A program made the position numbers and the translations under genes. Under the pieces are notes generated by a model, which did no database searches, was not told where the DNA came from, and saw nothing but the letters and a program-made list of their open reading frames with translations. From a phage, in sequence record PZ445450.1: a stretch of DNA of 64,000 nucleotides. The stretch is one strand, 5' to 3'. This document shows, one piece after another, positions 1 through 64,000 of this stretch; positions within the stretch are counted from its first letter, which is position 1; each line of letters begins with the position of its first letter.

Positions 1-18
1 ATCCGGGTTTAACACTAG

Positions 19-46
19 GCCCTGCCCGAAAGGGTGGGGCTTTTTG
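19..46 (+). terminator. Rho-independent terminator (GC stem, GAAA loop, T-tract)
   Basis: ccctgcccGAAAgggtgggg followed by cttttt; near-identical copy at 10168-10198. Confidence 0.6.
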
Positions 47-63
47 CATTAGGAGACAGCAAA

Positions 64-828
64 TTGAAATTCATCTACAAAGAACACTACCACAAAGGTG
101 TTGTGTGGAGTCTATTTGACGGGTCTGGTGGTGCAGTTATTGACTGGGCAAAAGCTGGGTACCTGTGCCTGTGCTTTAATGCAGAAGGTGCTGACCACGG
201 CAGTTATGCAGAGGTGATAACCGATCATCCTAACATTCACTATGTGGATTATTGGATTGACCCATGGTTCCCTCAAGAAACTTTTTGCATGTATCCAGCT
301 CCAGACTTTATTCTTGCATTTCCTCCGTGCACGCATTTAGCAGTATCCGGAGCTGCACACTTTAAGAAAAAGCTGGCTAAGGACCCACTGATCCAAATTA
401 ATGCTGTGAAAGATGCTCGGGTTGCGGAAGAGTTGGGAGAGATTTACGATTGCCCGTGGCATGTAGAGAATCCTGTAGGGGTTATGTCCACACTGTGGCG
501 AAAACCTGATTACCGTTTTCATCCTTCGGATTATGGTGGGTATTTACCGGAGGATGATGTAAACCCCTGGTTTCCTGAATTTATAGCTCCACGTGATGCC
601 TATCCAAAAATAACTTGCGGCTGGATAGGCAATGGATTTATAATCCCGGCCACAAAACCTGTCCCGCAAATAGTTGACGCGGTTAGCGGGTATTCCATGC
701 AACACGCCAAGCTGGGTGGAAAGAGTGCAAGAACGAAGATGATCCGAAGCCTCACGCCACGTGGCTGGGCAAAAGCCGTATTCTTAGCAAACGAGCCTGT
801 AGTAAGGAGCAGAATTAATGGGAAGTAA
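64..828 (+). CDS. DNA cytosine-C5 methyltransferase-like protein
   Basis: Motif I LFDGSGG, motif IV FPPCTHLAVSGA (PPC catalytic Cys), motif VI HVENPVG; start placed at TTG 64 after AGGAGA RBS because the GTG at 34 lies inside the terminator hairpin. Confidence 0.5.
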   Translation: MKFIYKEHYHKGVVWSLFDGSGGAVIDWAKAGYLCLCFNAEGADHGSYAEVITDHPNIHYVDYWIDPWFPQETFCMYPAPDFILAFPPCTHLAVSGAAHFKKKLAKDPLIQINAVKDARVAEELGEIYDCPWHVENPVGVMSTLWRKPDYRFHPSDYGGYLPEDDVNPWFPEFIAPRDAYPKITCGWIGNGFIIPATKPVPQIVDAVSGYSMQHAKLGGKSARTKMIRSLTPRGWAKAVFLANEPVVRSRINGK

Positions 829-2896
829 ATTTATGGCATCTGCATACAACCGTTTCGGTGAGCCAAACCCGAAAGCAACTAAGTATAAAAGTGGGGGAAG
901 TGTGAAACGAGACTATCGTGATGAAAAAGAGGTTGAAACTGTAGAGACTGTTTTAGAAAATACTAAAATCGTCCCTGTCCCACAACAAAATATCGGTCTG
1001 ATGGCTGCACAATATTTTGGTGTGCGATCAGCATTGTCCCAAGAAGACGGTGTGACAGTTACTGCAACATATTTCCCATATTACGACCGCTACGGAAATC
1101 TGTCCGGTTTCAAAAAGCGTGACTGGACGATTCCTAAAGAGCAAAGAGGCCATTTCTCCGTTGTTGGCATAGTAAAGGCTAACTCTCAGATGTTTGGTCA
1201 AAAGCTGTGTGCATCTTCCAACAACCGTAAGCAGATTAACGTTTGTGAGGGAGAAGGTGATGTTATTGCAGCATGGCAGGCTGCATATCAGATACAAGTA
1301 AAAGGGATTCTCACCAACGCTAAAGCCCCAGCAAAGGTGAAGCAGTGGGCTAAAGAGGTCCAGGACGGGATCGACGCAGTTATCAACGGTGGTGATCTGG
1401 CAGGAAAACCCTGCCTGCCTTTTGTTGGAATTAACTGTGGATGTGCAAACGCAGTAGATACTTTTGCAAACAATGAGAAGTTTATCCGTAGCTATGGAAC
1501 AGTTGTGCTGGCAATGGATAACGATGCAGCTAACGAGGTAGAGAAGCAAAAACACGTCATTAAAGGTGTTGAGGCTACGCACAATATCGCAGCATTTTTG
1601 ATGGCTGATAACGTTTACCACGTAGAGTACCCTGGTGAAGTAAACGATCCTGACGGTGTAAAAGATATCCGTGACATGCTGAAGGCTAAAAAGCTGGAAG
1701 ATATTGTAAACATGTTCCGGCATCCTGTTAAGTATGTACCGGATGCTGTATCGGATTTAGAAGACTTCTCTATCGAATCTTTGCGGAAAAAGACTTCCAA
1801 CGGGGTAGATATCAGCGCAGAGTTCCCAAAACTGCAAAAAATGCTAAAAGGCTTGCACAAAGGGACACTCGTAATGCTTACAGGTCCATCAGGAGGCGGT
1901 AAAACAACTGTAGCTAAAAAACTGGAACACTGTATTGCAAGATACCTAATGGACCCGACATGTCCAAAGGCTGATGATTACGAAGAGGATGATCGTCTAT
2001 GCATGATTCATCTTGAGGAGGACCCAGAGGAAGCAATTAACTCCTTGTATGCAAACCAGTTAGGGTTTGATGTTAAAGAGTTTGTTGAAGATCCTAGCCA
2101 GTTTTTAACTGATCAAGAACACGCAGAGATTCACCAATCATGGGCAAAAGCTGGAAAAATCAAAGTGTTCAAACATTTCGGGTCTATTCCGGTGGACGAG
2201 TTGATTACCAAGCTTAAGCAAATGGTTTGCCTGTACCATTGTCGTTATATTGTGCTGGATCACCTGTCCATGGTAATTTCGGGGCTTAATGTTAAGGATG
2301 AGCGAAAAGAGCTGGACATGGCTATGACCCAACTGGCTGCGTTTTGTAAGCAGTTTAACGTGTTTATCTTGGTGATCGCTCACCTCAAACGTACAGAGAT
2401 TGTGCCTCCTAAAGACAAGGATGGTAACCCGTTACCTTTCTGGTATCCTGTGCGAAAAGAGAATTTGCGAGGATCGGCTGGGCTTGAACAGTTGAGTTGG
2501 GTAGTCATAGGTGTCGAGGCCGAAGAAATGGTGGATCGTTCTCGTGGGCGTGTCCGTTTAGTAGGTCTTAAAAACCGTCCAGCAAAAACATTGGGTATTG
2601 CAGACACTTTGGTTATGGACCCACATACAGGTAAGTTTCATGATGCCAGTAATTGGTACTGGGACAAAGAAATGCAAATGTTTACAGATGGAGAAGGTGG
2701 GGAGGTTGTTTGGAGACCTCAGGCTATGTTTGAGGATCAGGAGCATGCAGTTGTAGAAACACCTATGGGCAAGGTTGTGGCTGATAAGGTTGTAACTCCT
2801 ACTGTTAAGCCTGTTGACACACAAGAAGACCTTCCGTATGATGATCCGTCCTCTGACCCTGTTCCTGGTTTTGAAGACGATGAAACACCTTTTTAA
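818..2896 (+). CDS. Primase-helicase (toprim plus DnaB/T7 gp4-like helicase)
   Basis: Toprim-like CEGEGDVIA and MDNDAANE; Walker A GPSGGGKTT; acidic C-terminus ending EDDETPF; RBS AGGAG upstream. Confidence 0.8.
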   Translation: MGSKFMASAYNRFGEPNPKATKYKSGGSVKRDYRDEKEVETVETVLENTKIVPVPQQNIGLMAAQYFGVRSALSQEDGVTVTATYFPYYDRYGNLSGFKKRDWTIPKEQRGHFSVVGIVKANSQMFGQKLCASSNNRKQINVCEGEGDVIAAWQAAYQIQVKGILTNAKAPAKVKQWAKEVQDGIDAVINGGDLAGKPCLPFVGINCGCANAVDTFANNEKFIRSYGTVVLAMDNDAANEVEKQKHVIKGVEATHNIAAFLMADNVYHVEYPGEVNDPDGVKDIRDMLKAKKLEDIVNMFRHPVKYVPDAVSDLEDFSIESLRKKTSNGVDISAEFPKLQKMLKGLHKGTLVMLTGPSGGGKTTVAKKLEHCIARYLMDPTCPKADDYEEDDRLCMIHLEEDPEEAINSLYANQLGFDVKEFVEDPSQFLTDQEHAEIHQSWAKAGKIKVFKHFGSIPVDELITKLKQMVCLYHCRYIVLDHLSMVISGLNVKDERKELDMAMTQLAAFCKQFNVFILVIAHLKRTEIVPPKDKDGNPLPFWYPVRKENLRGSAGLEQLSWVVIGVEAEEMVDRSRGRVRLVGLKNRPAKTLGIADTLVMDPHTGKFHDASNWYWDKEMQMFTDGEGGEVVWRPQAMFEDQEHAVVETPMGKVVADKVVTPTVKPVDTQEDLPYDDPSSDPVPGFEDDETPF

Positions 2897-2954
2897 TGTT
2901 TAACCAAGAGTGGGAGGGGTAGTACAACCGCCTCCCCTTTAAGGAGAACACTTT

Positions 2955-5732
2955 ATGAGTATGTATAGCTTCGATTTTGAGGCCTCTGGGCTTTTGGAAG
3001 ATCCAGACCTTTATTATCACTGCGGCCTGTTTAAAGCGTTGAATAAGAACCGTTTTATGCTGTTCCTTCCTCTGAATGACCGCACACACTACTCCGAGGA
3101 GGATATAGAAAAGGCTAAGAACTTCATTCTGGCAAAGAAAACTCTTTATAAAGATTTTGAAGTTCGCATAGCAGATTTTTCGGAGTTGGAAGGTTGGCTT
3201 ACAGGCAATTCTGACTGGTCACCAACAGCTTTGAACTGCCATAACTGCTACAGTTATGACTTTATGCTAATGGAAAGATTATCCGGTATTCATTTTGATA
3301 TGTTCCGTGATCCTAAATGCATGGGGACTATCAACGACCACCAGGTTAACCTGTTTGATACGTTGGCTATGAGCCGAATCTTGTGGCCTGATCGCCCTTT
3401 ACCAAAAGGTTGTCCGGACGCTGTATTCAACCCGGTTACTAAGAAAATGCAACCTGTTGGTCCTCACGGCCTTATGGCATGGGGCTACGCCCTTGGTAAC
3501 CAGAAAGTTCAAATTGATGACTGGCGCGATCTTCCGCTGTGGAAATATGTGGATCGTGTGTTCGAGGACGTTATCATCCAGGAGTTGCTCTGGAAAGAGT
3601 TGGTAGCGGAATCAAAAGGTGTATTCTACGGCAAATCTGACATGCAGAACTTTATGTATGACCCTGCCAAAGAGAAGCCTAAAGGATTCAAGAAGATTAC
3701 CTGGAAGAATGCATTACGCCGAGGCATGCTGCAGCATTTCCTGATGGAGTTGCAGGCTCGACAGGGTGTGTATTTCGACATAGATGGGGCTATTGCTTTA
3801 CGTGACCGCTGCGATGCGTGGATGAAAGAGATCGCTGATCGTGTTGAACCACAACTTCCTTTAAAAGAGTTATCAATGTCTCAGCGGCCTAAGTTCCCTG
3901 AAAAGCCGTTTAACCAGGATGGGACAATCTCCAATAATGGTTGGAAATGGTTAAAAGACAAGCTTGGCTACCCTGTGGACATGAGTGCTTTAGAATTCAA
4001 AGCTCCTCCTAAGCGAGCATTTACCTCCACAGGAGATGTCAGTAAGATGGGGATAAAATGGTGTGAAGAGATGGGCTGTAAAGACCCTGATAAGATGGCG
4101 GATTTCTTGAGGGGCTATATCAAGGGCACCTCCACACCACAACCTTTACCTAAAGAGCTAATGGATCAGGCAATAAGCGATCTACAGCAGAAGCGAATGC
4201 CTGACTGCAAGATACCTATGAAAATCAGCAATCAGGACGATATTAAGCGATACCTGATCAGTGCTGGTTGGCTTCCGACAATGTGGAGAACTAAGGATGT
4301 AACTAAAGACAGCAAGAAGAAAGCTCTACCTGATGCAGATGTTGATGCACGAGTGTATGCATATATGGACGAGCTTTTAGAGTCAGAGTATTGTGACCTA
4401 ATTATCAACTTCTGGAACAAAACTGATGCTAAGTTCCAGACAACCGTGCACAAGTTCCGAAGCTTTCCTAACTCCGAAAGGATTAAAAAGGAAGTATTCG
4501 GGAAAATACGTAGAAAAGCTAGGGCACTTATTACTTCTCCGCAACTGAAAGATACGTTTGGACACCTATGCCCGAATCTTGAAAAATTGAACGGAGAGAT
4601 GGCTAAAGATATCGTCTTGTGGTTATCATTGCGAAACCGCAGATCGGTCCTTGATCCAATCAAGGAGGATAAGGTTGATACTGGTCTTCTTAATCACCCA
4701 CGTTTGAAGATTGACCATAAGCTTCCTGCTAAAAGTTCTGGATTAACAAACACTTCCCGACAGAAACACAGTATTTGTGCAAACATGCCTAAACCATCTC
4801 CTAAAGTGGTTATGGGTAAAGAGATGCGTAGTCTGTGGGGTGTTCCTCCAGGATACTTTGAGATCGGTATTGACGGGTCCAACTTAGAGCAGCTTATCGG
4901 GGCTTGGGGTGCCTTTGAGTTCGACAACGGCTTGTACTATGATGTTGTAAGTAACGGAGACGCACACCAAAACAATGCTGAGGCATATACAAAAGTAGCA
5001 GGCAAAGAGGTGTCTCGTAACGACGGTAAACCTATCACGTATGGGGTTATGTACGGGGCACAAAAAGATAAAGTTGCAGATATGCTGGATATCTCCCCAG
5101 AGTTGGGGCAAAGGGTGATCGATGCACTTTGGGATGCCAACCCCGGTCTTAAGGGGCGCAAAGAGGATCTGGAGAAATTCTGGGAAGCAACAGGTAAGAA
5201 GTTTATCTACTCTTTTGATGGTCATGCTATCTGGACCCGATCTAAACACTCTTTACTTAATGCATACCAACAAAATGGTGGTGCATCGCTGTGTGACTTA
5301 GTTGGGATACTCATGCACCACCAAATGGTGAAGCGTGGGTGGTACGATGAAGGTGTCCGTCGTATTATTTATTACCATGATGAGTACCAACTTCAGGTCC
5401 CTGACACACCTAAGTATAAGACTGTGTACACCTTCGACACAATTGAAGAATTGGAAGCATTTAAGGCAGAGCAGGAGGCCAAACTTCATGTGTTCGACGG
5501 TCATAAGTACAAAAAGGCACGCAAGGATGAAAACGGAAACGAAGTGGTTGACAGAGACGGAAACACGGTGTACGATCCTATCCTGAACGATGACGGAAAG
5601 CTTGAACTTATCTGGAGCCCTGTGGGTGAAATGGTGGTGCATTGCTTCTGGCAAGCTTCTAAAATGATGGGCGTTCCATTCCAGATCACAGGTGAATACT
5701 TGTGCGGTCGTAACTGGGGTGATTGTCACTAA
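2955..5732 (+). CDS. DNA polymerase, family A, with 3'-5' exonuclease domain
   Basis: Exo I FDFEASG; motif A IDGSNLEQL; motif B RNDGKPITYGVMYG; motif C YYHDEY; RBS AAGGAGA. Confidence 0.9.
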   Translation: MSMYSFDFEASGLLEDPDLYYHCGLFKALNKNRFMLFLPLNDRTHYSEEDIEKAKNFILAKKTLYKDFEVRIADFSELEGWLTGNSDWSPTALNCHNCYSYDFMLMERLSGIHFDMFRDPKCMGTINDHQVNLFDTLAMSRILWPDRPLPKGCPDAVFNPVTKKMQPVGPHGLMAWGYALGNQKVQIDDWRDLPLWKYVDRVFEDVIIQELLWKELVAESKGVFYGKSDMQNFMYDPAKEKPKGFKKITWKNALRRGMLQHFLMELQARQGVYFDIDGAIALRDRCDAWMKEIADRVEPQLPLKELSMSQRPKFPEKPFNQDGTISNNGWKWLKDKLGYPVDMSALEFKAPPKRAFTSTGDVSKMGIKWCEEMGCKDPDKMADFLRGYIKGTSTPQPLPKELMDQAISDLQQKRMPDCKIPMKISNQDDIKRYLISAGWLPTMWRTKDVTKDSKKKALPDADVDARVYAYMDELLESEYCDLIINFWNKTDAKFQTTVHKFRSFPNSERIKKEVFGKIRRKARALITSPQLKDTFGHLCPNLEKLNGEMAKDIVLWLSLRNRRSVLDPIKEDKVDTGLLNHPRLKIDHKLPAKSSGLTNTSRQKHSICANMPKPSPKVVMGKEMRSLWGVPPGYFEIGIDGSNLEQLIGAWGAFEFDNGLYYDVVSNGDAHQNNAEAYTKVAGKEVSRNDGKPITYGVMYGAQKDKVADMLDISPELGQRVIDALWDANPGLKGRKEDLEKFWEATGKKFIYSFDGHAIWTRSKHSLLNAYQQNGGASLCDLVGILMHHQMVKRGWYDEGVRRIIYYHDEYQLQVPDTPKYKTVYTFDTIEELEAFKAEQEAKLHVFDGHKYKKARKDENGNEVVDRDGNTVYDPILNDDGKLELIWSPVGEMVVHCFWQASKMMGVPFQITGEYLCGRNWGDCH

Positions 5733-5781
5733 TGTAAACTATCAGCACAGGGAGGTGCTGTTGAGCAAAGAGGAGACTTTT

Positions 5782-6066
5782 ATGGTAGTAGAGCCAACAA
5801 AAACATTTACATCCATGACCATTCCTGTTATTATGCAGGTGGAGTGTGTTCAGGTATCTCAAGTGTGGCCTGGCACCAAAATCCCAACAGGGCCTGATTT
5901 CTTTCAGGTTGGGAAAGTGTACAATGTCTGGAAGGCACCAGATTGTTACCCTTTCATTAAAGATGACCGTGGGATGCTGTGGTATCTTGGAAATGACTTG
6001 ACACTGCACCTTGGGAATGCTATTATTGCAGTATTCAGACTTAACAAGAAGGAGACCGATCAATGA
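5782..6066 (+). CDS. Hypothetical protein
   Basis: ORF with AGAGGAGA RBS; start refined to ATG 5782. Confidence 0.5.
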   Translation: MVVEPTKTFTSMTIPVIMQVECVQVSQVWPGTKIPTGPDFFQVGKVYNVWKAPDCYPFIKDDRGMLWYLGNDLTLHLGNAIIAVFRLNKKETDQ

Positions 6067-6290
6067 CGACTTTGGTTAAAGCTACCTTTGTAGAAGAAAA
6101 GATGACAGACCTGTCATTCTTTAAAGAAGGAAAGACCTACGAGGTTTATTACGATAAAGCTCGTGCAAACAAAATGATTAAAGACGAGGAAGGGGTTGCC
6201 TGGTATATCTCTCACCTGGCAAACGGTGAGTATCATATCTACGGAACCACTTTGCTTGCCAAGTTTGTAGTTGTTGAAGAGGACCTATGA
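6063..6290 (+). CDS. Hypothetical protein
   Basis: ATGA start/stop overlap with upstream gene (translational coupling). Confidence 0.5.
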   Translation: MTTLVKATFVEEKMTDLSFFKEGKTYEVYYDKARANKMIKDEEGVAWYISHLANGEYHIYGTTLLAKFVVVEEDL

Positions 6291-6481
6291 AAGTAAAGTA
6301 TCTTGCTGAAGGTATGAATAGGTATTTTACCCTTGGTGAAGAATATTGGCCCTTTACAAACAACGGTGATGTCTACGTGAAAGATAATTTCGGCACGCCG
6401 TGGTTTCTGCACTCTAATGGGCTGGGATACTCCATTTACTGCGGTGCAGTGAACAACACAACTCTTGCAGAGTTCGTTTAG
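6287..6481 (+). CDS. Hypothetical protein
   Basis: ATGA overlap coupling. Confidence 0.45.
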   Translation: MKVKYLAEGMNRYFTLGEEYWPFTNNGDVYVKDNFGTPWFLHSNGLGYSIYCGAVNNTTLAEFV

Positions 6482-6491
6482 AGGAGGTAGG

Positions 6492-6863
6492 ATGTTAGTA
6501 AAAGGTACCCACACAGTCAAACAACGTATTGAAGTTGAGATTGATGATTGTGAGCTGAAGCATATTTTACGGTCATGCTCCAACGTTTTGCTCCTTAGTA
6601 TTCTCCAGGAGCGAGCGGAGAACGAGTTCTTAAATGCACTGGCAGGCCGCCCTGGTGATTTCTGTGTGCGTAAGCGTGGTGACAACAAGTCATGGCTGTG
6701 GGAGATAGACGCAGAATGGGATTACCATAAAAATGAGGGTATAGATGAACCTATTCGTGAATTGACGGACAACGAGGTTCAGATGTACAATGAAGTTTGT
6801 CAGTGGGCAAAAAGTCAACAAACTTATCTTGATCCTTGGTGGATGATCGAAAATAGTCGTTGA
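6492..6863 (+). CDS. Hypothetical protein
   Basis: GAGGAGGTAGG RBS before ATG 6492. Confidence 0.5.
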   Translation: MLVKGTHTVKQRIEVEIDDCELKHILRSCSNVLLLSILQERAENEFLNALAGRPGDFCVRKRGDNKSWLWEIDAEWDYHKNEGIDEPIRELTDNEVQMYNEVCQWAKSQQTYLDPWWMIENSR

Positions 6864-6886
6864 CAGGAAGTAAGATTAGATATAAG
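6860..6886 (+). promoter_or_regulatory. Sigma70-like promoter
   Basis: TTGACA, 15 nt spacer, TATAAG. Confidence 0.4.
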
Positions 6887-6939
6887 ATGCTTCACACAAA
6901 CAGAGCGTTGATTGTTTAACACTTAAGGAGACCGCTAAG

Positions 6940-7194
6940 ATGAAAATTACTCTGAAGCCAGAATGCGTTGAAAATGACCGAGCTTTTAAAGATTGCACAA
7001 TCGGTGCAATTTATGAAGCAGAGTTTTGTGAGAACCCTTTGGTAAAAGCCCTTCTGGAAGAAGGAGCTCCTCTATCACAGGAAGAGCTTGATGAGTTGGA
7101 AAACTCAGCACAGTGCCTTACCTTTAAAGATGATGAAGGAGACTCTGTCTGGTGCACTGTTAATGAAGTAGTTTTTGTAAAACCTGAACATTAA
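6940..7194 (+). CDS. Hypothetical protein (tandem paralog A)
   Basis: AAGGAGA RBS; shares AF.DCT...DD.GD..CT pattern with next gene. Confidence 0.55.
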   Translation: MKITLKPECVENDRAFKDCTIGAIYEAEFCENPLVKALLEEGAPLSQEELDELENSAQCLTFKDDEGDSVWCTVNEVVFVKPEH

Positions 7195-7197
7195 TGC

Positions 7198-7226
7198 TTG
7201 ACAACAGTCATAGGGCTTACTATAAT
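7198..7226 (+). promoter_or_regulatory. Consensus sigma70 promoter
   Basis: TTGACA, 17 nt spacer, TATAAT. Confidence 0.6.
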
Positions 7227-7257
7227 GGCCCTATCAAAACGAAAGGGGACCACAGCA

Positions 7258-7530
7258 ATGACCAAACAATATCAACGAATTAAAGCCAAGGTTAAGCCAG
7301 ACTATCTGGAGAAGGACTCTGCTTTTCGGGACTGCACAGCTGACAAAGTTTACACAGGGGCCGTCCTGTTGAACGATGAACTTGAAGTAGATATTCTGGG
7401 TAAAGAGGCCACTATTAAGGACGACCAAGGCGATTATGTTTGCTGCACCACACGTGAGCTAGAAATCTTAGAATACTTCGGTGAAATCTTCACCTCTCTT
7501 GATGATTACTTAGATGATGAGGAAGCGTGA
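7258..7530 (+). CDS. Hypothetical protein (tandem paralog B)
   Basis: Start refined to ATG 7258, downstream of the promoter at 7198. Confidence 0.5.
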   Translation: MTKQYQRIKAKVKPDYLEKDSAFRDCTADKVYTGAVLLNDELEVDILGKEATIKDDQGDYVCCTTRELEILEYFGEIFTSLDDYLDDEEA

Positions 7531-7919
7531 TGAAAAATATTTGGGATATCGATATCTTTGAAGCCTCTAAGCTTGATGGTGCTGATGGAGTGATTATGGT
7601 GTCTGATGGCAAGGCAACACTAACTTCCGGAGATATCATCTATGCCTTGGACGAGCTGGCGCTTCTGAAATCTACCGGTAACACTTTAGAGGAGCGTCTT
7701 CAAGGCTTCGCCTTCAAAGAAGGCACAAATACCGCCATGATGTGCACCACACGGACAGTTCAAGTTGGTAACGGTGTCTATATGATCATTGCTGTGTGTC
7801 CTAAATTCAGCAACGTCAACAAAGATGATGCTGACGCTGTCAACGATGTGGTTGTTCTCTTCGTGGGTGACGCTATGGCAGATCTGATGAATGCAGGAGA
7901 AGCAGCAAATGAAGACTGA
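7527..7919 (+). CDS. Hypothetical protein
   Basis: ATGA coupling; 130 aa ORF. Confidence 0.5.
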   Translation: MMKNIWDIDIFEASKLDGADGVIMVSDGKATLTSGDIIYALDELALLKSTGNTLEERLQGFAFKEGTNTAMMCTTRTVQVGNGVYMIIAVCPKFSNVNKDDADAVNDVVVLFVGDAMADLMNAGEAANED

Positions 7920-8211
7920 AAACATCACCCCCGCAGGGTTCTTAAAAGTATACCGTGAACTGCTATATACTACAGAGGACAGTGTTCTAGAGTATCCAGA
8001 ATATCTTTTGCTGTATAAGTATCTGCAGGAGGCTGGTGAAAATCTGCCAGTTAGTGCAGAAGGTGGTCCGAACTGGATATACAGCGCATGGAGAAAGGTT
8101 GACATTCTCCCCGACCCAGGTAAAGATATGGTAGTTTGGCAGCTTATTAACAACATCGGGATTCCAATCTTTGATGAAGCTGTTAAAATCTATTTTGAAC
8201 TTGACGATTAA
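7909..8211 (+). CDS. Hypothetical protein
   Basis: AGGAGA RBS before ATG 7909. Confidence 0.45.
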   Translation: MKTENITPAGFLKVYRELLYTTEDSVLEYPEYLLLYKYLQEAGENLPVSAEGGPNWIYSAWRKVDILPDPGKDMVVWQLINNIGIPIFDEAVKIYFELDD

Positions 8212-8228
8212 TATCAGGAGACCTTAAG

Positions 8229-8474
8229 ATGACTGAAGTAGTTGCTCGCGCAGGACAGAAAGTACGTTGTGTTGAAGTAGGTTTTGGTGGCAAAGGGTGT
8301 CAAAACTTGACTCAAGGTAAGGAATACGCTGTTATTTCTGGTGGTGGCGACGAAAGTATTGTGTTCGAGGGCCACATCCTGGATGCTGAAAACTTTGAAA
8401 TCTTTGACGACGATGGGGATCCGATCACCTGCCTGCTGGACGGGAATTGGGGAACTTTCGAAGTGATTGGCTAA
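8229..8474 (+). CDS. Hypothetical protein
   Basis: CAGGAGA RBS. Confidence 0.5.
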   Translation: MTEVVARAGQKVRCVEVGFGGKGCQNLTQGKEYAVISGGGDESIVFEGHILDAENFEIFDDDGDPITCLLDGNWGTFEVIG

Positions 8475-8557
8475 CAAATACCTATTGTAATTTACAGAAG
8501 GAGATGCTAAAATAGTGTCTCCTTCTATGTTGTTCAAATAAAATCGGAGATTCCATA

Positions 8558-8923
8558 ATGGAACAAATGAACGATCAAGCGTCGGTTGCGATGAACGAGC
8601 AAGAACAACCTCAAGAATTTTTCTTAGGGTTAAGTAAAGATCAAGTGTCTCTTTTGCTAGTGCTTTCTTCTTTCATGGGAAGACTTCAGGAGCTCACACA
8701 ACAACCGGAGGCTGAACAATTATTTCAGGCTCTGCGTGAAGAAGAAAAATATCGTCGTTTGGACTATGCCTTAGGTTGGGTAGCTCAACAACGAGATATG
8801 CTGATGGCCCTCTCTGGGACCACAAGTTTTGCAATGGGCCTGTTGGCTCAAGTTCAGGACAAATTAATTCAAGCAGGGTTTGCACACACGGCAAACACTA
8901 ACGAAGAACAAGGAGACAAATAA
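8558..8923 (+). CDS. Hypothetical protein
   Basis: GGAGA RBS. Confidence 0.5.
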   Translation: MEQMNDQASVAMNEQEQPQEFFLGLSKDQVSLLLVLSSFMGRLQELTQQPEAEQLFQALREEEKYRRLDYALGWVAQQRDMLMALSGTTSFAMGLLAQVQDKLIQAGFAHTANTNEEQGDK

Positions 8924-10152
8924 TGAGCGTTATTCAACAATTCGCTAACCCGATGAATCCGCGTGAAACTGTTTTACTGGCTCACGGCATGATTAAACGC
9001 GTCAGCATCAAGCCTATCAAAGGTGCTGATCCTACAACAGGTATTAAAACCACTGTGTGGCAAGGTAAGAAAATTGAGTCCAGCCACACCATCTCTTTAC
9101 TGATTTCTGAACTGGATTCCTCTGATAACCTGCTTCAAGGTGGTGAAGAAGTCTGGATCAGCATGGGTGATAAACTGCTTAAACCGGGTCATCAAGACTC
9201 TGTCTCTGTTAAGATTGATGACAAGTGGGAAACCGTAACGCCAGGATGGATCGTAAATATCCCTTTGAAGGCAAACGAGCATAACGGTAAGACCTACTAC
9301 AAAGGCTCACTGGCTAAGATGGTTAAGCTGGGCGCAGGAGAGGCTCCAGCAGCGACTCAGCAGCAAAAACAGCAACAAGGTGCACAATCACAAGGCCAGA
9401 AGCAGAAACCTCAGCAGAATGCCAATCAGGACGTTTTACGCATCTATGGTGATGTGACTCAGATTGTTGGCAACGTGGTTACTGTAAATGACCACAAGAT
9501 TGGCGAAGGTGCTATGGTTGTAACTGATGAGCAGCTTAAAGACCTGGTGGTAGGCGGTCGTGTTGCAGCCATTGTGGACAAAGACACCGGAAACATTATC
9601 AGTGGTTTCAAAGCCTACCCACCTAAGGCAGAGAACGGCACTCAAGGCCCTGGTGGCAAGCGTAAATCCTCTTACGACCCTATTGGTGTGGAGACGGGGC
9701 ATAGCATCAATGCGTTGCAGATCATCCTGGATCGTGGGTTTAAGGTAGACGACCCACTAGGCGTGGCTAAAACACTGCACGTAGTCACCATCGAGCTTAA
9801 GAAAGAGTATGCTCAAGCCACCAACCGAACTGAAGATGAAGTAGGTGCCAGTGTCGGTAATGCGGTGTTGAACGCTTGTCGCCGTATTGACAAGAAAACG
9901 AAAGTTGATGATTTTGCAGCGGCAATTACTGCAGAAGCAAAAGATGTTTTGACTAATCTGGCTGAGCCGTTGTACGATTGGATCAAGAACGGTGCTGAGT
10001 CCACTGACCATCAAGAACCTCAAGCTGCCAAACAGGAAGAAGCCGCTCCACAGCAAAACACTGTAGACGCCCCTCCTGTAAATGATGAGGAAGATGACCC
10101 GATGGATCAGAATCCAGCACAGTACGCCTTTGATGATGACATCCCTTTTTAA
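8923..10152 (+). CDS. Putative ssDNA-binding protein with host-SSB-like acidic tail
   Basis: Gln/Gly-rich linker and C-terminus DDDIPF, identical to the E. coli SSB tip; the N-terminal fold is not verified. Confidence 0.5.
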   Translation: MSVIQQFANPMNPRETVLLAHGMIKRVSIKPIKGADPTTGIKTTVWQGKKIESSHTISLLISELDSSDNLLQGGEEVWISMGDKLLKPGHQDSVSVKIDDKWETVTPGWIVNIPLKANEHNGKTYYKGSLAKMVKLGAGEAPAATQQQKQQQGAQSQGQKQKPQQNANQDVLRIYGDVTQIVGNVVTVNDHKIGEGAMVVTDEQLKDLVVGGRVAAIVDKDTGNIISGFKAYPPKAENGTQGPGGKRKSSYDPIGVETGHSINALQIILDRGFKVDDPLGVAKTLHVVTIELKKEYAQATNRTEDEVGASVGNAVLNACRRIDKKTKVDDFAAAITAEAKDVLTNLAEPLYDWIKNGAESTDHQEPQAAKQEEAAPQQNTVDAPPVNDEEDDPMDQNPAQYAFDDDIPF

Positions 10153-10167
10153 CATCTAGTCAACATG

Positions 10168-10198
10168 GCCCTGCCCGAAAGGGTGGGGCATTTTTGTA
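10168..10198 (+). terminator. Rho-independent terminator
   Basis: Same hairpin as at 19-46, followed by a T-tract. Confidence 0.65.
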
Positions 10199-10214
10199 TA
10201 AGGAGATCTGAAAA

Positions 10215-10631
10215 ATGACATTAGAAGATATCATTGTTAAGCCTGAGAACTATGACCAATACAACCTGTCAACTCAATCTGTAGACCTTGGATGCGCCAC
10301 GGTCAGTGCGTGGCTGGTTAACGGAAAAGAGTTGGATAAATGCTTGGAAGCCCACATGTCTGTTAACAAGTTCCTGGATGAAAACACTCACTGGCTTGAG
10401 GGTGCAGGCGTATATGCTTCATGGTTGGAGAGTATGGGATTCGACTACCAATCTGAAGAGGGGTGGTGGAGCTATTTAGCTATCTGCCCAGAGACGCTAC
10501 AATGCTTCATGAAATATTCTGAAGATTTGGAGTACCGTGCGGTGGTTGATAGTGCTATTGCCCGTTATAGCCGTAAACCTTTTTCCCACGACATTAAAAC
10601 TGTGGAAGAATTTGTTGAAGTTTTCTGTTGA
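10215..10631 (+). CDS. Hypothetical protein
   Basis: AAGGAGA RBS; 138 aa. Confidence 0.55.
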   Translation: MTLEDIIVKPENYDQYNLSTQSVDLGCATVSAWLVNGKELDKCLEAHMSVNKFLDENTHWLEGAGVYASWLESMGFDYQSEEGWWSYLAICPETLQCFMKYSEDLEYRAVVDSAIARYSRKPFSHDIKTVEEFVEVFC

Positions 10632-10727
10632 CACGGATTGAAAGGTGTGCAATTATAACTTCATAGAACGGGAGGACGTGATGAACGAAGAAAACTGGGA
10701 TGTATAACTAACAGGAGGCCACTGCCC

Positions 10728-10925
10728 ATGATTTATCGAATCCGTGTAAGAGAAGATGCACCAGGCTGTTACTTTGACTGGCGTGGGTGGTGGTTTCTCC
10801 ACCCGATGGATGGACTCACAGATAGAATGCTGGATGCTGCCCTTTATACAGATACCGATATAGAATATAATCTCTATCTGAAGGACGGTATAGATAACGG
10901 TCTATTTGAAGCAATTCCTGTGTAA
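10728..10925 (+). CDS. Hypothetical protein
   Basis: AGGAGG RBS. Confidence 0.5.
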   Translation: MIYRIRVREDAPGCYFDWRGWWFLHPMDGLTDRMLDAALYTDTDIEYNLYLKDGIDNGLFEAIPV

Positions 10926-10993
10926 GAGACTGTGATAGCCATGTTTTATGATCTTCCTGTAGCACCACCACCTGTTGAACCCGGAGAACTAAG

Positions 10994-11419
10994 ATGATCT
11001 ATGAAATGCCAAAACTGATTCGTGACGATGCCCAAAACGCTCACACCATTATTATGGGCAAACGCATGGATATTATTTGTCATAAAGATTTCTGGGAAGG
11101 AAGTTACTTCACAGAGTATTTTGGTAAACTGGACAATGGTCTGCTGATCCAGTTCTACACCGATGCGGAAAACAACATTCACTGGGAGTTCGAAACTGAA
11201 GATATCCATAAACTTTTCACCTTCCTCGGTATTAAGGTTGAGGCCAAGTTTGAAGAAGGTGAGTGCGACGATTGTGGATTCTATGAGGTAACAGATTTCT
11301 ACCTTCCAAGTGGTAAAAATCTCTACTACGAAAGCCACTTCGGCAACTCAAATATGCCACAGGGTTGGGATGAGTTTTTGGAAATTGCAGAAGAGGAGCT
11401 GGAATACCGTGATTATTGA
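10994..11419 (+). CDS. Hypothetical protein
   Basis: GGAGA RBS; 141 aa. Confidence 0.5.
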   Translation: MIYEMPKLIRDDAQNAHTIIMGKRMDIICHKDFWEGSYFTEYFGKLDNGLLIQFYTDAENNIHWEFETEDIHKLFTFLGIKVEAKFEEGECDDCGFYEVTDFYLPSGKNLYYESHFGNSNMPQGWDEFLEIAEEELEYRDY

Positions 11420-11867
11420 TACTGTAAAGGGAGATCTAATCTCCATTTTCAAGAAAGGGTCAGGCCACATGATCCACGGTTGTAACTGCTTTCACACAAT
11501 GGGTGCAGGTATAGCGAAAGATATTGCCCGTGAGTTCCCTCAAGCACTGGCAGCCGACAAAGAGACTGCTTATGGTAATCTAGACAAGCTGGGTATGTTT
11601 TCTTGTTGGGAGCATTTTGCCAAGGCCAGGGTCGTATATGGAATCAACCTGTATACCCAGTTCTACCCAGGGCCCAATGCTGAATACTTCTCAATCATGA
11701 AAGGTTTTGAGCGAGTCAACGAGGTATTCAAAGGTATGTCATTGCCGTTCTACATTCCTAAAATCGGATGCGGTATTGGAGGTCTAAAGTGGGAACATGT
11801 AGAAGATGTAATTAATCTTGCAACCACAGATATTGATGTGGTTGTAGTAGAGTACAAAAAGTGTTGA
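11409..11867 (+). CDS. Macro-domain (ADP-ribose-binding/processing) protein
   Basis: GDLISIF..HGCNCFHTMGAGIA and IPKIGCGIGG glycine motifs; start set at GTG 11409 after GAGGAG RBS. Confidence 0.6.
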   Translation: MIIDTVKGDLISIFKKGSGHMIHGCNCFHTMGAGIAKDIAREFPQALAADKETAYGNLDKLGMFSCWEHFAKARVVYGINLYTQFYPGPNAEYFSIMKGFERVNEVFKGMSLPFYIPKIGCGIGGLKWEHVEDVINLATTDIDVVVVEYKKC

Positions 11868-11872
11868 CGACC

Positions 11873-11901
11873 ATCTTCTGAGGTGATATAGTTTCCACAA
11901 C
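11873..11901 (+). promoter_or_regulatory. Sigma70-like promoter
   Basis: TTGACG, 17 nt spacer, TATAGT. Confidence 0.45.
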
Positions 11902-12118
11902 AACTAAGAGAGGAGAGCACTGTGGAGACTAAAATCTTAATTCTTGCTGTGGTAGATACAACCGAAGGAGCTATATTCGAATCTGCAGGAGGGTATTTCT
12001 ACCTACCATACGGAAAAAGAACTTCCGAGCCAAGTAAAGATTCAATCCTCAAAGTGTTCCCGTGTGCTTTCTGGCTGGAGATTTTGGTATAAGATTGCAG
12101 ATGATTTGGGAGAGAATT

Positions 12119-12313
12119 ATGAGAAACAAGAAAGAACTTTACTCTGGTGAGTGGATCAACGATCAACAGGTGGGAGAGGTAACCTGCTTCCGATGTTTTA
12201 CCAGGTACAATCTTAAAACTGCACCAAAAAGTGTTCCAAAGACTGATGGTTATTATATAAAAGAACCCCATTGCCCAAAATGTAAATGCCGATTGTACTG
12301 GAGCAATCTGTAA
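12119..12313 (+). CDS. Small zinc-ribbon protein
   Basis: CxxC...CPKCKC cysteine pairs; GGAGAG RBS before ATG 12119. Confidence 0.45.
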   Translation: MRNKKELYSGEWINDQQVGEVTCFRCFTRYNLKTAPKSVPKTDGYYIKEPHCPKCKCRLYWSNL

Positions 12314-12317
12314 GAGG

Positions 12318-12345
12318 TTGACATCTGAAAACTGCAGTGTATAAT
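12318..12345 (+). promoter_or_regulatory. Sigma70-like promoter
   Basis: TTGACA, 16 nt spacer, TATAAT. Confidence 0.55.
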
Positions 12346-12376
12346 ATACGCATAAACTAACAGAGAGCGATGTATT

Positions 12377-12568
12377 ATGGTAATTTTTAACCGAGATGGT
12401 ATCATAGTTAGACAGCACCCGTTCCTTGAATACTATCAAATTGAGCAATGGTGCTACGGGGATTGCAGTCACTCCTATGGGCAAAGTTGGGGATACCGTA
12501 CAGTTTTTGAATCCACAGACCTTGACAAAGTAAGACAGAAAGTTTTAGAACTTATTAACAACAAGTGA
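12377..12568 (+). CDS. Hypothetical protein
   Basis: ORF downstream of the promoter at 12318. Confidence 0.45.
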   Translation: MVIFNRDGIIVRQHPFLEYYQIEQWCYGDCSHSYGQSWGYRTVFESTDLDKVRQKVLELINNK

Positions 12569-12575
12569 GTATGAT

Positions 12576-12908
12576 ATGGTAACATTGGAAAGACGTAAAG
12601 CTATCGCCGCCACACTGGCAGACATCTTTTGGGATTGCAACTTAAAAGATACCAGAAATTGTGGCGCATCTGTAGATGTATTATTCTCACGGCCCACCAT
12701 TGTTGCAATGGGAAACCTGTTAAACGTAGTGTACGGAGCATGGGATAAAGAGGGTGGATTTTACATCTGGCAACCTGACTACGGGACCTGGAAAGAGGTA
12801 AGGGGTGCGGATGACTTTGGGCCTGCAGCTGCTAAGATGGATGGCTGGCAAATTTATGTTGGAAACGACATGAAGCTGAAAGGCGAGATTGTTTACTGGT
12901 TACCTTAA
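12576..12908 (+). CDS. Hypothetical protein
   Basis: 110 aa ORF with weak RBS. Confidence 0.4.
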   Translation: MVTLERRKAIAATLADIFWDCNLKDTRNCGASVDVLFSRPTIVAMGNLLNVVYGAWDKEGGFYIWQPDYGTWKEVRGADDFGPAAAKMDGWQIYVGNDMKLKGEIVYWLP

Positions 12909-12928
12909 GAGAATGCAGGAGATAAAGT

Positions 12929-13174
12929 ATGAACAAAGGGTGGACATTTGTAGACGGCGTTAAAAACATGCCTCTAGGGAAGTATATTGTAGCCATGGCA
13001 GATGAGAATGGCAAGGTGGATTTCGGAGTTTGCGAGGTTGTTCTTGCAGGATCTGGTGACTATGCTCACAAAACTGGGATAATTAACGGTCATTTCTACT
13101 TTGATTACAACCCTGTTGTGGCGTATATGGCTATGCCAGAGTTAGAGCTCCCAAAGGAGGGTGCAGATGTTTAA
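12929..13174 (+). CDS. Hypothetical protein
   Basis: CAGGAGA RBS. Confidence 0.5.
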   Translation: MNKGWTFVDGVKNMPLGKYIVAMADENGKVDFGVCEVVLAGSGDYAHKTGIINGHFYFDYNPVVAYMAMPELELPKEGADV

Positions 13175-13364
13175 GCTTAAATCTGCATGGAACATCGCTG
13201 TGGGGGACGAGATCCGCATCCCAGGTGGAAAGACCATTATGAAGATATCACGTATCGAGTATGAAGGTGATCGTGTATTTCATATCTTTGCAGAAGATGG
13301 TCGAGAAATTTATATACAGGCAGGCTCTCACATCTATATCCGTAAGAAAGGGGACGACAAATGA
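13161..13364 (+). CDS. Hypothetical protein
   Basis: AAGGAGG RBS. Confidence 0.5.
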   Translation: MQMFKLKSAWNIAVGDEIRIPGGKTIMKISRIEYEGDRVFHIFAEDGREIYIQAGSHIYIRKKGDDK

Positions 13365-13693
13365 CAGAGATCATCGTTTCAACTGCAGGGTATGTATTCC
13401 TGACAATCATTGCGTTGGCTATTCTGGTGGCGGTGTATGGATTTGTTATCCTGCCTATTCTTGAGACATTTAGTTTGTGTCGGTGTTGGAGAAAAGCTTA
13501 CGGACCACAACCGTGGAAAGACTGGTTCCATTTGGTGCGTATAGCGTTCTCTTATGCCTATGACCACTCTAGCAGTGCATGCGTAACCGGGTACCATGCC
13601 TACAACTGGAACTGGGAAGGGCTGGGGAGATGGACTGTTACAAAAACTATACCCTTACGGTTGTATAAAGGAAAGAACAAACTGGGCACCTGA
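13361..13693 (+). CDS. Putative membrane protein
   Basis: N-terminal hydrophobic helix; ATGA coupling. Confidence 0.5.
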   Translation: MTEIIVSTAGYVFLTIIALAILVAVYGFVILPILETFSLCRCWRKAYGPQPWKDWFHLVRIAFSYAYDHSSSACVTGYHAYNWNWEGLGRWTVTKTIPLRLYKGKNKLGT

Positions 13694-14005
13694 TATTTTT
13701 AAGTTATCAGGTTGCTAGAGATCAGGAGGATTTCTAAAATGGATTTCCTCCTTTTGATATTTCACCGGACCAGATATTTTAAAATTCTTAGAAAATCAGA
13801 AAATGGATCGAAAACTAAAATGGATTTTTCAGAGTAGGCGCGACAAGCTGAATCGCTCATCCTATCGTTTGCACCATATTCTAGACCACCATTACAGATT
13901 TCCCGCACATGCTCACATCCTTCTACTAGAACTTCCTCCACTTACCCTTGACTTTTTATGGTAATAGTCTAACCACTATCTTGAGGTTGCGGTACAGCTT
14001 TCCGG

Positions 14006-14092
14006 GTACTCGATCTGTTTTTCGTTTCAAAGATTGAATTTTCTGAAAATTTTTCTCGATAAATTTCTCAGTACTCGATCTGTTTTTCGTTT
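14006..14092. repeat. Direct repeats of gtactcgatctgtttttcgttt (2 copies 65 bp apart) within an AT-rich, repeat-dense intergenic region
   Basis: Exact 22-nt copies at 14006 and 14071; flanking aaatggat(t)ttt and ttttctgRaaat motifs repeated. Confidence 0.6.
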
Positions 14093-14328
14093 TCTGAATC
14101 GGATTTTCTGGAAATCGTTCCGGAGCTCGACCTGAAATTTTTGGGGACGAAATCGATTTTTCGTTTTCAGAAATGGATTTTTAAAATTTCTATATGGGAA
14201 TATTTTATAGGATACTGTTTTATAGGAAATTGTTACGGAGGGTAATTAGCATGCTAATTAAATTTATTAAATGCGAGGAGTTCTCATTTAGAATTTTGAA
14301 TGATAATCATTCTCGTTTGCAGAATAAC

Positions 14329-14359
14329 GGGCAGGCCCGGTGATTGTCTCCCGGCCCCT
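14329..14359 (+). repeat. Conserved 17-nt element CCCGGTGRTTGTCTCCC, copy 1
   Basis: Same core at 14469-14505 and, inverted, at 23697-23743. Confidence 0.55.
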
Positions 14360-14468
14360 GTTGCCCCGGCTTGTTATTATAGTATCACACAGGACAAAGA
14401 AAGCAAGGACTTTTTGCATAAATTTTTAAATGATAATGATAACCGTTCTCATTTTATGCAGCGCCCAT

Positions 14469-14505
14469 CCCCGGTGGTTGTCTCCCCCGTCACCGGTGCC
14501 TGCCG
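14469..14505 (+). repeat. Conserved 17-nt element, copy 2
   Basis: cccggtggttgtctccc flanked by ccggtg/caccgg inverted repeat. Confidence 0.55.
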
Positions 14506-14675
14506 TCCTTTCGATAGGTATATTGTGCCACCTGGCGGGGCCGCTGTCAACACTTTTCAAAAAATTTTTCTAACCTGATGCGCTAACCGTTGCAACCTGG
14601 CGGGGCCAGCCTGGCAGGGGGGTGAAAGCTTGCAAACCTGGTAGTAGGGTAAACAATTGAAGAGGAGGTACAAAA

Positions 14676-14849
14676 ATGAAAGGTAATGCTACTCACCTGG
14701 AGAATGTAGCGATTAATGACGCTGAGGCTATCGCCCTGGTTGAAAAGGCTATGGCGGGAGCGTTGGAACATAAAGAAGAGTACGAAAAAATGGTGGTTAA
14801 CCTAGCGGGGGCGGCAGGTGGATTCTATCATAAAAATAATTTAAAATAG
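14676..14849 (+). CDS. Hypothetical small protein (57 aa)
   Basis: Strong GAGGAGG RBS; absent from the ORF track because under 60 aa. Confidence 0.5.
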   Translation: MKGNATHLENVAINDAEAIALVEKAMAGALEHKEEYEKMVVNLAGAAGGFYHKNNLK

Positions 14850-14852
14850 TCG

Positions 14853-14880
14853 TTGACAACAAGGTTAATCATGGTATTAT
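14853..14880 (+). promoter_or_regulatory. Sigma70-like promoter with extended -10
   Basis: TTGACA, 16 nt spacer, TG-n-TATTAT. Confidence 0.55.
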
Positions 14881-14930
14881 TACCCTACAAGGTGAACAAC
14901 ACCGCACTAACCAGTAAAGAGGATAAATTT

Positions 14931-15128
14931 ATGAACGCATACGGGATCAAAGTACGTTGCAACACTCGCCAGGTGGTCACCAATCAAGTGATTTGCCGGG
15001 TGGATGTAACCATCAACAACGGGCAAGGCCTTTATAAATTTCGTCGCGGTCATAGCTATACCCTGCAACAGCTTAATCGTTGCGCCCTGACAAAAGGTCA
15101 GATCAACCACTGGTTTAATAAAAAATAA
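14931..15128 (+). CDS. Hypothetical protein
   Basis: AGAGGA RBS before ATG 14931, downstream of the promoter. Confidence 0.5.
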   Translation: MNAYGIKVRCNTRQVVTNQVICRVDVTINNGQGLYKFRRGHSYTLQQLNRCALTKGQINHWFNKK

Positions 15129-15132
15129 ATAT

Positions 15133-15160
15133 TGACATGTAGTCTGAAACAAAATATACT
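15133..15160 (+). promoter_or_regulatory. Sigma70-like promoter
   Basis: A-tract, TTGACA, 16 nt spacer, TATACT. Confidence 0.55.
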
Positions 15161-15192
15161 GAAAGCACAAAAGACACTAAGAGGATAAAATC

Positions 15193-15591
15193 ATGAAAAC
15201 CACAACCTTTAATTTTGACAATGCTGACTTCTCTTTTTCTGATGTTAAAAGCTGCCGCCGTGATCGCGGATTCTACAAGGCCTATAATCTGGTTGGCCTG
15301 GACGATGATAATAATTTGCACGAAGTAGCGGAGATCCGGTACTATGCCGCCGCCAGCGGTAACACTCACTACTGTGTATTTTGGATTCACGACAACAAGA
15401 ACAATAAGTACGGTTATACTGGCGGCAAGGCGAGCGGTCACGGTTATGATAAAGCCAACGCTGCACTTGAAAGCGCATTAAGTGCCATGGGAATCACTGC
15501 CGACGGCTGGATCTATGAAGAAGAGTTTTTGGCGGCACTTGCTAACCACCTGGGCTATAAAAAGCACATTGTAACATGTGCCCACGAATAA
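15193..15591 (+). CDS. Hypothetical protein
   Basis: AAGAGGA RBS; 132 aa. Confidence 0.55.
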   Translation: MKTTTFNFDNADFSFSDVKSCRRDRGFYKAYNLVGLDDDNNLHEVAEIRYYAAASGNTHYCVFWIHDNKNNKYGYTGGKASGHGYDKANAALESALSAMGITADGWIYEEEFLAALANHLGYKKHIVTCAHE

Positions 15592-15599
15592 AAAAATTA

Positions 15600-15627
15600 T
15601 TGACACGCTGCAAAATTCAAGTAAACT
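15600..15627 (+). promoter_or_regulatory. Sigma70-like promoter
   Basis: A-tract, TTGACA, 16 nt spacer, TAAACT. Confidence 0.45.
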
Positions 15628-15675
15628 ATACACAAAAGGCGGGAATGTTTCCCGCCAACACAAAGGAAAAAGATC

Positions 15676-16071
15676 ATGAATAAGAACGTACGCCGCATCA
15701 TGAACGAACTGGCAAACGATGAAAAAATTATTGACATGCATTTAGTCAACATTTGCCGCCGTTGTGTAACATATAACAACCGCGCCGCAAAAGCGCGTGA
15801 GATGAACGCAAAAGGCACCTTAAAGCCTTTTCAGGTGGTTGTAAAATCTATAACTAATGCAGCAGGCCAGGCGCATGACCACAACAACGAGAGCACTAAT
15901 ATTGATCCGTCTTACGTAATGAAACGGATCCGGACTTGCAAGAATAAAGAGCAGGTGTATAACGTCATAGATTGGCTGGACTCCCTGGGCGATGTGGTTT
16001 ACAATAGGTTTTCTGCAGCCATCGAGATCCAGCTTGACAGATTGGACGGGAAAGTACTAAAAACTTATTGA
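15676..16071 (+). CDS. Hypothetical protein
   Basis: Leader hairpin gcgggaatgtttcccgc, then CAACACAAAGGAAAAAG and ATG. Confidence 0.55.
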   Translation: MNKNVRRIMNELANDEKIIDMHLVNICRRCVTYNNRAAKAREMNAKGTLKPFQVVVKSITNAAGQAHDHNNESTNIDPSYVMKRIRTCKNKEQVYNVIDWLDSLGDVVYNRFSAAIEIQLDRLDGKVLKTY

Positions 16072-16073
16072 GT

Positions 16074-16119
16074 TTATTTTTAGATGGCCTTGACTCCAGG
16101 GCCATCAATAAAGTAAACT
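16074..16119 (+). repeat. Intergenic palindromic repeat (GATGGCC-n10-GGCCATC), copy A
   Basis: ttatttttagatggccttgactccagggccatcaataaagtaaa; identical at 16695 and 20439. Confidence 0.7.
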
Positions 16120-16151
16120 AACCACAATTAAGCGGAAAAGGAGGCTTAAAG

Positions 16152-16271
16152 ATGAGCACTACACGCCAGCACACAAAGGTAACTATTATCGTTTGCATCA
16201 TTGGTTACATCCTGGCGCAAATGTTGATGGGTAGCGCCAACGGTGTAGCAAAATTTTTCTTAAACTTTTAA
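16152..16271 (+). CDS. Small hydrophobic peptide (39 aa)
   Basis: AAAAGGAGG RBS; one predicted TM segment. Confidence 0.4.
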   Translation: MSTTRQHTKVTIIVCIIGYILAQMLMGSANGVAKFFLNF

Positions 16272-16272
16272 T

Positions 16273-16300
16273 TGACAAGCTAACTTAGATCAGTATACTA
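16273..16300 (+). promoter_or_regulatory. Sigma70-like promoter
   Basis: TTGACA, 15-16 nt spacer, TATACT. Confidence 0.5.
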
Positions 16301-16350
16301 AGCACATAGACGGGAAAACTTCCCCAGACACACGAAAGGAGAAAAACACC

Positions 16351-16692
16351 ATGACTACTATGACCGCCGAAGAAAAAGCCCTGCAGATCGCCGCTCTGAA
16401 AAAACAGATCGCAGACCTTGAGAATAAGATCGATAACTTTGAAATCGACGAGGACAAGTACGACGAAAACTATGATGAATGGCTAGACGAGGTTTATGGC
16501 GAAATTATGATCGGAAACATTTCTTTTCTTCCGTCGCGTATCCTCAAGGAGTTAGATCCTATCGCTTACCGCTGCGGATTTAGCGACTACATCGACAGCC
16601 TGGATATTGAGGACGATGAAGAATACCGGGAATTACAGACAGAGTTGGAAGAAGCAAAAGAAGAGCTTGCGGAGCTGGAAGAAAACGAGTAA
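16351..16692 (+). CDS. Acidic coiled-coil protein
   Basis: AAAGGAGA RBS; Glu/Asp-rich C-terminus. Confidence 0.55.
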   Translation: MTTMTAEEKALQIAALKKQIADLENKIDNFEIDEDKYDENYDEWLDEVYGEIMIGNISFLPSRILKELDPIAYRCGFSDYIDSLDIEDDEEYRELQTELEEAKEELAELEENE

Positions 16693-16694
16693 GA

Positions 16695-16740
16695 TTATTT
16701 TTAGATGGCCTTGACTCCAGGGCCATCAATAAAGTAAACT
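16695..16740 (+). repeat. Intergenic palindromic repeat, copy B
   Basis: Identical 44-nt core. Confidence 0.7.
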
Positions 16741-16781
16741 TTATACTGTTAACACTGAACTAATGCATAGGAGTTAAAACC

Positions 16782-17027
16782 ATGGCAGCACTAATCACTA
16801 AATATTACGCCCCTACCAACACCAAAAGCGCCCGTATCATGGTAAAAGGCTTCGGACGTAAAAAGGTTTACACCTGGGATTATGCCTTAGACACGGAAGA
16901 CAACTACACCAACGCGATGACAGATTTTATTAATGAGCTGAACACGCGGATCTTGACAAATTATAAAATTACCGATATTGCCTATATAGGGGAAGGCGGG
17001 ATCTGTTTTGTCGGTATCGTCAAATAA
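16782..17027 (+). CDS. Hypothetical protein
   Basis: TAGGAG RBS. Confidence 0.5.
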   Translation: MAALITKYYAPTNTKSARIMVKGFGRKKVYTWDYALDTEDNYTNAMTDFINELNTRILTNYKITDIAYIGEGGICFVGIVK

Positions 17028-17103
17028 ACTGTTTTTTCGGTGGTCCTGGTAGCAGGGCCATCTATAAAGATAGTTTATCAATACAATGAAAGGAGAAAGT
17101 AAC

Positions 17104-17451
17104 ATGATCAGTGGGGCAAGTTTTATTATTGGCGCTATTGCTACGGCTTTAATTGTAAACAAGATCCAATCTAAAAACGAAAAAGAGAGCAACGCGCTCA
17201 CAGAATACCCATTTTGGATATTCAACGACAATGAAGACTACATTATCAAGTACAAGAATGAGAAGGGCGACCAGGTAACACCGCGACCGATCCCGGCCTA
17301 CAAGATGCAAGAAACACTATACCGCCTAAAGGCTGGAGGCGCAAAAATCGTAGACTTTTGGGGATATGATTGCAAGGATCAGGAGGTTATAAAACGGCGT
17401 ATCCGGGCTATTCAGGCCAATATTGAAGTTAGCAAGGGGGGGAATATATGA
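17104..17451 (+). CDS. Putative membrane protein
   Basis: AAAGGAGAAAG RBS; N-terminal TM helix. Confidence 0.5.
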   Translation: MISGASFIIGAIATALIVNKIQSKNEKESNALTEYPFWIFNDNEDYIIKYKNEKGDQVTPRPIPAYKMQETLYRLKAGGAKIVDFWGYDCKDQEVIKRRIRAIQANIEVSKGGNI

Positions 17452-17645
17452 AGATTAATTTTGAGAAGATTGTAAAGCGATCTCATGTTTCCGAAGAGCT
17501 GCCGGAACGACGCCAGCGTAACAATAAACTGAATAAGCCAAAAAGATTTGGAAAGATCTGGCGAAATCATTATGATCGTAAATTGCCTGGCCTACTTTTG
17601 GAACGTGAACGACAGGCAGAACGATACCGCCATAAAGACAAATAA
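17448..17645 (+). CDS. Small basic protein
   Basis: ATGA coupling; Arg/Lys-rich. Confidence 0.45.
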   Translation: MKINFEKIVKRSHVSEELPERRQRNNKLNKPKRFGKIWRNHYDRKLPGLLLERERQAERYRHKDK

Positions 17646-17652
17646 CAACCAA

Positions 17653-17683
17653 CGCCCCGCCATTGTGCGGGGCTTTTTATTTC
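17653..17683 (+). terminator. Rho-independent terminator
   Basis: gccccgc-cattgt-gcggggc followed by ttttt. Confidence 0.7.
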
Positions 17684-17826
17684 TATCCTACGAATAGCGC
17701 CCCTGGTTGGCCCTGTAAGCGCCAAAAAGGCCCCACCTATGCAATCGCCCCCCTTTAACCTGAAAACATCGCTTAGGGCCGTTTTATGGCGTTAAAAATA
17801 TCATTGACAGTGATTTTATTTAAAGC

Positions 17827-17854
17827 TTGACATCTTAAACAGGTTAGCTATACT
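17827..17854 (+). promoter_or_regulatory. Sigma70-like promoter
   Basis: TTGACA, 16 nt spacer, TATACT. Confidence 0.55.
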
Positions 17855-17886
17855 AACCACATCAAAGAGAGAAAGGAGTAAACGCC

Positions 17887-18147
17887 ATGCGTAAATTAAA
17901 AAATTTTGATAAAGTTGATGTTGTCCTGAATAATTTTTACTACTGCAACAACAAGGCCATTTGGTGGCGTGATAGTTCCACCGATAAAGTCAAGGCGCGC
18001 TTTCTCCAGGGGCACTGGCAAGGCCGCCCAGTGATTAAAATCATGGGGCAATTGGTAGCGTTTAAAAATTGCCGCCGTGTTGATGACGTTGAGGAGATTT
18101 TAAACATTTTGCGCCACAATAATTTAAAAAATAGTGTTGACAAGTAA
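17887..18147 (+). CDS. Hypothetical protein
   Basis: AAAGGAG RBS. Confidence 0.5.
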   Translation: MRKLKNFDKVDVVLNNFYYCNNKAIWWRDSSTDKVKARFLQGHWQGRPVIKIMGQLVAFKNCRRVDDVEEILNILRHNNLKNSVDK

Positions 18148-18164
18148 ATCTCAATAAGTATAAT
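18137..18164 (+). promoter_or_regulatory. Sigma70-like promoter
   Basis: TTGACA, 16 nt spacer, TATAAT. Confidence 0.55.
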
Positions 18165-18221
18165 TAAACACACAGGCGGGAAAACTTACCGCCACTAACA
18201 AAGAAAACAGGAGAAAATATC

Positions 18222-18845
18222 ATGACCACCGTTAACATTACCACAGGTTACAATTTATCTTTCGACGTGCTGACCGACGAACAAAAAGAAAAAGCCATTG
18301 AAATGGTACGCGAAAGAGAAGAACACAGCGGGGATGACTTTTTTGCAGAAAGTGTAATTGAACACTACAAAGAATATATCTTTCCAGAGTACGGCCTTGA
18401 AGATACCGAAGTACATTGGTCCGGCTTTTGGTGCCAGGGTGACGGCGCGTCAATCAGTGCTGAAAACGTGGATTTAGAAAAATTTTTGCGTAAAGTAAAG
18501 GCCCTGACCAAGTTCCGATCAATTCGTCACTTGTTCGGCACAATGCACGATGGCGAGTTATCAGCCAGTGTTGAACGCGACAAGTACAGCCATTACAGCC
18601 ATGAAAACACTGTAAGCGGATACATTGATACCACCTGGCTAGATCTGACCGCCAAACAAGAAAACAAAGTGGAAGACCTGGAAGAGCTGATCACCGAGAC
18701 GGTACGGGAGCTATCCCGCAAGGTTTACGTAGACCTGGAGGAGGCCTATCTAGAACAGTTCACTACCGAAAACCTGATCGGCCTTATTGAGGCCAATGAT
18801 TGGCGGTTTGATGTGGATGAATATGGAGAGATGAGTTTTTCATAA
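18222..18845 (+). CDS. Hypothetical acidic protein (207 aa)
   Basis: Leader hairpin plus CACTAACAAAG plus CAGGAGA RBS. Confidence 0.6.
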   Translation: MTTVNITTGYNLSFDVLTDEQKEKAIEMVREREEHSGDDFFAESVIEHYKEYIFPEYGLEDTEVHWSGFWCQGDGASISAENVDLEKFLRKVKALTKFRSIRHLFGTMHDGELSASVERDKYSHYSHENTVSGYIDTTWLDLTAKQENKVEDLEELITETVRELSRKVYVDLEEAYLEQFTTENLIGLIEANDWRFDVDEYGEMSFS

Positions 18846-18934
18846 ATAAAGTGTTGCAATAATCTAAAAACCTGCTATATTAAAACTCAAGGGGGCAAGA
18901 CGTTTGCCCCACACAAAACAAAGAGGAAAACATT

Positions 18935-19315
18935 ATGAAAAACACTACTAAAGCTATTGACACCGTTATGTTTAACCTGGTTACCTTTCGCGAGGATATG
19001 AAAGATCTTCCACGTGAAACAGTGTGCGATCACATTGAAAACTATCGCAAACTAATCAAAGAGTTGCCTTTAAAACGTGACCAGTATGCGGCTAACGCTA
19101 TGCTCAACGCCATGATCAAAAAGATGATTCAGTGTGATTTAACCCTGGCCTATGATTATGCAGGTGGTCGTTTTGCAGTATACAATCAGCCCGTGCCTGG
19201 TATGGGCACCACTGAAGAATTGCACGCGCTCAATCTAAAACAAGACGTGTGGGATAGTATGCCCCGCGTGGTGGTGTGGGCAGAAAGCGGAAAGATTTAC
19301 GGCGATAATTTTTAA
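18935..19315 (+). CDS. Hypothetical protein
   Basis: Leader hairpin plus AAAGAGGAAAA RBS. Confidence 0.55.
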   Translation: MKNTTKAIDTVMFNLVTFREDMKDLPRETVCDHIENYRKLIKELPLKRDQYAANAMLNAMIKKMIQCDLTLAYDYAGGRFAVYNQPVPGMGTTEELHALNLKQDVWDSMPRVVVWAESGKIYGDNF

Positions 19316-19325
19316 TCAGGTAACA

Positions 19326-19352
19326 GGCGGCATATTTGCCGCCTTATTGTTA
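19326..19352 (+). terminator. Rho-independent terminator
   Basis: ggcggcatatttgccgcc followed by ttattgtt. Confidence 0.5.
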
Positions 19353-19379
19353 AACAGAACTGCAAAAGAGGTACATAGA

Positions 19380-19751
19380 ATGGAATTTATTATTTTGGCC
19401 GTATTAGTTGCCTTGTTTAACGCCTGGATCGCTGGCAAGATGGGTAGATCCGCCTTTTTATGGTTTATTATATCTATTTTCCTGGGGGTGGTTGCAACTA
19501 TTGTACTTGTTATCCTTGCAATTGTTGACAAAGGCGATAATAGAAAGGGTAAAGTATTTTCCGACCTGTATGACGCGCAAACATTTGTCAACGCCTATTA
19601 TAGTGATCTTCCAGTCTCCCTACGCTGCAGCCTTGCACAACAGGTTTTCGATGAAGCTAAAACCAGAGATCACGCCCATGAGATTTGTTTAACTGAGGCG
19701 GATCGCCTATTTGAGAGGAATAGAAAATATGTGGGCCAGCCGTTTAAATAA
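19380..19751 (+). CDS. Putative membrane protein
   Basis: AAAGAGG RBS; two hydrophobic helices. Confidence 0.5.
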   Translation: MEFIILAVLVALFNAWIAGKMGRSAFLWFIISIFLGVVATIVLVILAIVDKGDNRKGKVFSDLYDAQTFVNAYYSDLPVSLRCSLAQQVFDEAKTRDHAHEICLTEADRLFERNRKYVGQPFK

Positions 19752-19974
19752 TACCACGTTAATTAATCCCTTTGATGAAGATTTGAAGCCAGCCGCCTGG
19801 CGTGATGGATTCAATAACGAACGCTTTATTTTCAGGCCTGATCTTAAGGAATTTTATAACAATGGATCGAACAACGACAGAGATAATTTTTCTTGTGATG
19901 TGCGTGGTGATGGTACTCCTGGGGGCCATTGTAAACCACGTCACTACTACCAGGATGAAAGGGGGAGACGATGA
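19729..19974 (+). CDS. Hypothetical protein
   Basis: GAGAGG RBS; stop overlaps next start (ATGA). Confidence 0.35.
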   Translation: MWASRLNNTTLINPFDEDLKPAAWRDGFNNERFIFRPDLKEFYNNGSNNDRDNFSCDVRGDGTPGGHCKPRHYYQDERGRR

Positions 19975-20090
19975 CAACCAAGGATAAGCCCCGCACCGAT
20001 AAGGTGCGCCGGGTTATGGTATGGCTTGAGATCATCGCCCTTGAAATATTGTTAGGCGTAGGGATGTATTTTATCGCTGTAAGTAACTGA
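19971..20090 (+). CDS. Small membrane peptide (39 aa)
   Basis: GGGGGAGA RBS; hydrophobic core; terminator follows. Confidence 0.4.
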   Translation: MTTKDKPRTDKVRRVMVWLEIIALEILLGVGMYFIAVSN

Positions 20091-20093
20091 TAA

Positions 20094-20126
20094 CGGCCCC
20101 CGATCCCTGGGGGCCTAACTTTTTCA
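20094..20126 (+). terminator. Rho-independent terminator
   Basis: ggcccccgatccctgggggcc followed by taactttttc. Confidence 0.65.
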
Positions 20127-20234
20127 AAAAATTTTTCTTCCGGGGTGTTGCAATCCGGTCCGAAATATGGATAATAATAATAATCAACGGGGAGCTAATC
20201 CCCACCAACACAAAAACCAGAAAGGAGAAACAAA

Positions 20235-20435
20235 ATGAGCAACAATATCCGCGTTATTAACTTCAAAAAAGAAGAAAAAATTGCCGTGCTGATTGACGGT
20301 CAAGAAATCTTCAAGGGCGACTATGAAGATCATCAAACGGCGATTAGTATCACTCGCGTGATTGGTTACCATAATTTTTACCCCCAAGGCGCTGAGGCAG
20401 CTGTTAAACGAATCAAAGAGATTGTAGGCCTGTAA
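20235..20435 (+). CDS. Hypothetical protein
   Basis: Leader hairpin ggggagctaatcccc plus ACCAACACAAA plus AAAGGAGAAA RBS. Confidence 0.55.
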   Translation: MSNNIRVINFKKEEKIAVLIDGQEIFKGDYEDHQTAISITRVIGYHNFYPQGAEAAVKRIKEIVGL

Positions 20436-20438
20436 AAT

Positions 20439-20484
20439 TTATTTTTAGATGGCCTTGACTCCAGGGCCATCAATAAAGTAAATT
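20439..20484 (+). repeat. Intergenic palindromic repeat, copy C
   Basis: Identical 44-nt core. Confidence 0.7.
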
Positions 20485-20528
20485 TAAACCCTGTTAAAAT
20501 ACCACGCAGTTAACAAGGAGTGATAGAC

Positions 20529-20828
20529 ATGTTTATCCAGGCTAATAATCTTTATTTCTTTGATGGTCAGATCGTAGACGGCGTGGAAGTAGAGATCACC
20601 GGGTGCCCTGGCGGTCAGGTTATGACTTTTCGGAATAATGCCTTTGATGATTCTCATATCGTTATGAGAATGGAAGTTAGTAAGCTGGACGATAAGAAAA
20701 CACTCATTGATTATTCCGTGAAAGATCATCCAGACTACCACATGATCTATGGCGATTTGTGCATTGTTGACCGTGACAAGGTGAACGGCATTGTGATCGC
20801 TATTGTGAACGATGTTTTCTCAAACTAG
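20529..20828 (+). CDS. Hypothetical protein
   Basis: AAGGAG RBS before ATG 20529. Confidence 0.5.
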   Translation: MFIQANNLYFFDGQIVDGVEVEITGCPGGQVMTFRNNAFDDSHIVMRMEVSKLDDKKTLIDYSVKDHPDYHMIYGDLCIVDRDKVNGIVIAIVNDVFSN

Positions 20829-20845
20829 TTTCAGCAGGTTATTTT

Positions 20846-21196
20846 ATGAAAGTAAAACTATATTACCTTAATGAGCTTAACCCCCTTGCCCAGGTCCGCG
20901 CCCTGGCTAATACCTTGATTTGTGAGAAATCTGTATATTGTGTTGAGATTAACGCCATGCGTGAACGTCTCAAAGGTGGTTACTTTGACATCCATGCTGC
21001 AATCAACGGCCTGAATATGGAATTTATCCGCTTACGTAACAGCCGCCAGAGTCTGGCAAGAATGGAACAAGATCCGGCCCACCTTCGTAAGCTGGTTATT
21101 GAAAACCATCTGATGTTCAATGCCGATGGCGATTATTACCATTTTCACCGTAAACGCTGGTACCGTAGCGGCAATATAGGAAATAATGCAAAATAA
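20846..21196 (+). CDS. Hypothetical protein
   Basis: 116 aa ORF, weak RBS. Confidence 0.4.
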   Translation: MKVKLYYLNELNPLAQVRALANTLICEKSVYCVEINAMRERLKGGYFDIHAAINGLNMEFIRLRNSRQSLARMEQDPAHLRKLVIENHLMFNADGDYYHFHRKRWYRSGNIGNNAK

Positions 21197-21397
21197 GGCC
21201 CCCGGCAGGGCCTACAGCGATATAATCATCTAAAGGCTATGCAACCGCATGGCCTTTATTATTTTGGCGTTACAGCGGCCCCAAGGCGCTTAAAAATTTT
21301 TTTAAAGAAGTGCTTGCATCAAGTCCTACAATATGGATAATAGGACGTGTCAGGGGGCGGCCCCCAATCATTAACCGGATAGATAGGAGTTAAAACT

Positions 21398-21682
21398 ATG
21401 GCTATTGTTACCGTTGGCGATGTAGTAGAAATGGAAGCCAAATACTTAAAAGCGGGTATGCATATCCTACGCAACGATCTTGAGCTAGTCCTGACAATGG
21501 TCGACTATAATCCCGGCCAGGATTATCCAAGCATCGACTACTTTTTTGAGTATGTTGATGAAGAGCTAAAAGAAGACGAAGCCTATTGCGGTGAATTTTG
21601 CAACTTCTTTTGCCCTGATGAGGTTGTAAAAGTTATCTATCAACCTGGCGTACCTTTCCCGTTGCACGCCATCAATAAATAA
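21398..21682 (+). CDS. Hypothetical protein
   Basis: Leader hairpin gggggcggccccc; TAGGAG RBS. Confidence 0.5.
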   Translation: MAIVTVGDVVEMEAKYLKAGMHILRNDLELVLTMVDYNPGQDYPSIDYFFEYVDEELKEDEAYCGEFCNFFCPDEVVKVIYQPGVPFPLHAINK

Positions 21683-21744
21683 GCCTAGCGGGGCCGAAAA
21701 GGCCCCTCCTGAAATTATGAAAAAATAAAGAGGGGTAAATCATC

Positions 21745-21981
21745 ATGATTGAACAAATTAAAAGCACTAAACCGAACGTTAACGGCAATGTTTCTCACTT
21801 TATTGGTGATAATGAAAGAGGGACACCGTACGCTGCGGTAACAGTTCAACCGAACGGGGATTATTGGTTTACTGTATACGGATCTTATTCTTTTGGGCGT
21901 CCGGTGCATGATAGAATTTTAAAAGTAGCTAATCCGACCGGGAAGAATATCACAGCAGAAAAATTTTTTGAAAATAGTTGA
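21745..21981 (+). CDS. Hypothetical protein
   Basis: AAAGAGGGG RBS. Confidence 0.5.
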   Translation: MIEQIKSTKPNVNGNVSHFIGDNERGTPYAAVTVQPNGDYWFTVYGSYSFGRPVHDRILKVANPTGKNITAEKFFENS

Positions 21982-22005
21982 CATGACCGTATAAGACTGT
22001 AGTAT
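21978..22005 (+). promoter_or_regulatory. Sigma70-like promoter
   Basis: TTGACA, 16 nt spacer, TAGTAT. Confidence 0.5.
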
Positions 22006-22053
22006 ATAAATCAAAGGGGGCAAGCCCCACCAACCACAAAGAGGATAAAAATC

Positions 22054-22233
22054 ATGGCTATTATTGCAAAGACCGAGATTGTAGGGTTAGATTCTATTCT
22101 CCTGGCATATGAGGAAGCTATAGAAATGTATGTGGTTTCCTACGGTGAGTATATCCGTGAATATAAATCTGTTGATCTAGCTTTTGAATGTTATATTCGC
22201 CAGGTCAATAAAGCATATGATGATTATCGTTAA
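22054..22233 (+). CDS. Hypothetical small protein (59 aa)
   Basis: Leader hairpin gggggcaagcccc plus ACCAACCACAAAGAGGA; absent from the ORF track. Confidence 0.5.
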   Translation: MAIIAKTEIVGLDSILLAYEEAIEMYVVSYGEYIREYKSVDLAFECYIRQVNKAYDDYR

Positions 22234-22318
22234 AATAGTTTGACAACAATTATAAATCGGGTAGAATGTATTTCGTAGGGCGGCAATGATGCCGCTCACA
22301 ACTAGAAGAGGGGTCATC

Positions 22319-22513
22319 ATGGCGCTTAAAAAACTAACAAGCAATACTCGTTGGGATGAAATCGACGGGGAAGTTTACATTTTCGCCCGTAAACCAGGGG
22401 ATCAAAAATGGTCAAAGGCTTTTACTTGCCACCCTGCAACAATAGACCTGATAAAAAGGGAAGGTCTACGTGAAGCAGTATCAAGAAGCCTACTGATCCC
22501 TTGTAAAAAATAG
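22319..22513 (+). CDS. Hypothetical protein
   Basis: AGAGGGG RBS before ATG 22319. Confidence 0.4.
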   Translation: MALKKLTSNTRWDEIDGEVYIFARKPGDQKWSKAFTCHPATIDLIKREGLREAVSRSLLIPCKK

Positions 22514-22709
22514 TTGGACAATACGCGGTTACCTGGTAAAGTGTACGACATAGGGCGGGGCAATAAGGCAACGCCCATTAATGAGGGTGGAATCATGTTA
22601 GAGAAAATTTTCACGGTTGTAGTAGTGGGCCTGGCGTTATCGGTTGGAGTAGTTGCAACTATGGCTAACATGATCCTATCTTCCCACGGTATTGGATAAG
22701 GTGAATCAA

Positions 22710-22925
22710 ATGATCACGAATAAAACAGGTAAAACAGAATTTTTACGCGGCTTGCAGATCGGCAAGCCTGAGATCTGGTATTGCACTAAAACACCACGTG
22801 ACGAAATGAAAGACTTCACCGCCACGCTACAACGGGTAAAGATATCCATCACACAGAAAAAGGCCTTGATAGTGGTGGAAGGTGAGATCCCCCAAGCCGT
22901 TGTTATAGTTGAGCGTACAGCATAG
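22710..22925 (+). CDS. Hypothetical protein
   Basis: ORF with weak RBS. Confidence 0.35.
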   Translation: MITNKTGKTEFLRGLQIGKPEIWYCTKTPRDEMKDFTATLQRVKISITQKKALIVVEGEIPQAVVIVERTA

Positions 22926-23014
22926 TTTAATCTATACCGTACACCCCATTAACTAACAAAGCATAAACAGGCGGCGGTGACCGCCTTAAACGCAACAGAA
23001 AGAGGATAGACACA

Positions 23015-23299
23015 ATGAAAAAGATGATCGCAGTGGTTGCCCTGGTTGTTGGACTTAATGCGCCTGCAATGGCTAAAGAGCTGGCAAAAGAGGTAGATCT
23101 AACTGATATCCATGCCGTCAATCAAATCGGGGTTACTTATCGCTTATGCCTTGCCGCTAAAACTTTTAAGGACGGCACTACAGAGTACTACGGATTCGAG
23201 GGCGTCCGGTGCGGTGAACTTGCTCGCGACCTTAAAGAAGATCCAGACCTGGAGGATCTGCCGATAACCGTAAACGGGAAAACTTACGTGAACCGTTAA
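23015..23299 (+). CDS. Putative secreted/periplasmic protein
   Basis: N-terminal signal-peptide-like MKKMIAVVALVVGLNAPAMA; AAAGAGGA RBS. Confidence 0.55.
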   Translation: MKKMIAVVALVVGLNAPAMAKELAKEVDLTDIHAVNQIGVTYRLCLAAKTFKDGTTEYYGFEGVRCGELARDLKEDPDLEDLPITVNGKTYVNR

Positions 23300-23301
23300 C
23301 C

Positions 23302-23436
23302 ATGAGAAAGATAATTATTACCATAGGGATCGTGGCGGCAATGTTGGCGATCTTTCCCCTTATGGTTAGGTATGTGCTGATCAGTGTTGTCCTGGTAGTC
23401 AGCGATCTAATGTTATATATTAACTCATTGTTTTAG
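23302..23436 (+). CDS. Small membrane peptide (44 aa)
   Basis: Hydrophobic; directly follows the upstream stop. Confidence 0.35.
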   Translation: MRKIIITIGIVAAMLAIFPLMVRYVLISVVLVVSDLMLYINSLF

Positions 23437-23444
23437 GTGGAATA

Positions 23445-23636
23445 ATGACAGCAGAAGAAGTTAAAAAAGTACTGGCAGTACTACGTTACCATAATCATTG
23501 CAAGGTGAAGAATGATCCTGATTATCTCGATTCATCCCTTGAAGAGGATACACTGCAAGCCATAAGCAACATGCAAGAATTGCTTAAGCGTATGACAGAG
23601 AAAAACCGACCGGACTATATAGGCGAAAAAATATAA
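23445..23636 (+). CDS. Hypothetical protein
   Basis: AGGTGG RBS. Confidence 0.45.
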   Translation: MTAEEVKKVLAVLRYHNHCKVKNDPDYLDSSLEEDTLQAISNMQELLKRMTEKNRPDYIGEKI

Positions 23637-23652
23637 TCTTTATAAACCATAA

Positions 23653-23682
23653 AACAGGGCTTGTAATGGTCCTGTTTTTTGT
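23653..23682 (+). terminator. Rho-independent terminator
   Basis: acagggc-ttgtaatg-gtcctgt followed by tttttt. Confidence 0.6.
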
Positions 23683-23696
23683 TATACTTATTTCAC

Positions 23697-23743
23697 GGCA
23701 GGCACCTGGCGACGGGGGGAGACAATCACCGGGGGTGCCTGTC
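23697..23743 (-). repeat. Conserved 17-nt element, copy 3 (inverted), within a perfect 8-bp inverted repeat
   Basis: caggcacc...ggagacaatcaccggg...ggtgcctg. Confidence 0.55.
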
Positions 23744-23765
23744 ATATAAAAAACTATAAAAACCG

Positions 23766-23794
23766 TTGACACCTGCCAGGCGGTGGGGTAACAT
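23766..23794 (+). promoter_or_regulatory. Sigma70-like promoter
   Basis: TTGACA, 17 nt spacer, TAACAT. Confidence 0.45.
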
Positions 23795-23848
23795 TTATCT
23801 TGAAGGGGCAAAAGTGCTCACACAACAACCAGAAGAGAGGAAAACGCC

Positions 23849-24121
23849 ATGTTAAGCTGGATTAACCAAGAAGTCGAATCACGTTTTAATACTATTTAGG
23901 ATCTCATCGAAAAAGAGGACGGAACATCAAGCCCTTATCTCAATAATCTTGAATTCCATTTCGTGGAAGCGATGAACGCAGAACATGATCACGAAGGTGG
24001 TGCGGACGAGTTCGCTAAAGGGTATGGCTTCAACAATGCCAACGAAATGATCGAGGCGGTTGTACTCCAGGCTGAGGAAGATTATCAATTAAAAACGCTT
24101 GAATTCTGCCGCCGTAAGTAA
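23849..24121 (+). pseudogene. Small ORF interrupted by an in-frame TAG at codon 17 (23897-23899)
   Basis: Strong RBS AGAGAGGAAAA plus ATG; reading frame stays open for 73 codons after the TAG to a TAA at 24119. Confidence 0.4.
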
Positions 24122-24183
24122 TAAGATAATGACACGGGCCAAAAGGCCCACTAATCAGAACCGCACAAAAAGAGAGAAAGAAA

Positions 24184-24402
24184 ATGGCAACCCGTAAAAT
24201 TAAAGTTGTTTGCATTGAATCAACTGGTAGCGCTTTTGTAGTTGGTCAGAAATATAATGCGGTTTTAATGGGTACGGATTGGAAGGTTAAAGGCCTTGAT
24301 GGTTACGAATACGGCACTACTCGGGGATTGCGTGGTCGAATCGGATACGTGAGTTTTGACAACAAAGAAAAATTTGTTTTCGATATTGTTGTGAGTAAAT
24401 AG
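24184..24402 (+). CDS. Hypothetical protein
   Basis: Leader hairpin gggccaaaaggccc; AAAGAGAGAAAG RBS. Confidence 0.5.
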   Translation: MATRKIKVVCIESTGSAFVVGQKYNAVLMGTDWKVKGLDGYEYGTTRGLRGRIGYVSFDNKEKFVFDIVVSK

Positions 24403-24458
24403 CAATTCATGCTATATTATCAACTAATCAAAACGAACCGCATAAAGAGGAAAACATC

Positions 24459-24722
24459 ATGAAACGTCTTGACCAGCTCAAACTAGTTCAGTACATGGCT
24501 TACAGAATTCTTGAAGTCCAAAAAGGTAGCAAAAAAGAAGTTTGCGAGAAAGCGTACAAGATCTTTACTCGCAAAAAAGACGATTGGATGTTACGCCAGA
24601 CCAAAAAAGCCGATATCTTGGGGTACCTGGAAGAAGAGATCCGGCTTGAAGAACAAGAAGAGATCCGCCGTAGTGAGGCAGATTATCAGGCAGCTTGGGA
24701 AAACTGGATGAGCAACAAATAA
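24459..24722 (+). CDS. Hypothetical protein
   Basis: AAAGAGGAAAA RBS; charged, helical composition. Confidence 0.5.
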   Translation: MKRLDQLKLVQYMAYRILEVQKGSKKEVCEKAYKIFTRKKDDWMLRQTKKADILGYLEEEIRLEEQEEIRRSEADYQAAWENWMSNK

Positions 24723-24788
24723 TACAACAGGTTGCATGGTCAGGGGCGATAAAGCCCCTTGATCACATAAAAATTATGCTATCCCTTG

Positions 24789-24817
24789 TTGACAGGGATC
24801 GGCAGTTTTGCTATATT
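24789..24817 (+). promoter_or_regulatory. Sigma70-like promoter
   Basis: TTGACA, 17 nt spacer, TATATT. Confidence 0.55.
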
Positions 24818-24866
24818 CTTTTTTGAAGGGAAGTTGTAAGAAAATTAACTAAGAGGTAAAAACACC

Positions 24867-25286
24867 ATGAACATTAAATCTGATAATCCGGCATATAGCT
24901 TTGATAACGCTTTTTGTCACGGTCCGGCGGCGAAAGGATTCGAAATCGATGGTAAACTAATTATTGTCAATGTTGACGGGGAAGAGGTTGCAGTATATCC
25001 GGTGGCAGACGTTAAAAGCCGTCTACAATGCCGCATAGATGTTACCGCCTATCAGCTTGATCCGGTCCGGGTAGTTGCCCTGGTCCTGGAAGAAGAAATT
25101 AAAGCAATGCACCACAGCAACAAGTTTATTGGTGACGCTCAAGATAATATGCAGGTATGCCGCTATAAAGTTAATGAAGTGCTTAAAGAGTACGGCTATA
25201 AGGATTTAATGATCAAGCGCGATGAAAAATTCCGCTACCGTAACAACCTGGCAAATCGGATTTTTGAAATATACGAATCATTATAA
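24867..25286 (+). CDS. Hypothetical protein
   Basis: AAGAGGTAAAAA RBS; 139 aa. Confidence 0.55.
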   Translation: MNIKSDNPAYSFDNAFCHGPAAKGFEIDGKLIIVNVDGEEVAVYPVADVKSRLQCRIDVTAYQLDPVRVVALVLEEEIKAMHHSNKFIGDAQDNMQVCRYKVNEVLKEYGYKDLMIKRDEKFRYRNNLANRIFEIYESL

Positions 25287-25305
25287 TTTCTTAACTGAAT
25301 TATCA

Positions 25306-25332
25306 AGGGGCTTAAAGGCCCCTTTCTTTTTG
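25306..25332 (+). terminator. Rho-independent terminator closing the + strand arm
   Basis: ggggcttaaaggcccc followed by tttcttttt. Confidence 0.7.
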
Positions 25333-26237
25333 TCTGCTCTTCTCCTACCATAAACGGCCCTACCTGGCAAGTGGAATAATTGACTAGCCATCAATCCCAC
25401 ATACTGTACAAATATACATGGAAAATAACTATTGCATAATCTTTCATTGTGCGGTAGCAGGGCCATTTTTACCCGTTTTCTCTCCCAAAAGTGCACGTAA
25501 TGCCGCTATTGCACAAATTTTAACCTGATGCACATATCCAATATCTTGTCAACAACTAAAAATCTTTATAAGTCATACACTTATACAGCATCGAAAGCGT
25601 GTTCTACGTGAAAAATCGAGTATAACTATAGCCGCCAGATCTCAGAATTCACGTACGCACGCCATTCTATAGCCTGCAAAGTATTTATTCCAACCACAGA
25701 ATAACGGAATAGTCAATACCTGCATAAAATAATTATTCGTGTAAACTGCATAACATAAATCAGCTCAGGTGTCAACATTTTTCGTAAACAGTCCGAAATT
25801 ATCACGATGAGTTATCATAAACAGAGAAATCTTTAGTCGTCTAATGTTTACTGTACATTACTATACTGACTGGAATCATTAGATGACTAAGAAAAAGATA
25901 AGAAATAATTAATAATGTAATTGTTTTATCTGTAACAATAAGGCAACCATGCAAACGAATGTCATGGCGCGACGGAGTCGCGACATAATATAAAAGCAGT
26001 AACCATCACCCCCGTGATAGTTTGTCTGCAATCTATTATTCAGATCATAGTTGCCTTGTATTTAGTTAATCATGACATAACAAGCAAGGCAACTATAGCT
26101 CTGATAATAGTTGCCCTGCTTTTATATTATGTCATAGATTGTTAGCTTGTTAACTGTCAGCCTGTTGGCTGTTAGCTTGTCAATTATTAAATTGCTAATC
26201 TTTATCATGCAAACGAATGTCATGGCTTATCATCTCT

Positions 26238-26294
26238 GTGTAAACAGTTTGGGCGTAAACTATTCAGGCGTAAACAGTCTATGCGTAAACAGTG
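26238..26294. repeat. Tandem approx 15-bp repeats with core GCGTAAACAG (4 copies)
   Basis: tgtgtaaacag / gcgtaaactat / gcgtaaacagt / gcgtaaacagt in tandem; GTAAACAG occurs at least 7 times between 25.7 and 27.4 kb. Confidence 0.6.
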
Positions 26295-27837
26295 AGATAT
26301 GGAATAGTAACAGCCGTTATTGTGTCATATTGTGTGACATTGTGTCCGGTGTCTGGTGTCCAGTGTGTCAGACAAGTTTTTCTCCTCTTTGTCAAGTGCT
26401 GCATGAAAAATTTACAAACTGGTATGGTAGCATTTTTGCGGCCCTGTTTACATTCAGTTGTGTATGTATAACCCTTGTTGTGTGGGCGTTTAGACGTCTA
26501 GACGGTTGGAAGTCTGCAGGTCAATATCTAATCTATCGGCTGCTAACTATATCCCACACAAATAGTAAGAAATATAATTGTTATGTGCGTAAACAGTAAC
26601 TCATGTTATCAATCCCTGTATGTATCGCCAGTGGTGCGCATAATGGGTATTATGTTAAATTGCCCGTAATGATAATGGTTCTCACAATGATAGGTATTCT
26701 CATTCATCCACACAAAATAGGTTGCAAATGTTGTGCCACTGTGTGAACGGCCTGGCCTATTAATTTCCCTCACTGCCTCGATATTTGAGAATTGTTATAA
26801 GAATGAGAAGTATTCCCATTTCGTCCGCCTGGCAGCACTCCTGTAGTCCTACAAGGACTCTAGCTGAAAGCTAGACCCTTCGGGCCTCCCTGCAGGTCAG
26901 GTCAAAATCGTGGTAGAATTGGGCTTATTCAGATATTTCTGGCCGACTCTTCAGGTCTGTGTGGGAAAAGCCAACCTCTCCGGCGGGGCAGGGGGAGGTC
27001 AATTAAAAAATTTACGTGGTGTATGAAGCGCTCTTCAGGTAAGGCAGGTATTATGGGATGAAACCCTCTTCAGGCAATGATATTTGTGGGTGTGATATTT
27101 GCTGGAAAGCCAGATATGACGGGACTCCCGGCGGGGATGGGGCAGTACAGACAGGGAAAATATGGGGATGTAGTTGGGTAAATTGATCAGACAGGTAGAG
27201 TATGGAATATGTTACAAGTATGTTAAATATGGAGGGTGAATATCTGTAGGATTTGTGTGTAAAATCAAAGACTTAAGCGGTGTTGTGGTATTTTCTATAA
27301 ATAATTCAAGTTTAATAGGTAATATTTGTCTCTATCCACTCTGTGTGGTAAACAGATTCAGATGATATTGGTTTGCAAGTGTATACATAATATACAAATT
27401 AAAGATACAAGAAACCCCCCTCCCCCTTCGGCTACCATTCACCTTTTCCTCTGACTGGTACTTAAACACTTATTCAGACTCTTCAGGTTATCACCCATAT
27501 ATCATATGGCAGTGACTGGTGTCCTCCGGCCCCTCTTTCGTCACCCGTCCGCTTCGCCATGCTAATGCCATAGCCAAATGTTCGGTTGTTCACCCTGTTC
27601 ACTCAGGTGTATCTCCATACCCCTTCAAACCGAAGAGAACAGAAAACCCGAATTACTCGGTAAAAGAAAAGAGAAGAACTTAATTTTATCATGATAGGCA
27701 AGAATGTCAAGGCATGACTGCTCACTAAACAAGCAAACAGTCATGTGTGGAAGGTAAGTGATTGTGGTGGTAGGAAATTTAGTTGAAAGATGTGTTATAG
27801 GTGCTCCCAGCACTTTAGCCGGGTAGCTAATTGTGTG

Positions 27838-28053
27838 TCAGTCCAGTGGTTCATCACCTACTTCACTGAAATCAATGTTCATGGTCTCCTCCCAACCATC
27901 AATCTCAGCACCAGAGTAGAGATCTTTAGGACTTACTCCCAAAGCCTCAGCAACAGAGTCTATATTTAACACCTCTGGCAGGTATGATTCATCGAATTCA
28001 AGGTAAATCAGGCCACGAGTGTTGTCAGCTCCACCAAATATTTCTATCTTCAT
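27838..28053 (-). CDS. Hypothetical acidic protein
   Basis: GAGGAG RBS before the internal ATG (MKIEIFGG...); start refined from the ORF track. Confidence 0.45.
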   Translation of the reverse strand: MKIEIFGGADNTRGLIYLEFDESYLPEVLNIDSVAEALGVSPKDLYSGAEIDGWEETMNIDFSEVGDEPLD

Positions 28054-28173
28054 GAAATCTCCTCTGGAAATGAGAATGTGAACAGGGTTTATATGTTCCA
28101 ATGCACTGGAATTATGCACGTTTGCCTCTTCAGGCCATGCTTTAGCATGAGGAACCTGTGTGGGCTCGGTGCT

Positions 28174-28386
28174 TCATAGTCTACCACCTCTGAACTCTTC
28201 GTGCTCAGGCATAATAGAGAACCAGATATCTACGATGTCTTCCCACGTTAGGTCATCAGCCTCAGGATCTACCTGGAGCGAAGATGGAGAATCTTCAGAA
28301 TTGAAGTTTTCCTCTTGCACTGGCTCAGTCAAGGGACATATAGTCACTCCTTTGGATGTCTCTTCAGACGCATGTGTGGTAGTCAT
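28174..28386 (-). CDS. Hypothetical acidic protein
   Basis: ATGA-coupled to the upstream small peptide. Confidence 0.4.
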   Translation of the reverse strand: MTTTHASEETSKGVTICPLTEPVQEENFNSEDSPSSLQVDPEADDLTWEDIVDIWFSIMPEHEEFRGGRL

Positions 28387-28484
28387 GTTCCACCCGTGAG
28401 TATTCCGGCAACAGCCGCTATGGAAGTAATGATCATCAGGATCACCACTAAAACTTCAGACAATGTTCTCATTGTGTATTCCAT
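28383..28484 (-). CDS. Small TM peptide (33 aa)
   Basis: GGAG RBS; hydrophobic; promoter immediately upstream. Confidence 0.35.
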   Translation of the reverse strand: MEYTMRTLSEVLVVILMIITSIAAVAGILTGGT

Positions 28485-28504
28485 ATTCTCCAAACTGTGT
28501 GTGG

Positions 28505-28533
28505 ATACTATCACGGGAGCGGTAATGTGTCAA
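28505..28533 (-). promoter_or_regulatory. Sigma70-like promoter
   Basis: TTGACA, 17 nt spacer, TAGTAT on the - strand. Confidence 0.45.
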
Positions 28534-28691
28534 CAGCAACGCCGCGAGGGTTTGGTTAAAATCCGAGCGTATGGTGATTTGGGTCAAAACGGACGTGCGT
28601 TCTCGCTACGCTCGAAAGAGAGGTTTGTTTATAGACCGTCCTTAAACGCTCTGTAACGAGATTATCTGTCCAAGGTATGCAATCGTGCACC

Positions 28692-28722
28692 AGATAAAGA
28701 AAAGGACGCCATAGAGCGTCCT
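28692..28722 (-). terminator. Rho-independent terminator
   Basis: ggacgctctatggcgtcc followed by ttttctttat on the - strand. Confidence 0.6.
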
Positions 28723-28752
28723 AGGTGTCTTAAATTTGATATTTTGCTATAC

Positions 28753-29046
28753 CTATGAGGGCTTATCAAGGTTGGAGTAGCTGAAAGGTGTCAAAAGGTG
28801 ATTGTCAAAATCTCTCAAACTGTCCAGATCTTTTTCCTCGTCCTGACACCATCTGTGCCTACATTTATTGTTGTAGTGCATAGAATGCATAGCGTTCTGC
28901 AACTTAACAGGCACAAGTGATTCAGGAGTGGATAGTATTGTTGGGTATGCCAGAACCACCTCAAATAGTGGGAACACATCGAAACTAAAGTCTACCTCTG
29001 CAGAGGTTGATGGCATGTAGGAGTATTTAGCCGCCTTTGTAGACAT
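28753..29046 (-). CDS. Hypothetical protein
   Basis: GAGGTGG RBS. Confidence 0.45.
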   Translation of the reverse strand: MSTKAAKYSYMPSTSAEVDFSFDVFPLFEVVLAYPTILSTPESLVPVKLQNAMHSMHYNNKCRHRWCQDEEKDLDSLRDFDNHLLTPFSYSNLDKPS

Positions 29047-29054
29047 AATCCACC

Positions 29055-29381
29055 TCACACAGGTTTGATAATACCTTTACCGAATAATTCTTCGTATCTA
29101 ATCTTATCCGGATCCCACTCCTGGATAATTTCGAAGACAATATCCAACCCAGGGATAATCACTTCTCCAGTGTCAAGTTTGGCAAGAACAAAACCAGAAG
29201 GCTGAATGGTTTCCCAGTTGCGACGATTGGAATAGAAGACCTCGAAAATATCACCGACCTTGATCTGTTGATCAAGATGTTCAAGATTCTCTTTCATATA
29301 GATGCAGCGGATTTTTCGTGCAGGCCATAGACCGCCTGCATCACGTTCATTTAGTTCTTTTACAGTAATCGGTATACCCAT
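29055..29381 (-). CDS. Hypothetical protein
   Basis: 108 aa ORF. Confidence 0.5.
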   Translation of the reverse strand: MGIPITVKELNERDAGGLWPARKIRCIYMKENLEHLDQQIKVGDIFEVFYSNRRNWETIQPSGFVLAKLDTGEVIIPGLDIVFEIIQEWDPDKIRYEELFGKGIIKPV

Positions 29382-29399
29382 CTCAAATCTCCTTCATGG

Positions 29400-29427
29400 A
29401 TAGTAAAAGAGGGGCTTGGGCCCCTCT
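29400..29427 (-). terminator. Rho-independent terminator
   Basis: agaggggcccaagcccctct followed by a T-tract on the - strand. Confidence 0.6.
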
Positions 29428-29433
29428 TTGTCA

Positions 29434-29739
29434 TTATTCTACAGAGCGTTTGAACAGAATGTCTGCCTCAGACATGTGCTCAACCTCTTCTTCGATTTTA
29501 GCTCGACGTTTTTCAGCCTCATAGCGAATATCGAACTCGGTAGCCACCAGAGATTTGATGAATTTAGGAGAATACAGATGATCCTGCTTCTCAACAAGAA
29601 TGATATCCTTGATGGCATCTTTCAGATCTTTAATCTGAAGCTGGAGTTCCACCAGTTCTTCGATTGTTTTGCGAAGGCGATCACGTTCTGCAGTGTCAGA
29701 AGGAAGAGAGGTGAACAGTTCAACTTTAGATTTAGCCAT
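29434..29739 (-). CDS. Coiled-coil protein
   Basis: GGAGAC RBS; charged heptad-like sequence. Confidence 0.5.
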   Translation of the reverse strand: MAKSKVELFTSLPSDTAERDRLRKTIEELVELQLQIKDLKDAIKDIILVEKQDHLYSPKFIKSLVATEFDIRYEAEKRRAKIEEEVEHMSEADILFKRSVE

Positions 29740-29767
29740 AGTAGGAGTCTCCTTATGTTGTTTTAAA

Positions 29768-30019
29768 TTAACGTTCTACAAAAATACCATTCAGTTCAAT
29801 AACCAGGAATTTCTGGTCTTCACTATCGTCTCGTGCCAGTACCTCACAGACGTATCGGTCATCCCCATCATCATCGCAGTCAAATACAAGACTGAGGACT
29901 TTATCATGGTAAACCTTCGCCACTACCGCCTCGTAAGTATTGCCGATTGTGAATCCAAGATAATCTCCGATGCATTTGACAACAACATGGTCTCCAGCAT
30001 TTAAGTCAATCTTTGTCAT
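29768..30019 (-). CDS. Hypothetical protein
   Basis: AAGGAG RBS before the internal ATG. Confidence 0.45.
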   Translation of the reverse strand: MTKIDLNAGDHVVVKCIGDYLGFTIGNTYEAVVAKVYHDKVLSLVFDCDDDGDDRYVCEVLARDDSEDQKFLVIELNGIFVER

Positions 30020-30174
30020 TACTGCGCTCCTTGGGTAATAATACTGTATGTAAAACTTTAACCAGAGATGTGAATAACGCCCCAAAACACACCGATAGCA
30101 CTAAAACAGACAAGGCCATCATTAAAGCTTCAGTAAAATCAGTCACTCCTCACCTCTTGTTAGTCACTATACTG

Positions 30175-30438
30175 TCATTTATCCTTGCCGTCAAGAACTT
30201 TTTTAAATCTTTCAGGGATATCTCCTGTTCTTAGATAGTTCATGACCTCGCAAGGTTCCCACTTGAATTTCTTACAGAGCAGGACGGCTGAGATTGTTTC
30301 ATTGCGAAAAGAAAGGATATTAATATCCCACTCTGAGAACCCCAACTTCCGAAGGGTAGCTATAGAAATCCTCACCGCAACCCAGCAGCAAAAACATGCA
30401 ACAAACGCCACTGCTACAACCCACATCAGGATGTTCAT
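30175..30438 (-). CDS. Putative membrane protein
   Basis: N-terminal TM helix with Cys cluster. Confidence 0.45.
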   Translation of the reverse strand: MNILMWVVAVAFVACFCCWVAVRISIATLRKLGFSEWDINILSFRNETISAVLLCKKFKWEPCEVMNYLRTGDIPERFKKVLDGKDK

Positions 30439-30447
30439 ACAAGCACC

Positions 30448-30531
30448 TTACTGAAATACAAGACACAGTGTTAAGGTTACTGACCAGCAAATAATTAACA
30501 GAACTGTTGCAACCTTGGCAAGATTTATCAT
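30448..30531 (-). CDS. Small TM peptide (27 aa)
   Basis: ATGA coupling to the upstream gene; hydrophobic. Confidence 0.3.
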   Translation of the reverse strand: MINLAKVATVLLIICWSVTLTLCLVFQ

Positions 30532-30815
30532 AGTGCCTCTAAGATTTCATATCCATCTGGTCGGAATACAAGCCACTCCGTGGCTCCGTTTGGTCGATAC
30601 GCTTTATACAGAACAACCTGATCTCGGCACATGCACATAGCTACATAGTTTTCATCCACACCTGCAGCCTGCATTGCAGCTTCTTCTCCGGCAACTGCTT
30701 TGCTTACAACCTCCTTGGTAGGCAGGTGTGCGATCAGTTCGTCACCATCATTAACTCCAAAATGGCTGAGCTCCCCATTGGTATCTTTAATCTTAATCTT
30801 AACCAGATCTTTCAT
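30528..30815 (-). CDS. Hypothetical protein
   Basis: 95 aa ORF; start overlaps the stop of the upstream gene. Confidence 0.5.
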   Translation of the reverse strand: MKDLVKIKIKDTNGELSHFGVNDGDELIAHLPTKEVVSKAVAGEEAAMQAAGVDENYVAMCMCRDQVVLYKAYRPNGATEWLVFRPDGYEILEAL

Positions 30816-31144
30816 TAGTCTTCCTCCAGGTTCAAAGGCCCTAAGATTTCATATGCCAGATTAGAAGTTACCAGAGGGTCTTCTGCATCTTTAGTATTAT
30901 ACCACCCGTGAATAACCAGAGTCCCACTCTGTTTCATATCCAACTGGAACTGTTCTGCAGTTTCCTCCTCCATCTCTAAGATTTCCATAAGGTATTTGAT
31001 GTTAGGAAGGTATGCAGCTGTTACAGTCCCCTCTACCAGACCTTCAGGCCAACCTACATCTGGATGACAAGTAGGAACCAGGTTGGTCAGCTTAATGGTG
31101 TACGCTTTTTCTGCACGAGCCTTCAGTAACGGGTCAATCTTCAT
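30815..31144 (-). CDS. Hypothetical protein
   Basis: Start overlaps the stop of the upstream gene. Confidence 0.5.
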   Translation of the reverse strand: MKIDPLLKARAEKAYTIKLTNLVPTCHPDVGWPEGLVEGTVTAAYLPNIKYLMEILEMEEETAEQFQLDMKQSGTLVIHGWYNTKDAEDPLVTSNLAYEILGPLNLEED

Positions 31145-31494
31145 TATTCGTCCTCCTCTTCGGTGCCTGCTTCCAGTAATAAGTTAAGAATATCTTCTGC
31201 ACAAGGCTCATAGAACTCTTGGCCTTCATTATCGATGATTTTGTAGTCATCTCCACGAATAATCAGGGGATCACTCTCAAAATTATCGAGACCTTTAACA
31301 ACGACAACACGATCGATTGCCATCATTGTAAGAACTTTATCGACATCTTCCTCTGCTACACCATACTGCAGCAGAATGTCCTTGGTAGGAGGAACAGCAT
31401 CCACCACAACACCGTTACCAAAACCTTCCGGCAAGTTAGCTAAAATATCTTCCGGAACCACATTAGTATCAAAACCGGTAATTTCTACTTTCAT
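31144..31494 (-). CDS. Hypothetical acidic protein
   Basis: MKVEITG... N-terminus; Glu/Asp-rich C-terminal tail. Confidence 0.5.
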   Translation of the reverse strand: MKVEITGFDTNVVPEDILANLPEGFGNGVVVDAVPPTKDILLQYGVAEEDVDKVLTMMAIDRVVVVKGLDNFESDPLIIRGDDYKIIDNEGQEFYEPCAEDILNLLLEAGTEEEDE

Positions 31495-31755
31495 TTACAG
31501 CACCTCTTCGTCAACTACTTCATAAAAATGGCCTGGGATTGCAATAGCGTTCTCACCTTCACCTACAAACACAGTTCCATCAAGAATCAACATCATAAGA
31601 ATTTCTGTAATATCCTCTTCCGGAACGTTGCCAAAACCTTTAATCAGCTCGTAGGTTGGGAGATTTACCTCTAAGATGTCACCATCTTTAGAACGGAAAT
31701 CAACACCGTCCTGAATCTCTGCCGTTTCAAGGTTTTTCAATTTAATCTTCATCAA
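31495..31755 (-). CDS. Small acidic protein, paralog family member
   Basis: MKIKLKNLE... N-terminus and ...FYEVVDEEVL C-terminus. Confidence 0.55.
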   Translation of the reverse strand: MMKIKLKNLETAEIQDGVDFRSKDGDILEVNLPTYELIKGFGNVPEEDITEILMMLILDGTVFVGEGENAIAIPGHFYEVVDEEVL

Positions 31756-31831
31756 TCAGTCTCCTGTCTTGTTAAGATGAAGGTATTATTTCACACAGGG
31801 TTGGCGTTGTCAACACCTGTGTGCAAGAAAA

Positions 31832-32227
31832 TTACTGAAACAGTGTGAATAAATTACCTTCCGGTGGGAACTTATCTGCCAAAAACGGTGTTAGCACAGT
31901 AGCCTTCTGAAGATCTGGGGTCCACTCGTTGTTCAGAACATCCCAATAGTACGCAATGTTGCTGTGTGGGTGCCGCATTACGAACTTTTTCCCTTCGTAG
32001 TCAGTTGAAACCTCTACAGAAGAAATAACAACAGAATCTTCAAGAGTTTCTTCATAGAAAGATCCGCCCTCGAATTTCCAACGAGATGCAAGAGCTCCTG
32101 CCTTAAACGCTGCAGATAACGGACTGTCTGCAAGAACATACATTTCTTGCACTCTGTCACTGCGATCTTTGCTTCTTACGTTGTATACAGTGTCTGAGCT
32201 ATACTCAACACGGTATAGACTTACCAT
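31832..32227 (-). CDS. Hypothetical protein
   Basis: 131 aa ORF. Confidence 0.5.
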   Translation of the reverse strand: MVSLYRVEYSSDTVYNVRSKDRSDRVQEMYVLADSPLSAAFKAGALASRWKFEGGSFYEETLEDSVVISSVEVSTDYEGKKFVMRHPHSNIAYYWDVLNNEWTPDLQKATVLTPFLADKFPPEGNLFTLFQ

Positions 32228-32586
32228 TACCGAACCTCCTCAATAACTTCCACATCTGAACCTACTATAAATGCAAAAGGACAGGTTTCAGGAAAGACAT
32301 CCGGATCGCCGCCAAGCTTGCTAACAATTTCTCCACCACTAATAAACACAAGCTCACCGATATTCATCAGGTTGCTGAAATAGTACCCATAATGATTAAA
32401 GAATGCAGCAGGGTCAGGTAGACTAGTGGCCTCAAGCTCTACATCGGTTGAGGTTACTTTCTTATCATAACCTCTCGCCTTTTGAGATGCAAGATCTGCA
32501 GAATCCTCAGGCGACCGGAGATGCACAGGAATTGTTTCACCAATAAAACGTACTTTCATATTATCACCCAACAACCATAGCTTCAA
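32227..32586 (-). CDS. Hypothetical protein
   Basis: 119 aa ORF; start overlaps the stop of the upstream gene. Confidence 0.5.
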   Translation of the reverse strand: MKLWLLGDNMKVRFIGETIPVHLRSPEDSADLASQKARGYDKKVTSTDVELEATSLPDPAAFFNHYGYYFSNLMNIGELVFISGGEIVSKLGGDPDVFPETCPFAFIVGSDVEVIEEVR

Positions 32587-32827
32587 AAGGAGTCATGAAC
32601 GAATAAACGGCATCATCATCTGCTTCAGGGAATGCTCCCAATGACTTCAGGTCTAAGCCCTTGACAAATACAAGGTTTTGATCAAAAGCTTCTTGCGGAT
32701 CAATCCGATACATATCCCGTAGGATATCGCTTACCTCCTCATCAAGAGGTGAGTATGCTGTGCACGTTTTTCCGATCAAGCTTTGAGAATCAGGGTATCC
32801 ACCTGAAGTTTTAAAATAAACAATCAT
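32564..32827 (-). CDS. Small acidic protein, paralog family member
   Basis: MIVYFKTSGGYPDSQSLIGK resembles MKVKFLTDLGYPSLVDCVGK of 34509-34742. Confidence 0.5.
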   Translation of the reverse strand: MIVYFKTSGGYPDSQSLIGKTCTAYSPLDEEVSDILRDMYRIDPQEAFDQNLVFVKGLDLKSLGAFPEADDDAVYSFMTPFEAMVVG

Positions 32828-32920
32828 ATAGTATCACCTCTGGCAAGAATGGGGATTCCTTTCCCACAAGTAATTACAAACTTTTCTTCTTATTGAGGCA
32901 GTATGCTAATCCAAGCAGGA

Positions 32921-33190
32921 TTATTCCTCTACAACCTCATACACATCAGGAGTTACAATCAACTCTTCTCCGTTACCCGGTGCAACAAACACCACCAAAC
33001 CTTCAGGTGTGTGCTTTTTAGCCATCTCGATAACATCTTCTCGCAGAGCTGGCTCCATCAGATCAAAACCTTCACCCAGGGCATCACGAACCACCTTCAT
33101 GTAGTCTACTGGTTGTGCTTCAACGATCATGCCTTCAACCAGTCCACAGTTTTTGTCTGCCAGCTCAGTTTTGAATAATTTAATTTTCAT
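32921..33190 (-). CDS. Small acidic protein, paralog family member
   Basis: MKIKLFKTEL... and ...VYEVVEE. Confidence 0.55.
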   Translation of the reverse strand: MKIKLFKTELADKNCGLVEGMIVEAQPVDYMKVVRDALGEGFDLMEPALREDVIEMAKKHTPEGLVVFVAPGNGEELIVTPDVYEVVEE

Positions 33191-33216
33191 TTAGAGGTCT
33201 CCTCAATTATTTGATA

Positions 33217-33318
33217 TTAATAGCCGTAACCTAACACATTAACTACAACTGCGATTGCAAACATAATTTCAAAGCATGCAATCTCTACATTTGGGACTAG
33301 TTTCTTAATCACGCCCAT
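33217..33318 (-). CDS. Small TM peptide (33 aa)
   Basis: GAGGTG RBS; hydrophobic. Confidence 0.35.
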   Translation of the reverse strand: MGVIKKLVPNVEIACFEIMFAIAVVVNVLGYGY

Positions 33319-33327
33319 TGTAGCACC

Positions 33328-33645
33328 TCATTCTCCAAAGTCAATCTTTACTTTGCCTTTCCCCTTACCTTTCTTTCCACCACATTTAGCCAACTGACGT
33401 GCTGCAACATCTACCATACGGTCAGTTGCCTCGTAAGCATCACTGCCTTTAGCTTTGGCAATAACTTCTTTTCCGGAAGTGTCAAAAATGAACGCCATAA
33501 CTTCCTGGTGATCATTTTCAACTTTTACACTCACACGTGCATAGTTGGCAGAGGGGTGCAAACGCTCCAGCTTAGACATTTTGTGGGAAATGAAAGACAC
33601 CATACCTTCAGTGATTTCTACGTTGCCAGTGATTTCAATTTGCAT
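33328..33645 (-). CDS. hpf: Ribosome hibernation promoting factor (HPF/RaiA/YfiA family) homolog
   Basis: MQIEITGNVEITEG...KLE...VSVKVE...ARQLAK aligns along its length with E. coli HPF (MQLNITGNNVEITEALREF...); Lys/Gly-rich tail. Confidence 0.8.
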   Translation of the reverse strand: MQIEITGNVEITEGMVSFISHKMSKLERLHPSANYARVSVKVENDHQEVMAFIFDTSGKEVIAKAKGSDAYEATDRMVDVAARQLAKCGGKKGKGKGKVKIDFGE

Positions 33646-33654
33646 AACGTGTTC

Positions 33655-33684
33655 CTTTTAAAGAAGAGGGAACCAAACCCTCTT
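33655..33684 (-). terminator. Rho-independent terminator
   Basis: agagggtttggttccctct plus T-tract on the - strand. Confidence 0.55.
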
Positions 33685-33727
33685 TGAAAACAATGATACT
33701 AAATCTGAAGCGTTGTGTCAACAGTTT

Positions 33728-34018
33728 TTACAGCTTGTTGTCGATAGTTTTTAAAATATCTACAGCAAGATCTGCCATTTTTCGAACATACTCTGCAAAC
33801 TCAACAGGATCCTTGATCAAAGAATTCACAGGGTCGTACCCTAGAGCGTTCAAAATGGCTGCAGCATCTACAACCTTCTCATCATTTGCGAAGATCTCTC
33901 CGTCAAACTTGTAGGTCCATTTTGAGTCAACCTTAGCAGAGCAGGGTTTGTCCATGCTTGTTACACCATCGTCTTTAAACTCTCCTGCGTTATCCATATT
34001 CAGAACTAAATCCATCAT
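33728..34018 (-). CDS. Hypothetical protein
   Basis: 96 aa ORF. Confidence 0.5.
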   Translation of the reverse strand: MMDLVLNMDNAGEFKDDGVTSMDKPCSAKVDSKWTYKFDGEIFANDEKVVDAAAILNALGYDPVNSLIKDPVEFAEYVRKMADLAVDILKTIDNKL

Positions 34019-34035
34019 AGTGGCACCTCACTGTT

Positions 34036-34512
34036 TCAGTTTAGCTTTTCTTCAACAACCCCATAGCTTGGGACAGAGTCAAGAGCTTTCTGGTTTAAAA
34101 GTGGTGTAGCAGGATCTGCAATGACATCCCAAGTCTCATACAGACCGCACTCATGATACCCCCAACGCTGCTCAATTGTCAAGCTGAGTGGCAAATCTTT
34201 ACCGTCACAAACAACCTTCCATCTACAAATGCTGGTATCTGGGCGTATCTGTGCACGGTATATCTGTACAAAATCCAATTTGAATTTGAGGTACTCGTCA
34301 TACAATTTAAGCACAAAGCTCTCGATTTGTGGAGACACTTTTGCAGCAAACTGTGCGTATTTGTACTTGCACTGGATGATCTTTCTGCGTTTTGCAGTTA
34401 AATTTTTTGCCGCCAGTTGTTCTTCAGTGTATCTCCACCTACGATCAACAAACGCAACAGGGTCTTTGTCCCCATAGAGGTCTTCCCAGTTAATCAGAAG
34501 CATACCTGTCAC
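34036..34512 (-). CDS. Hypothetical protein
   Basis: 158 aa ORF. Confidence 0.5.
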   Translation of the reverse strand: MTGMLLINWEDLYGDKDPVAFVDRRWRYTEEQLAAKNLTAKRRKIIQCKYKYAQFAAKVSPQIESFVLKLYDEYLKFKLDFVQIYRAQIRPDTSICRWKVVCDGKDLPLSLTIEQRWGYHECGLYETWDVIADPATPLLNQKALDSVPSYGVVEEKLN

Positions 34513-34742
34513 TCCTCCACAACTTCAAGGCCTTTACCGCCTCGCTCTGGCAGATTACTTAAAGATAGGTAATACATATAATCAGGAGAGATCCTGCCAG
34601 ACTCTGCACCTGCAGCTAGTAAATCCTTCCCTTTAACCAGGACAACATTCTCGTTTGCAGATAGCCGTTTTGCTTCCACAATTTTACCAACACAGTCAAC
34701 CAAGGAAGGGTACCCTAAATCTGTAAGAAATTTAACTTTCAT
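34509..34742 (-). CDS. Small acidic protein, paralog family member
   Basis: GGAGG RBS; MKVKFLTDLGYP... and ...LEVVEE. Confidence 0.55.
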   Translation of the reverse strand: MKVKFLTDLGYPSLVDCVGKIVEAKRLSANENVVLVKGKDLLAAGAESGRISPDYMYYLSLSNLPERGGKGLEVVEE

Positions 34743-34781
34743 GCTACCTCCTGCTTCTACCGTCCCTGGTAAGATAAATTA

Positions 34782-35183
34782 TTACTGAACAGAGCGCGGG
34801 GCTGGGAAGGATAACTCTTCTAAAGAGAAGATTTCATTTCCTACCACCCAAGTTGCTGGATCATCTGGGTCAACAGGCTGGATAATCATTACCTCATCCG
34901 CCTCGCACACACGTTTCCCACCTATAGTAGCGGAGTCAGCCACTAGCATACGAGGCTCTTCAGAAATGCACAGGTAACCTCCTCGGCCCACTGTTCCTTC
35001 CACAGGATCCTGCCCTTTGACCACAATGAATACCTTCTCTCCTGTGGCGATATTACTTTGCACACTAACAGTTTGACCAACTTTAGATGTACCGATCTTA
35101 GTGGCTTCAAACATTAAATCCCGAATTACTGTTGCATAGTTGCCGGACACTTTCTTACCTTCTTTAGTAATCTCAATCTTCAT
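34782..35183 (-). CDS. Hypothetical protein
   Basis: AAGGAG RBS; MKIEITKEG... Confidence 0.55.
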   Translation of the reverse strand: MKIEITKEGKKVSGNYATVIRDLMFEATKIGTSKVGQTVSVQSNIATGEKVFIVVKGQDPVEGTVGRGGYLCISEEPRMLVADSATIGGKRVCEADEVMIIQPVDPDDPATWVVGNEIFSLEELSFPAPRSVQ

Positions 35184-35419
35184 AATCTAGGCTCCTTAAA
35201 TGAATCTATGTAATCAATTAAATCCCAAACATCGCGATGGGCTGTCAGAGGGTATACTTCTCCGAGAGGGATCATAGCAATAAGTCTATCAAAAACCCAG
35301 TCTGGACGCAACATTTTATGGTGATATTCCCACTCACCTTCCACAGATTTTTTCTGAGTGATCAGGATCTCTGTGTAGTGTTTCGCCTGTCTTGAGTAGA
35401 TTGAAAATGACTTGTACAT
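35180..35419 (-). CDS. Hypothetical protein
   Basis: AGAGGGGG RBS before the internal ATG. Confidence 0.45.
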   Translation of the reverse strand: MYKSFSIYSRQAKHYTEILITQKKSVEGEWEYHHKMLRPDWVFDRLIAMIPLGEVYPLTAHRDVWDLIDYIDSFKEPRL

Positions 35420-35455
35420 AAATGACCCCCTCTTGTTGAAAACAACAATACACAA

Positions 35456-35740
35456 CTACCAGGTTACTGTCAAGTAGGCAACCGTATTATTTTTCTCTGG
35501 GGAGATGCCAACAACATCTACCTGCAGACCTCCTGCCCTTAAATCTCCAACAATGTGCGGGAAGTAATCTGAGAGATGCGAGGGTAGATTTATCGAAAAT
35601 CCGCACCCCAGAAAGCCTGCTAACGCTTTATTTTGTATCTCTCCTACAATCGCATCATAAATGGAGTTAAGCTCGTCAGGAAGCGTTACAGGACGTTTTA
35701 GCGCTAACTGGTGTAATTTGTCCTTAGCACTCATTTTCAT
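35456..35740 (-). CDS. Hypothetical protein
   Basis: ATGA-type coupling with the upstream methyltransferase. Confidence 0.45.
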   Translation of the reverse strand: MKMSAKDKLHQLALKRPVTLPDELNSIYDAIVGEIQNKALAGFLGCGFSINLPSHLSDYFPHIVGDLRAGGLQVDVVGISPEKNNTVAYLTVTW

Positions 35741-36270
35741 TTCAGGTCTACCTCTGGGGGTGCCAACCACATAAACGGCGGCAAGTCTAAACGGTTTTTC
35801 TTATCCCACACAAAATATGCATATGCTTGCCCGTCAGTTCTGCCGTTTGATTGAAATGATGGACGCTTAGATATTGTGATCACAGTAGTAGGTGCATTAT
35901 CAAGCCACCATTCAAATCTGGCTTTGCTTTCCAGAAAATTAAGACGCAAAAGCATAATAACTACGTCAGCATCTTTCAACGCCTTGTCTACAAACTCACG
36001 AGCCAGGCTGTATGGTGGGTTGGTGATAATACAGTCAACATGGTTGTATTCTGTATTCAGATAGTCAACACCTTCTTGGATTTCTCCCCATGCAGATCCT
36101 AACGGCATACGGGAGTAGAACACACCTGAGGCACTATTCCTGCAAGGCTCTAAGTAGGTCCAGTCTTCTGGGAACGGAATAAGGTCATACAGCCCTTCTG
36201 CACACCACTCCGGTGTCACATACTCATCGTAGGCGTTACGTTGTTCATCAGGTTTTCGAGCACAAGTCAT
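35737..36270 (-). CDS. Small phage-type DNA N6-adenine methyltransferase
   Basis: Motif IV DCIITNPPYS (NPPY); about 177 aa, the size of phage Dam-like enzymes. Confidence 0.65.
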   Translation of the reverse strand: MTCARKPDEQRNAYDEYVTPEWCAEGLYDLIPFPEDWTYLEPCRNSASGVFYSRMPLGSAWGEIQEGVDYLNTEYNHVDCIITNPPYSLAREFVDKALKDADVVIMLLRLNFLESKARFEWWLDNAPTTVITISKRPSFQSNGRTDGQAYAYFVWDKKNRLDLPPFMWLAPPEVDLK

Positions 36271-36282
36271 GCAAATCTCCAG

Positions 36283-36311
36283 ATCATAAAAGCCCTCCGA
36301 AGAGGGCTTTA
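36283..36311 (-). terminator. Rho-independent terminator
   Basis: aaagccctcttcggagggcttt followed by tatgat on the - strand. Confidence 0.55.
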
Positions 36312-36321
36312 GAATTAATGT

Positions 36322-37371
36322 TTAAGCTTCTTCGATAATTCCTGCACCCAGGATTTTTTCATTGAGCTCTTTTGCTGTTTTAATAATATTGTCCACCAGA
36401 CGCTTGCGAGTCTTATCTTTTACCTTAACCTCTTCACCGCCGTTCAGGGTTGTCTTCAATTGGGACAGAATGTCTTGAAGTTCAACGACAGAGAATCGCT
36501 GCAGATCTTCTGAGGTAATCTCGCCTAAGGCAATCTTAACGGTCTCACCACTTTCCATCTGCAGGTTCAGGAACACAGTGTGAACATCACCTTTCGAACC
36601 ACCCGCTTTTGCAGATTCAACAGCATGAACTAGCTCATCTAAAGAGGTGCACTGGTGAATCTCCGGAAGACCTGCTTCACCTAGCACACCTTCTTCATCA
36701 CCTTTTGCCAAAAGCTTTTTAGGTTTTTGTCCGTTCTGGATGCGTTGTATGTTGCCTTCATCCAGAATAATAGCTCCAGTACGTGCTGCCAGCTCTTCTC
36801 CGTCCAACCACACTTCGCCACCAGCTGTGATGGATGCGATCTCATCTTCTGTCAGCACTCCACCGTAGTATTTTTCAATCAGGCGTTCAAAACGTTTTTT
36901 CCAGTAGCTGACCTGAGTATTCATGTTCACACCGTTACCATAAGTGCCACCTTGATAGTAGTGGAACATAAATTCTGTGTCCGGAGCCACAGTGCGTTCT
37001 TTGCAACCCAGCCATAAGATTGTTCCCGCAGAGCAGCACATCCCTTCAGCATGTGCAACAACGCTTGCCTGAGACTCGCGGAATGCCTGTAGATAAGCCA
37101 TTGCAATGTGCACGCAACCCCCAGGGCTATTGATGATCACCCGAATGCTTTCTTCCGGCTGAGCCATACGGATCGTCTGCAGACGAGACATATGATCCTG
37201 CAGGTCTTCCAAATCGTCGATATAAAGAACGTGGTCAACAACAGGTGTTGGGTAGCTGTATGTTTCCATGATACCGCCCGGCATACCAAACATTTTATTA
37301 CTCATAGGTTCGAAACCGTTCTGTTTTTCTTTCATGCCGTGTACCATGGTGCTGCGAGGTGTTAAATTCAT
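36322..37371 (-). CDS. ClpP-like serine protease with a C-terminal extension
   Basis: INSPGG motif, Ser in MCCSAGT, His in FMFH; about 150 extra C-terminal residues. Confidence 0.65.
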   Translation of the reverse strand: MNLTPRSTMVHGMKEKQNGFEPMSNKMFGMPGGIMETYSYPTPVVDHVLYIDDLEDLQDHMSRLQTIRMAQPEESIRVIINSPGGCVHIAMAYLQAFRESQASVVAHAEGMCCSAGTILWLGCKERTVAPDTEFMFHYYQGGTYGNGVNMNTQVSYWKKRFERLIEKYYGGVLTEDEIASITAGGEVWLDGEELAARTGAIILDEGNIQRIQNGQKPKKLLAKGDEEGVLGEAGLPEIHQCTSLDELVHAVESAKAGGSKGDVHTVFLNLQMESGETVKIALGEITSEDLQRFSVVELQDILSQLKTTLNGGEEVKVKDKTRKRLVDNIIKTAKELNEKILGAGIIEEA

Positions 37372-37431
37372 GAGAAATCCTTAATATTGGAAGTTGAAAG
37401 CTATTTATTTAAACCTGATTCACATTTACCT

Positions 37432-37743
37432 TTATTTAGCAATCACTATAGAATACTTACGATTGTCAGAAGCATCACAACTCAATGATTGCCAGTCTAC
37501 CACATACCACGTATCATTGTCAACAATTACTTTATCGCCTGTTCTGTAGCAAGTGCTGCTTTCAATAATGCGAGACTCGATAAAGAATCTGTGTCGGCGC
37601 TCACGTAGCAACGCTAAGTTGATTATATTACCACCGCTGTCCTTGGTCCACACATTCTTGGATCCTTTATTTGCCAAAATTGTCTCGCCGTTATAGACAA
37701 ACAGGCAGTATATTTTATTCAGTTTCTCTTGTATTGTAGCCAT
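37432..37743 (-). CDS. Hypothetical protein
   Basis: AAGGAGAAGG RBS before the internal ATG. Confidence 0.45.
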   Translation of the reverse strand: MATIQEKLNKIYCLFVYNGETILANKGSKNVWTKDSGGNIINLALLRERRHRFFIESRIIESSTCYRTGDKVIVDNDTWYVVDWQSLSCDASDNRKYSIVIAK

Positions 37744-37844
37744 ACTGTCCTTCTCCTTGTTTTGTCCGATAATAATATCTAAAGCTTGCCTATTTGTCAA
37801 CAACTGTTTTAGATATTTAAGGGTGGAATAACCACCCTTCTGTA

Positions 37845-38633
37845 TTACTCGGAAACAGGGGTCCAAATATGATTTGCACGATCCTCGATAAGATTGAGTG
37901 CGATCTGACGACCCAACCCGGAACGAACGACATCGTCTGGACTATCAAAGCTGATCATTCCAACCTCAGGATCTGGATGGCGAGTAAAGAAATCCGTCAC
38001 CCATGCAAGGCCAGATTTGCCAGGGATGTCACGTTGGCTATTATCACCCATAATTACAAGAGTGGCCTGATCAGAGATCCTTGTGATAATTGACAACATT
38101 TCTTCAGGGTTAGTTTGCTGTGCCTCGTCAATCAGAACAAAGCATCGCTCATCGAAACTACGACCACGAATGCTTTCAACTTCACAAATCTCGATACGAC
38201 TGTTCTGACCGTCTCCCAGCATTGCGGCAAAAGCACCTTTGCCAACACGACGACAAATCGTGTCCATCATGCTTCGAAGATAGGGCCACAGTTTCTGCAT
38301 TGCATTCCCTGGTTTAAATCCTGAAGTTTTTCCTGTCTGGACGTAAGGACGTGCAACAATAATCTTATCAATCTCGTTCTTACGCAGAAGATCACCTGCA
38401 TATGCAGATGCCATGAATGTCTTACCGGATCCAAACACACCGTTTACAATAATAATCTTACGTGACCCTAGATAATCAAGATACTTTTGCTGCTTCTTAT
38501 TCATTGGTCGGAGAGCTGGAGCGGTGTGCTCTCTTTCGTCAGCAAATTTCTCAGCAGCCTTACGCAGGCGATCAGATTTGCGAGCCTCTCTAGCTTCATC
38601 ACGCATGCGTTTTGTTTCTTTAGCTCGACCCAT
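37845..38633 (-). CDS. phoH: PhoH-like ATPase
   Basis: Walker A GVFGSGKTF; Walker B-like VLIDEAQ; AAGGAG RBS. Confidence 0.8.
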   Translation of the reverse strand: MGRAKETKRMRDEAREARKSDRLRKAAEKFADEREHTAPALRPMNKKQQKYLDYLGSRKIIIVNGVFGSGKTFMASAYAGDLLRKNEIDKIIVARPYVQTGKTSGFKPGNAMQKLWPYLRSMMDTICRRVGKGAFAAMLGDGQNSRIEICEVESIRGRSFDERCFVLIDEAQQTNPEEMLSIITRISDQATLVIMGDNSQRDIPGKSGLAWVTDFFTRHPDPEVGMISFDSPDDVVRSGLGRQIALNLIEDRANHIWTPVSE

Positions 38634-38671
38634 GTTGGGACTCCTTTCAGATTGAGATGTGCCAAGTACTT

Positions 38672-39022
38672 TTACTGCAACAGTTTTTCAATAGCCGCTT
38701 CCATGCTGCTTGCAACAGCCTGAACTCGGATATTCATCTCTTCTTGGTGGATCAGCTCCTTAAGCTCTTTAATGGTAAATTCTTTAGAGAAACCTTCCAC
38801 CATAATCTTGTGCAAGGCTTCTTGCGTGTCTACTTGCAAGAACTTTTCCAGTTTGTTGGCAGAGGCTTCTAAATCAGCCCGAATACGAGGGTCATCTGTG
38901 CGATTCAGCATTAGGCGTAAGCCATCAAGATTAGTAGAAATAGCATCTGCATGTTGAGTAACTAACCGTGGCAAAATGAGATCTACAAACTTATTAGCCA
39001 AATCGATACGTTCTTGTGTCAC
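38672..39022 (-). CDS. Hypothetical protein
   Basis: GTG start overlapping the stop of an upstream micro-ORF. Confidence 0.45.
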   Translation of the reverse strand: MTQERIDLANKFVDLILPRLVTQHADAISTNLDGLRLMLNRTDDPRIRADLEASANKLEKFLQVDTQEALHKIMVEGFSKEFTIKELKELIHQEEMNIRVQAVASSMEAAIEKLLQ

Positions 39023-39132
39023 TGTTGCACCCCCTCTTCATCTTCATGATGTTTCTTTTCACGCTTGTGTTTTTTCTTAAGCTCAAGCGCAATCTCTTTC
39101 TTGTACGCCTTCTTCAAGGCTTTTTTAGCCAT
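39019..39132 (-). CDS. Small Lys-rich peptide (37 aa)
   Basis: Strong GAGGAGGTG RBS; absent from the ORF track. Confidence 0.35.
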   Translation of the reverse strand: MAKKALKKAYKKEIALELKKKHKREKKHHEDEEGVQQ

Positions 39133-39194
39133 TTGGCACCTCCTCTGCTTTCATTACGACAATTATAACCAACTTAACAAAGATTTGTCAACAA

Positions 39195-39668
39195 CTAGTC
39201 TACCTGAACCCAACCGCCTGATACTTTTTTAAACATTCTTTGGTTATCACTACCTCGGAACGGTTTCTTGGTTGGTAAATCTTTTACATACTTACCGTCA
39301 ATGATGATATCAGCCAGTTTAAGAACATCACTAGAGATATGGTCAAATGTGAACCCAGTATATACAAGAATAGTTTTCTTGTCACCAAATTTTTCCTTAA
39401 TTTTCTCCATCAGGCTAATAATATCTGGCTCATTATAGTATGCTAAGGGTTCTCCACCCAGCAGAGAGATACCGCACACAGACGGGTTATCTAAATCTGA
39501 CAAGATTTTTTGCAAGTCTTCTTCAGTGAACTCCCTCCCCTTATCTTTTGACCAAAATGCCTGATTAAAGCAACCATGGCAAGCGTGTGGGCACCCAGAT
39601 ACCCACAAGGCAGTTCTAATACCTGGCCCTTCGGTGTAAGATATTTCTGTGTATCCGACAATGTTCAT
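39195..39668 (-). CDS. nrdG: Anaerobic ribonucleotide reductase activating protein
   Basis: Radical-SAM cluster CPHACHGC; lies directly downstream of nrdD. Confidence 0.85.
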   Translation of the reverse strand: MNIVGYTEISYTEGPGIRTALWVSGCPHACHGCFNQAFWSKDKGREFTEEDLQKILSDLDNPSVCGISLLGGEPLAYYNEPDIISLMEKIKEKFGDKKTILVYTGFTFDHISSDVLKLADIIIDGKYVKDLPTKKPFRGSDNQRMFKKVSGGWVQVD

Positions 39669-39781
39669 AGATACTCCGCATCACATTTAGGGCAATGCCA
39701 AATAAAATCGTCTAGTGCCTTGCACCAACGAAGATTGCAACTACAGCCGCACTTGCAAATTTTATAAATACCTGATGACAT
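39665..39781 (-). CDS. Cys-rich micro-protein (38 aa, 7 Cys)
   Basis: TAGGAGGTG RBS; CKCGCSC...CPKC; stop overlaps the nrdG start (ATGA). Confidence 0.4.
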   Translation of the reverse strand: MSSGIYKICKCGCSCNLRWCKALDDFIWHCPKCDAEYL

Positions 39782-39844
39782 ACTGCACCTCCTAGCTCAC
39801 TGTGTGTCAATAATATGCCACATCCTTGTGGCTTTTGTCAAGTA

Positions 39845-41968
39845 TCAGCAACTACAACTTCCATAGTGCTTAACTCGCTCGATAACTTCCGCTTGCTTAC
39901 CTTTATTGTAAGGACGGGAGTTAGGACTGGAAAGGTATCCAGACACACGTCGAATTACACTGATCGTTCCCTCTTCATGGTTTCCACACTCTGGGCACAC
40001 AAAGCCTTTAGCTGTTGCACTGAACTCACCAGAGAAACCACACTTAAGACATTTATCCACAGGTTGGTTAATACCAAAATACATAATGTGTTTATACCCG
40101 AAGTCAACAAGAGCCTCTAAAGCATCAAGGTTGTTTTTCAGGTTAGGTGTCTCTACGTATCCGATGTTGCCACCGGAGGAGATCATAGCAAAACCTTCCT
40201 CATACTCCCACTTATCAAAAGGAGAGCTATTGATCCATACTGGCTGATGGAAACTGTTGGTGAGATATTCATGCTCGTGCTTTAACACTTCTGGATATTC
40301 ACGATCCAGACAGGTTGCAGCTTTATAGCATAGACTCTCAGAAGGAGTGCCGTACAAGCTAAATGCTAGTCTACTTTCCTTCTTGTATCGCTCACAAGCA
40401 TCTCTCATGTGCTGAAGGATTCCAAGAGCTAAAGCCTTGTCACCCTCTCTACCCAAAATCTGACAGGTTTCATACACACCGATATACCCAATACTAATGG
40501 AAGCGTACCCGTCATAGAAGAGTTTATCAATACTCTCTTCAGGATCCAGGCGAGCAAGAGCGCCTTCACACCACATGATGGGATTCTGCCCTGCCTTTGT
40601 TCCTTTTAGACGATTAACCCTTACAAGGTGAGCCTCGTATGCAAGATCCAAGTATTCGTCAAGAACTGCAAAGAAATCAACACCTTCCGTCTTGGCTTTT
40701 GCCGCAATCATTGGCAGGTTAAGGCTAACAACGCCTAAGTTAAATCTGCCAAGGTATTTCTCCTCACCTGTTTCCAAGTCATTGTATTTGCTAAGAAAAC
40801 TCCGGCAACCCATGCTCGTTACTTTGCCATCTGTCGAGCCTGTCACTTTTCTATTTAGTGGTACAGATACGAAGTCAGGGTAGATACGTTCTGCACAGCA
40901 TTCCAGAGCTAATCGTTTCAAATCATAGTTAGGATCCCCAGGGTTCATGTTGACACCCTCTTCTAGGAAGAACAGCACTTTAGGGAACACAGGTGTAATA
41001 CGTTCTTCACCAAGACCCATTTTGTGGACTTTCAGGTAGTTTTTGGTAATCATTCTACCAAAGACCGAGGTATCCAGTCCTAAACTTAATGTGATAAATG
41101 GAGTTTGCCCGTTGACAGAAGTTAACGTATTGATTTGATAGAGCAAAGTCTGCATGCTGTCAAATACGTCTTTATCTGTCATTTGCATTGCAACAGTCTC
41201 AGCATCCGGCAACCAATGTTCCTGGCAAAATTTAAGGTTCTTCTCATAGGTTGCTTCAGCATACTGTGCCAGATAATGATCAATATGGCTCATAGTCTGA
41301 CCACCATATTGAGCACTAGCTACCGCACTAGAGATTTGGCTAAGGATTGTTGTTGCAACCCCTATTGACTTCGGCTTACTGACATGGGCGTTACCAATGT
41401 TGAATCCGTTTTCCAACATATCTGGATAATTTACCAAACAACAGTTTGTTAACGGACTGATCAAGTAGTCAAGATCATGCACATGGATGAAGCCTTTATT
41501 GTGCTCTTCGGAGACACGGTCTGGCAGGATCTGTGTTGATGCAAGGTGTTTGCTAAGAATACCTGCAAGCAGGTCGCGATGAGTGTGTACATGATTAGTA
41601 GGCTTATTTGCGTTTTCTTTTGTAAATTCATCACAAGTTCGATCCAAGAAGCCACTAATATCTGCAAGCAGTTTTCCACCTGCCTCTCTGTTATTATCTC
41701 TTGTCTGTCTATACTGGATGTATTCTCTGGCTGCACATTTTAAACCCATATCCATAAGAGCATCTTCAACAAGGATATGGATATTTTTTACAGAGATCGT
41801 GCACTGGTCGGTTGGTAGATTGTTAGCCACAACTTCATTAACCGCGCAGGCGATCCGGTAAGCTTCTTCTTCAGTATGTCCAGACTCAAGTAAGGCGGAC
41901 TCTGCCGCCTTGATCACCTTAATTCCGTTATAGAACTCTTCTCTACCGTCCCGTTTTACAACTTTCAC
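39845..41968 (-). CDS. nrdD: Anaerobic ribonucleoside-triphosphate reductase (class III)
   Basis: ATP-cone N-terminus; C-terminal zinc ribbon CLKCG...CPECG and glycyl-radical motif RRVSGY. Confidence 0.9.
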   Translation of the reverse strand: MKVVKRDGREEFYNGIKVIKAAESALLESGHTEEEAYRIACAVNEVVANNLPTDQCTISVKNIHILVEDALMDMGLKCAAREYIQYRQTRDNNREAGGKLLADISGFLDRTCDEFTKENANKPTNHVHTHRDLLAGILSKHLASTQILPDRVSEEHNKGFIHVHDLDYLISPLTNCCLVNYPDMLENGFNIGNAHVSKPKSIGVATTILSQISSAVASAQYGGQTMSHIDHYLAQYAEATYEKNLKFCQEHWLPDAETVAMQMTDKDVFDSMQTLLYQINTLTSVNGQTPFITLSLGLDTSVFGRMITKNYLKVHKMGLGEERITPVFPKVLFFLEEGVNMNPGDPNYDLKRLALECCAERIYPDFVSVPLNRKVTGSTDGKVTSMGCRSFLSKYNDLETGEEKYLGRFNLGVVSLNLPMIAAKAKTEGVDFFAVLDEYLDLAYEAHLVRVNRLKGTKAGQNPIMWCEGALARLDPEESIDKLFYDGYASISIGYIGVYETCQILGREGDKALALGILQHMRDACERYKKESRLAFSLYGTPSESLCYKAATCLDREYPEVLKHEHEYLTNSFHQPVWINSSPFDKWEYEEGFAMISSGGNIGYVETPNLKNNLDALEALVDFGYKHIMYFGINQPVDKCLKCGFSGEFSATAKGFVCPECGNHEEGTISVIRRVSGYLSSPNSRPYNKGKQAEVIERVKHYGSCSC

Positions 41969-42243
41969 TTTTTCTCTCCAAAACCATTCTTAACAAAAGA
42001 GATGAAATCGTCGGCACCGCCTATATGGACACTGTCAAGATCGCTTTCTAAGAAGATCTGCGGCAACGTTCTGGGGACAATTGGACTGCACTTCTCAATA
42101 AGCTCTTCTTTTGTGTAGCCCTCGCCAAGTGTCTTATATACAAAAGGCAGACCTTTGCTGATTGCAAATTCTTTTGCTCTGACACAATGTGGGCAGTTAT
42201 CCTTACCGTAAATGATGATGAAAAAAGATTTTTCGCAGCTCAT
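41965..42243 (-). CDS. Glutaredoxin/NrdH-like redoxin
   Basis: CPHC active site near the N-terminus; about 90 aa. Confidence 0.75.
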   Translation of the reverse strand: MSCEKSFFIIIYGKDNCPHCVRAKEFAISKGLPFVYKTLGEGYTKEELIEKCSPIVPRTLPQIFLESDLDSVHIGGADDFISFVKNGFGEKK

Positions 42244-42246
42244 ATA

Positions 42247-43335
42247 TTAAAACTCCCAAATTTCTTCTTCAGCGTCGTTAACAGTTGTGTTGACGCGGTA
42301 GTCAGTGTTCGACATTTCTTGGTTCGCCGTCTGTTGCAATGAAGGTTTCATCCACACCTGCATAAACGGTAGCGGGTCCTTTGTTGGCGGCACAAAGTCT
42401 TTGTCGATGTCGTAGTAATCATAAATCGGTGAGCAGTTATAGTCAACCCACTCTTTAAGCAACGGTGAGTTAAGACCTATAATCGCTCTTCCTTCGCTGA
42501 AAATATAGTCACTCCAACCGTACTCTTTGGTTCGTACTTCATCAAGAATCTCTTTTAACTCCCCCTTTATCTCAAGGAAGCTTTTCTCCCATGCGGGATC
42601 ATTAAGCAGGATATCAATGATGGCAAAATCACCTTTCGAATGTAGCATTTCGTCAAGCATGATTTTTTGAACAAGCTGCGCCACCTGAACAAAGATACCC
42701 TGTTCAGCTACTGCGAAAGTGCATGCAAAACTTGCAATAAACTCAATACTTTCCAGAGCTAAAAGTGCAAAAAGCGCTCTAAGAATGCATTTCCGCACAA
42801 CATCTTCTTCAACACTAGAAGGATCCAGTCGATATTTTGCACCAATAACCTCAAGCTCTTGCATGTATTTAACAATAACGCCGGATCTGCTCAGAACGTT
42901 TTGGTTTTCCTGAATCTCTTCTATAATCTCACGGGCATTGGGGAGGCATTGTCTAACAATCTCTGAGTAAGTTAGTGCGTGAAGAACTTCAATCTCTGAC
43001 TGTTTCATCAATAGAGTGAAAAGCTCACTATTAGTGATGAATGGTGAAAAGAGGCAGATGATCGATCTTGCCGCAACGCTATCAGCCTCCCATTGCCACA
43101 TCAAGGTCTGCACCATTACATCATAAGTTGACTTGGAGCATGTTACAAAATCTGAAATAGATTGCGACAAATCCACTTCATCCTCTGCCCAGTCTTGTTC
43201 TTTTTGTTTTTTGTACAGTTCGAACAGTTGTGGATATTTTTTGTTGATAGAGTCGTACATACCCATTTGCTGTCCCAGAAACAGCGGATAGTCACCAGTT
43301 TTATGAGCGGTGTTCTCAGCATTAAATACAGCCAT
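42247..43335 (-). CDS. nrdB: Ribonucleotide reductase class Ia beta subunit
   Basis: Iron-ligand E..H patterns (EIEVLHALTYSE, DEMLH); start refined to the internal ATG with GAGGTAG RBS. Confidence 0.8.
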   Translation of the reverse strand: MAVFNAENTAHKTGDYPLFLGQQMGMYDSINKKYPQLFELYKKQKEQDWAEDEVDLSQSISDFVTCSKSTYDVMVQTLMWQWEADSVAARSIICLFSPFITNSELFTLLMKQSEIEVLHALTYSEIVRQCLPNAREIIEEIQENQNVLSRSGVIVKYMQELEVIGAKYRLDPSSVEEDVVRKCILRALFALLALESIEFIASFACTFAVAEQGIFVQVAQLVQKIMLDEMLHSKGDFAIIDILLNDPAWEKSFLEIKGELKEILDEVRTKEYGWSDYIFSEGRAIIGLNSPLLKEWVDYNCSPIYDYYDIDKDFVPPTKDPLPFMQVWMKPSLQQTANQEMSNTDYRVNTTVNDAEEEIWEF

Positions 43336-43373
43336 TATTCTACCTCTAAAATGGGGCCGAAGCCCCTTTAAAA

Positions 43374-45689
43374 TTATAGTGCACAGCTTTCGCAATACGG
43401 ATCTTCAACTGAACTATCTGCAATCAAAGGATAGTTCTTTCTGGTTTCATCTTCAGCCTGTTTCTTGGCATGAAGTTCCTCTGCCAAGGAGTCACCCGCA
43501 CCAACCCTAGAGTTTAAATAATACCATGTCTTCATTCCGAATTTAGTGGCACGGATAAGGTACCCTAGCTGCTCCTTCATTGAAATTTTACCATCTTTCA
43601 ACTTGGTGTAGTCTATGTATAAATCCGCGCTGATTGCCTGACCTGTGAATTTTTGAATCACAGCATACATATCGATCATGTCGTTAGTATCAACGTCCCA
43701 AGCCGAAGTGTAATACTCTTTCAACTCATCATAGTCAGGAACGATAAACAGCACCTGCCCTTGTGGCGACTTTTTAAAGATAATGTGCTCACGGACAGGA
43801 TAAACCCCGTTAGTGGTGTTTGTTGCCAGCGAAGAGCTTTCATTAGGCATGTATGCTTCAAGAACGCTATTACGTAGCCCACCATTTTCAACGATTTCTT
43901 TACGTAACCCTTCCCAATCCTGCTTAAGAGAAGGATCTTTCACCACACTATCGACCTCTTTGTTATAAGTATCGATTGGTAACCAACCCTCTGGGTATTT
44001 TGTTTTATGCATCCACTCGCAGACACCACGCTCTTTTGCCAATCGTAAACTTGCCTTATGCAAGCTGTAGCTGTGGAGCTCTGCAAGATCGTGAACAAGC
44101 TGTTTACTTTCAGGAGACCCGTAAGCAACCTTGTGGCTGGCAATAAAATGTGCAACATTGGTAAGGCCAACCCCGATGGATCTGCGTTTTTTAACAGTGC
44201 TCTCCATATTTTCATACGGATATGTCATGATTTCCATAACATTGTCAATCATAAGCACAGTGTAGTATGCAACATCCTCATACTCCTCTGGAGTAACCCT
44301 TCCAGCTACAAGAGATGACAGGAAGCACAATGCAACTTCGCCATCATCAACATCGTACTTGAAGATATTACGCATATCTGAATAGCCTTTTGTCGGGAGG
44401 GCTATTTCTGCACACAGGTTACTTGAATAGATCACATCTTTAAAAGGTGTATGTCTATTCATCTCATCTGTCCAGTACACATACAGCCTGCCAACCTCGG
44501 TACGCTGAGTGATCAGCTCAACAGCAAGATCTCTAGCTCGGATCCATGTTTTAGGAATACTGTCATCTTTAGCGATACGATCAACCTCTGCATCGAACTC
44601 CTCCATAGACATGGTGAAGATACCCTCATGCAGTTGAGGCGCGTGCTTATAAGAAACAAGCATCCAATCCAAATTCTTAGCCACACGGTTGATAAACGAC
44701 CTATTAATACCTATAGAGTAGTCCATGGTGTTGATTCTTTTTGAAGCAACAGTCATAGGGTTTCTCAAACGGATTAGCTCATCAATCTGCGGGTCCAGTG
44801 CAAGGAATGATACTGTTGCAGAACCGCCACGTGATTGTTGTCTGTTCTCCTTAACCCCAGCATCAATACCTCGATAATATGGAATCTTGCCCATATGTTT
44901 AATAGTGTTACCACGAACACCATCACCTGCAGATCTTGATGATAAATAGTAGCCAATACCTGCTTGGTTAACCGTCATTGTGTATGCAACTTCACGTGCC
45001 ACACCAATAGATTTTGCTGTATCGTCAGCTTTTATTACACAACAAGATGCATACCCTGTCTTGCCTGTGCGTAGACCGTTTAAGTACGGTGTCGGGGCAT
45101 TGATCTTTAAGTCTGACAGATAAGTGTATAATTTTACAACATCTTCAATACGGCGTTCTTTCGGCATATTTTTCATGACAGCCATCGCTATCCCCATAAA
45201 CATCATCTGTGGAGATTCGAACAGGGTGTCTTTAAGAGTATCCTTGATCCCGTATTTGTCTCGAAACTGTTTAAGGACTGCATAGCCATAACCAAGGTCT
45301 TTACTGTGATCAATAACAGTGTCTAAAGTGTTTAACTCGGTAAAGCTATATCCCATATCCTCCCAATACCCTTTATCAACCATGGTATTGTAAAATGATG
45401 GTAAGGAAGGGATCTTTGTGAATCCTCCAAAAGCCTCTTTATAAATCTGACCGATAAGAACACGACCAGCCATACGAGAATGTGCTTCGTCCTTACGGCT
45501 AACACAGGAGTCTATAATAGCTTGGTTAACTTCTTTGGTTGTGCATCCATCATACAGCCGTTTGTATGCATCAAGTGCAATATGTGACCAATTGCCGTTA
45601 CCGTCGTCACCGAAAATAGCTGCCTTATTTAAACGTTCCGGATCGAATGCTACTTCACATCCGTTGCTTTTAATTACCTTGGTGATCAA
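43374..45689 (-). CDS. nrdA: Ribonucleotide reductase class Ia alpha subunit
   Basis: ATP-cone N-terminus; active-site NLCAEIALPT; C-terminal Cys pair. Confidence 0.9.
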   Translation of the reverse strand: MITKVIKSNGCEVAFDPERLNKAAIFGDDGNGNWSHIALDAYKRLYDGCTTKEVNQAIIDSCVSRKDEAHSRMAGRVLIGQIYKEAFGGFTKIPSLPSFYNTMVDKGYWEDMGYSFTELNTLDTVIDHSKDLGYGYAVLKQFRDKYGIKDTLKDTLFESPQMMFMGIAMAVMKNMPKERRIEDVVKLYTYLSDLKINAPTPYLNGLRTGKTGYASCCVIKADDTAKSIGVAREVAYTMTVNQAGIGYYLSSRSAGDGVRGNTIKHMGKIPYYRGIDAGVKENRQQSRGGSATVSFLALDPQIDELIRLRNPMTVASKRINTMDYSIGINRSFINRVAKNLDWMLVSYKHAPQLHEGIFTMSMEEFDAEVDRIAKDDSIPKTWIRARDLAVELITQRTEVGRLYVYWTDEMNRHTPFKDVIYSSNLCAEIALPTKGYSDMRNIFKYDVDDGEVALCFLSSLVAGRVTPEEYEDVAYYTVLMIDNVMEIMTYPYENMESTVKKRRSIGVGLTNVAHFIASHKVAYGSPESKQLVHDLAELHSYSLHKASLRLAKERGVCEWMHKTKYPEGWLPIDTYNKEVDSVVKDPSLKQDWEGLRKEIVENGGLRNSVLEAYMPNESSSLATNTTNGVYPVREHIIFKKSPQGQVLFIVPDYDELKEYYTSAWDVDTNDMIDMYAVIQKFTGQAISADLYIDYTKLKDGKISMKEQLGYLIRATKFGMKTWYYLNSRVGAGDSLAEELHAKKQAEDETRKNYPLIADSSVEDPYCESCAL

Positions 45690-45916
45690 TTTGCTTCCTC
45701 CACTTCATCAACGTATTTATCAAGGCAGGTATCAGTATCTTGTTGGGTAAAGGTATCCTCTTCTACAGAGATATTTATAATTTTACCTGTATACTCGTCA
45801 TAATAAACATCATCATACATTTTAATATCGTTTGTCAGGCCATTGAACCAAAGCCAACCAACATATTCTGCCCGACTTGCAAAACCAAGATCCTTCCACT
45901 TGGAGTTATGACTCAT
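45686..45916 (-). CDS. Hypothetical protein
   Basis: AAGGTGG RBS before the internal ATG. Confidence 0.4.
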   Translation of the reverse strand: MSHNSKWKDLGFASRAEYVGWLWFNGLTNDIKMYDDVYYDEYTGKIINISVEEDTFTQQDTDTCLDKYVDEVEEAN

Positions 45917-45926
45917 CTTCACCACC

Positions 45927-46388
45927 TTAGCTTTCAATACCGAATAATTTTTCCAGGCGATGCAGATCTTCAAAATTGAAAGGTTCATCAACAATATGAA
46001 TATCTTCAGCCTTTTCAGATTGTTTTGTATACTTTCTTACATTGACACGATCCTCTACGGGGATATCATACGGAAGATCTTGAACAAGCATTGTCTCACC
46101 GGGTGCTTTATCTACATCTAGAATATCTACACCATTATACATTTGTGGGTATCTAAAGTCTGCACGCATGACACCAGCAAATACATCGGCCTTTCGATAA
46201 TGAGTTGGTTTATTTTTGCATCTAACGTTTTTTCCACGAAGAACATCAATATTTTTTAAATCAAACCCTACGGCAAAGAGTGCAGCTCGAAGACCGTTTC
46301 GTGTGCGAACGTTAAACCCAGGAACGGTAGATAGGAAATCTAAAGTAACTGAAATAAATGTCTTTTTAGGAATCATAACATCACTCAT
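45927..46388 (-). CDS. Hypothetical protein
   Basis: AGGGAG RBS before the internal ATG. Confidence 0.45.
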   Translation of the reverse strand: MSDVMIPKKTFISVTLDFLSTVPGFNVRTRNGLRAALFAVGFDLKNIDVLRGKNVRCKNKPTHYRKADVFAGVMRADFRYPQMYNGVDILDVDKAPGETMLVQDLPYDIPVEDRVNVRKYTKQSEKAEDIHIVDEPFNFEDLHRLEKLFGIES

Positions 46389-46486
46389 ATCTGTCTCCCT
46401 TTCTGGCTCACCAACAAAGTGAGCCACTATTATAGATTATCTAATGCTATTAGTCAACACAAAAATTACCTATCGCTGTGATAGGC

Positions 46487-47470
46487 TTACCCTTTCATGA
46501 AGTGGTTATTAAGCAACTGTCTGTGCTGAACCCACCCACAAAAGTTGGCAGACCAGAATTTACCATCACGGTCTTGATGGGTTACACCTTCCTGCCAAAC
46601 ACAACTATCTTGTGTGATTTCACATGAAGACAGGTAGTAGTTTAAACGTTCCATTGCATTATCGTGATCCATAGGTGTCGCCTGGTGCTCGTAAGGGCTT
46701 GCATGAATACGATCCCCACCAATCAATTTTTTAGCCACACTATCTGCTTTTTCAAACGTGCTGTCAATATTGCGATAAGATACTTGTGCACAGCAGCTCG
46801 CACTAATAGATAGAGCTTCTCCAGTATCGAGAATGCATAGCTTCCCTTCTGTGTCACGCACGGCATAGTTAAACTCACCGTCCAAATAAACGTGCTCTAC
46901 ATATGGGGTGTGCCATTGGCCTGGTTTAAGGGTTTCAGGAGTGCTATTCATAAGAGCATCCCACATACAATTAGCCAGCATCTGAATCGTAGGATCAGCA
47001 TCGTGCCAGCAACGCAGATGGAAAAAATTATTCCACTCGGTGCTTGTTACAACTGTTTTCATGCGCTGAAACGGCTCCACTAAGCGATTACATACTTGCT
47101 TATGGTAACCAGCAAGGGCGAACTTCTCTGCATGCCACGCGGCGTTTTTTGCAGCTTCTTTCCAAAACTCTTCAGGAGTTAACTCCATGTCGGTATACTC
47201 TACACGGATCTTTTGATCGTGTTCCCCACCATCTTCCATCCCTCGCTTATTTACACCGAAGCGAACTGGCATTGCCGGATTCTCCACGATCTGCTGCAGC
47301 ATCTTACCGACAGGAACTGCACGAGAAGACATGGCGTTTCGGCTGAACACTCGATGTGTCATAAGCTCTGAGTGAATAATTCGAGGATACTCTAGCTCAA
47401 AAGTGGTGATACGCTTACCTTTCTCGGAAATGCTGTCGGCAATAATCTTTGCAGTGCACAGTTTTAGCAT
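46487..47470 (-). CDS. thyX: Flavin-dependent thymidylate synthase
   Basis: ThyX signature HRVFSRNAMSSRA (RHR...S...R motif). Confidence 0.8.
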   Translation of the reverse strand: MLKLCTAKIIADSISEKGKRITTFELEYPRIIHSELMTHRVFSRNAMSSRAVPVGKMLQQIVENPAMPVRFGVNKRGMEDGGEHDQKIRVEYTDMELTPEEFWKEAAKNAAWHAEKFALAGYHKQVCNRLVEPFQRMKTVVTSTEWNNFFHLRCWHDADPTIQMLANCMWDALMNSTPETLKPGQWHTPYVEHVYLDGEFNYAVRDTEGKLCILDTGEALSISASCCAQVSYRNIDSTFEKADSVAKKLIGGDRIHASPYEHQATPMDHDNAMERLNYYLSSCEITQDSCVWQEGVTHQDRDGKFWSANFCGWVQHRQLLNNHFMKG

Positions 47471-47670
47471 TATTTAGCTCTCCTTGTTTTAATTTTGGAA
47501 ATTTCGTCTGGGTTTATGTTGGCCTTAAATGCAAGGTATCTGTTAAACATATCAGAGCACATGTCTTGGGTGATCCTGGAGGCATACACTAGCTTACCTC
47601 CAAGATCATATACCTCTAGCCAGTCACCGTATCTGACTACAGGATCGCCACCTTTAGAACATCTGCCCAT
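47470..47670 (-). CDS. Hypothetical protein
   Basis: 66 aa ORF, start/stop overlap. Confidence 0.4.
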   Translation of the reverse strand: MGRCSKGGDPVVRYGDWLEVYDLGGKLVYASRITQDMCSDMFNRYLAFKANINPDEISKIKTRRAK

Positions 47671-47671
47671 T

Positions 47672-48265
47672 TCAAATACCTTCTAAAAACTTTCCTATTT
47701 TATACCAACTATTGGTGGTATAGTCAACACTGACCTTCAACTCCTCGAATTGCTCATAAGGAGTGTCTTTTAAGATTTTAATAACTTCAGGGCGTGAAGC
47801 GAATTGGTTCAGGTATTCATGCCTGTCGTCAATTATAACATCTACAGCCACATTCCCTTTGAAATGTGTGGCGTAGAAGCCGTGGCCCTGGGTGTGATCG
47901 TCCAGATCCATAAAATCGCTGGTCCAACGCTTTAAGAACCTTGATTTAGATGCAAGGTGACCTTTCTTGCATACCGAGATAAATGCAAGCTTGTGACCAC
48001 GAGCAACCAAATCTTTCATAACCTCAATAGCCCCCTCTTCAGGCTTAAGAAAGTCGTAGAGGAACGGATCACTCCAGAAATCAAAAGGTCCTATGATGTT
48101 TTCTTTGGGGCGATCAGGCCAATACTTTGACAGATCGTAATACATCAGTCCGTTAGAAGGTTTAGCGACTGTCTTACTGGCTGGACCATACAAACGCTCC
48201 AACCACTCCCACCATGCTGTTCCTGAATCTACCAGTGTCAAATCTACATCAATTCCGATTAACAT
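47672..48265 (-). CDS. HAD-family 5'(3')-deoxyribonucleotidase-like protein
   Basis: DxDxT motif IDVDLT; later VIIDDR. Confidence 0.55.
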   Translation of the reverse strand: MLIGIDVDLTLVDSGTAWWEWLERLYGPASKTVAKPSNGLMYYDLSKYWPDRPKENIIGPFDFWSDPFLYDFLKPEEGAIEVMKDLVARGHKLAFISVCKKGHLASKSRFLKRWTSDFMDLDDHTQGHGFYATHFKGNVAVDVIIDDRHEYLNQFASRPEVIKILKDTPYEQFEELKVSVDYTTNSWYKIGKFLEGI

Positions 48266-48873
48266 TCTTCTTGGGCCTCTTTAGCATCAATATACTTGCA
48301 CACAATCTCCGATGCACATTCCCAAGGTGCACCTTCAGGGTTTACAACATCGAACTCAATTCCTTTTATTCCGTTCTTTTCCAGGCTTAGATAGGTTCTG
48401 GAATCATTTCCCCAGTCATATCCGGCCCGGTGAATACGGAACAACAACAGATCTCCACCTGTGCTGTATGCGTACTCGCTAAGGCATGCCAGCTCCTCTT
48501 TGAAGCCACCATCGGAGTAAACAACAACCCCTTTACCTTCTGGGAAATCTTTCTCCAGAGAAGCAACACTGGCCTTTCCGAAGGCATCACTGCCGAATAC
48601 AGGTTTAATCAGGGCCTCGCTACAATGGATCATCCACTCACGAGGAGAAACGTGCTTGCCATCGATCATCAAGAACGGGCACGGCTCTTCTTTATAGCGG
48701 CGATCATAGAATGCATTCCACAACTGTGGTGAAATACCTGCTGCCTTAATTGCCACGCTGAATAGCATTTCCTTTACCTCGCGGTGATGCGAGTTTGGAA
48801 TAGCTTCCAACAAAAGATCTGCGATATGGTCTTTTCCAGAACTTGGTGGAGCATTAAGAACAATAATATCCAT
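48259..48873 (-). CDS. dNMP kinase-like P-loop protein
   Basis: N-terminal MDIIVLNAPPSSGKDH resembles T4 gp1 MKLIFLSGVKRSGKDT. Confidence 0.55.
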   Translation of the reverse strand: MDIIVLNAPPSSGKDHIADLLLEAIPNSHHREVKEMLFSVAIKAAGISPQLWNAFYDRRYKEEPCPFLMIDGKHVSPREWMIHCSEALIKPVFGSDAFGKASVASLEKDFPEGKGVVVYSDGGFKEELACLSEYAYSTGGDLLLFRIHRAGYDWGNDSRTYLSLEKNGIKGIEFDVVNPEGAPWECASEIVCKYIDAKEAQEEC

Positions 48874-49076
48874 TAAAAACCTCCGTGATATTCTTCGACT
48901 GCATCAATAATACTTTTACACTTATCTACCAGCTCGTTAGCCACTACAGCATCATCTTCCCAAACAGCCTCCTCAATCTGATCAAGCAGTGATCGCATCT
49001 TCCCCATCATCTCTGGAACAAAGTCTTCTGAAAAGCTGTCTGGAATTGTTAACTCTGGTGTCATTGCGGTCTCCAA
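48873..49076 (-). CDS. Hypothetical acidic protein
   Basis: 67 aa ORF, start/stop overlap. Confidence 0.4.
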   Translation of the reverse strand: METAMTPELTIPDSFSEDFVPEMMGKMRSLLDQIEEAVWEDDAVVANELVDKCKSIIDAVEEYHGGF

Positions 49077-49091
49077 TCATACTGTGCGTTA

Positions 49092-49550
49092 TTAGAAGTT
49101 TGTTTTTACACGTCCCTTTTCATCTACTTCGTTGTTAGCTAAAAGCGTTACAAAGTCTGTAAAACGAACATGAAGAACTCTTTTCTTATCTAGATATCCT
49201 AAAGCCACACCTGAGAAATTTATCATCAAAGGGGCTAAAGAAGCTCTAGCATTAAAATGCTGCTGCTCCACTCTCCCAACACCCTTAGTATAAGAAGGGT
49301 TGAGATTGTAAGTTCTGAATCCAAGTTTTGTTGGAGCTTTAGAATTAAAAACAACTTTATAACGTTTCTTACTCAGCTTATGTTCCAGAATAAGCATACC
49401 CTTTTCACCTCGGATAAGCTGAAAATCTGTAAAATGCTCTTTTAAGACAAAAGGTAGTGCCAGCCCCATAGCCTGCCCCCTTTGCACGGCTGTCTCACCA
49501 AAAGCTTTTGCATCGGTAAGCTCTTTAGTCAAGTCTATGCTTTTGATCAT
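49092..49550 (-). CDS. Hypothetical protein
   Basis: 152 aa ORF. Confidence 0.5.
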   Translation of the reverse strand: MIKSIDLTKELTDAKAFGETAVQRGQAMGLALPFVLKEHFTDFQLIRGEKGMLILEHKLSKKRYKVVFNSKAPTKLGFRTYNLNPSYTKGVGRVEQQHFNARASLAPLMINFSGVALGYLDKKRVLHVRFTDFVTLLANNEVDEKGRVKTNF

Positions 49551-50331
49551 ACCTGGTCTCCAAAATGTATTGTAGTTCTTTCTTGCCTATACTCTTCATT
49601 CCAGCAGTCTTACCTGCTTCTTCTTGAAAAGAAGAATAGCACTCAACAAACACTCTGTCAACACCATCAACTAAAGATTTTATGAAATATGTTGATTCTT
49701 CAGATTTTGGGTCATCATCTCCCAATACTTTCCCAGCATTATACCCAACACGTCTTATACAGAAGTCGTAATCGTCCGGTGTGCTAAAAGAAAATAACTT
49801 ATTCTCCCCGATCTCTACAGGGTCCCTATTGCACACCTTTTTCTCCCAAATTTGGAAAACACATGGCACGTCATAAGGTTTGCCGTTAAGTAAAAACGAG
49901 TTCTTGGGGCACCTTTCGCTGTAAATAAGGTGCATCGACATGTCCAGTTTGTTTGCAAAAAATATTTTTTCAAAAGTTCGTGGCAAGATGAAGGCTATAG
50001 CTCCACCAGGCTCTAGCAATGATGCACAGTGGTTAAAGAACTTGCAAGCTAAAGACGAATTTTTGCCGAATGGAGGATTACCTATGAATACATCAGCCTT
50101 GGGATACACCTCTAAGAAGTTTGCCTTAATACACGGGGTTGGGCCTTCAAATTCAGGATCTGGTACCAAATCATACGACAGTATCTCTGAAAATAGTTTT
50201 GAAAAAGAACCCTTTCCAGCAGAAGGCTCAACGTATGCACAATTCCCATACTTACCTTTTACTTTACCAACAAGATATTCTGCATACTCGGGGTCTGTGT
50301 AATATTTGTCGTTGGACTCTTTCTTGCTCAA
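49525..50331 (-). CDS. DNA N6-adenine methyltransferase (gamma-class order of motifs)
   Basis: Motif I YVEPSAGKGSF, motif IV VFIGNPPFG; start set at TTG after GGAGG RBS because the ORF-track ATG lies inside a terminator hairpin. Confidence 0.65.
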   Translation of the reverse strand: MSKKESNDKYYTDPEYAEYLVGKVKGKYGNCAYVEPSAGKGSFSKLFSEILSYDLVPDPEFEGPTPCIKANFLEVYPKADVFIGNPPFGKNSSLACKFFNHCASLLEPGGAIAFILPRTFEKIFFANKLDMSMHLIYSERCPKNSFLLNGKPYDVPCVFQIWEKKVCNRDPVEIGENKLFSFSTPDDYDFCIRRVGYNAGKVLGDDDPKSEESTYFIKSLVDGVDRVFVECYSSFQEEAGKTAGMKSIGKKELQYILETRYDQKHRLD

Positions 50332-50340
50332 AGTACCTCC

Positions 50341-50370
50341 AAAAGGAAAAGGGAGGCGCAAGCCTCCCTC
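50341..50370 (-). terminator. Rho-independent terminator
   Basis: gggaggcttgcgcctccc plus T-tract on the - strand. Confidence 0.6.
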
Positions 50371-50376
50371 TATTTG

Positions 50377-51360
50377 TTAGATTATCTGAATAAGGGTGTT
50401 TTTCATCTCTTCCCTAGTACGGATGTTGTTACGATCACGAACAACAGATCCACAACCTTCGCAGCGGTATGTTTTAAATGCACTCAGCTGAGTATACGCC
50501 AAAGCTTCTTCCTCGTGAAGGTGTTCTCCACCACAACGTGGGCAACGAACTTTTGACTCCTCATCTTGGTAGTACAACGACATGTTAGGGTGCTGCTTAG
50601 CAAACGGACGCGCCAGCAAATACAGGCCTTCAAGAGACAAGATGTCCCCAACATTATACTCCCGCATCTGTTTAAACGCATCAAGATCACCATGAACACA
50701 CTTGATCCACATTTCAAATGTGTGGTCAATCAGCTTCTGTCGGGCCAGTTGGAAGTATTTACATGCATACTCTAACGTGTTTGCATTCAAACGGAATGCC
50801 TTTTTAATCATCTTGAGGGTGTCAACCTCTTTGTATGGACTTGTTGGCGGTAAGCCGTGAAATGCAAATCGTTGGTTGGCCCATCCACAGTCAAAACCAG
50901 AGTTGTGCGCTACTGCAACATCACATTTATCCAGATAATACCACAAATCTTGAATCAGTTCAAGATCGTTGTGGATATCCTCGCCCCACATTTTGTAATC
51001 AGGAAGAGCACAGTCAACCACGCTAGGGCTGTCTAACCATTTACCTGCGAAAGTTAGCATATAAGGCATAATTTCAATACCGCAGGTTTGAATGTTGGTC
51101 TTATAGTGCCCAAAGAACCAGCCGTTTGTTGGGGATGTCTCTGTATCATACACCCAAACTTTAGCGCCTTTGTGTTCTTCAAGGAAGCGCTCCGTTGCCT
51201 CTCCTACAATCTCTGACATATTCTCTTGTGCACGTTTAAGCTGTAGTCGGATCCAGCTCTCACGCGACTCACGCCCTAAAAATTCACGAGCAATTTGTCT
51301 ATTAGTGTATCCCTGTTGCTTTAGTGTTAAAATTTGCTCAAGAGTTAACTTTGTCATCAT
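50377..51360 (-). CDS. DEDDh-type 3'-5' exonuclease with C-terminal zinc ribbon
   Basis: Exo I VYDTETS, Exo II VAHNSGFDCGW; CPRCGG...CEGCGS. Confidence 0.6.
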   Translation of the reverse strand: MMTKLTLEQILTLKQQGYTNRQIAREFLGRESRESWIRLQLKRAQENMSEIVGEATERFLEEHKGAKVWVYDTETSPTNGWFFGHYKTNIQTCGIEIMPYMLTFAGKWLDSPSVVDCALPDYKMWGEDIHNDLELIQDLWYYLDKCDVAVAHNSGFDCGWANQRFAFHGLPPTSPYKEVDTLKMIKKAFRLNANTLEYACKYFQLARQKLIDHTFEMWIKCVHGDLDAFKQMREYNVGDILSLEGLYLLARPFAKQHPNMSLYYQDEESKVRCPRCGGEHLHEEEALAYTQLSAFKTYRCEGCGSVVRDRNNIRTREEMKNTLIQII

Positions 51361-51372
51361 CGTTAAGATTCC

Positions 51373-51594
51373 TTAGTAAAACTGAAGAATGTCTTTTAAA
51401 GCGAAGTCACGGTATTCGCCCTTATCTACGTCAAATGCATGCATCAACCACTGCTCTTCTTTATGATACTCTGTAGAGCCAAACCATAAATTAGGCTCAG
51501 TAACGCAGCGATCTGCAACAACACCTTTCCAGTTACGGTATTTCATCCTGATCAGAACTGAATAGCAAGGATTGAATACCTTTTTCGTCCCCAT
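51373..51594 (-). CDS. Hypothetical protein
   Basis: GAGGAGAG RBS; overlaps the 3' end of the upstream gene. Confidence 0.35.
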   Translation of the reverse strand: MGTKKVFNPCYSVLIRMKYRNWKGVVADRCVTEPNLWFGSTEYHKEEQWLMHAFDVDKGEYRDFALKDILQFY

Positions 51595-52012
51595 AGAAAT
51601 CTCTCTCCTCAGTTTTCTTTATAAACTCCTGCATGTAGGCCTCAATAGCCTCATGCTTGGTATACTCTGAATTAATGACAAGACCGAGATCCGATTCTGC
51701 ACGTGCAATAATCGTAGCTTTAGAGCATCTCCTCAAGAACTTTGTCATATCATCTCTGTAATTTTTGTGGAGCGGGAAGTCGCTGTAGTCTTTCTCCAGA
51801 TAGTCAGCCATCCGGCGTAACGCCTCTGATAAACTGCAATCTGTATACTCGTTACAGTATTTCATCCAGTATTTAAGCACATACCCCTCAAAGGTATTAG
51901 TGCATTGGGACAAAACACCCCTGCAACGACCAGTCAGATGATCATGATCTAAACAAGGCTTACGAAGTGGTTCGCACAAGATTGGATCAAGACCATCCTG
52001 CTCTTCTGACAA
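51533..52012 (-). CDS. Endonuclease VII-family junction-resolving/debranching nuclease
   Basis: CEPLRKPCLDHDHLTGRCRG matches the endo VII C..C..HDH.TG..RG signature. Confidence 0.65.
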   Translation of the reverse strand: MSEEQDGLDPILCEPLRKPCLDHDHLTGRCRGVLSQCTNTFEGYVLKYWMKYCNEYTDCSLSEALRRMADYLEKDYSDFPLHKNYRDDMTKFLRRCSKATIIARAESDLGLVINSEYTKHEAIEAYMQEFIKKTEERDFYGDEKGIQSLLFSSDQDEIP

Positions 52013-52089
52013 TTCTTTCCGAAAGTCGGCTATGTCCTTAGAATCTTTTAGCCACCCGCTATGGACGGGGGCTTTGACAGCTTTCTTTC

Positions 52090-52719
52090 TTATTTTACGC
52101 TTTGCGATAATCCCTCCAGATGCGCCCTACCTATCCAATAAGCATCTGCGAGATCGGCCTTACCTTGTACCAAGTTGATCCCATCCAGGAACCCAGGTTC
52201 AGATACTTCGCAGGCCTTAACCATCAACTTTTTATCCATCGTAACAGGTTTCTTCACAGTATGCTCTTTACCTGTCCTTTTGTCAAGCTTTTTCTTCTCC
52301 TCAAAAGCAAGTTCTTCAGGAAGATGACTACGAGCAAACTTTTTGGCAGTTGTTGGTGTCACTGTGTGAACCTTAAACAGGCCGTCATTTTCACAATCTG
52401 CTAAAGCATCCCAAAGCATAACTTCAAGACCGTAAAACAACCCAGCCAGCTCACGTGTGGCATCACCTCGCGATCCAAAGGAAAGCCCTTCCATAACCAC
52501 AGTATCGACTCCGTGCGTGTGGATATAATATCTAACCTGTTTGCAGATCCAGTCAATACGCTCAGCAGCTGTTGCAAAAGAAACCGTCCCTGGTTTCTTC
52601 TCTTTTGCAGATGAGCTTTGTGTGCGTAACACAACCTTATGAACAGGCCTACCATCGTCCCATACAACACAGGCTGTGTGGGTAAGAGACTGGTCTATAG
52701 ACAGCAGTCTTTCTCTCAT
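52090..52719 (-). CDS. RuvC-like Holliday junction resolvase
   Basis: N-terminal LLSIDQS; VVMEGLSF; C-terminal ADLADAYWIGRAHL typical of the RuvC fold. Confidence 0.5.
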   Translation of the reverse strand: MRERLLSIDQSLTHTACVVWDDGRPVHKVVLRTQSSSAKEKKPGTVSFATAAERIDWICKQVRYYIHTHGVDTVVMEGLSFGSRGDATRELAGLFYGLEVMLWDALADCENDGLFKVHTVTPTTAKKFARSHLPEELAFEEKKKLDKRTGKEHTVKKPVTMDKKLMVKACEVSEPGFLDGINLVQGKADLADAYWIGRAHLEGLSQSVK

Positions 52720-53042
52720 GCTGTTTCCTCTTCATCTGGAGAATAAGCTTTGTCTTTGAATAGCACAAGAGAGCAAAGCTTAACGTCTGTTTCCACGCTG
52801 GTAAACATGCATAACCGCTCGCCCTCAATCAGCTCGCAATCCTCTTTTAAAACAGCAGACCATACACGATCATCTGCGTAATCATCAGTATACAGGATGT
52901 ATGCAATAGTGTCATCTTCATACAACCGCCACATACCTGTGGCAACAATAAATGTATTTTTTGTTTTAAGGGTCCCTGTTGTATGATCATCCTCAAAAAC
53001 AGCTTCCATAATTGCATTATCTACAGAATTTTTAGTCATCAA
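52716..53042 (-). CDS. Hypothetical protein
   Basis: 108 aa ORF; start overlaps the stop of the upstream gene. Confidence 0.45.
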   Translation of the reverse strand: MMTKNSVDNAIMEAVFEDDHTTGTLKTKNTFIVATGMWRLYEDDTIAYILYTDDYADDRVWSAVLKEDCELIEGERLCMFTSVETDVKLCSLVLFKDKAYSPDEEETA

Positions 53043-54178
53043 ATTGCTCCAACATTTCTAAGAACGTTAACAAGTTTTGTTTGATCATTGAATGTTCGCT
53101 TCATATACAAACAGTCAAAAATTATACTCATCCACTGACCTACGGAAATCCTACGGTCGATACCATTGAAATCAGTATACTTAACAGCACCTTTCGGAAA
53201 CCATTTTTTATACTGATCAATGATTGTTAACCACATCTCTTTCGGTGTGCTGCACTGGGACAGCAAGGAGAATGCAGATGCATCTCCAAACTTCCCTTTA
53301 CCAATAAGACCTTGGTAAGGCTTAATATTGTCAGCTGAGTCACCACATAGCATTTGATAACCGAAGAACAACATTCCATACCCACCAACATCGCCGTTTG
53401 GTTTCATGAATATGTTACCCATACCGTTATCAATGAGCATAGGTGTCTCTCTTACAAAATCACCTTTATCGTTCCTCATCGGATCGAATACAAGCCCAGG
53501 AAGTGTTCGCTGGTCCTTATCTATAGAGATAATAAACTTGTTGAACTTGCCTGTTTTCTGGTAGTGGTTCCAACCTTCAAATTGCTGGATAGCTAACCAG
53601 TCGTCAGCTTCAATACCGTTGATCACTTGAGCGTTATATTGCTTTTGGAGATACTGTCTTGCATCTTCAAGCAATAGTGGTCGAAGAGTATTGTTACGGT
53701 TGGCTTTATATCGTTCCGGCATGGGAAGATCTAGTCTGAAATTACCAGTACCCCCAAGCACTCCTACGCACCGATCTTCAGGAATACCGAGATAGTTAAG
53801 GACTGCATTAGCTTTACACTTAATTGTGTGCAAGCAGTTCTCTACAGGATCAGGGGTTTGGATATCCAAGACATCGAAATCTTCTCGTGTCCACGGAATA
53901 AACTCCTTGCCAGCTTTTTTACATGCAGCTTCACGGTTGGTGTTCTCAGCCTTTAACCAACCACCAACTGCGTTCTTCTGCCTCCCCCAAAACTCTGTTC
54001 GTGTTTTAAACACCTTCTTACGTCCTGAGGCTTTATGTGTTACCTCAATTGTCCTTTTTTCACAACTTGCTGCAGCTTGGTATGCAACCTGATCGAAGTC
54101 ATAATAAACTATAGCGTCAGGTTCAAGAAGATCAGCTAGACAATCTATGGACTCAATAAGCGGATATTCTCTACTCAA
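53039..54178 (-). CDS. 5'-3' exonuclease / flap endonuclease (FEN, RNase H-like)
   Basis: RYKANR, GIEADDWLA, SIDKDQRTL and GDSADNIKP motifs. Confidence 0.8.
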   Translation of the reverse strand: MSREYPLIESIDCLADLLEPDAIVYYDFDQVAYQAAASCEKRTIEVTHKASGRKKVFKTRTEFWGRQKNAVGGWLKAENTNREAACKKAGKEFIPWTREDFDVLDIQTPDPVENCLHTIKCKANAVLNYLGIPEDRCVGVLGGTGNFRLDLPMPERYKANRNNTLRPLLLEDARQYLQKQYNAQVINGIEADDWLAIQQFEGWNHYQKTGKFNKFIISIDKDQRTLPGLVFDPMRNDKGDFVRETPMLIDNGMGNIFMKPNGDVGGYGMLFFGYQMLCGDSADNIKPYQGLIGKGKFGDASAFSLLSQCSTPKEMWLTIIDQYKKWFPKGAVKYTDFNGIDRRISVGQWMSIIFDCLYMKRTFNDQTKLVNVLRNVGAI

Positions 54179-54479
54179 AGACCCTCCTGTTAGTTATTCT
54201 GCAAGATGGTTGGATGCTGTAATGGAATGCATCATCACTCTCTGCAATAAGCGACTCAACATCCCAATATTTTTCAAAAAGGAACGGATTAGACCCCCAG
54301 TGGTGGGTTATTTTCATCAAGGAGTCTGGTATCAGATAGCCACAGATCTTAATTACATCGCCAGGTTGAATTGTGTTTTCATGAAGGTTGCTTGCCTTCT
54401 TCAGAATCATACCTTTATGATTCTCGTTTGCATACAACTGGACAATATCTTTATCTTCAACAATAAAAATTTTAAGCAT
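54171..54479 (-). CDS. Hypothetical protein
   Basis: 102 aa ORF. Confidence 0.45.
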   Translation of the reverse strand: MLKIFIVEDKDIVQLYANENHKGMILKKASNLHENTIQPGDVIKICGYLIPDSLMKITHHWGSNPFLFEKYWDVESLIAESDDAFHYSIQPSCRITNRRVFE

Positions 54480-54538
54480 ATCTAGTTCTCCTAGTTTATA
54501 GATATCTGACCGATAATATCAGATTAATAACACTTTTG

Positions 54539-54832
54539 TCAAGACTTTTTAGTCTTTCTTGGAGAGCTTTTTGTTGATCTTTTCCTTTTGTGGTAGATTC
54601 CAAGTGCAGCATTTTCTTGGGCGCACGTTTTAACAGTTCTCAGACAAGAACTTTCAGCTTTAGGCAGGTTTAACTCCCACCAACCAAGCCAGTAAAGTTC
54701 TGATTCAGACAACTGCTCAGATTCAGCCTTCCGATACAAGGCTTGCATACCTCTGATGATATCGTCCAGAGGTGTATCGAATACAAAAGCTGTCTTATCG
54801 AATTTCTCTTTTACAGGTCTCTTAGCCATCAA
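54539..54832 (-). CDS. Hypothetical basic protein
   Basis: 97 aa ORF with Lys/Arg-rich tail. Confidence 0.45.
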   Translation of the reverse strand: MMAKRPVKEKFDKTAFVFDTPLDDIIRGMQALYRKAESEQLSESELYWLGWWELNLPKAESSCLRTVKTCAQENAALGIYHKRKRSTKSSPRKTKKS

Positions 54833-55286
54833 GGTAACCCTCTATCCACGAAAAGTCAGTCTTCCATTCTGGAACTTTACTAAGCTCACGCCATTCTGCA
54901 AAGCAGTCTCGGTAATACGCCTCTGCCATACCCTTGGTGATCTTATTCACCTTAGCCAACTGATTAACTGCCTGAGCATACTTTCCACGAATATTTGCTA
55001 ACCCAGGATGCACCGATGTGTGACAATCTGGGCACAACGCTATCAGTCCGACAAGCCGGATCACTCCCTCTTCGAAAGTGTAAAGTTCATGACACTCCAC
55101 TGGATGTTTGCTGCCTTTACCTCCGCACACCTCACAAGTGTAGTTGGCTTCTCTATAGCACTTCTTTCGGATCTTATCCCACTCGCTCTTCTTCACAGCG
55201 TTCCGGAGGTTATTATACCAAGCTGTTTCTGGGATCAGCTGCACAATAAGCCTGCGTTCAGACTTCATTAAACGTCCGTCTTCCAC
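54822..55286 (-). CDS. HNH-family endonuclease-like protein
   Basis: CEVCGG...HPVECHE...CPDCH metal-binding pattern. Confidence 0.45.
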   Translation of the reverse strand: MEDGRLMKSERRLIVQLIPETAWYNNLRNAVKKSEWDKIRKKCYREANYTCEVCGGKGSKHPVECHELYTFEEGVIRLVGLIALCPDCHTSVHPGLANIRGKYAQAVNQLAKVNKITKGMAEAYYRDCFAEWRELSKVPEWKTDFSWIEGYLDG

Positions 55287-55295
55287 GTATCCCCC

Positions 55296-55502
55296 TTATT
55301 CAAAGAAATGGGTGCGAGGGCAGGAACCTGCCTCGCCTTGTTTCACAAGCTCGTAGAGCTCACCTTGGCTTGTCTCATAAAGGCAAATACGTTTACCATT
55401 GTCCCGATATACATCGACAAGATACGCTGTTTCACCTGCAAACACGACACCACAGGCCAGACATGCTACCATGAACAAAATTGCCAACAGAAAATCTTTC
55501 AT
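55296..55502 (-). CDS. Small lipoprotein/secreted protein
   Basis: Signal-peptide-like MKDFLLAILFMVACLACG with lipobox-like Cys. Confidence 0.45.
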   Translation of the reverse strand: MKDFLLAILFMVACLACGVVFAGETAYLVDVYRDNGKRICLYETSQGELYELVKQGEAGSCPRTHFFE

Positions 55503-55565
55503 GGTTAAACCCTCCCAAACATTTTATGAGGTGACAATACCACGTCCGTGTGGTTATGTCAACCA

Positions 55566-56045
55566 TTAATCCAGTACTGTGCCTCCGGCTTTTCGGAAGA
55601 CGTCCAGCATCTTCTCTATGTTTTCTACACGCTGATCATACAGTTTACCAGCCCCCGGTGGTGGTGGGAAACTTGCCCAACGGCTACGGCATTTATAGAT
55701 AGCTGAACGGATCCTTCCTTCATAAATGTCATCAAGGGCTTTACATTCGCGGATCAACTGTTTTGCTATGGCATCCTGACTTGCCGGACCAAAATCTCTT
55801 AAGCCAAGCTGCTTCATGTAATGCTTAGCGTATTTCTCCAGAATTTGGTATCTGCCAAATGCTGAAGAGGTAAGGCCTGGTCTTAATTTGACATAAATAC
55901 CGGGATGCCTGCTGAGATCCTCTATGTATTTTCCACCAACAAGGATGTGGTACGAAGCATCTTCGCCACCATACCTGTCAGTACCTTCTGAATGTGAAAT
56001 CATCGAAAAAAATGCTCTCAATTGTACATTTTTATCTAGCTTCAT
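55566..56045 (-). CDS. Endolysin, lambda R-like lytic transglycosylase
   Basis: Aligns along its length with lambda R (AFLDMLAWSEGTD..., GRYQ, FSPKSQD); ours AFFSMISHSEGTD...GRYQ...FGPASQD. Confidence 0.85.
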   Translation of the reverse strand: MKLDKNVQLRAFFSMISHSEGTDRYGGEDASYHILVGGKYIEDLSRHPGIYVKLRPGLTSSAFGRYQILEKYAKHYMKQLGLRDFGPASQDAIAKQLIRECKALDDIYEGRIRSAIYKCRSRWASFPPPPGAGKLYDQRVENIEKMLDVFRKAGGTVLD

Positions 56046-56758
56046 TTAAACCTCCGATTAAACCACTCTTCCAACGAATCATCATGTTTTGCATATTCTG
56101 CGGATTTTCTGACGCATACAGCATCCCACCACTCCGTGTATTGCCCCAAATGATACCTTTTGCTGTTTTCAGCAATCTGAACTTGCCACTTGTCAGTATC
56201 GTGTCTCCATTTAACACCTGTACACCCAGATGTGTTATTAAGTTTTAGTATTTTGCCTTTATAAGTACCTGAAACTAGCTGTTTTCTTGCCTCTACAGCC
56301 TCATCTTTGGTCTTAAAGTACCCAGCAAACCTATCTCCTTCGAGGGTGTTATATACTGCATACCATAAACCACATTTCTTATAAACGCCTAAGTTACCGT
56401 GCGGGTTATTTTTCGGGAGTAAATTATTTCTTATGCGGTCCTTGTTGTTATCACTGTAGGTGCCCATAGAAAGATTTTCTATATTATCCTGGCCTTTTAT
56501 ATCATTTAAATGCCTGACAAGAAAGTTTTTTGTTAAAGAGTTATAAAACATGTCGTAAATAATTCTATGACGCTTCTTATCACCACCTTTATGAGAGTTG
56601 ATTATAACATACCCTTGTGCATCATTACAACCAGCTTTTGTGCCAGCTTTTATGAAGAGTTGATTTTTACCTCGGCCTCTATAATGATTCTTTGTCCAAA
56701 CTAGCTCCCCATCTTTGTACCAAAATGCAAAATTATCATTGAAGAAGAAATTAATCAT
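56042..56758 (-). CDS. HNH homing endonuclease with two AP2 DNA-binding domains
   Basis: HNH_3 pattern GYVIINSH...RHRIIYDMF...VRHLNDIKGQDNIENL; AP2-like GVYKK.GLWYA and GVKWRHDTDKWQVQI. Confidence 0.8.
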   Translation of the reverse strand: MINFFFNDNFAFWYKDGELVWTKNHYRGRGKNQLFIKAGTKAGCNDAQGYVIINSHKGGDKKRHRIIYDMFYNSLTKNFLVRHLNDIKGQDNIENLSMGTYSDNNKDRIRNNLLPKNNPHGNLGVYKKCGLWYAVYNTLEGDRFAGYFKTKDEAVEARKQLVSGTYKGKILKLNNTSGCTGVKWRHDTDKWQVQIAENSKRYHLGQYTEWWDAVCVRKSAEYAKHDDSLEEWFNRRFK

Positions 56759-56911
56759 TTTTTTTACTCTCCAATCTACTTATAGCATATCCGATCAACA
56801 ACACTGTACAGCATGGTTATATTGCACAGTGCGAATATCAAGGCATATGCAGGTGCCAATTGAAAAAACCCTCATTCAATTGGCTACCGTTACCTACTGA
56901 ACCTTCCTACA

Positions 56912-58195
56912 TCATTCCAGCACCTCCCAAGTGTCTGGGTCAACATTTCGGACGCAGATACCGACAGGGAATTGGTAGTTGTTGTCTTCTGTCCTTGATT
57001 GATATTTGAAGGTGACAAACTTGCCGATCATTTCCTGCATCCTGTCATAGCTACGCTCCTCGTGCGTGCCTTTCATCTTCATTTTAACAACTATACCTTC
57101 CTTGTCAACGCAGATAAGAACACCTTCATCATTCTTATCTTTCTCAACGTCAATAACTTTCACCTCAGCATCGTTGAACTTTTTCCATTTCAATGCTTCA
57201 GATGTTCGCTGACCATATTCATATTTACCACAGAAGTTACGCATGATAGTACCTTCATATCCTTCGGACATGAATACACCAACAGATTCTTCGCAATGAT
57301 CAACTGTGTACGCAAGCTCTGCGTCAACAACCTTGATATGGTCAAGCATCAGGGTGGTAATGGTATCTTCTGCATCCATAAGATCCTTGCATCGTCCAGA
57401 TTCTGTTTCCGGATCCCACCATACCTTGTCACTAGGAATGTCGAAAATATGATACTCTAAGTCATAGCTACAGTACCCTCCGTAACGCAAATCATCACGA
57501 ACAGGCTCAACATCAACAGGAATATCTACCTTATTGAAGTTTTTGTATGTTGATAAGCCTGCCTTAATTGCGGCATGACGGCGTTTTTTATCTGCCTCGT
57601 AGTCTTTATCGATCTCGGCCTGAATCTCTTCCTGTGTGCGCCAACGTTTAGCAAGAGACACTATTTTCTGCAGAGGCAGACCATGAATATAGATCTCTCC
57701 GTCGAGCTGTTTAATCCCGGTGGTGAAGTGGAAAGAACGAAGTTGCTCCAGAAGCTTTCCTTGAATAGGGTAGGACTTATTACCACGGGAAATAAATTTA
57801 GGCTCACCGTTTTGGAAAACAACCAGTAGACGAAGGCCATCTAACTTACGCAAGATCCAGCAGGGTAATTTAAGTGCCTTTCCACGCTTCAGGTAGTCAT
57901 GCACCAGCATGGGTAAAAGGTCAACACCCTGCTCGCAATCTTCCATATTTTCAACATACCCCAGACGGACTTGTTTTTCCCACTTACTGATCGCTTCCAG
58001 CTCAGCCTGTTGCTCAGCTGTAGTTTCATTGGCACGGCCCACGTTCTTAGGTGTGCAGATCGTCTCTTTGTATTGCAGTTTACCATCAAGCTTGCCAAAC
58101 TCTACGATAACCTTATCACCATCCGTGAATACTTTCCACTGTTGGTAGCTGCCATCTTTGTTCAGTGCGTACAGTGTTGTTTTGATCTGATGCAT
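56912..58195 (-). CDS. ATP-dependent DNA ligase
   Basis: Motif I LRKLDGLR (KxDG); motif III LDGEIYIHG; motif IV EGTIMR; motif V LKWKK. Confidence 0.8.
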   Translation of the reverse strand: MHQIKTTLYALNKDGSYQQWKVFTDGDKVIVEFGKLDGKLQYKETICTPKNVGRANETTAEQQAELEAISKWEKQVRLGYVENMEDCEQGVDLLPMLVHDYLKRGKALKLPCWILRKLDGLRLLVVFQNGEPKFISRGNKSYPIQGKLLEQLRSFHFTTGIKQLDGEIYIHGLPLQKIVSLAKRWRTQEEIQAEIDKDYEADKKRRHAAIKAGLSTYKNFNKVDIPVDVEPVRDDLRYGGYCSYDLEYHIFDIPSDKVWWDPETESGRCKDLMDAEDTITTLMLDHIKVVDAELAYTVDHCEESVGVFMSEGYEGTIMRNFCGKYEYGQRTSEALKWKKFNDAEVKVIDVEKDKNDEGVLICVDKEGIVVKMKMKGTHEERSYDRMQEMIGKFVTFKYQSRTEDNNYQFPVGICVRNVDPDTWEVLE

Positions 58196-58464
58196 TACTC
58201 GGCCTCTTCCTTAAAAATTTTAAACATCTCTTCTTTGCTCATTACCAACCAGTCTCCCATAAAGTCAACTAGCCAATCTCCCTGGTACAAGACAAGGTTA
58301 CCAAAAGGCTCGACAAGCTCACACATGCGACGAAGATCTCTGGTCCGAACAGGTGACGATGTAAACACACCTGTATCAATCCACCGTTGCAGATCAGATA
58401 CTGATGAAGAGCTTCCGTCAAACTGATGTGCTTCTACAGGTTTAGCAAGATTAAATAACGGCAT
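58195..58464 (-). CDS. Hypothetical protein
   Basis: 89 aa ORF; start overlaps the stop of the upstream gene. Confidence 0.45.
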   Translation of the reverse strand: MPLFNLAKPVEAHQFDGSSSSVSDLQRWIDTGVFTSSPVRTRDLRRMCELVEPFGNLVLYQGDWLVDFMGDWLVMSKEEMFKIFKEEAE

Positions 58465-58759
58465 TGCAGTCCTCCTTCTGTAGTAGGTCTTTTATAGGAT
58501 AAACAAGTAAGTGTGGGTCGTAATAACGTATAGTCCTATTCTGCCACACTATGAACTTTATTACAACCAAATTTACAATATCTTTATCACCATGTAGCCC
58601 AACACACACATTTGTCCATATTTTGTGGTTGAAGACCTTGCTATCGATGTAGATTTTAGTGTCAAACTTATCTTCCATTCTACCAATAAGTTTGATCAGC
58701 TCCTTCATCTGGTCGCCAAACACAGCATCTTTTTCAAGATCTCTGGAATGCTTGTACAT
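58451..58759 (-). CDS. Hypothetical protein
   Basis: 102 aa ORF. Confidence 0.45.
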   Translation of the reverse strand: MYKHSRDLEKDAVFGDQMKELIKLIGRMEDKFDTKIYIDSKVFNHKIWTNVCVGLHGDKDIVNLVVIKFIVWQNRTIRYYDPHLLVYPIKDLLQKEDCNAVI

Positions 58760-58785
58760 AACTGACTACCTCACTGCATACTTTC

Positions 58786-58816
58786 CATAATAAGTAAAGC
58801 CGGGTAATCCCGGCTA
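58786..58816 (-). terminator. Rho-independent terminator
   Basis: agccgggattacccggct plus T-rich tail on the - strand. Confidence 0.55.
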
Positions 58817-58821
58817 TGTTG

Positions 58822-59535
58822 TTAAATATACTCTGTTACATCCTTGAAGCTCGAAGGCTTCATAATCTTACCTTTACTGTCAAGGAATATAATAACTTTA
58901 TTGCCGTTGTAGAACTCCTCTTTAGCAACGAAACCTTCGTAGCGACCACCAAAACGACGCTCAAGATCTTTAATCTCCAACTCGATGAGTTGTTCAGCAG
59001 GCATATCTGCACTGGCACCGTGTGAATGCCGTAGATGGTTGATCCGTGCAAACTTACTGTCATTAGATTTTAGAACCTTCCGCATCATCCCACACACATC
59101 CCCGCTAAGCTGGAACAGTAAAGCTGTTGATAACTCCGCTAGTCGGTAAGCTGACGCTCTTTGCTTGGATGTGTTTTTCGCAGCGATCAGTGTATCATAG
59201 AACTCACCGATCTTGAACTTAAGACCTCGCGGATTATCAAACAGGTTTGACCACTTTTCGTGGTTATCATTAACAAGATAAGCTGCATAACTTGTGACAA
59301 CGTGAAGATCGCAGGCCTCTTTTAGCAGGTGATCTCCACCATCACCTTTCTCCAGCTCTTCCAAAACCTCATTGAACTCTTCCTCAATGAAGCTAAGCTG
59401 TAATTCGAATGGTGTGTATGATTTTTTCACTTTAGCTGCCACACGGTTCCAGTTTTCCACCCAGTTGGCAGACCAAAGGTAGTTTTCAGGCTGGGACAGT
59501 TTTTCCAGGTTGTCGATCAGTTTAGTATTCAGCAT
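58822..59535 (-). CDS. MazG-like nucleotide pyrophosphohydrolase (putative)
   Basis: FIEEEFNEVLEELEKGD fits the E..E...E..D all-alpha NTP-PPase motif; remainder unassigned. Confidence 0.35.
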   Translation of the reverse strand: MLNTKLIDNLEKLSQPENYLWSANWVENWNRVAAKVKKSYTPFELQLSFIEEEFNEVLEELEKGDGGDHLLKEACDLHVVTSYAAYLVNDNHEKWSNLFDNPRGLKFKIGEFYDTLIAAKNTSKQRASAYRLAELSTALLFQLSGDVCGMMRKVLKSNDSKFARINHLRHSHGASADMPAEQLIELEIKDLERRFGGRYEGFVAKEEFYNGNKVIIFLDSKGKIMKPSSFKDVTEYI

Positions 59536-59548
59536 TAAAGGTCTCCTT

Positions 59549-60310
59549 TTAAAGTTCCATAAAGTTTTCTACAGTTTCAATAAATGCTTTATCAGAGAAA
59601 GCGTCAACAGCACCGTTAAACCATACAGGGATCCCGCGATCCTCATATTGATAAAGGTCGCTACGTGAAATGCCACTTCCATCTGCACTCTGCGAATCAT
59701 ACTTGTTTACAATCAGCAGTTTTGTGCCTTTACAAGTAGCAGGAAACAATTCCCAGTTAAAATTAATAACTGTGTTAGAACAACCTACCAGGATCACCAT
59801 ATCATTGCTTGTGAGAGATGTCAACAGGTCATACATGTCTGTATACTTAGGAGCAACCTCACCGAAGAACACTACATTGGGCTTAACCCAGGTATACTTG
59901 CCTGTATCTACCTCCGTGTATCCGATATTTTTAATTACATCATTACCTTCAGCATCTTCGTAGGTGATTTCAGGCAAATACCCGTGGACATGTAAAATAT
60001 CTTCATGTTTTACACCAGCACGCTCCAGCAAATCATCTACATTGGTAGTAAGGTTGATCACACGACCAGACCAGCGGGAATACCACTCAGCGATCCGAAG
60101 ATGTGCAAGGTTAGGATCAACACTGCCCAGAGCTACACGACGTGCATTGTAAAAGTCATGCACCTTATAGTAGTTCTTGGCAAAGGTGTGGATGTTGCAC
60201 ACCTCATCGATGCTGAAATTCTCCCACATTGCAGTGCTACCAGATCGGAAAGTGGGAATACCAGATTCAGCGCTCAAACCAGCACCGGAGATAATAATCA
60301 GTCGTCGCAT
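59549..60310 (-). CDS. Sir2 (sirtuin) family NAD-dependent enzyme
   Basis: GAGLSAESGIPTFR, TTNVDDLLERAG, HVHG, PNVVFFGE and VGCSNTV motifs; no CxxC...CxxC zinc module. Confidence 0.75.
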   Translation of the reverse strand: MRRLIIISGAGLSAESGIPTFRSGSTAMWENFSIDEVCNIHTFAKNYYKVHDFYNARRVALGSVDPNLAHLRIAEWYSRWSGRVINLTTNVDDLLERAGVKHEDILHVHGYLPEITYEDAEGNDVIKNIGYTEVDTGKYTWVKPNVVFFGEVAPKYTDMYDLLTSLTSNDMVILVGCSNTVINFNWELFPATCKGTKLLIVNKYDSQSADGSGISRSDLYQYEDRGIPVWFNGAVDAFSDKAFIETVENFMEL

Positions 60311-60318
60311 AAGTGTCC

Positions 60319-60699
60319 TCAGTAGATGTTTTGTTTAATCTCTATTCCAAACTTCTTGAATGAGTCAGCAGCAAGCATAAATTTACGAGCTGCCGATGGA
60401 TTAGAAGTATGCACGAAAATAATCACGTTGTCAATAAGTGGTGGCTTTCCGAATACAAGTTTCTCCTCTAGCGCAGAGAAGCAGTCGTACCCTTCAAGCA
60501 CTTCACCTAGATCATTGTCAAAATGCCACTCAGAAACGCTCCTGTAGAGCTTTCTATTATCGTTAATAAAATCCATGAACTCAGAAGAGTTCTTCAGCCA
60601 AAGAGCATCTTGGATTCCGTAATTTGACGGATCTCTCAAGTCATCTAGCCACACAATCAACTTCTTCATTGCATATAGTCCTCGTTGTGAAAATAGCAA
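60319..60699 (-). CDS. Hypothetical protein
   Basis: 126 aa ORF lying between the Sir2 and ligase-like genes. Confidence 0.45.
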   Translation of the reverse strand: MLFSQRGLYAMKKLIVWLDDLRDPSNYGIQDALWLKNSSEFMDFINDNRKLYRSVSEWHFDNDLGEVLEGYDCFSALEEKLVFGKPPLIDNVIIFVHTSNPSAARKFMLAADSFKKFGIEIKQNIY

Positions 60700-61583
60700 T
60701 CAAGTATCTCACGGCGTTCCTGCTCCAGGAGGCAGTTCCACACATCTTCTGTGTAATTGCTACGAATGAAGTTTACCATGCCATAAAACTCTTCGTCAAT
60801 ACGTTTAAAGATATCATCATCCCAAATCTTCCAAGCTTTACCCCTCATTACGGCCTTCCGTGCCAAATAGTATGGAGACTTGATCTTCAGCTGCAGGTCA
60901 TAAGGGTAGTAAGGCTTACGGATCATATACCCTTCGCCCCTTGTTTCTGCAGCTAATTCTTTTGCATAGCTGAACGGGATTTCACGCACAGTGTGAGGAC
61001 GTTTTGCACCAAGGTATTTGGCAATTCCATCTAAAGCTGCTTCTGGTAGCATTATTCCAGAATCATTATATCTGCAACCTATCAAATATGCGCCATGGTC
61101 TTCTTGAACAATATGCGGATCTGAAGGGTGACAAATTTCAAACATGAATGTCATGTTTTCATTGCCCATAACCTTCTTGATAAGATCTAAATTACCACAT
61201 TGCTCTTGGATGGTTTCCTTTGCAAGGTTACAATATGGAGAATCAAGAGACCCGGTTGTTGAGAACAATAGGTCACCTTTATGAGATGATACCACACCAA
61301 GGAATCCGTTCTTTTTCTCTACCGCAGTCACAAGCTTATTGTCAGGCAGGTTGGTGGAGTTTTCTCCCAAGTTAAACACTTTTGTGAAGGGCCATGCCAC
61401 AACATTTCCTTCATTACCTACAACAATGCCTCGGCACTCCAGTAAACGAGGGGACAAATGCCATAAATTGTTGTAAAATACTTTTCTAGCATATTTATAG
61501 ATCTTTAACCCGAGATCTGGGTAATACCTACTGGTTACAAGACCTTTGTCAACTAGGTCGTCTGCATTAAAATACTTCATCAT
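60666..61583 (-). CDS. RNA ligase-like nucleotidyltransferase (Rnl2-like motifs)
   Basis: Motif I VEKKNGF (KxNG), motif IV EGYMIRKPYYP, motif V LKIKSP, compared with T4 Rnl2 EKIHGTN / EGYVLKP / IKCKN; GAGGA RBS. Confidence 0.55.
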   Translation of the reverse strand: MMKYFNADDLVDKGLVTSRYYPDLGLKIYKYARKVFYNNLWHLSPRLLECRGIVVGNEGNVVAWPFTKVFNLGENSTNLPDNKLVTAVEKKNGFLGVVSSHKGDLLFSTTGSLDSPYCNLAKETIQEQCGNLDLIKKVMGNENMTFMFEICHPSDPHIVQEDHGAYLIGCRYNDSGIMLPEAALDGIAKYLGAKRPHTVREIPFSYAKELAAETRGEGYMIRKPYYPYDLQLKIKSPYYLARKAVMRGKAWKIWDDDIFKRIDEEFYGMVNFIRSNYTEDVWNCLLEQERREILDCYFHNEDYMQ

Positions 61584-61701
61584 ACGTTCCTCATTTGTCA
61601 TTTTGTCAGTCTATCCTGTCACACAAATAACCTAGTGTCAACACTTGAAATTAACAAAACAGTTAGATATACTATCGTTGAAATTAAAACGGAGGGTCAC
61701 T

Positions 61702-62112
61702 ATGTCTAAAATGCTATATATCGTGCGTGGTCTACCAGGGTCTGGCAAATCAACACTGGCAAATGCGCTATCTTTAGAGGGTCTGTATCCACATTTTGAG
61801 AAAGACATGTTCTGGTATGACGATGACGGCAATTACAACTGGGATGCAAGTAAAGTAACACTCGCAGCGAAATGGTGCAAAGATAACGTAGAAGATATGA
61901 TGCGTATGGGATACGACCGTATCGTGGTAAGTAATACGTTTACAAAAGAAAAACATGTGCAGGAATATGTTGACATGGCAATCAGTCATGGGTATAGTTA
62001 TACCGTGATCGTGGTTGAAAACCGCCACGGTAATAAAAGCATTCATGATGTTCCAGACAAGGTTGTGGATCGTATGGAACGCCAGCTTAAAAACTGCATT
62101 AAACTTAAATGA
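61702..62112 (+). CDS. Polynucleotide 5'-kinase (T4 Pnk kinase-domain-like)
   Basis: P-loop GLPGSGKST; VVSNTF matches Pnk IISDTNL; VPDKVVDRMERQL matches Pnk VPIDVLRSMYKSM; GGAGGG RBS. Confidence 0.7.
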   Translation: MSKMLYIVRGLPGSGKSTLANALSLEGLYPHFEKDMFWYDDDGNYNWDASKVTLAAKWCKDNVEDMMRMGYDRIVVSNTFTKEKHVQEYVDMAISHGYSYTVIVVENRHGNKSIHDVPDKVVDRMERQLKNCIKLK

Positions 62113-62119
62113 GGAATGT

Positions 62120-62674
62120 ATGAAATACTTTGTAACAAGCGACACACACTTTCTCCACCAGCGGGTCATGGAGTTTGATTCATGTCAAAAACACAGATCT
62201 CAGTATGATCACAATCTTGACAGTATGAATGCGGGAATCATCGCCGAATGGAACTCTGTTGTGTCACCTGCAGACACTGTGTTCCACTTGGGAGATATTG
62301 CGTGCACTAATGATAAGAATATCAACAACTTACTTCCAGATATTCTAAATATGTTGAACGGACATATTATTCTTGTTCGTGGCAACCATGACACAAGGAC
62401 GACTGTCAGAATTATGAAAGAGTTCGGTCATGAGGTTGTAGATTATTACGAGCTTCGCCACAACAAGAATTTGATCTGTATGAGCCATTACCAATTTGCA
62501 AAGTGGAACAGAAAGCCTCACGGATCAGTCCAACTGTTCGGTCATGCTCACGGAACCACACAACAGTTGTTTGGCAGGCAGCTTGATGTCGGTTGGGATG
62601 TGTGGGGGAGACTCTTACCATTAGAAGAGGCATACCGTATTGCAATGAGTTTTGCTATTGACAGCGGGGAGTAA
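62120..62674 (+). CDS. Calcineurin-like metallophosphoesterase
   Basis: VTSDTHF, HLGDI, RGNHD and GHAH motifs; GAGGAA RBS; start refined to ATG 62120. Confidence 0.75.
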   Translation: MKYFVTSDTHFLHQRVMEFDSCQKHRSQYDHNLDSMNAGIIAEWNSVVSPADTVFHLGDIACTNDKNINNLLPDILNMLNGHIILVRGNHDTRTTVRIMKEFGHEVVDYYELRHNKNLICMSHYQFAKWNRKPHGSVQLFGHAHGTTQQLFGRQLDVGWDVWGRLLPLEEAYRIAMSFAIDSGE

Positions 62675-62721
62675 TCCCTGCTATTTTAAAGAAAATTGCC
62701 ACACAAGGAGAATCAGGAGAT

Positions 62722-63072
62722 ATGAAAGATGGGGATAAGCTGCTATATCTTAAAGTCCCCCTTGAAATACTGTCTATGTCAAAAGTTTTGAATGACACAA
62801 CTGGAGAGGTTGTTGTTCTTGACTTATATGACAAGATCGTATACTGCTACCTGCACAACTGGTACAAGCTTGGAGGAAATTCACGCTTCACACCCAGCAC
62901 AAGGAAAATTGCAGCAGATGTTGGGATAAAGAAAACAAAAGCAGCAGCGTGCGTTAAAACTTTAGAATGTGCAGGAGTGGTTGAAATATCCACACAAGGG
63001 AGAGGTAAAAGATGCACATTTTCCAAAGTTTTGCCACCAGAAGAGGTTATTCGAATGTCAACAACTGGTTAG
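62722..63072 (+). CDS. Winged-helix/HTH DNA-binding protein (putative initiator or regulator)
   Basis: TRKIAADVGIKKTKAAACVKTLECAGVVE HTH-like segment; AAGGAGA RBS; followed by a 4x palindrome array. Confidence 0.5.
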   Translation: MKDGDKLLYLKVPLEILSMSKVLNDTTGEVVVLDLYDKIVYCYLHNWYKLGGNSRFTPSTRKIAADVGIKKTKAAACVKTLECAGVVEISTQGRGKRCTFSKVLPPEEVIRMSTTG

Positions 63073-63147
63073 ACCAGTAAAAACTTAAATATCTGTACTA
63101 TAAGGATTCGTATGTTTTATGTCCACCCCAGAGCAGAGGATAGTAAC

Positions 63148-63228
63148 TGTCCGTGATACGGACACTACTGTCCGTCACGCGGACACATCTGTCCGTAATA
63201 CGGACACTAACTGTCCGTGATACGGACA
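63148..63228. repeat. Array of four 17-bp palindromes TGTCCGT-nnn-ACGGACA at 21-22 bp spacing
   Basis: Copies start at 63148, 63169, 63190 and 63212; followed by an AT-rich tract with a 9-bp inverted repeat. Confidence 0.8.
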
Positions 63229-63734
63229 CATAAAGAATATAACTAAAATAACTAAATAATAAAAAAATAAAAGATCTAGTACTTATGGTACTAAAGTGCA
63301 TATACTTAACTTATGTAGAATATACTAGATCCTAAGTACCATGTTTTAAATTTATTACTTATTGTTGGTAGTGTCGGCCCTTCATTGGCACTCGCCTACG
63401 AGGGGCGAGATGCCGGGCCTCCATAGTGCACACAATGACAGAAGTGCATACATGCAGGACTGTTAACATGTGTGGGAGCGAAGCGATAGCGCAGGCCAAA
63501 GGCAGAGCACTAATGTTGACCACCGACGAAAGCTTGCCAGCGCCGGAAGGAGTCGGTTGAGAGACTCCCGCGCGAGTTCTGATAAAGTTTATGTGTGGAA
63601 ACTGACAAGAAGGCTCCTAAATCGCTCCACAGCTATATAAACTATACCAAGTAAGGCAATCGCACCAGTTTGATAGAAAAGCTCGTTACAAAGCGATACA
63701 GTGAGTTTTTCTATAACTTGAAGAGGAGGCTGCT

Positions 63735-64000
63735 ATGAGTTCACGCAAAGATGCCCGTGAAAAGATTGCAAAACGTTATCAGGATGAAGAACAGATGGAG
63801 AAAACTTTCAAGTGGAAGCCAGGTTTCCAGCGTAATCATTCTAACGCCCGTGATCGTAAGCATCCTGATAAGTGGCTAACACCGCCAAATGATGGCATGC
63901 AGGTTGGTGATGAGAAGGAGCTATCACCTGGAAAAGATGGCAACTACATTCGCACTAAGGACGCCAGTCCAAAGGATGACAGCTATCTTGTAGATAAGGT
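63735..64000 (+). CDS. Hypothetical protein (5' partial, runs off the window)
   Basis: Strong GAAGAGGAGG RBS plus ATG; open to the window end. Confidence 0.5.
   Translation, partial: MSSRKDAREKIAKRYQDEEQMEKTFKWKPGFQRNHSNARDRKHPDKWLTPPNDGMQVGDEKELSPGKDGNYIRTKDASPKDDSYLVDK

Follow-up and report, generated by a model that had tools for sequence, protein, structure and literature searches.

Gene content and predicted role of a candidate RNA end-healing and sealing cluster in an rV5-like phage

Organization of the locus

The window, a stretch of 64,000 nucleotides (record PZ445450.1), comes from a Vequintavirus (rV5-like), a phage of E. coli, with 99.8% identity to deposited genomes. The open reading frames of an RNA ligase, a kinase and a phosphoesterase were confirmed at the positions that the first-pass annotation had given them (Table 1), and existing GenBank records already name all three genes. 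Positions 58822–60669, which had gone undiscussed, hold three more genes co-operonic with that of the ligase, encoding a cREC (cyclic-phosphate-processing receiver-like) protein, a sirtuin and a MazG-like protein.

Table 1. Genes and candidate transcription signals of the locus
Feature	Coordinates	Strand	Description
RNA ligase	60666..61583	-	compact Rnl1-family, ATP-dependent, 305–311 aa
Pnk-type kinase	61702..62112	+	stand-alone P-loop kinase, 136 aa
Metallophosphoesterase	62120..62674	+	calcineurin-type, AQ1575/aq_1665 clade, 184 aa
cREC protein	60319..60669	-	PF20274
Sirtuin (SIR2)	59549..60310	-	PF02146
MazG/PRA-PH-like protein	58822..59535	-	237 aa; last gene of the ligase operon
G+C-rich hairpin and T-rich tail	58798..58815	-	terminator scan and sequence reading; consensus match only
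Sigma-70-like promoter match	61645..61673	+	TTGAAA-17-TATACT; consensus match only

The open frame of the ligase extends to 61601, and the ATG at 61583 is preceded by a ribosome-binding site (GAGGAA). As read from the sequence, the ligase stop codon overlaps the cREC start codon (ATGA). The two genes are predicted to be co-transcribed and translationally coupled, with the sirtuin gene and then the MazG-like gene downstream. The probable terminator of this operon is a hairpin (AGCCGGG-ATTA-CCCGGCT) with a T-rich tail behind it, located 7 nt past the MazG-like stop codon. The promoter match sits in the 118 bp between the divergent ligase and kinase genes and precedes the ribosome-binding site (GGAGGG) and ATG of the kinase; on the minus strand of this interval, no promoter match that could serve the ligase operon was detected.

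The cREC protein matches PF20274 (E 6.4e-14), and D9, D10, R12, D51, D53, N90 and P91 are invariant among 10 homologues. The sirtuin matches PF02146 (E 6.9e-28) and phrog_2162 (E 1.5e-108). Its NAD+-binding and catalytic residues are intact (invariant GAG.S.ESG..FR, N90, D92 and H109-G110); it has no zinc-ribbon cysteines, the only invariant cysteines being C38 and C177. The MazG-like protein alone gave no Pfam match at E ≤ 0.01; 12 of 12 members of its family match PF01503 (PRA-PH) with a best E of 3.2e-7, and the protein itself matches phrog_671, "nucleotide pyrophosphohydrolase" (E 1.9e-21). The motifs EE..E...D..D and SNDSK are conserved. It is classed as an all-alpha protein with a MazG/PRA-PH-like nucleotide pyrophosphohydrolase domain.

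Ligase, kinase and phosphoesterase

The family assignments of the three proteins lie well outside chance expectation. The ligase, initially described as Rnl2-like, belongs instead to the T4 Rnl1 family. It matches PF09511 (RNA_lig_T4_1) with an E of 1.1e-14 and 55.3 bits (cut-off 28.3) and phrog_562 (E 7e-66), with no Rnl2-family Pfam match listed at E ≤ 0.01. Profile comparison with T4 RnlA by hhalign gave a probability of 97.5% and an E of 5e-12 over T4 residues 33–248. With the AF2 model (pLDDT 91), the top Foldseek match was T4 Rnl1 (E 5.5e-12, TM 0.65), the values for T4 Rnl2 being E about 6e-6 and TM 0.39. Residues R57, K74, F76, K96, G99, E155, E223, G224, K239 and K241 are invariant among 30 homologues, Lys96 being the predicted nucleophile. 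The C-terminal helical region is short: the nucleotidyltransferase domain is followed by only about 65 residues, in place of the C-terminal domain of T4 Rnl1. That T4 domain is the source of tRNA specificity, and since the phage ligase lacks it, the target RNA may differ from that of T4. The score against TIGR02308 was 38.7 bits, for an equivalog cut-off of 242 bits. GenBank labels the protein "RNA ligase and tail fiber attachment catalyst".

The kinase matches PF13671 (AAA_33, E 5.4e-11) and was said to follow T4 Pnk motif by motif. Plain BLASTP between the two recovered the P-loop alone. By hhalign, the kinase profile aligned with T4 PseT residues 2–141 (probability 96.3%, E 2e-9), the P-loop, D35 and the lid arginine R108 coinciding with the T4 P-loop, D35 and R122. 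The correspondence fails at T4 Arg38, a residue that contacts the polynucleotide: the kinase has Trp38, and most homologues have an aromatic residue there. The lack of an Arg38 equivalent counts against a role in RNA repair. The best Foldseek matches were T4 Pnk (1ly1, E 2.4e-6, TM 0.72) and Clostridium thermocellum Pnk (TM 0.73–0.77), with mammalian PNKP and Pnkp1 also retrieved. The PDB profile search returned Pnkp1, PSTK and T4 Pnk, headed by "Rhizopus azygosporus Kinase" (9d8a) and a Lichtheimia corymbifera kinase (9drz), which are most likely the Mucorales RNA 5′-OH kinases of PMC11571804. Nicotinamide riboside kinase and other small-molecule kinases were among the weak matches. The protein is predicted, from profiles and model, to be a minimal Pnk-type polynucleotide 5′-OH kinase.

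The phosphoesterase was correctly recognized as calcineurin-type: all five motifs are present, PF12850 and PF00149 both match over the cut-off, and phrog_547 is matched with an E of 1.3e-51. Residues H10, G58, D59, G88, N89, H90, H123, G141, H142 and H144 are invariant, and D8 is nearly so. In the profile search against the PDB, aq_1665 (1xm7) was matched with an E of 5.4e-23, and no structure of lambda-phosphatase or of a Pnkp phosphatase was found at E ≤ 1. Membership of the lambda-phosphatase/bacterial Pnkp clade was rejected, the protein being placed with the AQ1575/aq_1665 clade; the solved structures matched there include no characterized member, which weakens the case for RNA repair. 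Removal of a 2′,3′-cyclic or 3′-phosphate is the predicted activity.

Linkage across viral loci and alternative readings

The survey of conservation covered 80 viral loci, collected by their ligase alone, which form 41 ligase clusters at 70% identity; the loci being related and not phylogenetically independent, their raw counts overstate the statistical weight. Of these loci, 75 have the kinase gene, 74 of them on the strand of the ligase gene and 69 at most 1 kb away from it; 62 have the phosphoesterase gene, 52 of them at most 1 kb from the ligase gene. The three genes occur together within 2 kb at 53 of the 80 loci, representing 28 of the 41 clusters. The gene order varies (phosphoesterase-ligase-kinase, kinase-ligase-phosphoesterase) and flanking genes differ; annotations of two unrelated phages, Pseudomonas PAK_P4 and Vibrio Achelous, also list the three together. 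Kinase and ligase are fused in one open reading frame at 13 loci. One such protein (L048), of 432 aa, has AAA_33 at 15–117 and RNA_lig_T4_1 at 183–366, and PHROG 8238, a kinase-ligase fusion profile, is matched by both proteins of the window. Genes for the sirtuin, cREC and MazG-like proteins occur in 11–13 loci, the sirtuin in 4 and cREC in 6 of the 41 clusters. The kinase and phosphoesterase thus belong to a general core, and these three genes are lineage-specific additions. At another locus (L077), a "Swiss-army-knife" RNA-repair HAD phosphatase is encoded between ligase and phosphoesterase.

A healing-and-sealing role common to ligase, kinase and phosphoesterase is well supported by comparative genomics. 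Joint action on RNA, the central idea of the first-pass annotation, is strongly favoured by the tight linkage and kinase-ligase fusions conserved across diverse phage contigs, and also by the structural matches to validated RNA-repair enzymes. What the analysis shows directly is family membership, catalytic residues, predicted folds, the layout of the operon, conserved linkage and gene fusions. We infer each enzymatic activity, RNA and not DNA as the substrate, and a purpose in counter-defence, this last in agreement with the first-pass annotation, which also gave it as inference. An independent prediction also counts in favour of RNA repair: Iyer, Burroughs, Anantharaman and Aravind (2022, Viruses 14:1977, PMC9503650, section 3.7.3) described this neighbourhood, with phage V5 among its prototypes, and put forward an NAD+-dependent system of RNA repair. 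The locus probably represents, in its rV5-type form, a module for healing and sealing RNA ends that is widespread among phages.

It is very unlikely that the kinase and phosphoesterase serve DNA, cleaning 5′-OH/3′-phosphate ends for a DNA ligase in replication, recombination or nuclease-damage repair, on the model of mammalian PNKP, with the Rnl1-like enzyme incidental. A DNA ligase gene (56912–58195) does follow the operon at a distance of 0.6 kb, the kinase model matches mammalian PNKP among other structures, and T4 Pnkp works on DNA as well as RNA. An ATP-dependent DNA ligase is found within 10 kb of the RNA ligase in 43 of the 80 loci, but within 1 kb in only 4, compared with 69 for the kinase. 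All 13 kinase fusions are with an Rnl1-type ligase and never with a DNA ligase; in the window, the terminator-like hairpin and two small open reading frames separate the operon from the DNA ligase gene. The same chemistry might instead be applied to RNA without any part in host immunity, by maturing or recycling phage or host RNAs (phage tRNA precursors, RNAs cut by phage-encoded nucleases) or by circularizing RNAs. The predicted enzymology is neutral as to the origin of the breaks, tRNA genes are clustered about 3 kb downstream in close relatives, and archaeal Rnl3 relatives circularize small RNAs (PMC9014305). Against this stands the pattern of an anti-defence island at many loci, where the module adjoins Prs-like and NAMPT-like genes. 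Judged by homology, these genes would serve to salvage or reconstitute NAD+, which is a recognized theme in the way phages counter defences. The pair formed by T4 Rnl1 and Pnkp, to our knowledge the only phage pair of this kind understood experimentally, counters the PrrC anticodon nuclease, and with this precedent a purely internal use appears unlikely.

The cluster could also be one of nucleotide or NAD+/ADP-ribose metabolism. On this view, the substrates of the P-loop kinase would be nucleosides or nucleotides; immune signals in the form of soluble nucleotides or ADP-ribose would be broken down or altered by the phosphoesterase and by the cREC, sirtuin and MazG-like proteins; and the Rnl1 homologue would be mainly a tail-fibre attachment factor, like T4 gp63. 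The co-operonic sirtuin, cREC and MazG-like genes agree with this, as do the Prs-like and NAMPT-like genes within 10 kb (33 and 43 of 80 loci), the small-molecule kinases among the weak matches and the tail-fibre wording of the GenBank ligase name. The proposal is nevertheless highly improbable. The kinase has its best matches, by profile and by structure, among polynucleotide or tRNA kinases and not among nucleoside kinases, and no catalytic residue of the ligase varies among the homologues, an argument that ligase chemistry is under selection. A kinase-ligase fusion makes sense only if the product of the kinase is the substrate of the ligase, and it is the core three genes that are general, not the sirtuin and cREC.

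Proposed reaction and relation to known systems

Following the RNA-repair reading, cut tRNA is most likely mended by the proteins of the cluster. The 3′-end phosphate would be opened and removed by the metallophosphoesterase, possibly with the help of cREC, and the 5′-OH would then be phosphorylated by the kinase. The ligase would adenylylate itself on Lys96, transfer AMP to the 5′-phosphate and seal the break. The sirtuin, cREC and MazG-like genes may add NAD+-dependent clean-up, as proposed in PMC9503650, by removing a residual 2′-phosphate or processing ADP-ribose by-products.

The predicted order of reactions is identical to that of T4, whose ligase is also of the Rnl1 family, with identical catalytic residues, and whose Pnk-type kinase likewise carries the P-loop, Asp35 and the lid arginine. 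In T4, Rnl1 (gene 63/rnlA) and Pnkp (pseT) reverse the cleavage of tRNA-Lys by PrrC, and the two genes are not adjacent. As first noted, the phage kinase stands alone without the fused HAD phosphatase of T4, 3′-end healing being left to a binuclear metallophosphoesterase with its own open reading frame.

Bacterial Pnkp (Clostridium thermocellum Pnkp/Hen1, Capnocytophaga Pnkp1-Rnl-Hen1) has three chemistries in common with the phage, namely those of a P-loop 5′-kinase, a metallophosphoesterase and an adenylyltransferase/ligase, and the Clostridium and Pnkp1 kinase domains can be superposed on the kinase model. The notion of a bacterial Pnkp split into separate genes holds for domain chemistry. 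It does not hold further: one polypeptide corresponds to three genes, the phosphoesterase clade differs, the ligase is Rnl1-type, and no Hen1 methyltransferase is annotated near the phage cluster.

The ligase domain of fungal and plant Trl1 is as close structurally to the phage ligase as T4 Rnl1 (E about 1e-11). In Mucorales, the tRNA-splicing enzymes are split into a stand-alone ligase, a stand-alone RNA 5′-OH kinase and Tpt1, the kinases most likely being the top profile matches reported above. The link of an NAD+-using enzyme to the phage ligase parallels the functional tie between Tpt1 and Trl1. Unlike the Trl1 pathway, the phage cluster has neither 2H cyclic phosphodiesterase nor Tpt1/KptA, and its NAD+ enzyme is a sirtuin of hypothesized role.

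The closest system is the sirtuin-centred type 2 of "NAD+-utilising RNA repair" (PMC9503650), with Escherichia phage V5 and Proteus phage Mydo as prototypes. Its gene content is that of the window: sirtuin, T4-like tRNA ligase, cREC, nucleotide kinase, MazG-superfamily pyrophosphatase and calcineurin-like phosphoesterase. The locus is this type 2 system, and nothing substantive differs. A search of the available papers found no biochemical or genetic study of any protein of the cluster, which is genuine, conserved and coherent and, as a prediction, already known, annotated and published. The phosphoesterase, termed "occasional" in the sirtuin-centred account, is found in 62 of 80 loci when the survey is centred on the ligase.

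Organisation of the locus

The ORFs of the ligase, kinase and phosphoesterase were found where the first-pass annotation had placed them. Its description of an island of three adjacent genes overlooked half of an operon, as genes for a cREC domain protein, a sirtuin and a MazG-like protein also lie on the ligase strand. On the minus strand, the start codon of the cREC gene overlaps the stop codon of the ligase gene (ATGA), the cREC and sirtuin genes are 8 nt apart, with a GAGGA that spans the cREC stop codon, and 13 nt separate the sirtuin and MazG-like genes. On the plus strand, the kinase gene is preceded by a GGAGGG ribosome-binding site and is followed by the phosphoesterase gene after 7 nt. 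Given this spacing, together with a promoter-like match and a terminator-like hairpin, the locus consists of two divergent transcription units rather than three loose genes. When the divergent intergenic region was scanned for promoters, nothing resembling a sigma-70 site turned up for the minus-strand operon.

Features of the locus and its surroundings
Feature	Coordinates	Strand	Evidence or remark
Endolysin	55566-56045
HNH_3 ORF, 238 aa	56042-56758	-	HNH_3, E = 6.6e-6
ATP-dependent DNA ligase	56912-58195
Small ORF, 89 aa	58195-58464	-	PHROG 14585
Small ORF, 102 aa	58451-58759	-	PHROG 7684
G+C-rich hairpin with T-rich tail, terminator-like	58798-58815	-	After the MazG-like stop codon
MazG-like protein, 237 aa	58822-59535	-	Family-level PRA-PH matches
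Sirtuin	59549-60310	-	PF02146, E = 6.9e-28
cREC domain protein	60319-60669	-	PF20274, E = 6.4e-14
Ligase	60666-61583/61601	-	RNA_lig_T4_1 (PF09511), E = 1.1e-14
Divergent intergenic region	61584-61701
Sigma-70-like match	61645-61673	+	5' of the kinase gene
Kinase	61702-62112	+	AAA_33, E = 5.4e-11
Phosphoesterase	62120-62674	+	Metallophos_2 and Metallophos, each above cut-off
HTH_36/DUF6945 protein, 116 aa	62722-63072	+	Next gene after the phosphoesterase

Over 58800-62700, the sequence shares 99.8% identity with the Escherichia phages A6-1 and MaxTheCat (Bas57, Vequintavirus, rV5-like), and 121 phage records match it at an identity of at least 80%. In the records of relatives, the genes bear the names 'RNA ligase', 'polynucleotide kinase' (or 'ATPase'), 'putative phosphoesterase' and 'sirtuin domain NAD-dependent deacetylase'; 'nucleotide pyrophosphohydrolase' appears in one matching record. 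An ARAGORN scan for tRNA genes was negative throughout the window, and the tRNA cluster of relatives is situated past its end.

The three core enzymes

Profiles and structure prediction were needed because single-sequence phmmer searches of the ligase and the kinase against PDB sequences returned noise only. The ligase scored 55.3 bits against PF09511 (cut-off 28.3) and is 26% identical to T4 RnlA (Rnl1) by BLASTP (E = 2e-9). A 30-sequence profile was aligned by hhalign to residues 33-248 of RnlA with a probability of 97.5% (E = 5e-12), which placed the ligase segments ECRGI, PFTKVFN, EKKNGF, FEI, GEGY and LKIKS opposite their T4 equivalents. Residues R54, K75, F77, K99, G102, E159, E227, G228, K240 and K242 are essential in T4 Rnl1. 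Their counterparts in the ligase (R57, K74, F76, K96, G99, E155, E223, G224, K239 and K241, respectively) are all invariant among 30 homologues. Nucleotidyltransferase motifs I, III, IV and V are present, as are upstream elements specific to Rnl1. The AlphaFold model (pLDDT 91) was best matched by T4 Rnl1 in Foldseek (E = 5.5e-12, TM 0.65) and was equally close to archaeal Rnl3 and fungal Trl1 ligase domains, with T4 Rnl2 far behind (E ≈ 6e-6, TM 0.39). No match to the Rnl2-family Pfam entry (PF09414) was listed at E ≤ 0.01. The ligase is thus of the Rnl1 type, and not Rnl2-like as had been proposed.

The hhalign match ends at T4 residue 248, and no T4-type C-terminal helical domain (residues ~255-374), which is implicated in the tRNA specificity of T4 Rnl1, was found in the ligase. 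The protein is compact, with only about 65 residues past motif V, and its score against the NCBIfam equivalog TIGR02308 (38.7 bits) is far under the cut-off of 242. Its C-terminal part contains basic residues that are invariant (K249, R253, R296) or nearly so (K248, K258, R297).

The kinase is a member of a very abundant protein family, free-standing and roughly 130 aa long, for which at least 7,990 matches were obtained. BLASTP against T4 PseT (Pnkp) found the P-loop alone. When the family profile was aligned to residues 2-141 of T4 Pnk by hhalign (probability 96.3%, E = 2e-9), GLPGSGKST was placed opposite GCPGSGKST of T4, D35 opposite the general base D35, and R108 opposite the lid residue R122. 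Residues R9, G10, G15, K16, T18, D35, R108, H109 and H115 are invariant. The motif-by-motif resemblance to T4 Pnk that had been claimed holds for the P-loop (GxxGxGKS/T), Asp35 and the lid arginine, within an adenylate-kinase-like fold. It fails at Arg38, the T4 residue in contact with the polynucleotide substrate, which is replaced by W38, a position that is aromatic in most homologues. The fused C-terminal HAD 3'-phosphatase of T4 is absent, as the kinase ends at residue 136 and covers T4 residues 2-141. Matches of the profile in the PDB were enriched in polynucleotide and tRNA kinases, including Pnkp1, PSTK, T4 Pnk, Clostridium thermocellum Pnk and the two Mucorales entries 9d8a and 9drz, which are probably the RNA 5'-OH kinases of PMC11571804. 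The best Foldseek matches of the model (pLDDT 82.7) were T4 Pnk (1ly1, top hit, TM 0.72) and CthPnk (TM up to 0.77). By sequence and predicted structure, the protein is a minimal Pnk-type kinase and a predicted polynucleotide 5'-OH kinase.

The phosphoesterase is of the calcineurin type, as first annotated. It scored 29 bits against PF12850 (cut-off 27) and 27.9 bits against PF00149 (cut-off 21.5), and all five metal-binding motifs (DxH, GD, GNH[DE], H, GHxH) are present, as SDTHF, LGDI, GNHD, SHY and GHAHG. Residues H10, G58-D59, G88-N89-H90, H123 and G141-H142-x-H144 are invariant, and D8 nearly so. In the PDB, the family profile matched the structure of the uncharacterised Aquifex protein aq_1665 (E = 5.4e-23) and, weakly, GpdQ, MJ0936 and YfcE; no lambda-phosphatase or Pnkp phosphatase chain was found at E ≤ 1. 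The homologue in Pseudomonas phage PAK_P4 is assigned to MPP_AQ1575 in a GenBank CDD note. The notion of a bacterial Pnkp split into separate genes is consequently retained for the chemistry and rejected for the ancestry, since the phosphoesterase clade differs. Bacterial Pnkp is moreover a single polypeptide, whereas the window has three separate genes on two strands. The annotation of the phage with 99.8% identity shows no methyltransferase within 6 kb that could correspond to the Hen1 partner of bacterial Pnkp.

Linkage and predicted chemistry of the module

Eighty viral loci were retrieved with the ligase only, and their ORFs were searched by iterated HMMs seeded from the window proteins. 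Of these loci, 75 contain the kinase; its gene shares the ligase strand in 74 of them, lies no more than 1 kb away in 69 and forms one ORF with the ligase in 13. A phosphoesterase is encoded in 62 loci, at 1 kb or less from the ligase in 52. All three genes lie within 2 kb in 53 of the 80 loci, which represent 28 of the 41 ligase clusters (70% identity). Both collinear orders were seen, with varying flanking genes. One kinase-ligase fusion (locus L048, 432 aa) has AAA_33 at residues 15-117 and RNA_lig_T4_1 at residues 183-366, and PHROG 8238 is a profile of such fusions. A 'Swiss-army-knife' RNA-repair HAD phosphatase is encoded between ligase and phosphoesterase in one locus. The annotated trio also occurs in PAK_P4 (Pakpunavirus) and in Vibrio phage Achelous (Demerecviridae). 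Among about 50,700 phage records, 758 encode the compact ligase. It is known from Vequintavirinae, Pakpunavirus, Thalassavirus and many uncultured phages, as a rule accompanied by the kinase and the phosphoesterase. It is in the rV5-like locus alone that these two are opposite to the ligase strand; its divergent layout is therefore a locally inverted form of the common collinear module. The proposal that the three genes form a joint healing-and-sealing set is well supported as a prediction by comparative genomics, through this linkage and the 13 loci with a single ORF.

The cREC protein scored 52.8 bits against PF20274 (cut-off 27). It has a receiver-like fold, an acidic pocket with invariant D9, D10, D51 and D53, and linkage to RNA-ligase and NAD+ genes, with no histidine-kinase link. 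The MazG-like protein alone had no Pfam match at E ≤ 0.01; at the family level, 12 of 12 members matched PRA-PH (best E = 3.2e-7), which belongs to the MazG-like all-alpha pyrophosphohydrolase superfamily. The sirtuin keeps the NAD+-binding GAGxSxESGxxxFR, the Asn and Asp of TTNVD and the catalytic His-Gly. It contains no CxxC zinc-ribbon cysteines, and across eight homologues only two cysteines never vary. Such a pattern is uncommon in CobB-like sirtuins and agrees with the 'distinct clade' of Iyer et al. 2022 (PMC9503650). The cREC, sirtuin and MazG-like genes were found in 13, 11 and 13 of the 80 loci, respectively, most of them Vequintavirinae-related contigs about 145 kb long. Seen from the ligase, the general core is made up of kinase and phosphoesterase, to which these three genes are lineage-specific additions.

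Such modules are said to have been described earliest, in all likelihood, by Burroughs and Aravind in 2016. The definition of the cREC domain rested on its association with RNA ligases and NAD+-processing enzymes, and the domain was predicted to open cyclic phosphates (Iyer et al. 2021, PMC7824862). The sirtuin was later proposed to strip 2'-phosphates like KptA/Tpt1, and a neighbourhood type 2 was delineated with sirtuin, T4-like ligase, cREC, kinase, MazG-like pyrophosphatase and, in some cases, calcineurin-like phosphoesterase (Iyer et al. 2022, PMC9503650). All six components were found within 58822-62674. As a search of one literature collection found no experiments on RNA repair in Vequintavirinae, on phage sirtuins or on cREC, the system is known as a computational prediction, already annotated and published, to which its finding by genome scan adds little new. 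The survey refines that prediction by telling the general core apart from the lineage-specific additions.

Enzymatic activities, an RNA substrate and a counter-defence role are inferred here. The most economical reading of the core genes is T4/Pnkp-like chemistry, in which a 2',3'-cyclic phosphate would be taken off the RNA end, the 5'-OH would be phosphorylated, and adenylylation would precede sealing. It requires no NAD+ step, and the sirtuin is missing from most loci. The module could instead serve DNA end repair, housekeeping RNA processing, or nucleotide or ADP-ribose metabolism with the ligase acting as a tail-fibre assembly factor. The kinase-ligase fusions, the invariant active site of the ligase and the polynucleotide-kinase affinities of the kinase make these explanations less likely.

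A variant specific to rV5-type phages draws on a difference between ligases: T4 Rnl1 does not seal 2'-phosphate ends and Trl1 needs them, a specificity due to the C-domain arginines R334 and R337 of Trl1 (PMC12440814). The rV5-type ligase would then seal 2'-phosphate ends like Trl1. Acting in the manner of Tpt1/KptA but without homology to it, the zinc-less sirtuin from the same operon would use NAD+ to strip the 2'-phosphate from the junction, and the resulting ADP-ribose cyclic phosphate would be handled by the cREC and MazG-like proteins. Basic residues conserved in the C-terminal part of the ligase family make this mode conceivable; with gene context as its basis, it is considered improbable. 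A demonstrated role of the sirtuin and a link of NAD+ supply to RNA repair would be new, the sirtuin hypothesis itself being that of Iyer et al. 2022.

A ribose-phosphate-pyrophosphokinase (Prs)-like gene adjoins the module in 33 of the 80 loci and a nicotinamide-phosphoribosyltransferase (NAMPT)-like gene in 43, both together in 32. Examples from unrelated phages are found in PAK_P4 (contig L089, 4322-6867), Achelous (contig L090, 6322-6900) and locus L005 (5799-9435). Judged by homology, the two genes look like a phage pair for NAD+ salvage or reconstitution, and their adjacency suggests either an anti-defence island or RNA repair that depends on NAD+. Were the sirtuin to act after a Trl1-like ligation, this adjacency would mean that phage RNA repair truly depends on NAD+ supply. 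Prs-like, NAMPT-like and Swiss-army-knife HAD genes, common beside the module elsewhere, are absent from the window.

The module is far more widespread than the T4 pair. Defences that cleave tRNA (PrrC, RloC, PARIS, some retrons, Cas13, OLD) are a major arm of bacterial immunity, and we know of no phage other than T4 in which RNA repair has been worked out. Because of this wide spread, characterisation would bear on a large share of therapeutic-type phages, including rV5-like and PAK_P-like ones, and would explain their escape from tRNA-targeting defences. It would also give a function to the AQ1575 phosphoesterase clade, the 130-aa mini-Pnk family and the cREC domain.

Genes beside the module

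A conserved 138-aa ORF lies between ligase and kinase in a cluster of seven loci (L018, 10876-11292; L024, 10918-11334). It had no Pfam match when checked for cREC and other known domains. It may be an unrecognised module component, since cREC holds the same position in Vequintavirinae-like contigs.

The HTH_36/DUF6945 gene of the window is annotated differently in two relatives, as 'transcriptional regulator' and as 'replication initiation protein', and is probably outside the repair module. The two small ORFs sit between the terminator-like hairpin and the DNA ligase gene. Homologues of the 102-aa protein are encoded immediately upstream of the phosphoesterase in three related contigs (L010, L013, L015); this protein therefore travels with the module. 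The HNH_3 ORF, between the endolysin and DNA ligase genes, gives the impression of a homing-endonuclease gene inserted in this phage only, as the corresponding gap in MaxTheCat is only about 125 bp. The cumulative GC skew of the window goes up to about 28 kb, then down to about 62 kb, in agreement with the switch of coding strand, and the divergent intergenic region falls at its second turning point.

Follow-up and report, generated by a model that had tools for sequence, protein, structure and literature searches.

Does a short gene that is followed by an array of palindromes and an AT-rich tract mark the replication origin of rV5-like phages, which belong to the coliphages isolated most often and are part of phage-therapy and biocontrol collections, or does it control the transcription of its neighbors? 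The stretch of DNA under study (64,000 nucleotides, referred to as the window) belongs to a Vequintavirus, an E. coli myovirus of the rV5 type. Over the 2 kb that surround the array, it shares 97-98% identity with more than 100 Vequintavirus genomes of about 136 kb, of which phage B9-1 is the best match. In the genome paper of rV5 the origin was sought by skew analysis only, and the skew changes were found to follow the direction of transcription, so that the origin stayed unmapped (PMC3606486). Our analysis provides a concrete candidate locus for this so far unplaced origin (PMC3606486). The gene, the array and the AT-rich tract probably constitute the origin, or one of the origins, of vegetative replication in rV5-like phages, together with its origin-binding protein. 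All analyses were conducted in silico, and the observations that they yielded concern homology, uniqueness, duplex instability, conservation and co-variation. The locus comprises the following features:

62658..62687, plus strand: sigma-70-like promoter (TTGACA-18-TATTTT with TG) 5' of the winged-helix gene, from a promoter scan; equivalent to P76 of the rV5 record
62722..63072, plus strand: gene of the winged-helix protein (116 aa; rV5 ORF79), homolog of the RepA_N-type iteron-binding N-terminal domain (Pfam/PHROG, PDB search, AlphaFold/Foldseek)
63097..63125, minus strand: promoter-like site (TGGACA-17-TATAGT), directed leftward and antisense to the winged-helix gene (promoter scan)
63148..63164, no strand: iteron 1, TGTCCGT GAT ACGGACA (pattern search)
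63169..63185, no strand: iteron 2, TGTCCGT CAC GCGGACA, one mismatch to the palindrome (pattern search and alignment)
63190..63206, no strand: iteron 3, TGTCCGT AAT ACGGACA, in most relatives TGCCCGT (pattern search and alignment)
63212..63228, no strand: iteron 4, TGTCCGT GAT ACGGACA (pattern search)
63229..63362, no strand: AT-rich tract, candidate DNA-unwinding element (duplex stability, TRF, divergence)
63366..63600, plus strand: conserved GC-rich structured element, RNA or single-stranded DNA (fold z-score, compensatory changes, plasmid matches)
63735..64000, plus strand: 5' part of the next gene, homolog of rV5 ORF77 with 192 aa in full, cut by the end of the window (ORF and homology)

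The original prediction had described a helix-turn-helix gene followed by four evenly spaced 17-bp palindromes and an AT-rich tract, and this succession was confirmed by pattern search, ORF analysis and base composition. The gene directly upstream of the palindromes is the ORF at 62722-63072 (116 aa), and the array begins 75 bp after its stop codon. The palindrome TGTCCGTnnnACGGACA is perfect at 63148-63164, 63190-63206 and 63212-63228; the start-to-start distances of the four 17-bp sites amount to 21, 21 and 22 bp, equivalent to two helical turns. The claim of four TGTCCGT-nnn-ACGGACA copies thus stands for their number and their spacing of 21-22 bp, but the copy at 63169-63185 deviates from the motif by one mismatch (GCGGACA). 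No other match to TGTCCGTnnnACGGACA with up to two mismatches is present in the 64-kb window, and a shuffle control yielded a mean of 0.14 matches, with four matches reached in 0 of 100 shuffles. According to Tandem Repeats Finder (period 21, 4.0 copies), no other array of the window is stronger. A search of the complete rV5 sequence (137,947 bp), with up to one mismatch allowed, located the palindrome in the array only. Phage A135 harbors three copies instead of four, lacking one 21-bp unit. In more divergent relatives, whose proteins are 86-91% identical, the right half-site CGGACAC is kept in every copy and the left half is slightly variable.

The AT-rich tract adjacent to the array (about 134 bp) has an A+T content of 80% compared with 57% for the window. 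Nearest-neighbor energies rank the tract to the right of the array first for duplex instability, within the window as well as among all 137,947 bp of rV5, and this position is obtained for window sizes of 40, 80 and 120 bp at about 4.5-5 standard deviations from the mean. Tandem 9-mers ATAACTAAA were detected within the tract at 63239-63272 (TRF). The previously noted 9-bp inverted repeat was located there as well: its arms GATCTAGTA (63273-63281) and TACTAGATC (63323-63331) form a perfect repeat with GATC sites. A stability minimum beside initiator sites and short tandem repeats, the hallmarks of a DNA-unwinding element, are accordingly both present in the tract. The comparison of eight phages documents a substitution divergence of 0.016 for the array and of 0.007 for positions 63229-63330, compared with 0.30 for the 25 bp directly to the left of the array and 0.07-0.087 for the third codon positions of the flanking genes. 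Array and AT-rich tract hence evolve 5-10 times slower than synonymous sites and are under strong purifying selection. The near-invariance of the tract suggests sequence-specific roles besides easy melting. Its predicted function as an unwinding element, as originally proposed, is favored by its rank as the least stable duplex of the genome and by the purifying selection acting on it. In any case, the locus is a real, conserved and genus-wide cis element with the gene of a putative binding protein.

The genomic setting of the locus is informative in several respects. In rV5 the winged-helix gene ORF79 is found close to the head of a transcription unit that runs leftward, and the divergent ORF81/ORF82 junction is 1.5 kb away; the array sits where an early-looking operon meets the arm with tRNA, lysis and structural genes. 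The cumulative GC skew of rV5 has its global minimum at 66-67 kb, 1.5-1.8 kb from the array. This minimum coincides with the divergent junction and with the switch of gene orientation, and is therefore, given the dependence of the skew on transcription direction, weak evidence for an origin. DnaA boxes were not found near the array. The 47-bp intergenic stretch with the sigma-70-like promoter upstream of the gene is conserved (divergence 0.016), and no terminator was found. A distance of 23 bp separates the array from the minus-strand promoter-like site on its left, the -10 part of which is conserved in the alignment. A scan of the plus strand, based on the sigma-70 consensus only, revealed no promoter that overlaps the array or the AT-rich tract, and the next ORF (63735) follows 507 bp after the array. 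A minus-strand ORF that covers the array (63098-63301) was rejected as a gene because relatives have indels of 1-2 nt in it. Several assemblies end at the array. In several GenBank records the repeats are entered as an anonymous repeat_region; the ORF79 protein is annotated by remote homology as 'replication initiation protein' in RefSeq and PHROG and as 'putative transcriptional regulator' in many other GenBank records. Our literature search for transcript maps or satellites of rV5-like phages retrieved nothing.

The identity of the 116-aa protein is crucial for the interpretation of the locus. Its two Pfam matches are both just below the cut-off, namely DUF6945 with 27.1 bits (cut-off 28) and HTH_36 (PF13730) with 24.5 bits (cut-off 25); PF06970 (RepA_N) was not matched, and an NCBIfam search provided no informative name. 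Among the PHROG families the protein matches number 12838, 'replication initiation protein'. A comparison with the PDB retrieved 4RO3 with an E-value of 1.4e-6 for the single sequence (phmmer) and of 1.8e-11 over 91 positions for the family profile. An AlphaFold model based on an alignment of 13 sequences reached a pLDDT of 80.5 and a pTM of 0.78; the single-sequence model (pLDDT 42) was unusable. The best six Foldseek matches of the PDB are chains of 4RO3 (TM 0.67) and of 4PQL, 4PT7 and 5KBJ (staphylococcal RepA N-terminal domains), and CodY-type and other winged-helix regulators rank below these six RepA_N-type matches. Profile search and predicted fold thus place the protein within the RepA_N / PLE-RepA family of iteron-binding winged-helix domains. 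It ends right after the winged helix and is devoid of a C-terminal effector domain. The homologous N-terminal winged helix of a RepA_N initiator and several semi-palindromic iterons are hence present at the candidate origin, but with the N-terminal domain alone one defining feature of the family is missing. The possibility of a split initiator, with ORF77 as the missing C-terminal domain, was rejected, as ORF77 has no Pfam or PDB match; it also lacks similarity to the C-terminal parts of the longer homologs and of the initiator-like protein encoded on lake contig L033 (see below).

The distribution of the protein is narrow. Within the phage collection all family members are Vequintavirus copies with at least 88% identity, and 118 of the 118 matching Vequintavirus records contain the protein (88-100% identity) together with a conserved array. 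Five clusters of the protein family were found among 5.8 billion proteins, and ten proteins with an E-value of up to 0.001 among 1.84 billion representatives, several of which are HTH_36/DUF6945 proteins of 182-228 aa. A protein that combines GIY-YIG and DUF6945 (P0013) was also observed among the relatives.

The comparison with known initiator systems specifies which type of origin is concerned. The origin of phage lambda has four phased dyad-symmetric iterons, an adjoining AT-rich tract and, past the latter, another inverted repeat, and transcription reads through it. The original prediction of a lambda-ori-like locus holds for the architecture of four phased dyad-symmetric iterons and an AT-rich tract. 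It does not extend to the protein, which has no Phage_rep_O among its Pfam matches and is not a homolog of lambda O, nor to the location of the sites, which in lambda are found inside the O gene and here 75 bp past the stop codon. The phage system furthermore lacks a P-like helicase loader as partner.

A closer counterpart is found in a satellite. The structure 4RO3 represents the N-terminal domain of RepA from the Vibrio cholerae satellite PLE (PMC7145576), the closest relative of the phage DNA-binding domain in both sequence and fold. By its structure PLE RepA counts as a RepA_N initiator; it recognizes semi-palindromic iterons, and PLE cannot replicate without it (PMC7145576; PMC8263062). 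This replication also depends on the SF1B helicase of ICP1 (PMC7145576). The replisome provides a second parallel, since PLE works with the ICP1-type replisome, whose polymerase is the closest homolog of the rV5 polymerase; ICP1 acts as the helper phage of PLE, and a Pif1-like helicase is encoded by rV5 (PMC3606486). PLE RepA possesses a C-terminal domain, whereas the phage protein covers no more than the N-terminal one. The iterons of PLE number three and measure about 30 bp, compared with four of 17 bp at 21-22-bp spacing in the phage; and PLE is a satellite, whereas rV5-like phages are lytic, helper-type phages of 136 kb.

The RepA_N plasmid initiators of Firmicutes (pSK41 Rep, pTZ2162 RepA) share with the phage locus the fold of the winged-helix domain of about 120 aa, which in the plasmids acts on the DNA as a dimer or tetramer, and the presence of four boxes in the origin. 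The 120-aa N-terminal domain of pSK41 Rep binds four Rep boxes, tetramerizes and bends the DNA by about 30 degrees, and its C-terminal domain is essential and binds the primase (PMC5703833). The phage protein differs by the absence of a PF06970 match, of the linker and of the primase-binding C-terminal domain, and the boxes are located after the gene instead of inside it and in a phage with a Gram-negative host. In the hybrid initiators of the pPR9 type, a PF13730-type domain is the origin-binding module of a working replicon (PMC5703833). The phage protein approaches this type with its score of 24.5 bits on PF13730, but initiators of the pPR9 type keep the C-terminal domain of RepA_N. The locus is most likely a variant of the RepA_N/PLE-type iteron origin, with an initiator that is reduced to its DNA-binding domain.

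A natural allele exchange provides insights into the relationship between protein and repeats. L029, an IMG/VR contig that stems from a divergent Vequintavirus-like phage, resembles the window on either flank (89% for the phosphoesterase gene, 83% from the GC-rich element onward), but differs in the stretch equivalent to 62685-63372. Encoded there is a protein of 143 aa that is 27% identical to the 116-aa protein (E 5e-7) and keeps its NxxTxEVV...YCYL motif. TGTCCG palindromes are absent from the replaced stretch; instead, other palindromic repeats, GATACATATTTGYATCAGAT (arms TGATACA/TGTATCA), are located straight after the stop codon and are followed by an A-rich tract. Since the protein allele and the repeats have changed together, they were exchanged as a pair, which is the pattern expected of a putative cognate binding pair. 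In the replicon modules of PLE, protein and repeats are likewise swapped in pairs (PMC8263062). The sister genera provide a different picture: neither Mydovirus KNP2 nor a second Vequintavirinae-like Salmonella phage carries a homolog of the gene or of the array next to its phosphoesterase gene, and the module of gene and array is therefore not a core feature of the subfamily.

The GC-rich element (63366-63600), situated 140 bp past the array, is conserved, has a GC content of 51-56% and exhibits a z-score of -2.85 for the fold of its plus strand against shuffled sequences. Compensatory changes support the predicted structure. In phage Gotham a U-A pair of the closing helix is replaced by C-G, the first hairpin shows two double changes relative to plasmid p190, and in the 6-bp core helix three pairs differ at both positions when phages and plasmids are compared, with pairing kept at 100%. 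No RNA family was detected in Rfam by gathering and E-value searches of positions 63000-63800. Scans for the core of the element retrieved one Vequintavirus-like contig in IMG/VR and none in GTDB genomes. The element could serve as a priming or loading site, as a leader RNA, or as a packaging signal that satellites share with their helper.

The core of the GC-rich element shares 83-87% identity with non-coding DNA from circular plasmids of E. coli that are 13.2-13.7 kb in size. These plasmids are non-mobilizable and have no typed replicon. They encode a major capsid protein, for which tblastn found no match among phages, as well as a tape measure that is 26% identical to that of rV5, a tail protein with 50% identity to rV5 ORF48 and a neck protein with 45% identity to rV5 ORF56. 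One record of 39.6 kb represents a trimer of a plasmid unit of the 13.5-kb type. Each plasmid contains three to six palindromic repeats directly upstream of the GC-rich element, the last three of which are 23 bp apart, and p190 has its least stable duplex between the repeats and the element. The order of iterons, AT-rich least-stable stretch and GC-rich element in the main non-coding region of the plasmids is thus the same as in the phage. Three types of repeats occur among the plasmids, which encode a winged-helix protein of their own (288-306 aa). Two plasmids with nearly identical winged-helix proteins of 288 aa differ in their repeats, and the differences between the proteins are mainly found in the recognition region. 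To judge from these sequences, the layout has the appearance of an iteron origin whose specificity can be exchanged. The plasmids are devoid of the phage palindrome, and no cross-binding is therefore predicted.

Several other explanations of the locus have to be weighed against an origin. An operator array, on which the protein would act as a dimeric regulator that represses, activates or roadblocks transcription without any role in replication, is unlikely, even though it accounts for a number of observations. Palindromes bound by dimers also have the appearance of operators, which counts against the origin reading; with 17 bp and spacers of 4-5 bp they resemble those of the lambda type. Small winged-helix proteins are mostly regulators, in agreement with the 'putative transcriptional regulator' of many GenBank records, and a bare DNA-binding domain would suffice for this purpose. 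Conceivable targets are early read-through into ORF77, the tRNA cluster or the late genes, in line with the position of the array at the boundary of the early-looking operon, or the leftward antisense promoter, with its promoter-like site at a distance of 23 bp. Control of the gene at 63735, the alternative offered in the original prediction, is nevertheless weaker than an origin, because the sigma-70 consensus scan found no plus-strand promoter-like site over the array or the AT-rich tract and the ORF is 507 bp away. The site is moreover unique in the rV5 genome, and the closest relatives of the protein in sequence and fold are initiator domains and not repressors. An operator also leaves unexplained why the least stable duplex of the genome is located beside the array and why the same layout is found in the only replicon-like region of the plasmids. 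Some regulation of transcription would be compatible with an origin, as initiators often autoregulate as well.

Even less probable is an acquired fragment of a satellite or plasmid replicon that is not the primary origin of the phage and is kept for conflict (incompatibility, titration or as a decoy) or as a passenger. The cassette is limited to one genus and has another allele in L029, its GC-rich neighbor is common to plasmids with rV5-like tail genes, and its domain family is found in satellite initiators as well as in the phage anti-satellite nuclease Odn (PMC8263062); the GIY-YIG and DUF6945 protein P0013 is also among the relatives. The presence of protein and conserved array in each of the 118 matching Vequintavirus records argues against this scenario, as do the lack of the phage palindrome, and hence of predicted cross-binding, in the plasmids and the strong purifying selection on the AT-rich tract, which fits a working cis element. 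The least probable explanation, for which we see very little room, is a packaging initiation (pac) site, on whose repeats the small winged-helix protein would act like a small terminase subunit. The genome of rV5 is circularly permuted, indicating headful packaging, without an annotated small terminase or pac site; the terminase-less plasmids with rV5-like tail genes, which share the GC-rich element, would need the packaging signal of a helper; and several assemblies break at the array. However, any 21-bp tandem repeat is expected to break assemblies, and the protein is homologous to initiator domains without a match to a terminase family (Pfam, PHROG). The plasmids lack the phage palindrome and have their own repeats and winged-helix proteins, and in rV5 the gene belongs to an early-looking operon and is separated by 4.3 kb, including spanin and tRNA genes, from the large terminase gene.

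The predicted function of the array as initiator-binding iterons beside an unwinding element is, in contrast, favored by the homology of the protein, the uniqueness of the sites, the instability of the adjacent duplex, the selection acting on it and the paired exchange of alleles. Under the origin reading, dimers of the ORF79 protein would occupy the four in-phase sites on one face of the helix and would bend and bundle the DNA as the N-terminal domains of RepA_N proteins do (about 30 degrees per site, tetramers; PMC5703833). This complex, together with read-through transcription from the upstream promoters, may melt the adjacent AT-rich tract, and the phage helicases, in rV5 a primase-helicase of the T7 gp4 type and an SF1B helicase resembling Pif1, would enter on the exposed strands. 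As the phage protein lacks the C-terminal domain on which pSK41 Rep depends (PMC5703833), recruitment in the known way is impossible; without an effector domain, replisome entry would therefore have to rely on phage enzymes that load on single strands. The dependence of PLE RepA on the SF1B helicase of ICP1 is a parallel for such an entry, which the structured GC-rich element may assist. Theta replication would then proceed from a site near the junction of divergent transcription and the GC-skew minimum. If correct, the origin would provide a handle for engineering, e.g., origin-bearing plasmids that are amplified on infection, would aid the study of replication by T7-pol/gp4-type replisomes in large myoviruses, and would represent a test case for an initiator that is reduced to the DNA-binding domain.

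The joint occurrence of the GC-rich element and of rV5-like tail genes in the plasmids suggests that they may belong to an unrecognized helper-satellite system of E. coli, parallel to ICP1/PLE in Vibrio. A more far-reaching and rather speculative scenario is a portable origin module in which specificity is split from replisome entry. An exchangeable pair of a bare RepA_N-like protein and its palindromes would open the DNA, and the invariant GC-rich element would serve as the site of entry or priming for the rV5-type primase-helicase, or as a packaging signal. The 13.5-kb plasmids, as undescribed satellite-like elements with rV5-like tape-measure, tail and neck genes, would then copy the GC-rich element to exploit rV5-like helpers and keep initiator-iteron pairs of their own.

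Comparable arrangements of initiator-like genes and repeats were also found outside the genus. Two distant homologs from uncultured phages (L012 and L013; 182-195 aa) are located at the head of an operon beside a divergent intergenic region, which is flanked by genes for primase-helicase and polymerase. A four-copy array is absent from both loci; the intergenic region contains only a pair of AGGTACA repeats with a spacing of 22 bp, and the least stable 40-bp stretch of each locus is found at a distance of about 15-50 bp from them. When metagenome contigs were scanned for a pair of adjacent iterons, Vequintavirus contigs and a single unrelated contig from a lake (L033) were retrieved. The latter harbors four similar palindromes at a distance of 22 bp inside a gene of 327 aa, whose N-terminus matches HTH_36 (E 4.8e-12). 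The palindromes start just past the part that encodes the winged helix, and the layout thus corresponds to the type of lambda O and pSK41 Rep with iterons within the initiator gene.

The 13.5-kb E. coli plasmids and the phage share a common core, …GACCRCYGMCGAAAGCTTGCCAGCGCCGKAAGGAG…CTCCCGCGCG, of a GC-rich structured element that matches no Rfam family. The features concerned are as follows.

Window 63366-63600, + strand: GC-rich structured element, conserved and with compensatory base changes
L025 (NZ_CP020521.1), L026, L027 and L028: plasmids of E. coli, 13.2-13.7 kb in size; a 39.6-kb record is a trimer
L025 10595-11503, - strand: gene for the winged-helix protein of plasmid p190 (L025)
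Window about 25300-27800: ORF-poor region of 2.5 kb with many short repeats

These plasmids are circular and non-mobilizable, lack a typed replicon, and possess their own iteron arrays as well as their own winged-helix proteins. They encode a capsid protein, and their tape-measure, tail and neck proteins exhibit 26-50% identity to ORF49, ORF48 and ORF56 of phage rV5. The plasmids appear to be satellites of rV5-like phages, plasmid-borne and hitherto undescribed; our literature search retrieved no paper on such plasmids in this role. A further stretch of similarity is located in the ORF-poor region, which corresponds to the “non-coding” box at a convergent junction in the rV5 paper (PMC3606486): 24 nt at window 26780-26803 match, at 96% identity, the non-coding regions of L025-L027, the three plasmids compared. 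The same region comprises about five copies of GTAAACAG (window 26240-26293), TTGTGTCA-like units, three copies of TCTTCAGG and two of CTCCGGCGGGG, and it contains the stretches that rank second and third in the window for low duplex stability.

The winged-helix protein of p190 and longer relatives of the phage protein (P0012, P0019, P0020) terminate in acidic tails (...EAPF, ...EEPF or ...AIPY), and a tail of this kind is absent from the 116-aa phage protein. The acidic tails are similar to the sequence DDDIPF at the C-terminus of E. coli SSB and may represent a recruitment motif. The representative protein search also revealed P0013 (228 aa), a fusion of a GIY-YIG nuclease domain with a DUF6945 domain. 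This is the domain logic of Odn, the origin-directed nuclease with which phage ICP1 attacks the origin of its Vibrio cholerae satellite PLE (PMC8263062).

Further features of the window were as follows.

Window 63097-63125, - strand: promoter-like site, TGGACA-17-TATAGT, 23 bp from iteron 1
Window 60666-62674 and neighbors: RNA-repair-like gene set flanking the divergent junction

From the promoter-like site, transcription would enter the winged-helix gene at its 3' end, and an antisense transcript may arise, which would recall the antisense regulation of RepA_N plasmids. The 25 bp directly left of the array (window 63123-63147) are hypervariable, with a divergence of 0.30 among close relatives, and adjoin nearly invariant DNA. 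The RNA-repair-like set consists of a T4 Rnl1-type RNA ligase, a cyclic-phosphate-processing receiver domain protein, an AAA_33 kinase-like ATPase and a metallophosphoesterase; a tRNA cluster is located nearby, downstream.

Several metagenome contigs (L022, L023, L024) and one deposited genome (MG065672.1) start or end at the array (window 63144-63230), most likely because the assemblies broke off in the 21-bp tandem repeat and not because the DNA physically ends there. Three palindromes instead of four are present in phage A135 and contig L035.

Some public record labels are probably wrong. CP057073.1 is a complete Vequintavirus genome of 137.6 kb that was submitted as an E. coli “plasmid”, and 18 records named “Campylobacter phage” (MG0656xx) represent rV5-like coliphage genomes; the one inspected, A135, is flagged UNVERIFIED.
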